DNA of 64,000 nucleotides from Carcharhinus longimanus (GCA_030264375.1 JASCQW010000190.1:87156360-87220359), one strand, 5' to 3'. Positions 1 to 64,000 are shown, counted from the stretch's first letter. Numbers and translations are program-made. Notes: a model not told the origin generated them from the sequence alone.

Positions 1-272
1 CTCAACCTCCCAGTCACCCCTCCAGATAGACCTGACCCCCAACCCCCCCCTCCGACAACCCTGACTTCGGTCATGGGCCCGCTAATGGAATTTAATGCAC
101 GATTTCCATATGTAATCAATTCTAAGCCGATTCCAGCTGATTATGCTGGAAATCTTAGTCTGGGAGACTTGTGGATCTGTGACGCCAGCGAGAAGCCTGT
201 GAAATGGCTTCCAATGATGTTTCCTGGCCCATTGCACTGCTCTAGCGGCACATCAGGCTGGGAGAATCACCA
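1..272. mobile_element. End of a GC-rich non-autonomous DNA transposon (Harbinger-type MITE family)
   Basis: C-rich internal sequence ending in GGGAGAATCACC, matching the GGAGAATYNNNCC termini of the elements at 11539-13854 and 47892-48501. Confidence 0.45.
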
Positions 273-1077
273 GTCCCATGTCTGGATGATTCTCTTGAAG
301 GGTTCCATCCAGATAAGGTAGNNNNNNNNNNAGTATACAGATGCTTGTAAAGAGGAACTACCACACTGGCTCTGCTGTGATAGGAAGGAGTGGGACTACA
401 TAAGGCAACTTTCATAGAACTGGAATACAAAGGACAGACAATAGAAGAGGATGGTGTGGCTGGGGAGGTTTAGGTAAGAGTGAGGTAAGACTTAATAATA
501 AGAACTATGCTACTGCCACCACCGGATGGGACAAAAGATTCAACAGGTCTGCTCTGTATAGCCAAGCTAACAGATTTTATTTGGGTTGAATTCTGGACAT
601 GAAGCAACCAGCAACTTCAGGTATAGGAATACCTCAGGACCAAGTAGTCTGGAAATGCACCTATATATATGCTATATTGAGATAAGCATGCATCATTGTT
701 TCTTACATAAAAAATCCATTGGATCATTCAAAGAAGGTCAGGGGCAGCAAAGATAGATTTTTGTTCCTGTTCTTCCAGTTAACTGTTATCAACCAACTAA
801 CAATGCATCAATAAAACAATTATTGGCTACCTATTTCCCTACTGTATGCGACTTCCTTCTGTGTGATAATTACCTGCCACATTAATGACAGAATAATGAT
901 GACTGCACAATGATGAAAAGTAATTAATCATGGAACTCTTTGGGGTGTCCTGAGAATACAAAAGATGTTACCAAAGTGTTGCCTCTTTTCCTCATTCTCT
1001 TTATGTATTCTCTCTCACTTTCTCCTTTCTTTTTCCCTCTCTCTTTTCATGTTGAAAGATACACGCAAGTGCGTGCA

Positions 1078-1092
1078 CACACACAGACACAG

Positions 1093-1120
<28 letters not shown>
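1078..1120. repeat. (CA)n microsatellite
   Basis: Direct CA dinucleotide run with two GA interruptions. Confidence 0.95.
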
Positions 1121-1125
<5 letters not shown>

Positions 1126-1549
1126 CACTCATTTGTAGGAACCAGAATTAACTGGCATTCTGTCCAAAGTTAAATAGAAAGCTAAATTCTAAAAGGAAAT
1201 GTATTTTTCACTGTAACTAGCAAATGGATATTATACCCTGAGTCTATGGTGCAGATTCTCCAGTATTTGTGTATGTTGCAAAAACTTTCTGTATATAGCT
1301 TGGGATTCATTAATCTTGGAAACATTTTTTTAGCTTTGATTCAACAGTGAATGGGGATTCTCATATGACCAGAGATTTATTTGATGGAAAAATCAGCCAG
1401 GGATCCATTGTTGTTTATAATCCTTGATTTTGATGACTTGTGGCCAAGATTAGGACTGACTAATATCCTTCATTTTAACATAGTTTGTGAAGATTTGTAG
1501 TAAATTGAGGTGATAATTTGTAGCAAGTGAGTGCAGGGATTAAAAGGTA

Positions 1550-1627
1550 AGAACGTAAGAACTAGGAGCAGGAGTAGGCCATCTGGCCCCTCGAGCCTGC
1601 TCTGCCATTCAATAAGATCATGGCTGA
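1550..1627 (-). mobile_element. CR1 LINE 3' end (remainder in gap 1628-2387)
   Basis: AAGAACGTAAGAACTAGGAGCAGGAGTAGGCCATCTGGCCCCTCGAGCCTGC; near-identical ends occur at 39573 and, on the opposite strand, at 12016-12088. Confidence 0.8.
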
Positions 1628-4299
1628 NNNNNNNNNNNNNNNNNNNNNNNNNNNNNNNNNNNNNNNNNNNNNNNNNNNNNNNNNNNNNNNNNNNNNNNNN
1701 NNNNNNNNNNNNNNNNNNNNNNNNNNNNNNNNNNNNNNNNNNNNNNNNNNNNNNNNNNNNNNNNNNNNNNNNNNNNNNNNNNNNNNNNNNNNNNNNNNNN
1801 NNNNNNNNNNNNNNNNNNNNNNNNNNNNNNNNNNNNNNNNNNNNNNNNNNNNNNNNNNNNNNNNNNNNNNNNNNNNNNNNNNNNNNNNNNNNNNNNNNNN
1901 NNNNNNNNNNNNNNNNNNNNNNNNNNNNNNNNNNNNNNNNNNNNNNNNNNNNNNNNNNNNNNNNNNNNNNNNNNNNNNNNNNNNNNNNNNNNNNNNNNNN
2001 NNNNNNNNNNNNNNNNNNNNNNNNNNNNNNNNNNNNNNNNNNNNNNNNNNNNNNNNNNNNNNNNNNNNNNNNNNNNNNNNNNNNNNNNNNNNNNNNNNNN
2101 NNNNNNNNNNNNNNNNNNNNNNNNNNNNNNNNNNNNNNNNNNNNNNNNNNNNNNNNNNNNNNNNNNNNNNNNNNNNNNNNNNNNNNNNNNNNNNNNNNNN
2201 NNNNNNNNNNNNNNNNNNNNNNNNNNNNNNNNNNNNNNNNNNNNNNNNNNNNNNNNNNNNNNNNNNNNNNNNNNNNNNNNNNNNNNNNNNNNNNNNNNNN
2301 NNNNNNNNNNNNNNNNNNNNNNNNNNNNNNNNNNNNNNNNNNNNNNNNNNNNNNNNNNNNNNNNNNNNNNNNNNNNNNNNNNNNNNNCAGACCCTCGTCC
2401 ACTCACTTCAACTATTTATATCCCTTTGCAGATGTTCTGTGTCCTCTGCACACTTTGCTCTGCCATTCATCTTACTGTCATCTGCGAACTTTGACACACT
2501 ACACTTGGTCCCCAACTCCAAATCTTCTATATTAATCATAAACAATGATTTTTTAATTTAAGTTTTTATGAGGCAGAATGTCAGTATAAGTAAACGAGGA
2601 TATGGGTATTAGATAGGTAGGCTTCATGTTGATTAGGATATGTGCAGCATTTTCAACAATTTATTCATGGAGGGGGATAAAATGCTGACATTGGCGGTTT
2701 GAGTTTGGAAATAGCAAAGGGATGTATGGAAGTTTCCGTGACAGGATAATATTGGAATGGTAGAAGATGTAAAGAATGTTGATGGTGGATAGGATATGAG
2801 ATGTATTTCTCAGCTCTGGATAGAAAGTACAAATGGTCTTGATTAGCCTAAGTGGATGACAGGGAGGGAGACCAGTGTAAAGTCTCAAATCTAATCTGAG
2901 GAATTACAAAGAGGATAATATAGGAACCATGAGAAGTGAATGCTAGCAATGTGCTGGCTGCAGTCAATAAGGCAAGAATGGAACCATATAAATTTAATCT
3001 GACAAATGTGAAAGGTTTGATAAAGGCAAAGTGTAACTATGTAGTTGTAGTCATAGGCAATGTCACTCGACATTGCCTAGGCTGCTTTTTTGCTCTGTTA
3101 AGCGTAGAATCCAGGCTGGATAGATTCAGATCAGGAATTCAGCAATGGAGCATTTATACAAATAGCAATTTATTTGTGCCCTCATCTCAATAGCAGACTC
3201 AGAAATATTCTTGAAAATTCCTTTACGCATCAGGTGGGAATGGTATGGGCAGGAGATGGATTAACACAAAAGGGAAGTTTGTTCCTCATTCTAAATGCAC
3301 TTCAAAAACTCCATAATCTTTCCTTACTTGAAATCAGATGCAGGAAGGCTGTCCATCTATTAGGGTATGCATACCATCTTAACTGTGTGCTCACGCAGTC
3401 TCAATCTACCAGCAGAAGCTAGAGACAGGTGGTAAGTGCCCACCAAGTGTTTAGTTTAAATTTCAAAGCTTCTTTGTGGGTTAAATGTAGTCAGGGTTCT
3501 TCCCTGATTGTGTTAGTTACCCATTTCCCCTTTCCTCATTTACTGGATTATTTCCCTGGGTCTCCATCAGCAGCCGATTCCCCTCTCCCCACCAACCCCT
3601 TTCATCCCTAACATGGACTTCCACTCCCACCCACTGACCTTAACTTAACCCTCACCTGTTTTGGGCAGAAGTCAGTACCAGAACATTCAAATGAAGCCTG
3701 CGAGTTAAAATCTCTGGAACATCATGCTCTGGGAAACCAGATGGAGTGCTGACTGCTTCAGCCTCTGATTTCCATCCCGGGTTAAAATTAGAGTTTGAGA
3801 GCCTAATAAGTTACTAACAAACTATAGCTTGCCATACAGGTAGCAGTACATTTCAACATTAAACACTTCAATTCACTCCTAGTTTGTGCACATCGAGTTA
3901 TTGTAAAGCTTAATTTAAATCAGTTTGTCATTCTTTAAATGATTTTTTCCAATATTAATTCCTACCTTTTTCAATACCCCTCAGTCCTTGCAACTCCCAA
4001 AGTTGCCGCTATACTCTGCCACTAACGCACAAGCTGTGTTGAACACTGTTCTTTGCCGTCACTCCCTGTCCCATGCTCACTTGGCACTGTTACATTAGTT
4101 TCCGCCCCAGTGCTCATCTAGCACTTATTAATCAACCTCTTGGTACTCATGTGATACCTTGTTGTTACCTCTCCTTGATTTGATCAACATAACTATTAAA
4201 CTCCACTTTTAGTTTAAATTGTAAATGCTTGAAAATTTGAAATATTATTGACATTGATAAAAGCACCACTTTTACCTAAGGATTGCTGCCCCAACCACT

Positions 4300-4605
4300 G
4301 AACTCAATATTCATCCCTCCATTGTTGGCTTACTGTGGCTATACTATGTACTATCCATGGGATACAATGCAGCTAGATTACTTTGGCAACATCTCTTTCA
4401 ACTTGTCCCTGGTGTTATGAGGCAGCAGTGTTAGCCACTGTGCTACCATCTGTACCATCAGGAAGGGCAAAAGCAGTTGTGTTTTTGGGACATCATCACC
4501 TCCAAGTTACCTTCCTTGTTGCTTAGCATCCTGACTTCAACATGTATCACACTTACCTTCATCTGTACAAGCTCTTGGAATTCCCTACCCAAGAGTATTG
4601 TGGAA
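4300..4605 (+). mobile_element. Decayed 3' region of the CR1/L2-type LINE seen at 28209-29045, with a short V-SINE head fragment (~4405-4448, minus)
   Basis: Colinear similarity to 28660-28920 (catcatcacctccaagttaccttcc...catcctgactt...tcttggaattccctacc). Confidence 0.55.
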
Positions 4606-5370
4606 GTTAAAATGCTCAGATTTGAAAAATTCATGCCTTCTGTACAACAGCTTGTGAGAATGTTATCAGTTTCAGACCTTCAAGGGAATCTATATGCTTT
4701 CAGGATAATCTTCTTTTGCATAGGCCTCATAACATTCTGCTTTTTGACCTTCATTGGAGGGTGAGCAAGATCAAACTTTTCCATAACAAATATCAAAGAC
4801 AAGATATGGGGATATGCTATGCAAATGAAGGATTATCAGAAGTCAATTTTTTATTGCATGAAAAAGGGCAAAAAGCCAGGTTTTAATTTACAATATGTGT
4901 GTCAATAAAGAATGTGAACAAAATGCTTGTTCCTGATTTGCTGTAATTGACCATAACTGTGAAGTTCAGAACACCTCTAGCATTTTGATGGACGAGGGGA
5001 GTTCTCCTTGTGCACAAGTAATTAAAAACCTTTCGTTGGATACATGATGTCCAGCGTTGTTTGTATTAAGAGTCAACTAAGTGTGCCTAAGGTTGCTGGT
5101 ACCCAAGGATCTCTGAAGATCACCATAAGGACTACAACAATTCAAGGTGAAAACTCATCACTGCCATGACTGGAGAGCTAGGGATGGACAATAGATTGGA
5201 GAGCTAGGGATGGACAAAGTCTTGCCAACATTGGCAAAATCCTGAGTGTAATTTTTGAAAACATGAAATATGAGATTGGCAGTGAGTTGGGAAGCACCTC
5301 CTTGGGCTAGCACACAGTGTGCTTTGCAAATTTGTTTCTTCTACCAGGTGACCCTTCCAATGCATTACCA

Positions 5371-5641
5371 AGCATGGTAGCACAGTGGTTAACACTGCTG
5401 CCTCATAACACCAGGGACTTGAGGTCAATTCTGGCCTGGGGTGACTGTCTATGTGGAATTTTCACATTCTCCCATGACTGTGTGCATTTCCTCTGGATGC
5501 TCCAGCTTCCTCCCAAAGATATTCAGGTTAGGTGGTAAATGCAAGGTATTATGGAGAGGGTCTGGGCAAGATGCTCTTCAGAGAGTTAGTGCAGACTCAG
5601 TGGGCTGAATGGTCTGCTTGTGCACTGTAGGAAGTGTATGA
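5371..5641 (+). mobile_element. HE1/V-SINE-type tRNA-derived SINE, CR1-type tail
   Basis: A/B-box head GCACAGTGGTTAACACTGCTGCCTCA, V-domain TGTGGAATTTTCACATTCTCCC, tail GGGCTGAATGGTCTGCTTGTGCACTGTAG. Confidence 0.85.
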
Positions 5642-5747
5642 CAATGTGAATAAATTGAGGTACAGTGCCCAGATTATATAATCCATTAAATAGGCTGATG
5701 ACCGTGGAGAATCTTAATGGGTCAACCACTGCACTTGATTTAGTTAG

Positions 5748-6285
5748 GATCTTTCACATCTGCAGGATGCCCCAAATGACTTATTTTTAAAGCATTGTCA
5801 CTTTTGTAACATGGGCAGACATCACAGGCAATTTTACACAGCAAAATCCAACAGAAAGCAATTAGTTAAATTACCACTTAATCTGTGGTAAATATTACTT
5901 AAGACATTGAGGAAAATGCTTCTACTTTTCTACAAGAAAACATCCAGTCTAGAGGGACTGATCATTTAAAAGAAGGGCATTTCTGATATTGCAGCATTAG
6001 CTCAATATTTTACTGAAGTGTCGGCTTCTGCTATAGAACTTGTAAATTATCTTGTAAATTGAGTTTGTGTCTATATATGACCTGTTTGTGAACACGAGTC
6101 CTCACTCACCTGATGAAGGAGCCTGAGACTCTGAAAGCTAGCACTGTCAAATAAACCTGCTGGACTTTAATCTGGTGTTGTGAGACGTCTTACTGAGCTT
6201 ACCCTAGTCCAACGCCGGCATCTCCACATCATAAGATTTGAATCCATGACCTNNNNNNNNNNNNNAGAGTGCTACCTCTGAAACG
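5748..6285 (-). mobile_element. Ancient DeuSINE-type (SacSINE1/AmnSINE1-like) SINE interrupted by a Penelope fragment
   Basis: Decayed match to the recalled reverse-strand Deu domain (atctttcacatctgcaggatgcccc...gcatttctgatattgcagcatt...actgaagtgtcggc); head resumes at 6232 (gatttgaatccatgacct...agagtgctacc). Confidence 0.55.
6038..6230 (+). mobile_element. Penelope-like element terminal fragment containing a minimal hammerhead-like motif
   Basis: CACCTGATGAAGGAG...CTCTGAAAGCTAG followed by AATAAACCTGCTGGACTTTAATCTGGTGTTGTGAGA. Confidence 0.7.
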
Positions 6286-7306
6286 AGAATAACATTTCAA
6301 AATAGTTAACAGGATTGCTTTTTCTCCATGTTACATGGGGTCACCACAATACTGGCTAATCAGCCTTCACATCAACAAAGGGTCCTTATTGGATTTGATG
6401 GGTGCTTTCACCATTGGATGCTCTTGCTGTCATTATAAGCCTGCCCTCATGTATTTATAACTCTTCAAAGACAAATAACTTTTGGAAGTCGTACTTTTAT
6501 ATGCACTTTGTGCTAAAATTATATTGCTATTTTAGATTTTGCTGCTTTTCTCCTCATTGTTTGATGTTCATTTTGAAAGTAGGAAATAACTGTGTGCTGC
6601 AGCTTCAAAGCTCTCCTTTGAGCGATGTTCTGACATGGTTGATCTGATTTGAAGAACGTAGTCATTGACATGCAGACACTTGGTAGCATTGCCAACAAGA
6701 AGCAAAAGCTCCTCCCCAGTCAAAAACCAACTAACTTTAATGATTGGCAACATTGATGTGTTTACAATGGTTTGGCATTAGAAATAAGTATCTGACTTGA
6801 AAGTTGAATTTTTTTTGAGGATGTTTTTCTTTATGTCTGAATGATTATGAGTACAGCCAGGGTGAAAGCCAGGACACTGATTTGTAAACTTATGGTTGTA
6901 GCATTTAAATTAAAGACACATCAGGTGTCATTGTCGAAATGGGCTCAGTCCTTTCCAACAAAAAGACAGGTTGTTTGAGCCTAAAATAAGGAGGGCATGC
7001 AATGGATACCAATAATAACGGCCTCAGACTGAGTTCCAGGCTGTATACGGAGATCAGAACAACATTGTTTCCCAGAACAATTCCAACGTTTCTCCCATTT
7101 AACAGTAACGAATGATGTTCTTCCTGTCCCATTAAAGATAATAAATATACTTAAATACAGTTCAGACAAACAGATTTTCATTCAAAAGCTGTATGACCTT
7201 GACAGTAAGAAGGCTCTTGGCCTTGATATCTCTCTAAATATCCTGGAGAGCATTTTCCTGCCCAAAACATTGTTGTTGTTAGGTAGGTTATCAAGGTAAA
7301 TTATAA

Positions 7307-7610
7307 GGGTGGCACGGTGACACAGCGATTAGCTGTTGCCTCACAATGCCAGGGACCCAGGTTCAATTCCCAGCTTGGGTCATTGTCTGTGTGGAGTCTG
7401 CACATTCTCCCCATTTCTGCATGGGCTTCCTTCAAGTGCCCTGTTTTCCTTTCACAGTCCGAAAGATGTGCTGGTTAGATGCATTGGCTATGCTAAATCC
7501 TCCCTCAGTGTACTCAAATAGGCGCCGGAGTGTGGCGACTGGGGGATTTTCACAGTAACAATTGCAGTGTTAATGTAAGCCTACTTGTGACACTAATAAA
7601 CTAAACTAAA
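7307..7610 (+). mobile_element. V-SINE with the alternative tail (ends GTGACACTAATAAACTAAACTAAA)
   Basis: Same head and V-domain as the other copies; tail matches 25821-26114 and 62290-62571. Confidence 0.85.
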
Positions 7611-7964
7611 ANNNNNNNNNNNNNNNNNNNNNNNNNNNNNNNNNNNNNNNNNNNNNNNNNNNNNNNNNNNNNNNNNNNNNNNNNNNNNNNNNNNNNNNNN
7701 NNNNNNNNNNNCGACTGGGGGATTTTCACAGTAACAATTGCAGTGTTAATGTAGGCCTACTTGTGACACTAATAAACTAAACTAAAATTATCTTAATTTA
7801 AATGGCAGAAAGGGTAGACAGTGTTTTCATTTTAACACACATTTGGGTGGGCGGTGAATGAGTAATCACATCTTAGTCAAACTAATTTTACAATATTTAT
7901 AATGGACGATAAAAATTTATTCAGAACTTATTTAAGCATAAGTCAAAGGCCCAAACTGTTTTCA

Positions 7965-8127
7965 AAAACAGAAAATACTGGAAAAAGTCAGCAGGTCTGA
8001 AAGCATCTCTGGAGAGTGAATAGAACCATCGTTGAAGGGTCATCCAGACTCACTGCTGTCAGACCTGCTGAGATTTTCCAGCATTTTTTGTGTTTGTTTC
8101 AGGTTCCAGCATCCACAGTATTTTGCA
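7965..8127. mobile_element. Penelope-derived inverted terminal fragment (hairpin)
   Basis: Left arm GAAAATACTGGAAAAAGTCAGCAGGTCTGA pairs with right arm TCAGACCTGCTGAGATTTTCCAGCATTTT. Confidence 0.7.
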
Positions 8128-8623
8128 CAAACCATAATGGTTATTTCATTTGATTATGCTGAATGATCAAACTTGAATTGAGAGTGGGGCAGAGAAAGGG
8201 AGAGGAGTCAGGAAATCCAACCATTGCTCCATGGAACTGAGGCTGATACACTCACTAAAGATGGGGAAGCCAGCTGTCACAGGAGGGCACAGAAGGACTG
8301 CAATGTTCTGTTGTCCTGGGTGCAGGATCTGATTTAAATATAGCCATATTCCAGAACTGATTTCTGCCCATTTCAAGTCATACTGAAAAATGGATTTGAG
8401 ATAGGGGTCTCTGGAAAAGTTAATGGCTGGTAGTGATTTTAAAATTTTCTTATGCCTATCACTTCATTTTTCAGCATGAAGAGAGAGTGAGTTAAATTAA
8501 AACTCCCATCAGCATTATGAAGCAGCTGTAGATACTGTGATTCAAATTTTTGACATACTTTGATTCTATATTATTGATGGAGGATTGACTGTTTGGGATT
8601 TTTATTTGAATATGTTGCGATGA

Positions 8624-9339
8624 AGGGCAGAATTTTCAAGAACCTGAGAAGGTGAGGGGACGAATGCTGAAAACAATAGAAAAATCTTATTGGTCCTGTT
8701 CCATGGCATGTTCCCACCTCCATGGAATTCTGCAGGAGGTGGGGTGACGACAGGACTGGTTGCGTGTAGCTGCAGTCAAATAAGTCAGTTAAAGACTTAA
8801 TTAAGAGACCTGTCCTCATGCCAGCTGGATTTTCCCACCAATGTGCTGGGTGCCCATCAAACCAGGGGATTGCTATGAAATGGGGGCAATCTCTCATTGG
8901 CAGGTCAGATAGCCATTGAAATTGAAATGGTCCATTCAATGGGAAAAACACTGCACTAGTAAATGTCCATAACTGCAGCAGTGCCGTAGAGTGAGGAGCT
9001 TTCTTCTTTTTGTCTGATGGCCCTAATGCTTTTGATCTTTTTCATATCCTCCATTTGAGGCTGGAAACTGGGAACAAAGGTGCCCTTGCATAACCCCACA
9101 TACTTCAGCAGGGACTAATCTAACACTGGGATTGACAATCTTTCAGTGCTGCAGGGCTTTGTATTGGCAATCCAGACTCCGGAGCCTACCAGCCTTCATT
9201 CGATGGTCCTGATTGCAGACACTTAACTTGCTGCCTCCTCCAAAACCTACCTCGGGGTCCTGCTCCCGCCATTTCTGGGATGTGATCTGCATTTCATCCT
9301 GACAGAGAGATTGGAACCAAGGAACAAAAATTCTGTCCT
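8624..9339. mobile_element. Non-autonomous DNA transposon (~715 bp) with terminal inverted repeats
   Basis: AGGGCAGAATTTT at 8624 and AAAATTCTGTCCT ending at 9339 (12/13 complementary). Confidence 0.65.
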
Positions 9340-10315
9340 GTTGGTCTTAAAGTGTCGACTGTTAACTTTAAATACCGATGGACAACATTAGGTGGCCCAG
9401 TATTGAAGCCTCAAAGGAGTAAATATACACAAAAAATCTTTGAATTCTGTAAACAATATAATGGAGTTCATTATCAACAAGGCTTTACATAAATATCCAT
9501 TTGCTCACCATCTGATGGACTATTCATTTTAGCTACTACACAGAATAAATGAAATGAGCTAATTCTATTGCAAAACTTAATGTATGAACATTTAGTTATT
9601 GGCATGACATCAAACTTGCAATACTTGATACAAAGAGGCTTTTGGTTTGCATGCCACCAAGGTTTGAAGGTCAAGTTAACATCATGATGTTTGCAGGCGG
9701 ATAAGTGGATTAATTCACATTTGTCAAATTGTTCCAGTTGACTTACCATGAATGGTTCATTTATTACAGCATGTGAAATGAATGCTGCTGTTCCTCAATG
9801 GAGTATCAAGCTGCAAGCATTTTTGCTGTACGCTTAAATGACATCTATCATGTGCTCCATGACTTCAATCGTGTAATTTATGCATTGTTAGAAAACATTG
9901 CGTTAGATTTGAAACAGGATTCCAAAATCTTAAGCCAGTAAGTTAAGAGGTGGAACATTGTGTTTGAAATGGAAAGTACTTACTGGCACAATGAGTAAAT
10001 GCCACAGGGGCCCAGCTTTCCATCATATTTTGTAGGTTGTACATGAAGCTGATGAGCTGGAACTACTGTGGTTAGTTTACTGGTGAATTAATTAGAATTA
10101 ATTGATTGCAGAGTATCAAAAAAACTGGCTAATATCTACCAAAAGGTTGGTTCAAATATGAAATGGACAATAGTAGCTGTAAACTACACATGAGTACATG
10201 ATTGTATGTACCTTTATACTTTTTGGTGCTTCTAAACATCTATCACTTCTCAACAGAATTCAAAAGTCTTCCCTTGTGTGTAATTAACATTGATGCATAT
10301 CTGAGCTGGAATTAT

Positions 10316-10437
10316 GGCTGGAATTCTCCCATCCTGCCCGCCACTGGAATTTTAGCGGCAGGTTGTGGAGAATGTGAAATTGATGGTCAAGCGTGAATTT
10401 CCAGCTTTTAGACCAGCACAGCCAGAAAAATTTATCC
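10316..10437. mobile_element. Short (~125 bp) MITE
   Basis: Begins GGCTGGAATTCTCCCATCCTGCCCGCC; similar copies at 19167, 28257, 33911, 42715 and 42881. Confidence 0.6.
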
Positions 10438-10570
10438 ACTGGCTTATTCCAACTGTTTCAGTACTTTTCCTTACCAGGCTTTGCCCAGTTCTGTATCTAG
10501 GCTGGTCCAAATGTTAAATCTTCTAAATAGCAGCTCTGCCAGAATGTACCCTGGGTCTATTCCATAATGA

Positions 10571-10805
10571 TGTGGTAATGATACACTTTCTCAGACTTTG
10601 TTTGAAACATTAAAGGTAAATTATTCATAAGAAGAGCTATACCTGGGGCCAGCAGTCAGCATGGCTGCTGGTAGGTCCCTACATGGCTACTGCCTCAGAG
10701 CAGACTCCACCCCATGGGGTGTCTACTCACACTCTGCCCCAGTTGGTCCCCCAAGCCAGGTGACCCTCTTCTGCGGTGTTGCCCTTAAAGGGACAAATCA
10801 TCACA
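10571..10805 (-). repeat. 3' LTR of copy A (235 bp, TG...CA)
   Basis: Minus strand reads TGTGATGATTTGTCCCTTTAAGGGC...GTATCATTACCACA; preceded by purine tract TAAGGGAGGCA; homologous along its length to 48977-49208. Confidence 0.85.
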
Positions 10806-10935
10806 TGCCTCCCTTATACAATCTTCCATAAGTTGCTCAATCCTAAATTTTAACTATAAATTATACAGATAAATACTAAACTTTAACTATAAAATATACA
10901 GATAAATTATACAGATATACAAATAAATTTTAACA

Positions 10936-11290
10936 TTAATTATACAGATAATTATAAATTGAGGCTTCAAGGGTTTTTCTGTTTTTTGTGAAGTGGTGTA
11001 GTTCTGAGATGCTTCCATGGATTAACACTGACAGGACCTGCAATAACAAGTACCTCTTCTTCTCTTCTGGCACAGGCAGTTCATTATTACTTGCTTCCAC
11101 AGAGACATCAGTTATGTCTATGACAGTTTGTTCAGGCACTTCAATGCTTACAAGTTTGACAGCATTTTTTGATGGCAACACTGACTGCTGCAGCGTATCT
11201 CTACGCCTTAAGTGATCGATATGCTTATAAACAACCAATCCCTCCATGTCTACTGGGTACGACAAGGGTGCAGTCTCATTCTGCAGATCT
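10936..11290 (-). pseudogene. Gypsy integrase C-terminal remnant
   Basis: PLSYPVDMEGLVVYKHIDHLRRRD fits the Gypsy GP(L/V)SYxV...(R/K)H(V/I)D(H/Q)LR motif; ends in an ELRRSTRxRK-like decayed tail (ELHHFTKNRK). Confidence 0.75.
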
Positions 11291-11538
11291 GACTTGATCC
11301 ACTAGCAAATTTTTATGTTATGACAGCATGTCATATTATGTACTTAATATGGGTTTATTATTAGCATAACACTGTCCACTGATGAGATCTTGAGGCTTGC
11401 ATGTTTAAACATAAACACTTTTTTGGAAGGCTTCATCTATGACAGTTCCAAATGTACTGTTAACAGTTCTTTTTCACAATCTCAGTCTGTCACGTGTGAA
11501 GAAATGGTCATAGTACTCTGTTTCTGGGATTAGATAGT

Positions 11539-12636
11539 GGGCAGAATTCTCCCAAAAAAATTCAAAGTGTCATGTTTGTGTGAAAAGTGGAGTAATACAC
11601 GTTGTTTTTTTTATGGGAGTTCAGTGAAGAATCTCCCACACTCTGTGCACTGCAGAGGCCACTAGTATGAACATTATTAAATTTCAGGGGGCAGGGCGTA
11701 GTCCCGTTGGAGAGGCTGGAATCAGCACTCTGAGCGGGCCACTGCGCATGCCCCGATCTGTCAGTGGTGAGATTGGTGCATGTGTAGTGGCCCTGCACTG
11801 CTGGCCTCCCGATTGCTGGCCAGCCCCACAAACCCTGCAATGCCAGCTCTCCATCCCCCAACAGCCCGATCGCTGGGTCCCCCGACCATTTGCAGGCACA
11901 GCCCCGAACACCCCCCTCTGGTGCGCCCTGATCTCAAGCTTTCCCCNNNNNNNNNNNNNNNNNNNNNNNNNNNNNNNNNNNNNNNNNNNNNNNNNNNNNN
12001 NNNNNNNNNNNNNNNAATGGCGGGGCAGGCTCGAAGGGCCAGATGGCCTACTCCTGCTCCTATTTCTTATGTTCTTATGTTCTTATGATCCCGATGCAGA
12101 GTTGCAGCAGGAACCCCCACCAATTGCATCCTAGCCCTGCCCCCATCATGCCCATCTGCCCAAGCCCTGCCACCATATTCCCTGTCCCTTGGCATTGCCC
12201 CATGCCCAATGGGTAGTGCCAAGGTGCCCCCTGAACATTGGCACTTTGCCCGTTGGGTAGTGCCGGGGGGCCCAGGCTGGCACTGCCAGGGTACCAATGC
12301 CCAGGGGGCACTCCTCCCCATTGCCTGACCCTCTGGAGGGCCCCAATTGCCCCACTTCACTCTGGCAGTGTCGGGCTGCTAGTTTCCTGCAAGTGAGGAG
12401 CTACTGTAATCCCCGCTGGAGTGAAGTACTCTGACAGGGTGGGAAATACTAGAGGGCCCAGAGAGTGTTCAGTCCCAGACCCACTAGTCAAATTTGAATT
12501 ATATTAAAATGACTATTTAAATGATCCTTGCACCTCTTCGCTGATCTCCGATGCTGATCTGATGGTTCTGGAAATCTGGCACTGGGAGATACTAGCATGA
12601 ACCCTGCAAATTGGCTGATGCGAGAAACTCTCGGCC
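11539..12636. mobile_element. GC-rich non-autonomous Harbinger-type element nested in copy A; itself holds a CR1 3' end (12016-12088)
   Basis: Starts GGGCAGAATTCTCC; interrupts the homology between copy A and copy B. Confidence 0.7.
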
Positions 12637-12709
12637 AGCATATCTTTCATTGACCATTTTATCATATTGGTTCTTGTGTTTTTTTATTAATGTGACCATT
12701 TCAGCAATC
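12637..12709 (-). pseudogene. SYCP1: SYCP1-like coding fragment, distal piece (copy A)
   Basis: Translates IAEMVTLIKKHKNQYDKMVNERYA versus recalled vertebrate SYCP1 IAEMVALMEKHKHQYDKIIEERDS. Confidence 0.78.
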
Positions 12710-12711
12710 GT

Positions 12712-13854
12712 GGCCGCAATTCTCCCGCTGCAACGTTTCTGTCGGGTCCCAGTGGGAGACGCGTGCCTGTGGCCTTGAACAGGGATTTGTGCTTGTGCCA
12801 GAAACACATGCACATCTCCCAGAGCCAGCGAACAGTCACTGGTTAGACCATGCTGGAAACCGGCAGGAAGGCAGGTAAGTAATTTAAATCTGATTTAAAT
12901 ATGCGTATTAGATCATTATCTGATCAAATTCCCAACCCCACCAGGAGTATTTCATTCCAGTGGGGATCAGACTAGCTTCCCACATTCGGGGAACTAGCGG
13001 GGTACCCTGCTGGAATGAAAGGGGTGAATTGAGGCCCCCCCAGGAGCTTGGGCATGGGGGGTGGTACCCCTAGGCATGGGCACCCTGGCAGTGCCAGCCT
13101 GTGCCCCCTGCCACTGCCCAGAAGGCATTGGGCAGTGCCAAGGGGGTGGGGTCTACTGTGCATGGGGCCTAGCAGCAATTGGTGGGAGTGGGTGTCCTGC
13201 TGCCACTCTGCAGACAGGATCGATCTGGAATGGAGGGAAGGCAGCAATTGGGGCAGGCTGGGGGGGGGTGCTGGTTTGCTGGNNNNNNNNNNNNNNNNNN
13301 NNNNNNNNNNNNNNNNNNNNNNNNNNNNNNNNNNNNNNNNNNNNNNNNNNNNNNNNNNNNNNNNNNNNNNNNNNNNNNNNNNCTCTGAGGGGGGGGGGGA
13401 CGGAGTCTGACCCGGGGAAGTCAATGGGAGGGGGGTGGGATCTGGCAGAGTGAGGGGGATGGGGAGATCACCACTGCTGGGCAGGTGGGGCCTGGACATC
13501 AAGACGCTATAGGACTGGGGGTGTCAGGGCTGGCTCGGAAATTACTGTGAGACCGTGATCAGGCTGTGGTTGGGGGCTGGAGGGGCAGCACTGCTGGGGT
13601 CCCAGGCTGGTCAGTGACTGGGTTGGCCAGCAAACGGGAGGTTGACAGTTTGGGGCCACTGCACAGAGTTCCACTCTGGTATGAATAGGCCCTGCCCCCT
13701 GGGTTTTTAATGATACTCACAACTGGGACCTCTTCAGTGAGCAGAGTGTGGAGATTCAGGTGAGGAGCTGAACTGACAGAACCGTCTGGATTTAGAACAG
13801 TTTTCCTGCCAATTCAGCACTTTTGGGGGAATCACCCCCACCACCCCTCCTCCC
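12712..13854. mobile_element. Second GC-rich non-autonomous Harbinger-type element, splitting the SYCP1-like frame
   Basis: GGCCGCAATTCTCC...GGGGGAATCACCCC termini; same family as 47892-48501 (shared end GGATTTAGAACAGTTTTCCTGCCAATTCA). Confidence 0.75.
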
Positions 13855-13856
13855 TA

Positions 13857-14066
13857 TTTGGGCATGTAATGTCAATTTCTTACTCTGTCTGAATTGCTGA
13901 TTCTGCTGTCAGTTTCGATGCATTACCTCTTCAGCTAATTTCTCATTGACAAGTTTCCCTTCTTCAACTCTTATTCTCCTGATTCAGTTCTTCACTGGAC
14001 TTGTTCTTATTTTCTGGTTGCTTTTCATTCATTATCTCTAATTTCTCCTTCTTCTTAATTTCATTT
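13857..14066 (-). pseudogene. SYCP1: SYCP1-like coding fragment, proximal piece (copy A)
   Basis: With frameshifts reads EIKKKEKLEIMNEKQPENKNKSSEELNQENK / EKLAEEV / KLTAESAIQTE*EIDITCPN versus recalled SYCP1 KQVENKNKYIEELQQENK / ENLLEEVEKAKVIADEAVKLQKEIDKRCQH. Confidence 0.72.
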
Positions 14067-15530
14067 TGTCAATTTTTGCAACTTCTTTCTTCAAGTTTCC
14101 CTGTCAGCCATTTCATCATGTTGTTTTAACATCTACTCTGGACCTTTATTTCTTTTTGCTGAAACCTTTCTATGTTCAATTGTTCCTAACTTTTGAAGCC
14201 TTTAATTTCCACATTTCTCCAGAGGAGAGTCTATCATACTCTTACTGGACACATACATTTCACAAGTATAACCTATTGTAATTGTTGATCAGGTCTGTCT
14301 CCAGTAGAATGTTTACTTGTTTCCATTTTGCAATTCGCTTGTTGTCCTTCAATTATCAATTAGTCTCTTTGATTGCCCCTGTTCCGAGATCTTTAAATGC
14401 TCTTCAGGTGTCCTTCATTGCTTCCTTCTGGGGTCTTTTATTACCCTCCTTATGGGGTCTTTAAGTGCCCTTCATCTGGGTCACCTTTTGCCAACTTTCT
14501 GAGGTCTTAGATTTTCTCCTAGTAGAGGGTTTTTTTGCTCTCTTTGACTCCTGTAAGATCCCCCATTGAAGCTCTTTCTTGAAGCTTTCATTTCCTCCTC
14601 TAGGTCTTCTGTCGCCCAATCCTTGATATATCCATTGCTTGTGGACATTTTCTAAGGGTTGCCTTCTTTCCAGGGCTTCTCCAATTTTCCTGTTCATAGC
14701 CTTTTGTTCCTTCTTTGGGTGCTGTTTTAATTACAATATCACTTTAAATGTATTGCCACTTTAAGATGGTTATCTTTTATTTCATTGAACTGCCAGTGCT
14801 GCTGGCTCTCTCTGTGTTTTTCCCACGCTTTTAGAGTTGAGTTTTGGCTGGTCTTTTTGTTTGAATTTTTAAAAGTTCCGCTTTTCCTGTTTGTGATCTG
14901 TGTTTTTTTTCTTCTGGCTACTTGGAGAGTCCTCTCTTTCTCTTTTTTGATGTGTCAGTCTTTTTTATCAACATCACTGGAACGCCAAGTCCCATCGGGC
15001 CCTTGTTTATATACTGGTTAACTTCTTTTGAAAATTGTTGAGCACGTGTCTTCTTTTTTACAAGTTCAGAACTGCTCTGTTTAAAGTCCAGCAGCACAGG
15101 GATTGCTGCTACTCAACACCCGCAAGCTCTTCTCTGATCGGGAACTTTTCAATTTCAGCCTCTTTATTTTCCCGTGCTTTGGGATAGTTCACAGCAGCTA
15201 CCTGGGGCATTCCCTTCTTTTTTACTTCAAGCCTGTTTTCTGTATNNNNNNNNNNAAAACTGTGCAGCAATTCTTTTAAAAAAAACTTAAGCTATATTTT
15301 CTTTTACACATAAAGGCACAGCTCTTGCTTCGCGGGGCTATTTTCTCTTGATTTCTTTTTTCTCTTTATATATTTCTAAACTTTTAACTCCACCAGCCAT
15401 TTCAGGTTTCTTCTGCATCTGTCCTTCAGAGTCTGGCAATATTTTAACATCTCAAGTGGGTCTATTCACCTAAAGAGGTATTCTGGTGAGTTAATTTTCT
15501 CAACCTTTGTTTTTATAGAGCACTGGCCCT

Positions 15531-15833
15531 TGTTTTGCTGTTAACACATTCTGCCATCTTGCCTTTCTGCCACTATCAATACCTTCTTTAACCTTTTACA
15601 CTACCAGTAACACTTACTTTGTTATGTTCCCATGACATCTTTGTTAAATTTCTCCTTAGTTTCCACGTATCCCTGACATTGAATTTTGCTTCACCCACTC
15701 CACTCCTCTTAAACAGTATAAATCTATCATTTCTCCCTCTCTTTAGCTCTGAAGAAGCCATACAGACTGAAATATTAACTGTTTCTCTCCACAGATGCTG
15801 ACAGACTTGCTGAGTTTTTCTGTTTTTATTTCT
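15531..15833 (+). mobile_element. Penelope-like element 3' fragment
   Basis: Pyrimidine-rich tract, then TCTGAAGAAGCCATACAGACTGAAATATTAACTGTTTCTCTCCACAGATGCTGACAGACTTGCTGAG. Confidence 0.7.
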
Positions 15834-16150
15834 GTGCATATCTAACCTATTTGCCTTTCAATTCTTTTGCTATTAGAATGAACCTAGCACTTTGTTTCTT
15901 TTTACATAGCACTATTAACCTACTACATGACTATTTTATGTGATTTGTGTATTTGTACTGTCAGAATTCTCTGCTCTTCCTTACCAGCTGATTCTTATTT
16001 TCTCAGCTGTATGTGGCCTCCTTAATTCTTCCTACCAAAGTGGTTCTTTTGGAGGTTGCATCTATTGCTGGATGAATATGTGCCAAGATAAAACACTGAG
16101 TGATATTTACTATGGCCTCCTGTTGCAGCTTGACAGAACCCAGTGCAAAA

Positions 16151-16890
16151 GGCTGGAGTTTTGTTTTTTGGGGCAGGAGCCAGCCTGATAGGCCACTGGT
16201 GGGGGCAGACAACCCTGTTTCAGTGATCTGTGGGGCACGGGGCTGCATTTTGTTGGCAGCAGCCTACTACTTGGTTGCTCTTCGGACTGTCAGCAGTCAC
16301 TGAGAGCAGTACCCATCCCTAAGTCAATTGCCGAGGCAGCAACTCGCAGACTCAGCAGCATCACCATGTTCAGTGGCCATTGCTGGTAATGCATCTGGAA
16401 GAAGATAATACCATGAGAGGCTGGTGCTTTCTCATCCAGATAAATGGGACCTTGGGGCACCATTGACAGTCAGACAAACCCCGTCAGGGGCAGAAGGGGA
16501 ATTGGTGAAGGCATGCAACACCTTTACATTGGGTGCAACAGTTGTTATCTGGAGACCCTCTGGGGGTGGGGGGGCGGTGGGGTGAAGAGTGACAAGTAGT
16601 AGGAGCATCCCAGTCTTGAGAAGTCACGAGAGTTTACTTAGCAGTTCCCACATGATGGAGACAACACTTTACCTGACCCCACCATACTCCCACAGCCCTG
16701 CTGGCTAAATAGACAGTGGGAAGGGGACTTTAATTGGCCATTAAGTTCTCAGTTAGACTAAGGGTATTGGGTCATCCACCATTTCCCCCATTGCTGGAGG
16801 ACGACAGGCATTCCACCACCCCCCTTTCGTTTGCCATCCTGAGGCACACCGCACATTCCAGTTCATCCCCAAAGTGCCACTAAAATTCAA
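16151..16890. mobile_element. Decayed GC-rich non-autonomous DNA transposon
   Basis: Starts GGCTGGAGTTTT, ends TAAAATTC; GC-rich interior with the ttaattggcc motif typical of these elements. Confidence 0.4.
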
Positions 16891-18348
16891 TTCTTTGATT
16901 ACCACCAGCAGGACTACTGAAGTCAATGATCTGAGCTGAACAGTTTTATTCAGCAAGTGGAAGAATTTATCCGTGGTCTTTTCAGTGAATCAAATCTCCT
17001 CGTACAGGAACGCTCACTCTGATGTTGATCTGATTTGTATTATAAACTGTGTATCATATACTCTTTGGAATGGGGATGGAGTGCTACATATAACAACTGT
17101 TGGCCTCATCAAATAGAAAAGTTGCCTTTGCCTCAACTTGTTTTCCAATCATCCATTATTCCTGTGAACAGACAAAATCACATCAGAAAACCCATCAAAG
17201 CCCTTAATCGGAGTAGGAGCTGAAAATATTTTGAGATATTGACAGGTACTCAGGGCCTGATCTAGCAATCGTGTTGGTTGTGGACACAAATCCCGTAATG
17301 TCCACTAAATCTCTCGAGTGGTCAAAAATGGGATTAGTGCTGGTGAGATCTAGCTTGAAATCTCCCTCACTCCCCCCCAGTTCCACCAATGATGTAATCA
17401 GGGCTTGAATCTTGTTTTTATGCTTTTGTATATTTAAGTTGTTGCATGATTACTTTAAGGGTTGATCACATAATTTCACAGGCATGAGCTCTTAGAATAA
17501 ATCTGTTTTGTGTTGGTTTGAATGTGTGAACGTGCAAACTGCATCTTTTCTTTAAAACCCACAACACCTAACATTGTTCAGATATTATACATATATATCT
17601 TAATAAATTATCACATAATTGCTGCTTTTGGCATCATAGCATCTGCCCAAAATGTTTGCTTCCCCCCCAGAGGTGTGATGTCATGCCAACGTGAATCACT
17701 ACTGGTTTTCAAAAATGAAAAGCAGTCATGATAACCATGTGTGTAGGTGACTGTAGCCACTGGGGTTGAGGGACTTGCCTATGGATTTCCCCTGGGCACT
17801 GCCAAAGCCACTGCTGTGGGGCACTGTGGTGGGGGGTTACCCTTGTTTATTTGGGGAAGTTTCCCCTTCTGTGCACAGGGGGATGATTCCCTTTAACCAT
17901 GGTTGTGGTCCTCTTCTGTTGTGAGAGTTGGAGGTGTTCCCTTATCCAATGGCGATCGGTCCCGATGTGAGTGGAGGAGGAGCCCACATACATGGGTGGG
18001 GGAGGGTTCCAATGCTTGTTAGATGGGGGTGTAGCCTTAAATATAATGAGATCGGGGCATTCTTCGGCCCCACCTCTCCAGTTGGCTGTGCGATCCTCAC
18101 CAGCACTGTAAAATTGCAGAGTGCCATTAAATCATTTGGGAAAAGGCGGCAGTGAAGCTGGTGAGTTTCACGCAGTTTTTCTCACCTGACTTGTACATCG
18201 CCTGACCTGTTTGAGATGCCATGTGAATGATTTTGGCTATTAAGAAATTTACAGTGATCAGGTTTATGATCATTTAAATACCACAAAAGAACAAATTTCA
18301 AATTTTCAGATCATATCAATCGATGGCAGCACATGGGTTCACAGAGTA

Positions 18349-18700
18349 GGCGATGGCCTAGTCGTATTATTGCTAGACTATTAATCCAGAAACTCAGCTA
18401 ATGTTCTAGGGATCTGGGTTCGAATCCTATCACGGTAGATGGTGGAATTTGAAATCAATAAAATAATTCAGGAATTAAAAATCTACTGAAGACCATGAAA
18501 CCATTGTTGATTGTTGTAAAAGCCCATCTGTTTCACTGATATCCTATAAGAAAGGAAATCTGCCATCCTTACCTGGTCTGGCCTACATGTAACTCCAGAG
18601 TCTCAGCAATGTGGTTGACTCTCAACTGCTCTTGGGCAACCAGGGATGGGCAATAAATGCTGGCCTGCCAGTGATGCCCATGTCCCACGAATGAATAAAA
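18349..18700 (+). mobile_element. Second tRNA-derived SINE family (full length); tail shared with the CR1/L2-type LINE
   Basis: A box GATGGCCTAGTCGTA, B box GGTTCGAATCC; tail GGGATGGGCAATAAATGCTGGCCTGCCAGTGATGCCCATGTCCCACGAATGAATAAAA matches LINE ends at 28990-29045 and 48620-48685. Confidence 0.85.
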
Positions 18701-19166
18701 TGGAAAGTGTTGTTTAGCCACAAGTACAAGAAGTATCATTTGGAGAAAGGCTAAACCATATTCTTTGATAAAGCATATGTTAAAAATTAACATACCAATT
18801 ACCATACATTGTGAATAAAGTGCCACAATTTGAGGAATGGTTGTTTAGTGTCCGCAGTCTTTTCCTCCTCAAGATTTTGTCTTTTTCTCTTGTGAGGGAT
18901 CATGACTCAAACCTGGGGCTTCCTCAGCTCTATGAGTACGTTCAATATGAAAATGGTTGATTACCTGTTTAGTGTTAAAACATTTTGCACAAAAAGTGAA
19001 CTGAGTTTGTCCAAAGCTGATCACTAATCCACAGCAGAGGATTGATCGAAGAACCAGGTGGTAGCGTAAACAGGAATTTCATTGATCTTTTGCCGAAGTA
19101 ATTAGGTGACTCCGGGGGAAATGCCCACAAGGAGTTATTTAATTGCTTATCGACTTTATACACAAT

Positions 19167-19292
19167 GGCCAGAATTTTACCTGCCCGCTCGCCATGGGAA
19201 TTGGATTGGGTAAGGGGCGGAGCCTGGAAAAGTCCATTGATGTTGGGTGGGGTTTTACGGTTTTGGGATGAGCGAAGCTGTAAAATCCCACT
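19167..19292. mobile_element. Short MITE
   Basis: GGCCAGAATTTTAC...GTAAAATCCCAC inverted ends. Confidence 0.65.
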
Positions 19293-20046
19293 CATTAATA
19301 TCTTTTCAATTAAAGTTAAAAAGGAACAATCATTTTGTTTAGCTTGAGGAGTTATTACTCAGGGATCATCAATTTAAACTAGTCAGAATCAGGATAAGGA
19401 GAGATTTGAAGACATTTCTTTACTCGGAGATTTTGTAGAAAATTGAACATTTTTCTACAAGTGGCTAAGGTGTAATATATTGCTTGTCATCTGAGAAATT
19501 TGAATAAATATTTGAAGCAGAAGAGTGTAAAGAGCTATGGGAAGAGCACTAAACAGTACGATTAGCTTTGGAATGCATTAGCAAAGAGTTGGCAGAATGA
19601 GATGAACCAAATAGTCTCCTTCTGTGCTGTTAACTTGCATATTTTACACATTCATCAAAAAACGTCATTTTTGCACTCTACTTATTTTAGGGATAGTGTT
19701 GGTTTACATTGACAATTAGAATTTATGACTACTAACTTTTATCAGTATAATCTGAATTATGGTTATAGTGATGCAATATAGTTTATGGTCCATGATGTTA
19801 ATGAGTGTGATATGAGTTATTGAAATATGTTAATTATTCTTAGGCATTTTGTCTCCGACAGCTTTCTTTTCTGCCTGAGGCACTCAAATCCTTCTTGCCA
19901 ATCCACCTCTTTGATGCCTGCTCTTTTATGATTCCCGTTTATCTTCAGATTAGAAACTACAGAACGGGTATATATTGTTTGCATTTGTCTAGCTGGTTGG
20001 ATACGATTGTCACCGTCTTTCACATTCCCAGGCCTACTTTATTTCC

Positions 20047-20660
20047 AAAAATAAAATACTGTGCATCTTGGAAATCTGAACTATTAGTAGAAAATGCTGG
20101 AAATACTCAGCAGATAGAATCATAGAATTCTTACAGTGCAGAAGTAGGCCATTCGGCCCATTGAGTCTGCACCAACCACAATCCCACCCAGGCCCTATTC
20201 CCATAACATATTTACGCTGCTAATCCCCCTGACACTAGAGTTAATTTAGCACAGCCAATCAACATAACCCACACATCATTGGACTGTGGGAGAAAACTGG
20301 AGCACCTGGAGGAAACCCGCGCAAATGCAGGGAAAATGTGCAAACTCCACACAGACAGTGACCCAAGACTGGAATTGAACCCAGATCCCTGCCGCTGTGA
20401 GGCAACAGTGCTAACCACTGTGGGGAGGGAAGCAGGATTAATGGTTGATCTCTGTGACCTGTCATCAGATCTGCTGGGAGAAATAGAAATATTAATGAAT
20501 TTTGATCAAGTGAAAGGGATGAGGTGGGATAAAGAACAGAAGGGAAGGTCTGTGATTGGGGGGGGGCAGAGGTGATTAAATGATAAAGGAGTTCAGGGTG
20601 CAGAACAAAATGAATAGGGAATAGGGGATAGGTAAGTAAAAAATGTATCCAAAGGAAGTG
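20047..20660 (-). mobile_element. Penelope-like fragment interrupted by a V-SINE
   Basis: AAAATACTGTGCATCTTGGAAATCTGAA...AATGCTGGAAATACTCAGCAG; purine-rich continuation after 20422. Confidence 0.55.
20114..20421 (-). mobile_element. HE1/V-SINE-type SINE, CR1-type tail
   Basis: ATAGAATCATAGAATT tail; GTGCAAACTCCACACAGACAGTGACCCAAG; GAGGCAACAGTGCTAACCACTGTG head. Confidence 0.9.
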
Positions 20661-20839
20661 TGACTGACTTTCTATTTATTATCAAAATATATCCAGCAAA
20701 CGATTTTCTCATTACCGCTTCTCAATCCCTGCACTGCATCACAAATTGATACATTATTCATGCTCTGCTTCCAGGCAAAAGACTGCTACCAACAAATTTA
20801 CTGCAATTAACCACATGGTGGGGTGCAACATAAAGGGAA

Positions 20840-23498
20840 AAAAATAATTGGAGCTTGTCAGAAAGGCACAGCAATAATCATGGGAGATGTTAAGTTACTT
20901 ATAGGCTGCAAAAGTCGGATGGACAAACATAGCCCAGATAAGGAGTTTGCTAATTATTTTCAGGGCAGTTTCTTAGAACAGCATATGCTGGAGTCAACCA
21001 GGGAACAGGCTATACTGGATGTGCAATGAGATGGGAGTAATTAATGATCTGATTGTGAAGGCTGCATACAGGTAGCAGTAGGTAGGTAGCAACAACAATA
21101 ATATGATTGAATTTTATATTGATTTTGAGGGGGAGAAATTTGAAGGTTGAGATTATGATTTTAAATTTAAATAAGGGCAATTATGAGAGCATGAAATCTG
21201 AGGCAGCTAAAATGAATTGGCAAATTTAGTTAGGGGATAGGTCAATAGAAATGCACTGGCAAACAATAAGGGAATTTTTCAGAATATACAAAATACATAC
21301 ATTCCAACAAGTAACAAAAAGTCCAAGGGATGGACTCACAACCTGTGTTTAACTAGAAAGATTAAAGATAGTATCAAACTTAAAGAAAAAAACATTCAAT
21401 TGCGTAAAGACAGGTAGCAGGTAAATAAACAGCAAAGGATGACTAAAAGGTTAATAAGGAGGGAAAATTTAAAGTATGAGAGAAAGCTAGCCAGAGAAGT
21501 AAAAATGAATAGTAAATATTTTAGAAATACTTTAAAAAGAAAAGTGTTAACAAAGTGAACATTTGCCCATTAGTAAGTGAGTCTGGGGAATTGATAATGG
21601 AAAACAAGGAGATTGGAGATGAGCTGAACAAGCATTTTGCATAAGTCTTCACTATAAAGCATCCAAATAACATCCCAGAAGCTGCTATAAAGCAGGAAAT
21701 GGGATGGAGGGAGGAACAGTCACCAGAAATGTAATACTGAGCAAATTGTTGGAGCCGAAGGCTGACAAGAGCCCAGGTCCTGATGAACTTCATCTTAGGG
21801 TCTTAAAAAGAAGTCTCTAAAGAGATTGTTTTGAATTTTCCAAAACCCCTCAATTTGGAGAAGGTCCCATTAGATTGGAAGCTGGCAAACATAACTCTAT
21901 AATTCAAAAAGAGAGGGAGACAGAGTGGAAAACTATAGGCCAGTTAGCTTAACATCTGTTATAGGGAAAATGTTGGAATCTATTACTAAATAAATTACAG
22001 CAGGGCACTTGGATAAGCTTATGGTAATCAGGCAGAGTTTGTGGAAGGGAAATCATGTTGAACCAATTTATTGGAGTTCCTTGAGGAAGCAAGATGTGCT
22101 GTAGAAAGAAGGGAATATGTGGGTGTATTGTAATTAATTTTCCTAAGGTATTTGATAAGCTGCAACATCAAAGGTTATTAAGGAAAATATAGCTCAAGGT
22201 GTAGGAGGTAACATATTGGCATGGGTAAAAGATTGACTGGCTAACAGGAAGCAGAGTGTAGGCATAAATGAGTCTTTTACAGGTTGGCAAGATGTAACAA
22301 CTGGTGTGCCACAGAGACCAGCGCGGGGACCTCAACTGTTTACAATTTATATCAATAACTTGGATGAAGAGATTGAACAGATGGTTGCCAAATTTGCTGA
22401 TGATGCAAGGATAGGTAAAAAAGTAAGTTGTGAAGAGGACATGAGGAAATTACAAAAAGGTACAAATGAGGTGTATCATCTAAATAGTGAGAGATTGCAG
22501 AGATGTGAGGTGCAGAGGCATCTGGGTGCATGAATCATACAGTAATTATTTTGAGGGAGATTTAATACAAAGTAGGGAGTTTATGCTTCAACATTACAAG
22601 GAGGTTACATTTGGGAGTATTGTGTACAGTACTGATCACCTTATTGAAGGAAGGATGTAAGCATTATAAGCAGTTCAGAGAAGGTTTACAAAACTAATAG
22701 ATGGATGAGGTTTCTTTATCATTCATGGAATGTGGGCATTGCTGGCTGGGCCAGCATTTGTGGAACATCCCTAATTGCCCATGAACTCAGTGTCTGACTA
22801 GGCCATTTCAGGATATTTAAGAGTCAACCACATTGCTGCGGGTCTGGAATCACATGTAAGCCATACCAGGTAAGAATGGCAAATTTCCTTCCCTTAAGGA
22901 CATTTCTAAACCAATGGATTTTCATGACAAATGGTTTCATGGTCATCACTGGACTTTTAGTTCCAGATTTTGATTGAATTCAAATTTCACCATCTGCCAT
23001 GGCAGGATCCAACCGCAGGACACCAGAGCATTACCTTCAGCCTCTGGACTACTGGTCCTGTGACAATACCATCACGTCATTGCCTCCTTTATCTTATGAG
23101 GAAAGGATAGACAAGCTTGGCTTTTACCCACTAGAGTTTAGAAAAATAAGAGGCGATCCAGTTGAAACAAATAAGACTTTGAGAGGCCTTGACAGAGTGA
23201 TGTGGAGAGGATGTTTCCTCTTGTGGGAGAATATAGAACTAGAGATTACCATTTGAAAATAAGGGGCCATCATTTAAAACAAAGATGAAGTGAACTCTCT
23301 TATGAAAAGGTAGTGGAAGCAGGATCTTTGAATATTCTTAAGACAGAGGTGGATAGGTGCTTGGTAAGCAAGGGGGTGATAGGATATGGGAGATAAGTGA
23401 GATGCAGATTTGAGGTTGTTATCAGATCAGATCTTATTAAATGGCACAGCAGCCTCGAGGGGCTGAATCACCTACTAATGCTCCTTGTTTGTAGGTTC
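20840..23498 (+). mobile_element. Decayed CR1 LINE (endonuclease end, RT, 3' UTR)
   Basis: IIMGD, NYRPVSLTSVIGKMLE and GVPQ..GPQLFTIYINNLDE..KFADD motifs, with many stops and frameshifts; CR1 3' end near 23430-23498. Confidence 0.9.
22718..23083 (-). mobile_element. Second-family tRNA SINE nested in the CR1
   Basis: Reverse complement of the 18349-18700 family. Confidence 0.85.
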
Positions 23499-24096
23499 GG
23501 AAATGTTCTGTTTCAAATCGATTCAACATTAAACTCAGAATTCTGGGTGCAGCAGAAAACAATGGAATTGTTCTTGTGTTTTATTGTGACTTGCTGAGCA
23601 ATTTAAAAATAATTGTTCTTACTGAAACCTGCACTGTATTTTCTATTTGTTGAATGCATTTTCGTGGTGCACGTACAAATCACATTAAAAATTGAAAAGC
23701 TTCTGCAATTGCATACCAGCAATGATGTTTTTGACAGTTGTAACCTTAATTATCATACTTAGAAAGAATATAGGATATGAGTTTGATGCTTTCCTTGTAG
23801 CCCAATTGTTTGTGTCTGGCATATGAGATTGACAGGCAATCTGACTGTAAATAGACATTGACAAATTGGTGAATGAGTGGGCATGGTTTCAGGCAATTTC
23901 CCAATAACACATCTGCAGGAAAACACAATAGGACATATTGCCTCTGCTGTCCAAAAAAACACCTAAAAATAAGCAGAGCGATAATGAGTGTTAGCCCTTT
24001 TCTTTAATTTTGTATTTAAATAACATTGCATACATGGGAAGGGAGCTGAGGGTGATTCATACAAGAGGGAAACCTGAACTCAGCAGGGTCATTTGA

Positions 24097-24360
24097 TAAA
24101 AGCAAAATATTGCGGATGCTGGAATCTGAAACCAAAAGGGAAAATGCTGGAAAATCTCAGCAGGTTTGGCAGCATCTGTAAGGAGAGAAAAGAAACAGGA
24201 ACAGGATAGAGTCAGAACTGCTGAACCTAGCTGGCCATGGTAACTAGTGAATGCCAAAATGGGATTGATTGTTTTCTCTCCTGAGAGCATTTTCTCTTTT
24301 TCTCTCCTTACAGATGCTGCCAGACCTGCTGAGATTTTCTAACATTTTCTCTTTTGGTTT
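24097..24360. mobile_element. Penelope-derived inverted-repeat insertion with an apparent 13-bp target duplication
   Basis: Arms ~24126-24192 and ~24296-24363 are near-perfectly complementary; flanks CAGGGTCATTTGA / CAGGGCCATTTGA. Confidence 0.75.
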
Positions 24361-25820
24361 CAGGGCCATTTGACCTTCGTGCTCAGTTCAAAGAGATCCT
24401 ATTTTGGTTGATCCAAGGGCCTTAATCTGCAATGTGGGAATCATTGATGGAATAGACATTTACACTCTTGAAGGGTCAACGGTTTGTTTAAGTGTCACAA
24501 CCTGAGGGTTTGTAAATATATTATTCTTGATTGAAGGTATCAATGAGTTTTGAAAGAACCCCTCTGTTAGACTGCTTTGATTGACAGGCCATCTGGCATG
24601 GGTTAGAAATAAATTTATCATTTGTTTATGCAGTTGCAAAAAAGGTATTTGTTGACAATAGCCAAGGGCAATTATTATGCCATTATGAATGTGTGACTGA
24701 GATTCAAAAAGTACAATTATCTCAACAGGGATCCTGAGTTCACAGTGTGAAAAACATTTAAAGAGACTATACAACTGGTTGTCTTTTATTCAAAGGTCTA
24801 AATAGAAGTTTGTTTTTATAATACATCACCACTTGAAGAGATTTCAAAGCTTTGAATGTGTTCAATGAATGTGAGCTTTCTTGCTATCAAATATGCATGG
24901 GTGAGAGCTCTTTTGGATTGTTAAAAGTTTATTTTTTTCATCTTCACATGGATCCTGAGGTCTGCCCATGGAGGGGTTATTAGGTGAGTGGCTATGGGGA
25001 TGGCATGGGGAGTATAAAGGGGCATGAGAATGAATAGAGGGCCTGAGATGACATGGAACTGGTAGGAGATATGAGGCATCATGGGGGCATGAATTAGCAT
25101 GGAAAGGGCCCATGGGATTGATGGACCATGGGGGAAATAAAGGGAGTATGAGGGTTTAGGGCCTGAGTACATCACAGCCTCTAAAACAACTGGAATAAAG
25201 CCCCAAGGAACAGAGGCTAGCCAGATAATCAATCCCACTTTGGCACTCACCAGTTACTGTGGCCAGTTAGGTTCAGTAATTCTGACTTGATCCTGTCCCA
25301 ACTCAGTACCTAATGAGGCTGAGGTGGGTCTGCTGAGTCAGGAAAGTTGCGAGCTATCTTATTTGAATGCTGAGGAAGGGTGAAAACGCAAGGTCCCTGG
25401 GCAGCTGCTGAAGTAAGTTGATGATGCATCTCCTCCGCCATATGCACCTGCTTCCACCACATCGTAGGAAAGCCCCTTCTGGCAGACTGCACAAACAACT
25501 TTTACGACCAATGTCCCTGCAGTATCATTCTGGATACCTACAACTGATATCCCCATATCTCCACCTGCTGCTTGGAGCAATGGATCCACTCTTTTACTAG
25601 TTCCCACTAAGACAGTTTGTGGCAACACGCATACTACTACATGGAGTGCTGCAGCTCTGGTATATCAGAATGTACCAATTCATAACAAGAGAAACCTTTC
25701 AGAAACATCGAGAGTTGTGATATGCAATTTATGTGTATGATGCAAACACTTATTTGAAAGCTTACCATTCATAGTCAGATAATAATCTTGCTAAGTTACC
25801 AGCCAAAAATAAAGATCCTA

Positions 25821-26114
25821 AAGTAAAGTAAAAGTAAAGTTTATTTATTAGTCACAAGTAAAGCTTACATTAACACTGCAATGAAGTTACTGTGAAATTC
25901 CTCTAGTTGCCACATTCTGGCACCTGTTCAGGTCAATGCACCTAACCAGCATGTCTCTCAGACGGTGGGAGGAAACCCGAACACCCAGAGGAAACCCACA
26001 CAGACACGAGGGGAATGTGCAAATTCCACACAGACAGTGATCCAAGCCAAGAATCAAACCTGGGTCCCTGGAGCTGTGAGGCAGCAGTGCTAACCACTGT
26101 GCCACTGAGCTGCC
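25821..26114 (-). mobile_element. V-SINE with the alternative tail
   Basis: AAGTAAAGTTTATTTATTAGTCACAAGTA tail; head GAGGCAGCAGTGCTAACCACTGTGCCACTGAGCTGCCC. Confidence 0.9.
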
Positions 26115-27457
26115 CAATCCTTCTGACCTCTGACTTCTGATCCTTCTGACTTGCCCTCCCAAAGGACATTAACTGTAAGATCCTTGAATGCTGCTGGCAC
26201 TTTTATGGCTCAAGGAAGCATTCAGACTTTCTCTTCATTTCATGACAGTCACCAAAAGCCCATGTGGTGTCTCCTTTATTTAAAGTGGTCCTCAGAATGA
26301 ATTCAACTAGCCAGTCCCTGGTCTGGTAGGGCACACTTCTGGTATTTTCTACGTTAGTTGATTCCATACGACACAGAACATCAACCTCTTAGGTTTATTA
26401 ATATGTTGTTCACTGGTAATATGCAAGGGTTACATCAAGTCTACACCAACTGTATGAGCACATTAACTATTGGCTATCAATGTCCTTTCTATCAATGTCT
26501 TCTATGTCGAATGCTGCAGAAAGAAATTGATATGACTATAACCAATGTGCCAAACTTCACTGCATCAACTGCATAAACCAACATTTACATGGGCACTATT
26601 TGAATTGTTTAGACTTTTATTTATTGGAACTGAGAAGGTTAAGGGTCAACCTTATAAACGCCTTAAGTAAAGAGTTAGCCACAAAGTATCGTCCCTTTGT
26701 TGGCTTTCAACTCTCTCCAAATTTCCCCAAATTCTTACAGTTATGGAATATGGGAGGTAAATATAGAAGTATTATTCTAAATTGATGTTAAAATGTTTAT
26801 TTTAATATTGAAATTCTTCAAGTAATTCTTGAGATCCCCAGTTTGTTCAGTTCATGGTGCAGGGTCAACACAGCGAAGCATCTTAATGAATAGTTACCAG
26901 GTCAGGGACCCAAAGATAAAACTGTCCAATAACATCTCAACAATCGATGTCGGGCAGGAATTCTCTTACAGCTAAATATTTCATGTCAATTGTTGCATTC
27001 AATTAAATCTCATATGAGAAGCAAGGGAGAAAAATTAGAACCTCATGCAATGATGTAGGTTCAGTAATGAAGCAATACGAATGTTAAGTGAGAATGCATA
27101 GTCCATCAAACCTCTCACATAATGCTTAATTTATAACCAGCAGCAGAGCGGTAATTTAATTTACACTCTCGTCATTTGAAATGACCTTTGTAACAGGTTG
27201 TAAAAGTTAATGGGATCATTGAGCTGTAATGTAGCCTTTTCTGGATGCCTTCAGGAGAACAGTGCAAAGAGTTGTTTTAAAAATGTGACAGGAAAACGTA
27301 AATAACACTGAAGATTGAAATTCACTAGAGACCTTATAGTTAAGTAAAATGAGCTCTACTTTTCATCTCAACCTATAAGTGTTTCATGGGTTGAATAAAG
27401 GGACTTCTACCCTGTATTCAGCCTATGTTGTACCTAACCTGAATATGCTTACAACTT

Positions 27458-28208
27458 TGTAGGAAGTATCGTCGGCTCCCAGTCTGAGGCCGGTCAGTTT
27501 GTATGGATTACACCCGAGCAACTGACCCAGTCCTGGAGGGGTGGGCGCTTGACCGGCTTAGTTATCACCGTTAGGTTTCCACCGGCGGCAACCCCCCTTT
27601 AAGGAGACACCTCTGGAAGCGCGATTCCACTTCGGATCCCCTTTAATCCCATTCGAAATCAAAGACACGGATGAGTTTCCCTATGTCAGTTTTATTCGAT
27701 CTTGCAAGAACGGGTGCGGTCCCGTAGGTACACACACACTTACAATACATGATTATACCTTATATATACATTCGCGAGTTCGCTTTTCCTTCTCTTTTTC
27801 ATTGGTTCCCGCGCTCCCTTATCTTAAACTTATTTAGCTAGATGGTCAGCAATGATCGTTTTTCTTGTAAACTTTTCTTATGCGGTCAGCGATAATCGTT
27901 TCTTTTGTAACCTTGTACGATCAGCGATGATCGTTTCTTTTGTAACCTTGTACGATCAGCGATGATCGTTTCTTTTGTAACCTTATACGATCAGCGATAA
28001 TCATTTCTTTTGTACCCCGTTTTATACGGTCAGCGACGATTAGCGATAATCGTTTTTGTAACCCAACCCCTGACTGTTACTTTGACCGCAAACAACTGAT
28101 CTCATACTGGTGGTCAATCACCTGCCCCTGAAAGGCATTTACACAGCATTTTCCCGCCCTCGGCCAGTCAGCCCACAATTTCAAAAATTGCATCTTCCTC
28201 CTCTCACA
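27458..28208 (-). mobile_element. Young ERV-like LTR (751 bp)
   Basis: TG...CA ends; CpG-rich; on the minus strand, in order: tandem repeats, CCAAT (~27803), TATATATAA (~27765), AATAAA (~27693). Confidence 0.85.
27844..28062. repeat. 35-bp tandem repeat in LTR U3 (about 5-6 copies, outer ones degenerate)
   Basis: Unit TACGATCAGCGATGATCGTTTCTTTTGTAACCTTG. Confidence 0.9.
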
Positions 28209-29045
28209 ATGACCTCTCCAATAAGAGAGAATCTAACCATCACATCTTGACATTAAGGGATTTTCTGGCTGCACTCGCCCCAAGACTAGAAAATCCCACC
28301 CTAGGTCACCAGGCCTTTGTATGGTAGGTGTCCTGCCTGCTACGATTCCCGTGGTGGGCGGAATGGGAAAATGCTGTCCTAAATATCATTACCATCTTTG
28401 AACATCCTGGGTGTTAACACTGACCAAAAACTGAACTGGGTTATCCATATAAGTACTATGGCTTCAAGAGCAGGTTAGAGGTTAAGAATTCTGTGGTGAG
28501 TAACTCACCTCCTGATTCCATAAAGCCCGTCTACCATTTACACGACACAGGTGAAGAGTGTAATGGGACACTCTCCACTTACCTGGATGAATGCAGCTCC
28601 AAAGAAGCTTGACACAATACTGAACAAACAACCTGTTTGATTGGCACAAACATTTAATCTCTCCACTACTGATGCACAATGGCAGCAGTGTGTATACCAT
28701 CTACAAGATGCACTGCAGCAACTCATCAAGGCTTGTTAAACAGTTTCTTCCAAACCCACAACTATTACCATTTAGAAAGGGAAGGGCAGCAGATACCCGG
28801 GAACACCATCAAGCGGAGGTTCCCCTCCAAGTCACTCACCATCCTGACTTGGAATTATATTGCTGTTCCTTCACTGGCACTGGGTCAAAATCCTGGAACT
28901 CCCTCCCCAACTGTACTGTGAGTGTACCTACACTACAAAGACTGCTGTGATTCAAGAAGGCAGCTCACCACTGCTTCCTTGAGGGCAATTAGGGATGGGC
29001 AATGAATGCTAGCCTAACCAGTGACATCCACATCCTATGAATGTA
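28209..29045 (+). mobile_element. CR1/L2-type LINE 3' fragment with a short MITE inserted (~28257-28379)
   Basis: Homologous to 46690-47170; reading frame MxHSPLTWMNAAPKKLD; ends CACATCCTATGAATG. Confidence 0.8.
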
Positions 29046-29054
29046 TTGTAAAAC

Positions 29055-29790
29055 AGCCTCCTCCCATCTTTTCCCATTGAAATCTCCCAGTGTGATTATA
29101 TATCCTCTTCTCTCTCATTTGCTTACCTATTTTCCCCTGAAATGCATCTATACTATTTGCTTCAGCCTGTGGTAAGTATTCTTTCCATTCTTTGGTGAAG
29201 AAGTTTGTTCTGAATTCTCTACTGGGTTTCTTTGTGACTGTCTTACATTTCTGGCCTCTAGTTATGTTCTTCCCCAGAAGAGAAAACATTTTCCCTGTAC
29301 CGACACCTCTCCCTATATCAAAACCTCTCATTATTTTAAATATTTCTGTTTAGTCACTTCTAAGCAATCTTTTTATAAAGACACACAATCTGTCAGTCAT
29401 TTTCCGATATGTATATCATGTCTTTTTGATATCATCTTTGTAAATTATCTCTGAATCTTCTTCAGTGCTTCTAGATCCTTTTTATAATGTACATTATGCA
29501 TTATTAAGCGTCATTCACACAAGTTTAATGTAATTATCCTACTTTCAGATCTATCCCTCTAACATTTTTACAATCTTGCTAATCTCTGGTGCCACATTTA
29601 GATATTGATGCATTTGTACTCTGAGATCCTTTTATTCCTCTCCCCACTAGACTTTCACCCTCCAAGTAATAGTGATCACTTTATACTTCCTACCAAGAAG
29701 TGACACTTCACATTTATCCGTTTTGAACTTAACTTGCCAATACTTTGCCCCATTCTGGAAGTTTTCTGATATGTTCTCATAATTTATTGT
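29055..29790 (-). mobile_element. Decayed CR1 fragment
   Basis: Minus-strand WQVKFKTDKCEV and REFRTNFFT motifs. Confidence 0.7.
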
Positions 29791-30509
29791 TATCCTCTTC
29801 AGTAAAAAAGGGGGTGGGTTGAGGAACAAAATGCTGCCAATGGAACATTAATGTCTGGATCATAGAGTTGGTTGCCATTCTCTTGCAGTTAACCAGAGTG
29901 CCTCAGGTAAGATGGGGTGATGTGCACTCAAGAGGTTTTAGCAAGCGTCCTTCCTTTCCTGTGAGATCAAGATGTGCCCTCTGTCATTCATCCTATCACT
30001 CATTCTCCCAACACTTATCCGTTGTCATTGAATCCCCCAGGAACAATAGCTGGCCAAGGGTCAGGGCTAGGCGCAGTCACAGACAAGCCCATAAGGCTAA
30101 CAGGCATGGGGCAACCAAATGTCCATCACTTTCAGCAGGCCATGAAGCATCCCATAGATATTGTGAAAGGAGAGATGATGCGGACATGAGGCTTTTAAAC
30201 AAGGATGAGGGGACATGGGGCATAGCCTTACCATGCAAACTGGCTGGTGTGGACAATAGTTGCTGTGTGGGAGGAATGCTCAGCCTTCAGCTGCTGCACC
30301 AGACAGGGATGAAGGAGGATGCTACAGTTAAAAGATGGATAAGATTGCTGACTGTCTTTCTCTCTTCCTTTTCCATGCTGTGACAGATAGAAGATAGACT
30401 TTGGTTTCGAGTCAGGGCAAAGTTGCCTTATTGTTGCTGACTGGTGCCAAGGCATGAAGGAGGTGGACAGAGGCTCAGATGCCAGTCGTCCATCAGGCGA
30501 GGAGGAAGA

Positions 30510-31335
30510 AAGAAGGCAGCAGGACTGTAGACCCCAGATCTATGCGCTGGAATATTGAGGAACTGCCGGATTACATGCGTCGCAGAAGACTACCATTGAA
30601 AAGGAGACAGTGCGACACCTCTGCCACGTTCTAGCACTGAGAGAAGGAGGATGAGGAGGCCACCTGCTCCTGGTGCTTGTAAAGGTCACAACTGCCCTCA
30701 ATTTTTTTGCCACTGGTTTTTTTCCAGAGCTTGAGCATGGACCTGTGTGGGATCTATCAGTCATCTGTGCACAGGTACATCTGCCAGGTCACGGATAGCC
30801 TGAATGCTCAGCAGTGCAATACATTCATTCAACCTGGACCAGGCCAATTAGCATGCCTGGGCTGCAGGATTCAGTGCCATCGCCAGGTTGCCCCAGGTCC
30901 AGGGAGCAATCTATGCCATATGTCACTCTTAAAACACCAACTCGTGATGGAGTGCCCTTCATCAACAGGAAAGGGTTCCACTCCGTAAACATACAGCTGC
31001 TGTGTGACCATCAATTGAATATCATGCACATCAGTGAGTGCCATCTGGGAGTGTGCATGACGCTTACATCCTAGTAAACCTGAAGCACTTTTGAGGATCA
31101 CTCTCAGTTGAGAGGCTGGCTAGTGGGGGACAAGGGTTACCCATTGAAATTGGGGTTAATGATACCTGTACAGGGGCTCCAGACTGAGGCAGAAAACCAT
31201 TACAATGAGGTCAACTCTCCCACTGCATAGGCCTTTGGAAGATGTTGTTCTGCTGTTTGGATCACTCTGGCAGGGCTTTTCAATACAGTTCCAGAGGAGA
31301 TCATTGTTGTTTGCTGTGTGCTGCACAACTTGCGC
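30510..31335 (+). pseudogene. PIF/Harbinger DDE transposase relic
   Basis: VKVTTALNFFATG, DLCGIYQSSVHRYICQVTDSL, FINRKGFHSVNIQLLCDH, GWLVGDKGYPL, IVVCCVLHN motifs; frameshifted. Confidence 0.9.
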
Positions 31336-32207
31336 CGCAGCGGAAGATGAGGAGGAGGACCGCTAAGATGCAGAGGAGGAGAGCGAAGAGGATTCAGAGG
31401 ATGCTGCACTCATGACAGCCAGGGTGCTATAGGGCTGGAGAATTAAGGAGTTCCTCATAGCCTCCAGAGGGAATTATATCTGGCAGCTTAATTCCCCCCA
31501 CCCCCTTCTCCTCAGACCTTTCCAATGAGGTCAGAGCTGGAGACAAGAGAGCTGGCCACGCCCATTGCCCCATCATTCATTGATGAAGCTGATTGCACAA
31601 AGTTACTTGGGTGAAGAGTGAAGCAGGTTTTAATAGTGAAATAGAACATTTGGTGCCCCTTCTCTCTAACACTGTGAAACTTCATCCATTCCAACTCAGT
31701 GCTTGTTCAAGTTCTTAACTTTTTGAATTCTCCCGTTTCTTCTAGGTGTTCCCAAATTGATCGGAGGTGAAGACAGACTGCTACTTTCAATGTCTTCTGG
31801 CCTGTGATGCTCTTGGTGGGCATTCTCTGGAGGGCCCGGGCCTTGAAGGCACCCGTTCGTTGACTTTCTGGTGTCACAAGTGTCACCATATCACTCTGTT
31901 TTTCCTGCATTCCAACAGATGTGTTGGTATCAGAGGGGTTCAGAAAGATGGAAGACTGCCACTGTATCACTGGTAGAAAGCACTGCACTGTGCTCCAGTG
32001 CTTCTTCCTCCCTTGGGGTGTCAAGGCCACTTCATGGGACCAAGTGGTAGCTGAACTCAGTCACTTTTTTAGAGAGTGGTGAGTTGTGCACTAGTACTGA
32101 GGAGGAGNNNNNNNNNNNNNNNNNNNNNNNNNNNNNNNNNNNNNNNNNNNNNNNNNNNNNNNNNNNNNNNNNNNNNNNNNNNNNNNNNNNNNNNNNNNNN
32201 NNNNNNN

Positions 32208-32284
32208 AAAGGCATTTACACAGCATTTCCCGCCCTCGGCCAGTCAACCCACAATTTCAAAAATTGCATCTTCCTCCTCTCACA
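32208..32284 (-). mobile_element. 77-bp end of a second copy of the 27458-28208 LTR, next to a 100-N gap
   Basis: Matches 28131-28208 apart from one indel and one substitution; followed by ACTT. Confidence 0.9.
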
Positions 32285-33139
32285 ACTTGCACTGGGAACC
32301 AAAGCTAGAAATGAGAAAACAATTCCTTCTCTGCTATAAGCAGTCTGCCATATTGTAGCTTTCTACACTCCATTCCTTTATTTCAATGAGCACAAACTTC
32401 ATCAATTAATTTACTGAGCAAAATAAAGGATAAAAAGATTTCTCGAGTAGCTGTGTTGTTATTACTTCTGTCTGCCATTTAATAGTCCTGCAGCTTCTGA
32501 TTCTTATCTTACTAGATATTGTATCTTTATCGCGTTTAAGAAATGTGCTGATGTTTCCAGCTAGTTTTCTGAATACATGGCTATAATCTGCTCCACTTGG
32601 ATTTATATTTGATCTATTATTGCCACATGTTTTGGGATACTGTGAAAAGTATATAACTATAATTGCTGTCGTGGCTACTGCTGTAACTGTACCCTGTGAA
32701 AACACAAAGAAACAAATTAAAGCAAGGAATTAACTGAGTGTCAAGGAGAGAGGGATGAAAGGGCAACATGCCAATAAAAGAGAAGTACAATTTTAAAAAC
32801 ATATTATGCTATTATATCACTAGCTGCAAAGTCATCCACCATAGAGGTGGTGGGAGTTGGGGGGGTGGGGGAATCTGGCAGAATTCTACATACACTGACT
32901 TCTTGAGAGGAATGGGCAAAGAGGGAGGGAAACTTGGAAGAAGAGTTACCCCAGGATTTTCCTGTATATCTCCTGTAGAAGTACTGGGGCGGGCCATCCT
33001 TAGTATTGACAATATCCAGCACAAAAATATCAAGAGGAAAAGNNNNNNNNNNAGGGATTATTTAAAACAAAAGAAAAATTACAACCTCAGAGTTATTTTA
33101 ATTCCAAATTGTACAAGAAATGTATTTTCTTGATCTTCT

Positions 33140-33880
33140 TGAGTTCCTGCCACTCAACCAATTATTTACCTTTGATTCCATGAAGTTCCATTTTAGATAA
33201 CAGTCTCTAATGAGGCACTTTATCAGGTGGCTTTTGCAATTGTTTACAAGTCTTTTGGTTCATGTTGTTTTATTGTAAGCCTCCCTCGGAGTAGAGTCCA
33301 ACAAGGATCTTAGCCCCCAAAGTGTTGCAGATGATTCTATTTGTAACACAATCAATGTCGCAAGTTTTACTGGCAATTCTCTTAACAAGGTGATTGTCAC
33401 ACTCTGATTAGCAATATATTGACGTAGACATTCTGGCTATTACTTCAGTCACCTCTTCAAAAATTTGCAGCAGTTTTATGAGGCATGACATACGCTTTAC
33501 AAATCCATGCGAGCACTTTCTGAACAGCTGAAAGTTTTTATGTCCTTCATTCACCCGATTCTCAATTATAGCTCTAGAAATTTCCTGTCAACAGGCTAAC
33601 TGATCCATAAATTCTCTGGTTTCCTCCTCTCACTTTTTTTAAATAGCAGAGTGACTGGCACAATTTTCCAATCTTAAAGGAATGATTCCTGAATTGGGAG
33701 ATTGTAGTTAGGCCACCTATGTATTCTCACCTGCTTCCTGTAAAAACTAGGGCTGGAAATTATCTGGTCCTGGGAGTTTGTCACTCATGTTCAGTGTCAT
33801 TAATTACTTCACCAAATTTTCTTTTGTTAATTTGGAAGAGTTCCTGGCCTTGGCAGTTCTCCACTAGAAGACATTTTCTA
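33140..33880 (-). mobile_element. Decayed CR1 RT fragment
   Basis: catgacatacgctttacaaatccatgc and aattatctggtcctggg are reverse-strand HGF.K and PGPD CR1 motifs. Confidence 0.6.
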
Positions 33881-33910
33881 AATGATACTTTCAAGAACTC
33901 AAACTCCATT

Positions 33911-34046
33911 GGTGGAATTTTCCCATCACACCCGCCATGGGAATTGGAGCCGGCAGGACAGAAAATCCGGCAGATCATGCAAAGGATTGTTGACCTTAGA
34001 CAGGAATTTCCAGGCCTGGGGCTAGGGTGACCAGAAAATCCTGCCC
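33911..34046. mobile_element. Short MITE
   Basis: GGTGGAATTTTC...GAAAATCCTGCCC inverted ends. Confidence 0.65.
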
Positions 34047-34793
34047 CATGACACTGTCCCTTTAATGTTGCCCTTTCAATAGAGTTTGGAAATCTCAGCA
34101 ACATGCTAGATCATTGTGTGCTTTTTAACAATTATTTGCAGTGACAAAGATTAATGAGACTATTGTTTGTGCTCCCAATTGCTGAAATGGAACACAATAT
34201 TAAACAAAACAAAGGCTGTTTTGTGTTGAGGCGAGGTGATATTATAAACTCAAGTCATTGATAAATCAGTAACAAGGTGACTATGCCACTTGTACTTAAT
34301 GAGAATGATTAGATTATCTGCAAAAGTATTTAATGCAAGGTAAGTAGGTGGCTAAAAATATTGTGAAATTGATATTTTTGAGAGGGAATCACTGCGCTGA
34401 GGACTGAAGAACTATTTTTGATTGAAGTGTTTAATGTTATTCATATAACAGTAAAATAAGGAAGAAATTTAATCATTTACTTGACAATGTTGAATGGCTG
34501 TTAAAATGAGAGAGGAAAAATGAATATATACTTGTCACTTGTGTGCCAGAAACTTGACATTTCTGAATATACCAATATATTATCAATTTTCCCTCCTCTC
34601 CTGAAGGTACTGATTCTCCTAGGGGTGCAGTTCAACAAGTGCCGGTTACTCCCTGTTCCTCACCTAACTAGTCATTCCTCATGTGCAAATCTGGTGTTGA
34701 TTATTATGTGACCTTGCACACTTTTTTTTTATAGGATGTGTGTGTTGCTGACTGGGCCAGCATTTGTTGCCCATCCATAATTGTCATTGAGAA

Positions 34794-35140
34794 GGGTGAC
34801 ACAGTGGCACAATGGTTAGCACTGCTGCCTCACAGCGCCTGGGACCCAGGTTTGATTCCCGGATTGGATCACTGTCAGTGTGGAGTGTGCACATCCTCCC
34901 TGTGTCTGCATGGTTTTCCTCTGGGTGTTCCGGTTTCCTCCCACTGTCCAAAGGTGTACAAACTATGTGGATTGGCCATGCTACTTTATCANNNNNNNNN
35001 NNNNNNNNNNNNNNNNNNNNNNNNNNNNNNNNNNNNNNNNNNNNNNNNGGGATAGGGCCTGGATAAGATGCTTTATTTGAGAGTTGGTGCAGACTTGATG
35101 GCTGAATAGCCTCCTTCTGCACCATGGGGTTTCTACCATT
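34794..35140 (+). mobile_element. V-SINE (gapped) inserted into a minus-strand LINE 3' end (34722-35320)
   Basis: Head GGCACAATGGTTAGCACTGCTGCCTCACAGCGCC; LINE sequence on both sides. Confidence 0.85.
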
Positions 35141-38100
35141 CTGAGTTTCTGGTAAGCTTGAACCACTGTAGGCTATGTGGGTGAGAATTCTCCGACCTCA
35201 CCCATGGCTGTTGGGAAGGGAGTTCCTGGATTTCGACCTTGCGACAGTGAAGGAACGGCAAAATATGTCCAAGTCAGGAGTGTGTGTGGCTTGGAAGGGA
35301 ACTTGCAGGTGGTGTTGCTTTCATCGAGGATGGGGTGGATTGTGATCAGGATTGGAAACTTTGTCTGTTTTTTCCCTCCTAACCTCAGCACTCCAGAAGT
35401 CAGTTTTTGCACCATCACTCTAGCCAAAATCAGCTGATTCAACATAAACTTATCATACCCGAACCTTGCCAGTTTATGTAGCTCAGCTGCAATTTTAACA
35501 ACTTGACTATTGAAAAAATAAGGTTAAAGCTCCCTTTTCTTTCAGGTTTTTCTTTGCTTTATTCCTGGTCTCTTTATGAAATTCATCGAGTGGTGGTATA
35601 CCATTCAATCATTCACAGAAAATGTTAAGATCAGCCAATGGCAAGTGTGTGACAAATGCCTGGGGTCAATTCTTGCTCCCTTTTCACACCTTTTTTCCCC
35701 TAACAATTGCTTGACAAAATTTAAAACTGGTTTACTGGGTAATTTTTCTCCTGGAAATTCAACATGTAAATACATCATACGTGTAGCACAGAGACCACGT
35801 AAAGTAAGAAAGTTCCAGATTACCCTGACCTATTGTAAATGAGTTGACCTCAGCAGAGGGAAGTGTAGAAATGTTAGGCCCGGATTTTCACTGAGTCATG
35901 GAGATTCCGTAGAGATGCCAAAATCAGAGTTGGACCAAGAATCTGGAAAGCTAACCCCCATTTCCAACAGGTCCGATTTTCATCAGTTGGGAAAAGGGGG
36001 TGAGACTTAGTTGAGTTTAAATAGGTCTCAATTTTGCAGAAGCAAGGGCCTTAATTTGCAGTTTGGGAGTTACATTTATTTAGAGTAGCTGTAAATGCTC
36101 TCAGAAGTTAGATAAGACCTTTAGAACTGTCAGGTTGTAAAGTTATTTAATTACCCAACCCCTCTTAACAAATTTTAAAAAACCTGCTCGTCTCAGTAAG
36201 AGGCAAAAAACTTAAGCTGTGAAGTTATTTAAATCCCTCGCCCTTTAAATGTTAAGAAATTGGCTGCTGTATCACTGAATGTTAGGATTATTCTTCTCTA
36301 ACGGTTATAATAATTGTTTGTTGACATTACCTCAAATACTGTTATTACATTATTAATATTTTCTAGCTTTTCACAACCCATCAATATCTCAGTAAGGTCT
36401 ATCAGGTTCACAGTTTGATTGACAGCTCAAATAAGTTATTAAAGGACATGCTATCTTTGATGTGGTGTTATCAATATAAGTCCAATTTTACAAGGATTAA
36501 GTACTTGAAGATATTTAAGTGCTTTCTATGGACTTGCATGAATGGAAATATTTTAAATATAGTGAAGGCTATTAAAATTCAGTTAATCTCAACATGACCC
36601 CCTTTGGTCTTTCCATGGTAGATATTGGTGAGCTGTCATGGAGAGTTTAACTACAAAGGTTAGTGGGTGGATTTGCACAAGTTGATATGAGTTGGCTTTA
36701 AATTGACATGGGATTCTGAATTGGCTTTAAGTTGGCATGAGAGATATAAAGGGTCATGAGGCTGGGTGGTGGTATGGATTGGCTTGGTTAACACAGGTGG
36801 GAATTGTGTGTGGGGGAGTGAGGGAATGTGATGGGTAGGGATTAGAGGGCCTAATATTCAACAAAACAAATGGGGCGATGTCCCAGACAGTCGAGGTGAG
36901 CGTTACAATCAGCCCATTGCAGCACCCAGTAACAACCTGTCTCTGATCTGTATCCAGAATCATTGGGCTCAATTCGATCCCACACCCACACTTCTACCAG
37001 AGTAAGGATCCCGCCATTTGGGGGAGTTTCTCCTAAGGTTTTGACATGGAAGCAAACATCTGGGTGTTAGAATTAACCAGAGCTCAGGAGGAAGTAATCA
37101 AACAACTGTATGCCCTTGATCACAAAACAATGATTCCTACTAGAACACATCCTTGCAGAATTCTTCAAAACAAGAGATTCTGCCCCTTCCAGCACTCCTC
37201 CCTTTGCACATGTTTTTGCATGGCTTTCTTGGCAATAGCATCTTATGTGTTGGGTAGAAGTTGCTTCCTATTTCAGGGTCACACTAACTTACTTTTCCTC
37301 TGACCCAAACATTTAAGAAATGGATGAGCTATTTCTGTAAACATCTGAATGATTATGCTTTCTTTCATTTATGCTTGATTGTACACTGATTAAGGAACAA
37401 CAGAGCATTTGACTATCAAATATTTTTCAACTTAAAGCAAAATAAAGCAACTGATTATAGAAGTTAATTATTTAATGTTCTTTCAAAGATTGCCACTCTA
37501 TTGTTCATTGCCACTTATACTTCAGCTGAAATGTCAAACCTTGGGCTGAGTTCTCACCTCTGGGATAGAAAACAAGAGATGGGACTTTTTCCAGATCCTG
37601 AGAAACAGTTACTGGTTTGATTTTTGACAGATGCCCCACTTAATTAGTCTGGAGAAACGTTCCATGTCCAATTAAGAAATGTGAACAGGCATTTCAAATT
37701 GGAGGGTCAATTAGAGACCTTCCAGTTTCAGAGCAAAAGCTGATGCTACACTGAATGGTAACCTCAGTATGAAAGTGTCCTCTCAGCAACATTTTAAAAA
37801 TCAATTAAATAAAGCAAGAAAACTCAGGCCATCCCTCTGAGGGTGCTGGGGTAACCCCTCTACAGGGTAGCTTTTGGCTGATCCTACATCCAGGTAGGCA
37901 ATGAAAGCTTGAAGCCTCAGTCAAGTATTAAGACCTCAGCGTATCAGCTTACACTTCCTGAAACTTGAGATCACCTGGAAAATCCAGTTATTCTTCATTA
38001 CCAACCATTAACAATGGTCTTAATAAACCTGATTGACTCCCTACCCCTCAGGAGTGTGTAGGCATGCTGGCCCCGAATTCGCCTCAGCCAAGATGGCTGA

Positions 38101-38317
38101 CATCTAGAATAGGATTGGGAAACTGGCATGATAGTTGGTGTCAGTGTTTTCAGGACAAATCCACCTCCATTCCTAACATCTGCAGGCACAAAAACCCTGT
38201 CTCAAATGTCTGGCCTTCCAAGTGGCATGAACAATACTTTTTGAAGAAGAGTGTGAGAGATTTTTAGGTACAGTACACGATTTCTCGAATGTATTTCTTC
38301 CTCACTCGAACAGCTCC

Positions 38318-38495
38318 CTGATCATTTATCTTGCTGTTGTTTGTTGGAGTTTTTTTTTGGGAGCAAATTGGTTGCCACATTTCCTACCTTCCAACAGTAG
38401 CTGTATTTCAAAACTACTTCACTGGCTGTGTACCATTTCTGGGTGCACAAAGATATCGAAAGGAAATACATTCTTATGTTCCTCTTTCCTCTTTT
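38318..38495 (+). mobile_element. DeuSINE-type 3' fragment
   Basis: TTGCTGTTGTTTGTTGGAG...CAAATTGGTTGCCACATTTCCTAC...CAAAACTACTTCACTGGCTGT. Confidence 0.55.
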
Positions 38496-38689
38496 ATTTG
38501 TTTGCAGAGTAAAGCTGCACATGAAAGTTAATGCATGCAAACAATAGGGGAATTGGCAAACCCTTGTCCAGAGAGCCAAAGGATGAATTTTTTCTTCAAG
38601 CTCCAAGACCTCAATGTTGGGATCAAATAAGAGGGTCCAGAGCCCTACTCCCTTCAACTTAGTCAGAAATTCCCTCATAAATAGGCAGA

Positions 38690-38890
38690 TATAACAACTG
38701 TCTGTTATGGCTTCCTTTGGCAACCTTAGTGTCCACATGTAGATGTCCATAATTATAATATTGAAGCCTAATTCATGGCAACATGTTGTTTGTAAGCTTT
38801 GTTTCAAATAACGCTTTCCCGTCAGCGTTCCAAATATTTGCCTCCTCTGTTTCCTCTGGTTGCGGTGAAGCAGAAGGTACAGCCTCAACA
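38690..38890 (-). pseudogene. Possible Harbinger transposase N-terminal relic
   Basis: RRQ..RY...LRLPKEAITDSC resembles the HARBI-type LRxxKExxxxxC segment. Confidence 0.35.
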
Positions 38891-39572
38891 AACACCTTAA
38901 AATTCATGATTTCATCCATTCCTCCTCTGGGAAGATCAGATATGATTGTGAAAGGCTAATGGTGCAGTCCTGAGAGACAAAGGCAACAGAGAGTCAAGGG
39001 GGAGAGACAAAGGGGAACAGATGGAGAGTCATTTGTGATGGATGACACATTGTGGATAACAGCGACAGTTTATTGTGACGTGGGGCTGAGCAATGGTGGT
39101 AAGGGGGGGGCAGTCCTGAGGTGAATGTTAATTAATCAAAGGTGATGAATGGTGGGTCGAAAGCCACCAAAGACAGGGCAAAGGAAACAGAGTGAGGGGT
39201 AAGGATTATGGCGGGAAGATCAAATGTGACTGAAGGAGCGTGTAGGGTGATAGCTTCCAGCTCTAAGGACACTGTCCAAGTGCCCAGGGACATAGCTCCA
39301 ACAACATGAAGAGATCTCTGAAGTACAGGTCAAGGACAAAGTTGTCCATGGTAAGGTGGGTGGAGATTAGGGTGTGGTCAATGCAAAATATAGGGCTCTG
39401 TTGCAGGACAATATAAGGCATCATGTCCTTTATATTTGAATTTATATGTCCATTCATGTTTTGTTTGATTTCAGTGAAATACATTCAGAGCTACATAGAG
39501 CAAGCCCAGAGAGCCAGGCCTCACAAGAAGGAAGAAAAGGTTTAACCGGACAGCTAGAGGTCTTCTCTGCCA

Positions 39573-40278
39573 ACATAAGAACATAAGAACATAAGAAATA
39601 GGAGCAGGAGTAGGCCATCTAGCCCTTCGAGCCTGCCCCGCCATTCNNNNNNNNNNNNNNNNNNNNNNNNNNNNNNNNNNNNNNNNNNNNNNNNNNNNNN
39701 NNNNNNNNNNNNNNNNNNNNNNNNNNNNNNNNNNNNNNNNNNNNNNNNNNNNNNNNNNNNNNNNNNNNNNNNNNNNNNNNNNNNNNNNNNNNNNNNNNNN
39801 NNNNNNNNNNNNNNNNNNNNNNNNNNNNNNNNNNNNNNNNNNNNNNNNNNNNNNNNNNNNNNNNNNNNNNNNNNNNNNNNNNNNNNNNNNNNNNNNNNNN
39901 NNNNNNNNNNNNNNNNNNNNNNNNNNNNNNNNNNNNNNNNNNNNNNNNNNNNNNNNNNNNNNNNNNNNNNNNNNNNNNNNNNNNNNNNNNNNNNNNNNNN
40001 NNNNNNNNNNNNNNNNNNNNNNNNNNNNNNNNNNNNNNNNNNNNNNNNNNNNNNNNNNNNNNNNNNNNNNNNNNNNNNNNNNNNNNNNNNNNNNNNNNNN
40101 NNNNNNNNNNNNNNNNNNNNNNNNNNNNNNNNNNNNNNNNNNNNNNNNNNNNNNNNNNNNNNNNNNNNNNNNNNNNNNNNNNNNNNNNNNCTGCCTCGTA
40201 CATCTCCTTTAAACCTTGCCCCTCGCACCTTAAACCTGTGTCCCCTAGTAATTGACTCTTCCACCCTGGGGGAAAGCT
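39573..40278 (-). mobile_element. Young 5'-truncated CR1 (interior in gap)
   Basis: (ACATAAGA)n tail; ESITRGHRFKVRGARFKGDVRG C-terminal motif. Confidence 0.85.
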
Positions 40279-40880
40279 TTCAGAGTCAGCACATTACATG
40301 GGGGAGGGGCCTTTCGGACCCTTGAACCCTTGTCAAATAACAGCGAGGTAATAGTCAATGTTCTGCCATTAAAAGAAGCTTTTAAAGCCACACAGGTCGG
40401 CCTGACACAGTGGTGTTTCATCACACCAAAGACGGAGATAATCACGGGGGGGTTCTCCTGTATGGCAGCAGCCACAGCTTCCGTCTACAAATAACAAACT
40501 CTTTTAACAGTGGGGGAATTTCACCTCCCTGAACGAACATCAAGCTATCTATTTGGGGCCTGGTGGGATACCTCACCATATATTGACATTGGACAGAATA
40601 ATCCAACAGGCCATGCACCAAGCAACAGAGCTCACTCAGGAGTATCAGGCAATCAACAGATCAGGGAAGCAAGGGAAGGATCCAGGTGGACCTAGCCATC
40701 CAGACTGCCACCCGGGTGGAAGTCTTGGGTCACAACATTGGTGGGATACATTCATTCCAGCGTTAGTAGGCAACCAATTTACAGATGGGTGGGAGATAAT
40801 TAGAATAGGGATGACAATCAATATAGACATAATGCTGGCATGGGCAAACAGTTATGCGCTGTCAACAAAGGAAAGTGGGT
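40279..40880 (+). pseudogene. Envelope/fusion-protein-like relic of an LTR element
   Basis: Cys-containing WCFITPK..GGFSC segment, then helical ILTLDRIIQQAMHQATELTQEYQAIN, QHWWDTF and a hydrophobic stretch; stops and frameshifts present. Confidence 0.4.
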
Positions 40881-42489
40881 CAAACTCAATCTGTCTTTCA
40901 ACATACTCCACTAGCAGCCATCCATATTTGAGAAGGGGAGAAGCTAGTGGCTATTGCTCACAGCAGGGTCGTTTAGGACACTTTCCATGATCTGGAGGGC
41001 TGGCCACCCAAAGGATCCCAATTTGGGAGAATCATGGCTGTAGAATAGACACTTCCACCTGTTTTTATTTTGCAGGAAATACTCACACTTATTCAAGTAA
41101 ACTTCCAGCAGAAGTCCAATATGGCTGCAGCAGAATGGCTGCAAACTCAGTTAGGATACAGTCCAAGGCTTTAGTTTCCTGACGGTCTTGTGAGGAAAGA
41201 ACTTCCAATCTCCCCCTCCCCAAGAAACTGAGCTTTAGAGGAGTTGAATCAGCGATAAGGACTCCCTGAGTCAGGAACTCTTACACCTGCACAACATTGG
41301 CATCAGTCTGTCAAGGTCAGTGAGCAGAATCACCAAAGATTGGTGAGGAAGAATAACCTCTTAAGAAATTATTAAATACCCACCTGACACAGCAGTTTGT
41401 TTGGAGAAGGATGAGGTGCGGTTGCACTCCAGGTGGCCAACTTTCTCCATTTCCAGCATGCCTGATAAGCATGTCATAGCTGTGCCTGAACTACTGAAGG
41501 TCTGTACCTGGGGGCCCTCACATTAGCCACACAAACTTTAATGGTAAATTCTGTTGGCCTGCATGGATTTACTGAGCCAATGCTTCTAACGCTATGACAG
41601 AATGAGCACCTTCAACTATTCTTTAATTTAAAAAAATGACACTTTGGGCAGACACCTAAATGTAACCATGGAGAGAACCATCTAAACAACCTGGATTCCT
41701 TTCCTCATGGCTGAGAGTCAGAAAATATACATGCAGGATGGATGCTTTGTTTCCAATAACCCAAAGATATTGCTGCCCCCAGATCTAGCCCACGCCTGGG
41801 TTCAATTACTGTGCCATCAGGAGAGGCAATGCCTCCTATTATTCCTATGCAAATCTTTGTAATGATGAGCCACACCACTAACAGAGGTAACATAGGAACT
41901 TCTCTTTTTTCTGCACCCACACACCAGGACTGTTCCAGGAAATACATAATTCATGGTAATGGAGACACTCTATTAGACTCTCCAATATTTAATCCATCTT
42001 TGGCTTCCATTACACAGCATCAAGTTCACTGCAATAAATTATAATATTGTTAGTGAATTCCTGCAGAAATGATGCTCTGTATCAATAAATAACTGGAGCC
42101 TTTCTTCTGAACACAAAACTAATAAATACTGAACTAATAAACCAATGCTCCTAAAAATGGACTTTCACGGTTCAGTTATGATATCATTATCTGAAGACAA
42201 AAGTTAGGATAAAAATATTGTAACTGATTTGGTTTGTGTCCAGTTCTCTTCATCTTTGCTGCACCCAGGTTATTGAAATTGTTCCAGCTACAAGAACAGA
42301 AAAATGTGTCAATGTTTTTCTGATGTTACAGTGAGTAAGGACAATGTGTACCTGAACCATGCAGAATCAGACTGTCAATCCTGATGGTAAATCTCCTGCT
42401 GGGTGCAAGTCCACAGTCCTCTGCAACTCATCAGTACTTCACACGATTCCAAGAAGTGTTTGCAAGCTGTTCAGCTGATAGAACTGTCA

Positions 42490-43095
42490 AGTCTATCCTT
42501 GTTTTCAAATCCCTTCCAATCCCTGTAATCTTCTCCAGCCCCACAACCCATTCAAGTATCTGCCATCTTTTAATTCTAGCTTGGGGTACATTCTCAGTTA
42601 TAATCATCCCATCATTTGGTAGCTGTGCCTTCATTGCCTTGGCTCCGAACTCTGAAATTACCTCCTGTGCCTCACTACCTCACAGTCTACCTCTAAGAGG
42701 CATCTTAAAACCTATGAGCACGATCTTGCCTGCCATTCATGCCACCCTCTCACTACAGGAAGGTTGGGGAATTTGATGGCCAGGCAAATGTCTGTTCACT
42801 GCAGTGAGATGGGAAAATCCCGTCGGTGTGAACGGTGATAAGATTCCTCCTCAACTCAGGTTTTAATCTTCTGACCTTTTGCCTGGAATTTTACCGCCTC
42901 ACAGTTCCTCGCAGACCGGAATTCTCCATCGGCCTCAGGCCGGATTTTACGATCTCACCTGTCCTAAAATCCTACCCTTTATCTCCTTATGCAAAGGGGT
43001 GTCATACTTTGTTTTATAATGCTCCTGTGGCGTGTTTTAGGAAGTTTCATTGTGTTAGAGGTGCTCTATCAATATACATTGCTGTTGTTGTTGAT
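42490..43095 (+). mobile_element. L2 LINE 3' end with two nested short MITEs (~42715-42850, ~42881-42977)
   Basis: ATCCTTGTTTTCAAATCCCT...CTCCAGCCCCACAACCC...CTTAAAACCTA; (TTG)n tail. Confidence 0.7.
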
Positions 43096-43456
43096 CCAGT
43101 CTGTACTTTATATTTGAATACGCAGGTTTCACAGCCGTGCCCCCTGGGTAATCACCACTGTGATGAACACTGGCTGAATTTATCCCCTTCCTCAACTCCA
43201 GATACTGAGCCAATTATAACATGGCAATTGCTGCCCTGATTGAGATTAGCTAACCCAATACAGAGCAGGGATTGTGAGTTGGTACTGAGATAAAATCACA
43301 AGAAAAGGCTGACTGGCTAATAACTTGCTGACAAATTCATGTCAACTGCCATTTTGATGAGGCCCTTTAAATAACAGAGAGGCTCCCTCTTGAGACATCC
43401 AGGAGTCTCGTAACACATTTAAATCAATAATGATAATGGCGAGGGCTCTCAAAACC

Positions 43457-44545
43457 TTTTTTTTGCAAAAATATACATTATTGAAATTACAAAACATATC
43501 CAATTATTATAACAGGATGGTACGATGATATTCATATTTCCTCCAGAAAGCAAGATTCACTCTGAGATGCTTCAATTCAGTAATGTGAACATTAAATGTT
43601 TTCAACGTTTCAATTCCAGATTGTACAGTTCTTTATAAATTATATGCATCGGTCATGTTGCACTCTGCAGTGCTTCAATAAAGTTACATGCGGTTAGAAT
43701 TAAGCACAGTCCGAGGGGTTTTATACCGTTACCAGTCCTTCGGTGAAGATTGGCTGAAAGATCTTACAGAGAGACCTTTCCCCACTGGACCTTGGTGATG
43801 ACTATCCCAAGCTGGAATGCGTTCCTCAGCACAGAGTTCTGGAATGTTCCAGTCTGCAACACTTGGTCAAGGACAATTCCTTGCACTGGAGGTCAACAAG
43901 TTTCAGACAGATCAAGGAGCATCATTCACTGAGTTGATGATCCTCCAGCAGCATTTGATGTTTGTCTCAGTGTGTGTATCTGGGAACAGCCCATTGAGCA
44001 CAGAGCCCTGCTCAGAATGAACCTCCACAAATACCACTGCATCTCTCACCATACCTTTATTGCAAAGGCACATTCCACAAGGAGTGTGAAACCATGTCTC
44101 CCCGCCACAGCCACTTTGAGAACAGCATATGGTGGTCCAGACTTCGGACATGCATGAAGAATCTGATGGACGGAGTCCTTCTCACCAACAACAAAGCTAG
44201 ATGTTGGTGCATGATGTGGTCAGGGTGGGTCACCAACTCCAGAGCAGACCTGACCCAATTTGCAATGACCTTGGCTAAAATTTTATAGTCCACATTCAAC
44301 AGTGAACTGGATCACCAACTTCCAATTTCTTCCCTTTCCCCCTTCCACTTTTAATGAGGTTAATGATGCCTTTCCTCATGGATTCTGACATGCAGTTGTC
44401 TAAAAGCATAGTCTTATACACTTCCAGCCTGTCTGGGCTGATCCAGTCCCACTGAGCTAAATACAACTCAGCAGGTAAGCCATCGCTTCCAGGAGTTTTA
44501 CTTGTGTTAAAGGACTTGATGGCCTATGTCAGCTGGCTCCCACTG
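43457..44545 (-). mobile_element. Tx1/L1-clade LINE fragment, internally deleted
   Basis: Minus-strand SKTPGSDGLPAELY and NVDYKILAKVIAN motifs; T-run (poly-A) at 43457. Confidence 0.85.
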
Positions 44546-45083
44546 GAAATAGCCAGGAGTCTTGTAACACACTTAAAAAAAGGGTGCTATCTGAATTTTA
44601 ATATCCAAGCAGGTTACATCAGCTCTGAAGTCTTCCCACGTGCACTGACTGAATGGAACAGAACCAAGCCAACAGCCCAGTAAATTATTGCTAGATAGCT
44701 CAAAATACATTCTGTTGCTCACAAAAAGCCCTGCTGAGCATTGCCTTCCTACCACCATTTCCGGCCAATCACACAGTCTCTTGTTTGTCAGGTGACTGAC
44801 CAATCAGCTCTTTGCGTGGGCCACTGGATTCCCTATCTCTCTCCTGATTGGTCTGCTGCTTACTGGTATTTGTTTAGCACGTTGCTCTCCCCTCCAAATG
44901 TGGTGTAACCATAAAAATGGTTCAGGCCTCTTTTGAACTTCATGAGACAGGGAGTGAGCTCACCCTGTCCACTGTCCACCACTCATCCAATGAATATGGT
45001 CACATGCAAATAACTATATATATGTCCTTACGTGTACTTTTCCCATCTTTTGTGTAAAGACGAAAAATATTTCCATCAGATGT

Positions 45084-45155
45084 GATAGGCTGACCAAGTA
45101 GTATATGGCTTTGGATTAAGACTCCAGTATCTCAGGGAGCGTGGATTTGAATCCC
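45084..45155 (+). pseudogene. tRNA-Leu(AAG) relic
   Basis: GATAGGCTGACCAAGTAGTATATGGCTTTGGATTAAGACTCCAGTATCTCAGGGAGCGTGGATTTGAATCCC aligns without gaps to the recalled vertebrate tRNA-Leu-AAG; anticodon arm TGGATTAAG..TCCA retained; acceptor 3' strand missing. Confidence 0.7.
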
Positions 45156-45270
45156 CGAGGAAGAGATAAATAGTTTGTTAGATTTTATGGCATCAAGTGG
45201 TACGTGGGCAAAGCAATAATATGACATTGAGACAGAGGATCGGTCATGATCATATTAAGAAGCAGAGTAA

Positions 45271-45597
45271 TAGCACAGTGGTTAGTACTGCAGCCTCACA
45301 GCACTAGCGATCCGGGTTCGATTCCATCCTTGGGTAATTGTCTCTGTGGAGTCATTCTCCTATGTTTGCATAGGTTTCTCTGGGTGCTCCAATTTCCTCC
45401 CACAGTCCAAAGATGTGCAGGTTAGGTGGATTGACCATGCTGAGTTGCCCCTTCGTGTCCTCAGATGCGTAGGCTAAGGGGATTCAAGGGGTAAACATGT
45501 GGGTTTATGGGGATAAGGCCTGGGTAAAATGCTCTATTGGAGAGTTGGTACAGAATCAATGGGCTGAACAGTTTCTTTCTTTGTAGGGATTCTATGA
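45271..45597 (+). mobile_element. V-SINE, CR1-type tail
   Basis: GCACAGTGGTTAGTACTGCAGCCTCACAGC head; GGGATTCTATGA tail. Confidence 0.88.
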
Positions 45598-46196
45598 TAA
45601 GGCCAGATGTGTATCATTAAATTACTTTACACTCAGCTAGTGAACATATGCAGCTATAATCAAAATTCACTTTCTTCGTTTAACTTCAAACCCACTTCCT
45701 GAATCAGAAAAATAAAGCAAGCTACCTTTCCTTGGGTTAACAGGTTTATGAATCTTGCTTTGATCAGTGTAACATTAACACAGGGCTTGCTTGGCACTGT
45801 TTGAGCTGATCTCTTAACAAATCATCCCAAGTTATTGATTATATATGTGATCCTTCTGCCTGGAACTTACACAAGGGCTAACCTAATCGGACACTGTAAC
45901 TTCAGCAGAAAATCACATAGACAGTTTCTGCCAAGCTTGCGGTAGCCGAACGGAAAGTCCCAAGAAAGTTTTATTTGATCTTTGTCTTTTGTTCATAACA
46001 GCTGGAGGGTTGTCTCCCTAACCTCCCATTCATTCAGGAGTTCGCCAGTTGGTTTGTCAGCCAAATGGCCACTCCATTCTCAAGGACTGAATTTCACCAA
46101 ATATCTATTTCCCTGCTGGGAATTGAAGATTATTATCTGAACTCTAGTGTGAAGCAACACTTTTTGCGGTAAAGAGAAAGGTATTTTGGCCCTTTA

Positions 46197-46376
46197 ATAG
46201 AATCCATAGAATCCCTATGGTGCAGAACTGGCCCATCAAATTGGCACTGACTCTTCGACAGAGCATCCCATCCAGACCCTATCCCCATAATCCCAAATAT
46301 TTACTCAGCTAATCCTCCTAACCTACACATTTTGGGACACTAAGGGGCAATTTACCATGGCCAATCCACATGACCT
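46197..46376 (-). mobile_element. V-SINE 3' half
   Basis: ATAGAATCCATAGAATCCCTA tail; GGACACTAAGGGGCAATTTACCATGGCCAATCCAC. Confidence 0.8.
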
Positions 46377-46664
46377 TTGTCTCAGAAGTTGCAATGTTTG
46401 AAATATAAGGAATATTTTAAACCTTTGCAAAGTCAATGATTATTTAATTGCAAAAAACTCCTGAAATATGACAGTGAGCATGTCATTTTGATAGGCATCT
46501 CAAGGTTAATTCCATCATTTATTGGTATCAATTTGCACTGGAATATTAAATGGTTCAGTGTGAATCCTTGGTGCACTTGATGCATTTAAGGCAATTTGTC
46601 ATGCTTGTAGGCAATACATAATATAATTTGGATCAAATTACATATATGCATTTGTCTGTTGGGG

Positions 46665-48690
46665 GAGCAACTTTCACAGCATGAAATTGCCAGGCAATGA
46701 CCACCTCTAACAATCTAAGCGAATTTAACCCTTTCCCCTTGATACTACCATTACTGAACACCCCCTCCCCGCCCCCACCATAAATATTCAGGGATTTACT
46801 ATTGACCAGAAACTTATAACGGTCAGTCATGTAAGCACTGTGGCTACAAAAGCAGCTCTGAGGCTGGAAATTCTGTAAAAAGTAGCTCATCTCCTCACTC
46901 CCCAAAGCCTGTCCACCATCTCTAAGGCACAAATATAAATATGAAAAATACTCTCCACTTGTCTGGATGAATACAGCTCCAACGACACTCAAAAGGTTCA
47001 ACATCACCCAGGACAAAGCAACCCATTTGATTGGCAATCCATCCACCACCTTCAACATCCACTTCCCCTATCGCTGCTACACAGTGGCAGCAGTGTGTAC
47101 CATCTACTGCAGCAAGTCACCAAATCTCCTTCAACAGTGTTTTCCAAATGTGTGACTTCTATCTAGAAGTTTGAACTGTGCCACTGTAGGCAGCTCAGTG
47201 GTTAGCATTGCTGCCTCACAGCGCCAGGGACCCAGATTAAATTCCCAACTTGGGTCACTGTCTGTGTGGAGTTTGCACATTCTCCCCATGTCTGCATGGG
47301 TTTCCTCTGGGTGCTCCAGTTTCCTCCCNNNNNNNNNNNNNNNNNNNNNNNNNNNNNNNNNNNNNNNNNNNNNNNNNNNNNNNNNNNNNNNNNNNNNNNN
47401 NNNNNNNNNNNNNNNNNNNNNNNNNNNNNNNNNNNNNNNNNNNNNNNNNNNNNNNNNNNNNNNNNNNNNNNNNNNNNNNNNNNNNNNNNNNNNNNNNNNN
47501 NNNNNNNNNNNNNNNNNNNNNNNNNNNNNNNNNNNNNNNNNNNNNNNNNNNNNNNNNNNNNNNNNNNNNNNNNNNNNNNNNNNNNNNNNNNNNNNNNNNN
47601 NNNNNNNNNNNNNNNNNNNNNNNNNNNNNNNNNNNNNNNNNNNNNNNNNNNNNNNNNNNNNNNNNNNNNNNNNNNNNNNNNNNNNNNNNNNNNNNNNNNN
47701 NNNNNNNNNNNNNNNNNNNNNNNNNNNNNNNNNNNNNNNNNNNNNNNNNNNNNNNNNNNNNNNNNNNNNNNNNNNNNNNNNNNNNNNNNNNNNNNNNNNN
47801 NNNNNNNNNNNNNNNNNNNNNNNNNNNNNNNNNNNNNNNNNNNNNNNNNNNNNNNNNNNNNNNNNNNNNNNNNNNNNNNNNNNNNNNNNNNTGGTCCCAC
47901 GGGTATGGGCACCCTGGCAGTGCCAACTTGTGCCCCCAGCATTGCCCAAGGGGCACTTTGGCACTGCCCTTCAGACATTGGCAGTGTCAAAGGGGCAGGG
48001 GCTCTCGTGGGTGAATCCTAGGGGCAATTAGTGGGGGTGGGGGGATCCCGCTGCCAGTTAGCAGACTGGATCGGTCTGGGGTAGAGGGATGGCAGTGATT
48101 GGGGCGGTCTGGTTTGTGGGGGGAGGGGGAGTCGCCACTGCTAGGGGGAAGTGGGCTGTGCTCCAGGACGGGGGGAGATATTAGGGCTGCCCGGAATTGT
48201 TGTGGGGTCTGTGATGAGGCTGTGGTGTTGGGGGGGGCTGGAGGGGCAGCACTGCGAGGGTCCTGGGCTGGCCAGCGATCGAGGAGTCTGACAAATCAGG
48301 ACCATTGCTCATGCGCAGAGTTCCGGAACTGTCAGACTCTAGTGTGAGTAGGCCCCGTCCCCCTGGGTTTTCAATGAGATTCACGATTGGGGCCCCTGAA
48401 ATGCAAGAGTGGGGAGACTCAGGTGAGAAACTGGACTGAGAAAAGAGTCGGGATTTAGAACAGTTTTCCTGCCAATTCATCACTTTGGGTGAATCACGGC
48501 CTATACTGCCATTCCTTCTCCTTCATTGGGTCAAGGTTCTGGCATTCCCTCCCTAACTTGATGTTGGGTGTGCCATCATCACATTATTCAAGAGAGCAGC
48601 TGACCACCAGCCTCACAAGGGCAATAAGGATTGGGTAACAAATACCAACCTTGCTAGTGATGCTCACATCCCATGAATGAATTAAAACAA
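46665..48690 (+). mobile_element. CR1/L2-type LINE 3' fragment interrupted by a V-SINE head (47189-47328), a gap and a DNA transposon
   Basis: KYSPLVWMNTAPTTLKRFNITQDKATHLIG; LINE resumes near 48503 and ends CACATCCCATGAATGAAT. Confidence 0.8.
47892..48501. mobile_element. GC-rich non-autonomous Harbinger-type element (same family as 12712-13854)
   Basis: Shared blocks GGGCACCCTGGCAGTGCCA and GGGGGCTGGAGGGGCAGCACTGC, and shared terminus. Confidence 0.75.
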
Positions 48691-48976
48691 AGTAACCAAT
48701 CTGAAAGGAATTGCGTAGGTTCCTCCTTCATCCACTGGGTAGCAGTATTGTAACACTTTAAATCTCTGTTTTTGTCTTGCTGGTTACATAATAGGGTGCA
48801 GCCTTAGAACCTGTGAAAAGGAATGTATCTCTCAATAATCCACTTAGTGCTGCTGAACCACGAACTGGATTATGACAATTGCCATCTGGTGGTGGGATAG
48901 AAATAGAAGCTCATAATCTGAAGTAAAAACAGCAGTGTGACTTGGTAGGGAATTGGTATTGATAGATGTGTGGGAA

Positions 48977-49208
48977 TGTGGTGATTGACACTTTAATGGC
49001 AACACAGCTGAAAAGGGTGACTAGCTTGGGGGGGGGTTGCAATTAGGGATGAGAGTGGGTAATCACCCCTGGGTGCGAAATCTGCTCCTGGGCAGAGAAT
49101 ATGAAGGGAGCTGGGACAGTCATATGGGTTGCTGGCCTCTCTACAGTTTTTCTAATTAACAAATATCTTTTGTGTTTCTAGTGAAGGCTGGGGAAGTGCA
49201 TCATTACA
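48977..49208 (+). repeat. 5' LTR of copy B (232 bp, TG...CA)
   Basis: TGTGGTGATTGACACTTTAATGGCAACAC...GTGCATCATTACA, homologous to 10571-10805 (minus). Confidence 0.85.
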
Positions 49209-49210
49209 TC

Positions 49211-49223
49211 TGGCGATGAAGAT
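49211..49223 (+). promoter_or_regulatory. Primer-binding site of the Gypsy element
   Basis: TGGCGATGAAGAT two bases after the LTR end; decayed form of the common Gypsy TGGCGACGAGGAT. Confidence 0.7.
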
Positions 49224-50861
49224 ACAATTATGAAACTGCCTCTGGCCCAACACCTGTGAGAATCTTGTTTTAATCGAAGTCTGAGAAACAGTACTCAGCC
49301 TAGTGCCTCTCTTTGGGTGAATCCCATTTGAGATGTTGTGATATTGCCAGGCCCTGAGTAATGGAAAATCAAGCTGCATGTTTGATAGAGAGAGAGCATT
49401 ACAAGACCGCTGGGCCAGAATCCACAAGAAGAATGAGCAAAATGCAGAAACGTACCTCAACTCACATTGTTGACTAGAGGCATGGTGGTCTGTGACACTC
49501 AGTGCATTGGAGAGATGGAGGGACAGACACAAAACAAACCTAAATCAAGAACTGTGCTTTAAGGTTAAAAATAGGAACAAAGAGTTGCTGCAAAGATTTG
49601 TTTTGAAGGGGAAAAGAGAACATAGGAAGTAATGTTTTGGATTGAAGAACTTCCCCCAGGAGTTGTATTAGAAAGTCAAGAGGCTTAGACGAACAAGTTC
49701 CTTTTTGGAGCACAGCCTGTGGGGGTTCCATGGCAGCAATTGTTGCATTTGTAGACTTCAAACAGAGAAATTCCAACATTTTTTGTGAAAAGGAGAAATC
49801 CTCGGCCTATTTGAAAAGAAGAAATTAAAAATCTTTAACATAAGCAATGCTCCTGAATGGACCACGCTGGATCTTCCAGTGAAATTGATGGACACATCAT
49901 AAAAGAAAATAAAACGGATTCTCCAGGCAGCAAGGAAAACAAAATCTGCAGAAATCACTAAAAGGGCTTTCTTTCAGTAAAATTGTTTTAAAAGTTCAAA
50001 ACAAAAGCAGACAGGCTCTTACCAAAACTTCAAAAGTGCGGAAGAACGCAGAAAGTTGTCAGCTGCTAAAAAGTTCAATGAAAAATAAGTGAAAATCTTA
50101 AAGTAATTCATTTAAAGTGAGTAATATATTTAATGTGGTAATGCACCTAAAGTAGCAATGGATGGGAAAATTGGAGAAGACCCCAGATAAAGACCAATTC
50201 TTAAAAAAGGCCCATAGGCAATGAAGACCTCAAGGAAAAGGCAATGCAAGACTTCAGAGGAGGCACTGAAAATCTTAAAGAAGAGGCAAGGCCAGGCCTC
50301 AGAGCAGGCAATGCAGACAGCAAGAAAGAGGCAACAGAAGATCTCAAAGAAGAGACAGCTAAGACCCATAAAAGTGGGCACTGTGAGACCCCAGATGGAG
50401 GGCACTGAGTCCCAAAGGGCAATTAAAGACACCAGAAGGGTAGGCAATTCAGGACCACAGAAGGAAGGCATTGCAAGATCCCAGAAAGCGAGTCATATAA
50501 GATCCCACGAGAAGAACGACAAGGAAATTGCAGAATGGAAACAAGTCAACACTTCATTGGAGGCAGACCTGATGAAATGTAAAGCCAAAAAGGGTTTGCT
50601 TGAAGTTAACACAGGTAAAATTGAAGGTTCCATTTGAAAATGCATATGTCCAGTAAGAACATGACGGATTCACCTGGGAAGAAGTACAAATGAAAGACTT
50701 CAAAAGAAATTAGAAACTATTCAACATAACAAGGAATCAACAAAAAGAGTTAAAGCTCTAGAGAAAACAAAATATCAAGATGAAATGACTGACAGCAAGC
50801 TTGAAAAAAGAGTTGCAAAAATTTACAAGATTAAGTTAAGGAGTACTTAATGAGAGAATGT

Positions 50862-51135
50862 AGAATTAGCTGAACTCCATGAAAAGCAACTCAAAAATAA
50901 GAACAAATCCAGCGAAGAATTGAATCAGGAGAATAAAAATTTTGAGAAAAAAGATTTGATCATGAGAAATTAATTGAAGAGGTAAAAAACATTGAATCAA
51001 CTGTTCAGAGTCAACTATTCAGACAGAGAAAGAAACAAATTATGAGCCAGAACAAGATTCCTGAAATTGTCGCAACAATAAAAGAAGCACAAGAACCAAT
51101 ATGATAAAATGGTTAATGAAAAAGATGCTAAATTG
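50862..51135 (+). pseudogene. SYCP1: SYCP1-like coding fragment (copy B)
   Basis: With frameshifts reads EKQLKNKNKSSEELNQENK / EKLIEEV / SQNKIPEIVATIK / KHKNQYDKMVNEKDAKL. Confidence 0.75.
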
Positions 51136-51581
51136 AAATGCTGGAAAGGGAAGAAATTTTATCTCATGATCTATGTACCAGAAACAGAGTACTACAATAT
51201 TCCTTCACATGTGACAGTTGAAGATTGTGAAAGAACTGTCAAGACATAAGATTTTATTATATTGTGATGACATATATCTACATGCATTATAATGTAAGGT
51301 GCTCAACAGAGCAAGGATCGATGTGAGATTGGAGAGTGGCACCATTCACAGAATGATGAACGTAGTCAGATAGTCAGAGAATAATTTAGGAGAGAACTCA
51401 GTAACCAGCGTACCTGCATGGAACAGCTCCATGCAAGATTACATTTTGAACTGTACACAGTTAAAACCTACCAAAAAACACTTTATGTTTAACAAATCGC
51501 AGGATCTCATCAATGAGCCATGACCACTGCAAGTATAAAAAACACACATTAAGAACATAATATGACATGGTGTCATAATAT

Positions 51582-51690
51582 GAAACTTTGATAATGGGTC
51601 AAGTTGGATCCCCAGAATTATTGCCACTGAGACTGGACCCCTGTCGTACCCAGTAGACATGGAGGGATGGATCATTCGTAAATATGTAAA
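51582..51690 (+). pseudogene. Gypsy integrase C-terminal remnant (continues at 53462-53665)
   Basis: NFDNGSSWIPRIIATETGPLSYPVDMEGWIIRKYV. Confidence 0.8.
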
Positions 51691-51694
51691 AAGT

Positions 51695-52012
51695 TGTTCT
51701 TGGGATTTGGGTGTTCTTGGCTGGGCCTGCGCTTATTGCCCATCCCTGAGGACAGTTAAGAATCCATCACTTTGCTGTGTATATGGAATCACATGTAAGC
51801 CAGACCAGCTAGGGATGATAGATTTCATTCGTTAAAGGACATTAGTGAATCAGATGGGTTTTTAATGATAATGATTTCATGGTCATCATTGGACTTTTAA
51901 TTCCAGCTATTTATTGAATTCAAATTTCATCATCTGCCATGGGGGATTTCATTCCAGGTCTCCAGAACATTGCCCTGGATTACTAGTCCAGCAACAATGC
52001 CACGACATCACT
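51695..52012 (-). mobile_element. Second-family tRNA SINE nested in copy B
   Basis: Reverse complement of the 18349-18700 family. Confidence 0.85.
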
Positions 52013-52089
52013 GTCTCTTTCATCCTGATACACTTGCCTGCACCCTCCTGTGTGTTATGTCTTCCGTTTTGTGCCACTGTGAAGATATC

Positions 52090-53200
52090 CTCATGTGGAA
52101 GATAACCTTCATCACCCTTTTCCAGTTCCTGCCCATCTAAGTCTTCATCATCCAAGGAAGTTGGAGCCTCCTGCATATCTCTTTCTGGCAAGTGATTTTC
52201 CCCTTGGACCCCGCACAACCTGGTGATTCAGCAGACACAAATGATGTGGAATACCCTCTGTGAAGAGTATAGCAATGTCCCACTTAAGTTGTTCAAACAC
52301 CAGGAGTATGTCTTCAGGATGCCAATGGTTTGCTCAATGATGAACCTTGACACAGAGTGTGCCACTTGTACCTCTCCTCTGAGGCATGACACATGGTGTA
52401 ATAAACCATCTCTTCAGCAAGTACCCCTTGCCACCCAGGAGCCAACCCTGTACACACTGTGACCCTTTGAATATCTGAGGCACCTGGGAGTGATTCAGGA
52501 TCTAGGAGTCATGGGAACTCCCAGAGTACCTGGCACAGACATGCATGATCTGCTTCTGATAATGGCAGATCAGCTCAATGTTAGGAGAGTGGAACCCATT
52601 AAAGTTAATAAAGATCAAAGCTATTACCAAGGAGTTCTTAAAGCAACATGTGTATTCTCAGTTGTACCCTGCACTTTGGTGAAGCATGAAATCACTACAA
52701 ATGCCAGACATCTCTCAGTTTGACAGGCTTTAACCCTTGTGAACTTTACATAATGATGAACCTTACTGTATCCGTCACCTCCATTATAGGTTTATGTGTT
52801 GCAGCCTGAGAGATGCTGCATCAGTTCCCTGTGGAAATAATTGAGTATGTCGATGAGCTTTAGGGGCACTTTCAGAGATAGCCTCTTATTCCATGCAGCA
52901 TATGGTTCTCTCATAGAATTCGGTAGATATTTGGATATGTGTGGCACTGCCATCTACAAATAGGAAAGGTGCTTTCGGGCAACTCTTGGTAGTGCCAATC
53001 ACCCCTGTGGGATGGATCTAACTTCCTCAGCCTCTGGATCTTCCTGGGACTCCTCTGGACCATGCTCCTCAGGCTGAGACTCTTTTCTAAGCTGTGCTTG
53101 AGGTGTTAGACCCTTCTTTGCCTCCTCAGGCTGAGCACTGCCACCAAGAAGGTAGCACTGGATGCAGTCTCCATTCTGCAATCCTCTTTCTTCCTGTGGA
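52090..53200 (-). pseudogene. PIF/Harbinger transposase relic nested in copy B
   Basis: Minus-strand SISQAATHKPIMEVTD, FINFNGFHSPNIELICH, CARYSGSSHDS, GWLLGGKGYLL, RFIIEQTIGILK motifs. Confidence 0.88.
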
Positions 53201-53689
53201 CAGATAGATCCAAGCAATTAATATGGATTAGTTAGTCATTCCGATTCTGACTTCTCAATAAAGCGTTCATGACTTTTATCAACTGAGACTTCATTTTCAT
53301 TTTGAGAACACAAGTGTGAGGGTTCCTCCTGAAAGGGCCCCTAGAAAAGCCTCTTCCCATATGCATCAGATTGCTCCTTTAGAGATTTCCTTACAGTTTC
53401 ATTTTTAAACTGCTAAACTGCATCATTGAAGTGGGGTTTCAAGTTGATGGTTCTATTCTTCAGAAGTAGCGGGAGATTCCAGCAGTCAGTCTTGCCATCA
53501 AGAAACATTTATGAACCTGAAAGTGCCAAAGTACCTGTTCGACCTGTAATGGACGTAACTGATTTTCTCCTTGGAAGCAAGTAGTAATTAACTGCCTGTG
53601 CCAGAAGAGGTACCTGTTATTGCAGTTCTGTAATCTGAGATGCTGTGGAAGCATCTCAGACTACAGAATTACACTGGTTAGCCATGGTA

Positions 53690-54333
53690 TTGGATAAGGA
53701 ACAATCCATCATATCAATAAAGAATTGGAATGGGTCAACTTCAATGGTGTGAGAACTGATCAGGCGCAGGTAAATGGAATCAAAGACTGGGAGGTAAAAT
53801 TATAACTGAACAATGGGATGTTTTTAAAGTTATAGTTCAGGCAGAATAAAAGAAAGGAGTCACAGGATGGGGGATGATGGTAGGGTAAGTAAACCTAGAG
53901 GTCCTTGAATGAAGAAAGGGATTGAGATTAAGGTGAAGCAAAAAAAAGATGCATATGGTACATGTTAGATTTTAAATGCAATTAAGAACTAGGTTGAATG
54001 TAGAAGGTTCATGGGGTGAAGTGAAAAAGCAAATAAGAATGGCAAAGGCAGAGTATGGAGACTGGCAGCTAACATAAAGGGGAATCAAAATTGGCTTATA
54101 AATAGAAAGGATTGAAGAAGAGTAAGGCTGATTAGAAATCTAAAAGGGGATTGACACATGGAGTCAGCATGGTTTAGGGACTAAATGAGTGCTTTGCATA
54201 TACCTTATCAAGGAAGAAGATAGCACCTAAGGGTAAAAGGCAAGAGAAAGGAACAAGTGAGTTGCTCTTGCAGGGCACTGATACAGAATTGGCAGGCTGA
54301 ATGTCTGTACTACAACAATTCTATGATTCTATG
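53690..54333 (+). mobile_element. Decayed CR1 fragment with (ATTCTATG)n tail
   Basis: gagactggcagctaacataaaggggaatc and taaatgagtgctttgcat CR1 linker motifs; tail CAATTCTATGATTCTATG. Confidence 0.65.
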
Positions 54334-54569
54334 AAGCTTGGGCTGTTTTAATTGATGGGGCTGATTCAAATAACCTTCAGTTGTTTCTTGCCTGATGCTT
54401 CAAAGACATCAGGCCCAACTGGTGGAAATGGAAATGGTGGTGAGAACATGTTTTCTTTGAACACTTCTCATTTGTTTGCAATAAATATATTGAAAATGGG
54501 GAAAGTTGCTTGAATGGCCAAAAAGGATGGATGTGGGAGGTCACATGATAAAAATTGCTGGCATACAGA

Positions 54570-54792
54570 GCACAATGATTAGATGCACAGCGATGCCAAC
54601 AGCACAGGTTCAATTCCCGTACTGGCTAAGATTATTCATGAAGGTCCACCTTCTTAAATCTTGTTCCTTGCCTGATGTTTGGTGATCCTCAGATTAAGCC
54701 ACGACCAGTCGGCTCCCCACCACCAACCACCGCCCCCCCCGCCACTTGTTGAGAGCAGTCTATGGTCATCTGGGACTGTGACAAGTTTATTT
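54570..54792 (+). mobile_element. Third tRNA-derived SINE family copy
   Basis: B box GGTTCAATTCCC; body TGGTGATCCTCAGATTAAGCCACGACCAGTC; end GCAGTCTATGGTCATCTGGGACTG. Confidence 0.55.
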
Positions 54793-55583
54793 TTTGCTTC
54801 CTTAGTGGAGTTAACGTCCATAATCTCTTTGCCCCTTCTGTAGTCTTTTATATTTCATTAATATTGATAAACCCATTCAGCGGTGTAATGCTTAGATTGG
54901 AAAGGATAAAAAGGACCTTTTCTCTGATGGAAAACCTCATGGCAGAGGTCTGAGGGTGACATGAGGGAGAATGAGCACAATATCTGTTGCTAGAGAAAAA
55001 ATAATTTTTTTCCCTTAATAACTAATTTCTGGTTGATTTATGTAATTTCTCAGAATAAGTATTCTGCCTGTTTTTAATGGAAAGGGAAATTTCACCACTA
55101 AAGGGATTTTAAAGAATAGATTCTTTTTAAGCAAAGAAATTTTGCTTTACCCTGATTTGTAGCAGCAGTGGGACAATGCGATGAGTCACAATGGTCTAAT
55201 TTTATTAAATTGTTGCTAGTTCGACTCAGTATTGCTAATTACATAGATTAAAAACTGATGGAAAGAACAATCAATATAAAAAGAGGCTGAATCATTTTCT
55301 GTGTATCACACTAACAGCACCTTTCTTGTTCATTGTTGTGATGCAACTTCATTTGAGAATGGTATCAAGTTGTTAACCTAGTTGCTGTTTGTCCATTGAA
55401 GTTAGCGTCTGTCACTTCATGCTGGGGTGGGATAGGTTTGTCAAAATCTTGCTAACCAAGTCTGATGATGAGAGATGTGTCTTCATGTTAGGAGTATGTC
55501 AGATGGAGAGAAATATCTGAGGCCTTGTGGAAAGTACTTAGCGTCTGTTGGGATTAGGTTAGCTGAATTCAACATCTTAATGA

Positions 55584-55908
55584 GTGGCACAATGGCTGCC
55601 ACTGCTGCCTCACAGCACTGTGGACCACCATCCCACCCTCCCCACCTCCAAGTTAAATTTCAGCATCAGATCAATGTGTGTCTGGAGTTTGCGCATTCTC
55701 CCATGTCTATGTGTGTTTCCTCCAGGTGCTCTGTCTTCCTCCCCGACTCCAAACATGTGCAGGTTAGGTGGATTGGCCCTTAGTGTCACAGGGACTAGCA
55801 GGATAAATTTGTGAGCTTACAGGGATAGGGCCTGGCTGGGATTATGGTTGGTGCAGACTCGATGGGCTGAATTGGCCTCCTTCTGCGCTGAGAGGATTTC
55901 TATGATTC
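55584..55908 (+). mobile_element. V-SINE, CR1-type tail (head partly replaced)
   Basis: CTGCTGCCTCACAGC; TGGAGTTTGCGCATTCTCCC; GATTTCTATGATTC. Confidence 0.8.
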
Positions 55909-56812
55909 AATAAGGAAATATCCCAGTCTGTTAAACTACTTCCTAATTGTAATAATGCAGGAAGTCTTATTAGAAAGGAGTGGTATTTATTATTAAACAT
56001 TAAATAAAGCCACTACTCCGTGGCGAACATAGACAAATCTCAACTTCATTTTTATTTAAATAATTCATCCAAATACAGTATAATTTCAGCACTCCATTTT
56101 GTCAGCCTCTTCAAAATAGATGCTGCTGAAACATGGTTTTGGATGAAGTATTAACAGGCATGTCCTGTTTCCTTCTCAATGAAGTTGAGAGGATGGCCAA
56201 TTTCCCATTAGCAATCACTTGTATTAATAAACTGCCGCAGTCAGGAAAACCATGGCAACCCCATTAATAGCCAGCACCAGCCTCTTCTCGATAAAGATTA
56301 ATAGCTTTTACACAATGGTAAATAATTAAAACAACAAGCTGATATAATCACACTGTCAACAGCAAATTTACAATGGCAATCATTATTTACTATTATGGGT
56401 TACTATTTCTACTCCTAAATACAGCAGAAAAGCAACCTCTCTTTCAACGAAAATGAAATCCATTGGAAGTTTAAGGTATCTGTCCAGGGTTTTGCCTTCT
56501 AGGACATGAGTCCCAACACAAACAATTGTTTTCACACAAGTCCCAACTTTCTTTTTATTTAAACAATTCATCCAAATATATTACAAGCCAAATATAATAA
56601 AATTGCACTGATAAATTATTAAAACAACAAGCTGATATAATCACAACTTCAACAGCAAATATACCATCCTTAATACAACAGCAAACAACCTCCCTTCCAA
56701 TGACAATGGAGCCCATTGCAAATTAAATTATCTGTCACCTTTCAGCTTTCGTTGTCCTGGGTTTCAACTTCTAGGACATATGAGTTTGAACCAAAACAAC
56801 AGTTTTCATATA

Positions 56813-57151
56813 GGTGGCATGATGGCACAATGCTTAGCAATGCTGCTTCAAAGCACCAGGGATCTGCATTCAATTCCAATCTTGGTTGACTGTCTGTGTG
56901 GAGTTTGCACATTCTCCTTGTGTCTCTGTTTCCTTTGGGTGCCCTGGTTCCTCCCACAATCCAAAGATGTGCAATTCAGGTGGGTTGATCATCCTAAATT
57001 GCCCCTTAGTGTCCCAAGCTGTGAAGGTTAGGGGGATTAGTGGGGTAAATACATGAGGTTATGAGGAAGGGGCTTGGGTGGGGTTCTCTGTTGGAGAGTT
57101 GGCACAGACTTGATGGGCCGAAAGGTGTTCTTTGGCATTGTAGGGATTTTA
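56813..57151 (+). mobile_element. V-SINE, CR1-type tail
   Basis: Head, V-domain TGTGTGGAGTTTGCACATTCTCC and tail TGTAGGGATTTTAT. Confidence 0.88.
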
Positions 57152-58845
57152 TAAAATACCAAGGGATAAAATTTCTCATGAGTCCCAAGTGGGACACCAG
57201 TTCCGCAGACCCTTTCCGGTGTCTGCCTTATAACGTACTCGGGTGACGAATTCCATTTGCACAGGCAATTACCCGTTACCAAGGGAACTCATGTTCATCA
57301 AGTTCTACAGGGTGATCAATTAGTGATTCCCCCATGAAATTCACTGAGGTTATCGCACTAATGGTCGAAGCATTATGCCACTGAAAGAGGCTTATCAACC
57401 TTAATGAAATATAAAAGAGATAAACCTGAAAAAGGAACAAACAAGAGATTACACAAACTTCAGTAATAGCATTCTGTATTTCATGTGGACAGAATTTGCA
57501 GATATTTTTCTGTTTGTTTGAAGCATACCTTTGAGATTCTTACTCACTTTGGGATATGTTAGGAAATGTTTATAGTTCTTTTACTAAGGAAACAGTGGGT
57601 TTGATTTTGACTTTCAGGAGACTCACCAGCTGATCAATCGCCCATTCTAGTGGTGATATTGTCTCTGTGCTTTTAGGCTCGTTTTAATTTTGTTAGATAA
57701 TGTGGAGAGCTTCCCAGATAGAACATTGCAAGAAAGCCAAAGCAGCCACCAGCAAAGCAAGTTGCATGGGTATAGTCAGGATAACAGTGTATGGGGGGGG
57801 GGGGGGGGGAANNNNNNNNNNNNNNNNNNNNNNNNNNNNNNNNNNNNNNNNNNNNNNNNNNNNNNNNNNNNNNNNNNNNNNNNNNNNNNNNNNNNNNNNN
57901 NNNNNNNNNNNGGCCGGGGTGGAGGGCAGAGCAGCAAATGAAAATAAAGAGCAGTGTATTTTGCCCTCGCCCTCAAGGTATTTATCCCTCTCCAGGGCTC
58001 AAAAATAATTCTGGATTTACCTTTGGGCCCTATCTCAGTTATGGGACTGATCAAATTCTCTGCTGCAAAGGGTCCAACCAGTCCTGACCCAAAATGGCAA
58101 ATACTTGAAACGGAAATTGAAGCCCCAGGAGGATGCCTATTAGCAATCAATTTGTACACTATGGCAGTCACATGTGAAATGGAGCCAGCCATATTGCTGG
58201 TGTGAACAAGGTGGTATAATATTACTGACCCCACTTTGAGGTCTGTTATTATCCTTTTTCATCATGTAATAAATGCAAGAAGAGACTAATTTGACATCTC
58301 ATTTTCACCTGACCCTTCTCTCACATTTAGTCTTCAATTTCTTTTCCTCATTCACTATATCTCTTAGCTCTTTATTTTCCTCAAAGCATGGTGCTCCTTT
58401 GTATTAATAGAATTCAAGCCAGTTGGTGAAATCAAAGCCAAAACACTGAGCTTTTCTTGAGAAGAAATTTTAATGACTTTTTTCACTCTCACGTAATCAG
58501 CTGTTCCCGTTTTATACTTCTTTAAAACAAAAACCAATAAGTTAAACAAAAGTAAGGGGGTGGTAGTCCCTGGTGGGGCACTATAACTCCAACAAAGTTC
58601 AAATAAAGGAAACTTAGTTAATTAAATTGATCGTTTCCAGGNNNNNNNNNNNNNNNNNNNNNNNNNNNNNNNNNNNNNNNNNNNNNNNNNNNNNNNNNNN
58701 NNNNNNNNNNNNNNNNNNNNNNNNNNNNNNNNNNNNNNNNNACTCCAACAAAGTTCAACTAAAGGAAACTTAGTTAATTAAACTGATCGTTTCCAGGGGT
58801 GATGATGCACACTGCCCTAGCGGTGCCCACTGACCACGGAAAGTT

Positions 58846-61285
58846 GCCCTCTTTATAGGTGATCAAAGTAATTAAGCAATGTCCTTTCCCTGTGTATCCT
58901 AACAATATAAACAACACAATTAACAGGTTCTCCTTTCTTTAAAATGTTATAATCACAAAAATAATTTCAAAACATATCACTGGTGACTGCAATGTAATTT
59001 GTTGCCCCCTACTGGCATATAGGTTACTCTAGTGCAAACTTTGGGTAGCAATGCTTTGAGATAAATAGCCTTACCCTACACTTCACTATCACTTTGTTCA
59101 TATTCAGTCAGGCCTTAATCTGCCACAATTTGCTCTTTGTAATTGTCCAACCACGCTAAGTGCATGGTACTTCTTCACATTCTATTACCTGTTCAGATTC
59201 TGGAAATATTATCAGTGCCAATTAACATCAAGGAACATAGACAAACAGTTTGATTTTCATGTTGTCAAATTACTGTCCATCCATCACTGTCTATAATCTC
59301 ATCCAAGCCTTTTTACTCTTTCTCCTGCTTCTCATTTGTGATATAACATGTCCCTTGGATTCAGATGGTCTTATCGCAGAATTGTACAGTGCAGAAAGAG
59401 GCCATTCAGCTGATCCTAACCTTCAAGTCCACTGAAGTCTCTTACTATTCAAAGATTCACTACTGCTCATGATGATGTCCTTCATTAAAAAAAAAACATA
59501 TGTTAAAGTTCTCGAGATCTTCTTCTGTAAGCTTAGTATATTCATCATCCATTGCTCCTGCATCCTTTGCGGGATTTTTAACCAATTACTAGGTGAATGA
59601 GCAAACTGATGTAAAAGCAAATTACTGTGGATGCTGGAATTTGAAGTAAGGATACAATACTGATTTTGTTGTTTTAAAACAATTTGCTATTTCTTCCTTT
59701 AAACTCCAATCCCTGATATCATCAATGGGTCTTTAACATGTTATTAGAAATGTTAGGTCTTGTTAAGGGGATCCATGTTCAATTTGTATAAACTGTAAAT
59801 TTGCAGATTTTTCAAAAATAATTGCCTTATCATGTTACATTTGATCCTTTTTCATAGACAGCAATGGTATTTCACTGGATTCTACACTTGTACTGATTAA
59901 AATGGTTTATCCTGGCTATTTTACAGAGTCATCACTGTCTTTAGTAAACTGAATGTTTTATCCTCTCCAAACCTGAAGCAAATAGAACTTTTATATTCCT
60001 TAACCTCATTTCAGTCTTCACTATTTACAGAATCCAGGTAACACTTCAAACAATCCACTACACATAAACCCACTGTTTAACACCAAACAATTGAATAAGT
60101 CTGCAACTACAAGTGGACTAAAGTTTCACAATTCAATTCCTTCTGCCTTGACTAATATTGTCACCTCCCCTTCCTTATCATGTGCCATTTCAAAAGCCCT
60201 CATTCCATTTCAGACAATTTGTGTATTGATAAAATGAGTCACATCTAAAACACCAGTTAATCATTCCTCAGTTATGCCTGAGGGTTTTTCCTTCTGCTAT
60301 ATTAACCCAATTCATGACTCTGTTGAAGTTACCAAAAAGATCTTCATTCTCATTTCTTTTGTTTGTGGTTCTCCTTTTGTATTGATACCTGTGCCCCATA
60401 TCTAAACAGTCACAAAACATTGCAAGCATCAATTCCTTATAGCTTGAATTAATGTTGACGGTTCTACTGGTGGCATGAAAGTGGTGAGAAGAGAATTTTC
60501 CCCCCAGTTTTATTTCAAAGTTTCAGACATCTGTCCCAACATATATCACTTTCTGAGACTTTAACTCCAGCCAAGACGAGGGGTATATCCTTGTTTGAAA
60601 CCTTGGCACAATCCAACAGTTTCAAAGCTGGAACTTAATTGCGGATTTCTAAATAAGATTACAAAAATTCTATATGTTTCTGTTAAATTCCAGAATGCAT
60701 TCTTCTATGGAGTAACCATGTATGCTTCTAAAATAATCAACAGCTGACTACACTTCAAGTTAACAGAATATTTTTCTTATAAATGTTGTCCCTTAAATGA
60801 GTACAGTTTATCCAAATCTTGCTGTGTCCAGCTGATGAGCATCTAGCTCTAAAACACTTTACACCTAATACTGCTTTTTACAGGAAGCAAAATTGCCAAG
60901 TCAATACATTGCTTTCTCCTTTGGTAAGAATATAACTAGTGCCTATACATCTATTTTATTCCTCCACCAGCTGTAAGGTATAGCTTCACAGAACAACAAT
61001 GGAAAATCATTGGTTTCAGCCAATTATCTTCAATAGCAACTTTTTGTCTGAAAATACATCTTTCTTTCCAACCTTGATTCTTAGGCCAACCATTCTCTGC
61101 TACCAACATAAATAGAACACACCAGTTGGTGAAGTCAAAAATCAAGACACATTTTACAATGCATTTGTTCAACATACATCTCCTCACCCATACCCAGCTA
61201 TTCCCTATTTATATGTGATCAAAGTACTTAATTGAATAATGCCCTTTGCCTATGAATCTTAACAATATAAACAATATTATTAACA
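58846..61285 (-). mobile_element. Internally deleted Ty1/Copia (GalEa-like) LTR retrotransposon
   Basis: Matching LTR segments 58850-58925 and 61205-61285; PPT at 58928-58940; PBS at 61088-61105; gag FKLLDCAKVS; zinc-knuckle relic CFRCDS; protease relic FNCLVLNSG..KCYLDS..FRFG..SEIPLL. Confidence 0.8.
61088..61105 (-). promoter_or_regulatory. tRNA-iMet primer-binding site
   Basis: TGGTAGCAGAGAATGGTT, 17/18 match to the complement of the initiator tRNA-Met 3' end (TGGTAGCAGAGGATGGTT). Confidence 0.85.
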
Positions 61286-61880
61286 TACAATTAACACTAT
61301 AACCATTTCTTTCTTGCACTGTTGAGGCCTTCCATGCTTGTTGGGTACCGCAAGGACTGGAGTGTATAATTGACCCCTTTAACCACATTTTGGTTTCATG
61401 TTTTAAGTTTCCTTTCTGATTTGTTTTCACTTTTGGGCCCTTCTTTTTGGGGGCTGCCCTTTCTAATTTAATTAAATTTAATTTTAATTTGTTCCTTCAT
61501 TAATTTGATTTAGTTTATTCAAAAGGATTGACCATTTCTTTCTGGTGTTTCATATACTCCCACAATGTCAGCCTGCAAGGTTTTGCTTTCCCCTAAACCT
61601 CCACTATGTGAAATCAAAACTGACAGGACCATCACCTGGTTTAGCTCATTGGGGGTTTAATTGAATAGTCCATGGAAATGGGGTATTGGTATCAAAATGT
61701 GCAATTAACCTGCATTCATTCAATTTGTTTTGTGTGGCCTTCTTACTTGAATAATACTGTGTAGAACCACTGCTAATTATATTGTTCATTGGCAGCACAC
61801 ATCAGCAGGAGGCCCAGAGTTGTAACTTCCTGGAACAACTTAAAGCTAGTCTGCAATGCTTCAAGCAATTCTTAACCTTT

Positions 61881-62005
61881 TGATGGTTTCATGGTCAATT
61901 TACACTTTTAATTCCAGATTTTTAATGAATTCAAATTTCACCATCTGCCATGGTAGGATTTGAATTTGGGTCTCTAGAACATTGTCCTGGGTCTCTGGAT
62001 TACTA
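61881..62005 (-). mobile_element. Second-family SINE head fragment
   Basis: GAATTCAAATTTCACCATCTGCCATGGTAGGATTTGAA. Confidence 0.75.
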
Positions 62006-62289
62006 ATTCTGGAGGCTTTTACAACTTAAACAACCATACAAAGTAGTAAGCACTTGTAGAATCATAGCAACAGAAGAACATCAAAATGACACCTTTTACA
62101 TCAAATGACTGAATGTCAAGGTCTGCCTATTCTGTATACTTGCAGTCGACATTTACTGCACACAAGTTAATGCCGTTATCAATATGGTGTTCAGCATGCT
62201 TCTCACTTGTGAATGCAGATGTCATGGATGCCATTTCAGAGCTTCAAGATCATGCCAGGTGCCTGAAAATGGGTGCTAGCAAGCCCAAA

Positions 62290-62571
62290 AGCACAGTTCC
62301 TTGCAGTGCCAGGGACCCAGGTTCAACCCCCAGCTTGGGTCACTATCTGTGCAGAATTTGCAAGTTCTCTCCATGTTTGTGTGGGTTTTCTTCAGGTGCT
62401 CCCATTTCCTCTGACAGTTTGAAAGGCGTGCTGGTTAGGTAGATTGGCCATGCTAAATTCTCCCTCAGTGTACCCAAACAGACACTGGAGTGTGGCGACT
62501 GGGGTATTTTCATAGTAACTTCAATGCAGTGTTAATGTAAGTCTACTTGTGACACTAATAAATAAACTTAA
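62290..62571 (+). mobile_element. V-SINE with the alternative tail
   Basis: Tail ...CTACTTGTGACACTAATAAATAAACTTA as at 7307-7610. Confidence 0.85.
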
Positions 62572-62706
62572 AAAGAATTTCATACCAATCAGTTTCCATG
62601 ATTGCAAACTAACAAGATTCTTTATATCCATCAGTTTTTCCTTTCATCTAAAATCTACATACTTCTAATATGCACACATAATATTATCTTATCACTGCTT
62701 ACCAAA

Positions 62707-63003
62707 GGGTAGAACAATGGCAAAGTGGTTAGCACTGCTGCCTCACAGTGCCAGGGACACAGGTTCAATTCCAGCTTGGCTCACTGTCTGTATGGAGTTT
62801 ACATATTCTCTCATGTTTGTGTGGGTTTCCTCCCACAATCCAAAGATGTGTGGGTTAGGTGGATTGGCCATGCTAAGTTACCCCTTAGTGTCAGGGGGAC
62901 AGGTTAGGGTAAATGCATGGGGTTATGGGGATAGCGCTTGGATGGGATTGTGGTCAGTGCAAATTTGATGAGCTGCATGGCCTCCTTCTGTATTATGGGA
63001 TTG
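62707..63003 (+). mobile_element. V-SINE, CR1-type tail
   Basis: GTGGTTAGCACTGCTGCCTCACAGTGCCAGGGAC head; TGGCCTCCTTCTGTATT tail. Confidence 0.88.
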
Positions 63004-64000
63004 TTTGATATCCTTGTTCTACTCACACACTTCTTTCAACCTTGATCGGATTCTTCATTACAGATCTGGTGCTTCATCCAGATTTCTCTAAAGCCTCAAA
63101 TTGGTGAACTATTTTGGCACACCTACATATTTAGTAGGATGTGTGAAAGTATTTTGGTGACCTGAAGTCTGATTTAATCTCCCACCTCATGAGGACATAT
63201 TTAGCCTCCCTTCAAACACATCCCTTTGCCTACATGTGATTGAGAACCTGCTGCACATGGAATTGTGGAAATGAACTTTGGATTTGATTTTAAATGTATT
63301 TTAATGACTTGTCCATATTANNNNNNNNNNNNNNNNNNNNNNNNNNNNNNNNNNNNNNNNNNNNNNNNNNNNNNNNNNNNNNNNNNNNNNNNNNNNNNNN
63401 NNNNNNNNNNNNNNNNACTTGAATATAATGGCATTGTGATGAACTGGGTTTTTTTTCTGCACCACAGTTTCCCAATATTTCGGTCATGAAGACAGCCCTC
63501 TTTTAATTTTTAGCTCACATTGAACAGTTGCTGGAACTTTAACCCCCAAGTAAATGAATAATAAAGAATGGCTTTCAATTGAGTCAGGGTAGTGTTGTGA
63601 AATAACATGATGGCTCAGATAGAGCAGCAAAAGAAACAGTAAGAGATCAGTGACACACTGAGAATCAGAGCTGTCAATATTGAACAGATGCTAGCTGTGT
63701 GATTTTTTTTGGCATGAGCCATAGCCTTGAAGGGTTGGCTGATGCCAAAAGCAAACATGTCTAAAAGCGGCATGCTGCATCTCTCACAATGGCTGCAGGA
63801 GGCATTCCAATGACATTAATATATCCACTTCTCCTGTTTCCTTTGACACTTTATACTTTGTCTTTCTTCTTTATTTTTCTATTGCACTTTCTTCTCAACC
63901 CACTAACTTTGGGATTTGGAAGTGTTTTTTTAAATCTTCCTGGAAAGGAAGAAAGCAAGGGCTAATGATGGAGGTTAGCTGTCCCAGCATTCAAAGCAGA

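Follow-up and report, generated by a model that had tools for sequence, protein, structure and literature searches.

The window analysed here (a stretch of 64,000 nt from Carcharhinus longimanus, located on contig C190) contains two copies of a non-autonomous LTR family that carries an intron-less, frameshifted SYCP1 sequence (50680-51184 in copy 1), and the explanation that we favour overall (probability about 0.8) is that a circular RNA of SYCP1 was copied once round into an LTR element (B), which was later nested within another one (A). Both window copies are later composites, in which a second LTR pair encloses the founder body together with the founder's 3' LTR; in the layout of the family, the B portion lies between LTR-A with a gag-like stub on one side and an integrase-like tail with LTR-A on the other.

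Layout of the window elements and their LTR vehicle

The features of copy 1, and the extent of copy 2, are as follows:

48977-49208, plus strand: outer 5' LTR (LTR-A), with TG...CA ends; 437 first-look genome candidates
49211-49223, plus strand: putative primer-binding site of the outer element, with a TGG start
49303-49339, plus strand: gag-like stub (presumptive) of the outer element, common to copy 2
49340-50679, plus strand: founder (B) element body, i.e. 5' internal part, minisatellite and left flank
50680-50743, plus strand: 3' part of SYCP1 exon A (from base 80, A80), joined directly to the beginning of exon B; 30/36 and 21/26 identical
50745-50945, plus strand: fused SYCP1 exons C, D and E, continuing into the initial bases of exon F
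50937-51150, plus strand: end of SYCP1 exon G, exon H and 5' part of exon I, fused
51151-51184, plus strand: 5' part of SYCP1 exon A, placed after exon I; 26/34 identical
51185-51262, plus strand: founder right flank; the founder purine-tract region (~70 nt) is absent here
51263-~51560, plus strand: internal second LTR (LTR-B, the 3' LTR of the founder), present at either end in 5 founder copies
51570-51690, plus strand: first half of an integrase-tail-like piece (presumptive) of the outer element; 985 genome candidates
51690-53457, no strand assigned: later insertion of ~1.77 kb; other copies are without it
53458-53675, plus strand: second half of the outer element tail
10575-15480, minus strand: copy 2 of the composite family; its 3' LTR-A (10805-10575) is preceded by a purine tract

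The LTR and the primer site reported at the 5' end in the preliminary description of this DNA were both recovered; the primer site is of TGG type, and the LTR has a relative (68-71% identity) in the 3' LTR of copy 2. The element limits given there (48977-53665) hold as regards the 5' LTR, but copy 1 has no 3' outer LTR after its tail, and the stretch preceding the second half of this tail is a later insertion, which opens with 330 nt of a common interspersed repeat. In a similar manner, the segment first recognised as SYCP1-like (50862-51135) was correctly named but proved to be only part of the real span (50680-51184), and the region described as cargo, which does have the SYCP1 content ascribed to it, also contains the second, internal LTR. 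The founder body of copy 1 includes a purine-rich minisatellite (~50180-50500) and a left flank that is common to SYCP1-free sister elements, while copy 2 is without a 5' LTR and has its cargo split by two insertions (14218-13855, 12709-12636, 11551-11521). A pol core (protease-RT-RNase H-integrase) was seen in neither window copy, and no autonomous partner came to light. The family may be of the Gypsy type, as a motif resemblance suggests; typing with Pfam, a representative library and one fetched locus returned nothing. The gag assignment of the stub (49303-49339) is likewise our presumption, and so is that of the integrase tail (51570-51690), which we make from motif resemblance; Pfam gave no matches for the latter piece, and a sequence search gave four, all of them unnamed and repetitive. 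Rfam returned 0 matches in window positions 48000-54500. Just after the internal LTR-B (51545-51580) a short fold-back or primer-site-like stretch lies between two direct repeats, and is gone from many copies.

Full-circle copies are bounded by LTR-B, with a primer site and a purine tract of their own, and both LTR-B were present in 5 of the 21 loci examined (pairs 63-78% alike). LTR-A pairs are 71-83% alike in the four copies compared, one of which (L106) shows a clear 5-bp target duplication that is unclear in the other three. Among the 29 loci found with the LTR-B of the window, the B purine-tract region is missing from 22 and retained by 2, and another 5 were unscored or anomalous; it is possible that this tract would be lost because an internal priming site interferes. 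As the phylogenetic tree (from which L124 and L126 were excluded as too short) is star-like and does not separate B and A/B as clades, the probable order, B and then A/B, is drawn from nested deletions. A possible nested intermediate is seen in L099 (minus strand, 3437-6644), where a B copy, 5' LTR included, separates two halves of an LTR-A and is bracketed by two SINE copies (86% alike).

SYCP1 as the source of the cargo, its age and decay

The SYCP1 likeness that had been proposed for the cargo is borne out by protein as well as DNA comparisons. Two window fragments match the Pfam SCP-1 profile in order, weakly (profile 600-624, E 0.009; 711-734, E 0.006), one fragment matches the solved human SYCP1 (E 0.004), and blastx against 79 SYCP1 and UACA proteins retrieved catshark SYCP1 at E 5e-8 and 1e-7. 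At the DNA level the segment matches successive host SYCP1 exons (~71-90% identity), with exon junctions fused and introns absent, in agreement with the spliced source suggested earlier. The host SYCP1 gene occupies contig C142 (37,666,457 to 37,280,102), where it is complete and collinear, and with the window on C190 the segment is, as supposed, unlinked to its parent. Its contribution to the cargo consists of eleven consecutive exons (named here A-K; 925 nt, covering 141 kb of the gene), which all have AG/GT ends, are separated by introns of 0.2-34 kb and hold 308 codons without stop; they correspond to residues 527-812 of a catshark SYCP1 isoform, the residues 814-878 of which follow K. Over the 400 kb in which the gene lies (84 kb of this being N), host matches common to several copies are confined to exons A-K, and in a set of 51 loci eight exon pieces were matched by 12-40 loci each. 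A conserved N-terminal exon of the host gene (L024, G000:C142:37660122) appears to end at a GC donor and not at GT.

Over the 2.68 Gb of genome searched, whose closest named proteins come from sharks, the 26-nt fused H|I junction gave 132 matches (<=3 mismatches; a floor, given ~15% decay per copy) versus 0 for the reversed pattern, which agrees with the proposed spread by a non-autonomous LTR family. A search with the cargo yielded 703 first-look candidates (40/40 scored places matched) and one with LTR-B 228 candidates; for the SCP-1 profile 57/57 scored places matched, and the 25 excised loci comprised 24 family copies and one real exon on C142.

The copies share 84-85% identity with the host and 77-81% with one another. 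As they keep the ancestral residue at 7/8 host-derived and 5/6 catshark-derived sites (5 more sites being unpolarised), the capture is placed near the split of the host and catshark lineages, and we take the copies to date from roughly the time of the catshark split. Decay is evident in every copy examined, and stops in the host frame occur in all but one (26/27). Coding selection, to which the raw dN/dS between copies (0.57-0.69) could have pointed, was rejected, since the ratio rises to 0.97-0.99 with transition-weighted sites, and is similar in shifted frames. A protein role for the SYCP1 cargo is not supported, and neither is the notion that it could act as a coiled-coil decoy.

Circular exon order and its explanation

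The cargo starts at base 80 of exon A, runs through to exon K and then resumes with exon A from base 1. The last base of K is joined to the first base of A in 12 distinct elements (30 loci examined; L129 and L133 counted as one element), 9 of which have no bases added or missing at the join (one of these nine has a base missing just upstream of it) and 3 small deletions; the 12 joins represent one founding event (n = 1). Agreement with the host amounts to 32/33 at A80 versus 1/33 at A79 where the cargo starts, and to 12-14/14 at A80-84 versus 3/14 at A85 where it ends. As A84 is the last base in this terminal agreement, and A77 and A79 differ, the right switch falls within A73-84, and with a start at A80 the cargo is consequently one turn long, give or take ~7 nt. 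By chance, start and end would coincide this closely at ~15/925, or 1/41 if exits require AGAA. One copy (L121) has exon B whole and hence keeps nearly the entire circle. In the window subfamily part of exon B is gone, as are most of F, the beginning of G and everything from the end of I into the start of A; the K-to-A join, intact in other copies, is thus deleted, and despite these deletions a piece of exon A is kept after exon I (51151-51184), which is a remnant of the circular exon order. In a contig under another organism label (one record) the exon A match extends only from A84 to the acceptor, as expected of a founder copy. The end of the cargo runs straight into the element flank, with no poly(A) tail. 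These features fit one turn of a putative back-spliced circular RNA from SYCP1. A single estimate of RNA coverage did not extend to exon A, and tells neither for nor against such a circle. Inverted repeats in the introns flanking A-K are uninformative (5 pairs, versus 6 and 5 in two control intron pairs).

Seven further loci (L134, L137, which is a host exon, L138, L140 and L143-145) were dropped as junction loci, being A-rich chance alignments, and an endless reading frame on the circle was dismissed because its length of 925 is not divisible by 3 and the frame meets a stop three codons past the join.

The element as it is without SYCP1 was recovered by a variant left-flank search, in which 3 of the 4 new loci (L188, L189, L190) proved to be elements lacking this cargo. 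All three sisters share the left flank, to which L188 and L190 add the right flank and LTR-B; the sister family is large (603 genome candidates). The cargo site is occupied in the sisters by a mutually conserved stretch of 137-149 nt (not SYCP1-like in two of them, marginal in one, i.e. 4 of 200 shuffles), which indicates that the circle replaced ~150 nt of the element and was not added to it; single-crossover insertion of a DNA circle is excluded by this replacement, from which we infer two template switches. The founder may have had a parent other than these sisters. Upstream, they hold internally deleted pieces (70-77% identity) of a 973-codon host frame, a giant exon (G000:C163:13373783-13375227) that is UACA (93% to a shark UACA); for the decayed sister frame no protein relative was found, Atlas giving generic coiled coils only. 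Taken together, the SYCP1 cargo and the UACA pieces point to at least two captures of host RNA by the LTR-B lineage. In L098 (4300-4440), L123 (735-985) and L187 (1501-1760) a long sister-type left flank leads into SYCP1 where exon B ends; this subfamily is without the A80 start, and is possibly a sister x founder recombinant. A zinc-finger gene exon adjoins the family copy in L187 (minus strand, 2950-3080).

In the scenario that we favour, SYCP1 pre-mRNA in a germ cell of an ancestral shark would have been back-spliced from exon K to exon A, and the resulting 925-nt circle would have been co-packaged with RNA of the non-autonomous LTR element B. In retroviral biology minus-strand synthesis reaches the right junction first, and RNase H removes the copied RNA template in these enzymes. 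The reverse transcriptase may thus have switched from element RNA to the circle inside exon A (A73-84), with copying running back over the back-splice and once round, until it would have arrived at its entry point, found the RNA there already consumed, and switched back to element RNA ~150 nt further on. The product presumably spread as founder family B, one copy of which would have ended up inside the second LTR element A; after deletions this composite, to which both window copies would belong, could have spread further. In sister L188 a 12-mer at the right junction best matches the circle at A73-84 (10/12, 1 of 925 positions), which may be a weak hint to the entry site, given that L190 is without this match, that in L188 it fades at 20 nt (13 of 925 positions equal) and that host letters in the A73-84 region have changed among sharks. 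The likeness at the left junction (2-4 of 5) is unremarkable, so that homology fails to explain the exit at A80; exhaustion of the template at the entry point after one turn would explain it.

An identical K|A join would be produced by a linear RNA with repeated exons, whether through trans-splicing or through an ancestral A-K tandem duplication that has since been lost or lies in assembly gaps, and the 42-kb intron after K does contain 16,217 N. Such a template, however, does not explain why start and end should coincide to within ~7 nt modulo 925, no second exon A was found in the 400-kb host region (84 kb of it N), and the nine cartilaginous-fish SYCP1 proteins that were matched have one exon-A segment each, for which reasons we regard it as improbable. 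We place somewhat lower still a series of three switches on linear SYCP1 mRNA, the first onto A, the second from the 5' boundary of A to where K ends, and the third back to the element. Exon K closes with the same three bases as the exon before A (the two ends are 11/12 alike at 4 nt out of register), a linear jump by way of this 3-base match would yield the same K|A join, and PMC5131818 describes LTR reverse transcriptases as capable of several switches; on the other hand, the jump must land exactly on a donor and an acceptor, the better 11/12 register predicts 4 extra bases that are absent in the 12 joins, and the exit must still coincide with the entry point.

The preliminary description had envisaged a simple internal stretch of ordinary linear mRNA, captured within the LTR-A element and perhaps retained as a coding decoy. 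The window copy does show eight exon junction regions in a row that are collinear, but the exon order is circularly permuted, with the 5' part of exon A sitting after exon I or K and a donor joined to an upstream acceptor, and the dN/dS values of 0.97-0.99 and the stops in 26/27 copies argue against a decoy, which leaves this version very improbable. Its setting has also to be revised, as the element that made the capture was of a different LTR lineage and probably came to lie within the LTR-A element only afterwards.

Relation to known systems and significance

HERV-K/FAM8A1 and maize Bs1 are reportedly LTR elements with spliced host sequence, and Bs1 is said to hold several genes. The shark lineage, which carries SYCP1 or UACA, is in this respect like Bs1; the cargo of HERV-K/FAM8A1 and Bs1 is collinear and has no back-splice, unlike that of the shark family. 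Closer in its junction is the case of the mouse circRFWD2-derived pseudogenes, of which 33 high-confidence copies with LTR-rich flanks (MMERVK10C-int) have been reported, by a mechanism that the authors call mysterious (PMC4897178). Both systems show a non-collinear back-splice junction, many copies and an association with LTRs, but in mouse the LTR link is a flank enrichment (PMC4897178), whereas the shark cargo lies inside elements with two LTRs, comprises a whole turn, has mapped switch points and a replaced segment, and belongs to a family that is far older and has passed into a second LTR lineage.

LTR-mediated retrocopies, as described in the main text of PMC5131818, form by double template switching with linear mRNAs. 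The shark family resembles them in that host RNA replaces the element interior and goes through further rounds as a non-autonomous element; as for the short similarities reported at their junctions (PMC5131818), those in the shark family are 10/12 on the right in one sister and 2-4 of 5 on the left. The templates treated in that main text are linear (the word 'circular' occurs 0 times in it), and no cartilaginous fish is among the species listed in the passages considered. The shark family thus behaves as an LTR-mediated retrocopy and at the same time carries the back-splice junction of a circRNA-derived pseudogene. A connection between circRNA pseudogenes and LTR template switching is offered as a suggestion in part of a review (PMC5408686). 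In the literature searched, neither the shark family nor a one-turn capture is described; subscription journals, repeat databases and bioRxiv supplements lay outside this search, and a repeat-library entry may exist.

We consider it reasonably probable, if less so than the circular origin itself, that nature has recorded in this family how an LTR reverse transcriptase copied a host circular RNA exactly once round and was halted by its own RNase H, in which case a one-turn cargo opened in mid-exon inside an LTR element would be a general signature of circRNA retroposition. It would also preserve a fossil SYCP1 back-splice of the shark germ line from near the ground-shark root, in an LTR lineage with repeated capture of coiled-coil genes. 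The route of circular RNA into genomic DNA was left open in the mouse study (PMC4897178), and the shark family maps both switch points, from which comes a testable rule (i.e. entry and exit coincide on the circle) that can be checked on the mouse circRFWD2 copies and in vitro. Moreover, the family would give a deep-time date for one particular back-splice of a meiotic gene, which is predicted to occur in living sharks as well. In practice, the SYCP1-like and UACA-like repeats, which number in the hundreds, will cause errors of annotation and of circRNA calling in shark genomes.

The window holds further repeats: one family occurs at 13073-13835 (inside copy 2) and at 47902-48497 (just upstream of copy 1), a 35-nt tandem array lies at 27846-28051, and a 79-nt direct repeat (97%) is found at 28131-28209 and again 4 kb away at 32208-32285, where it adjoins an assembly gap.
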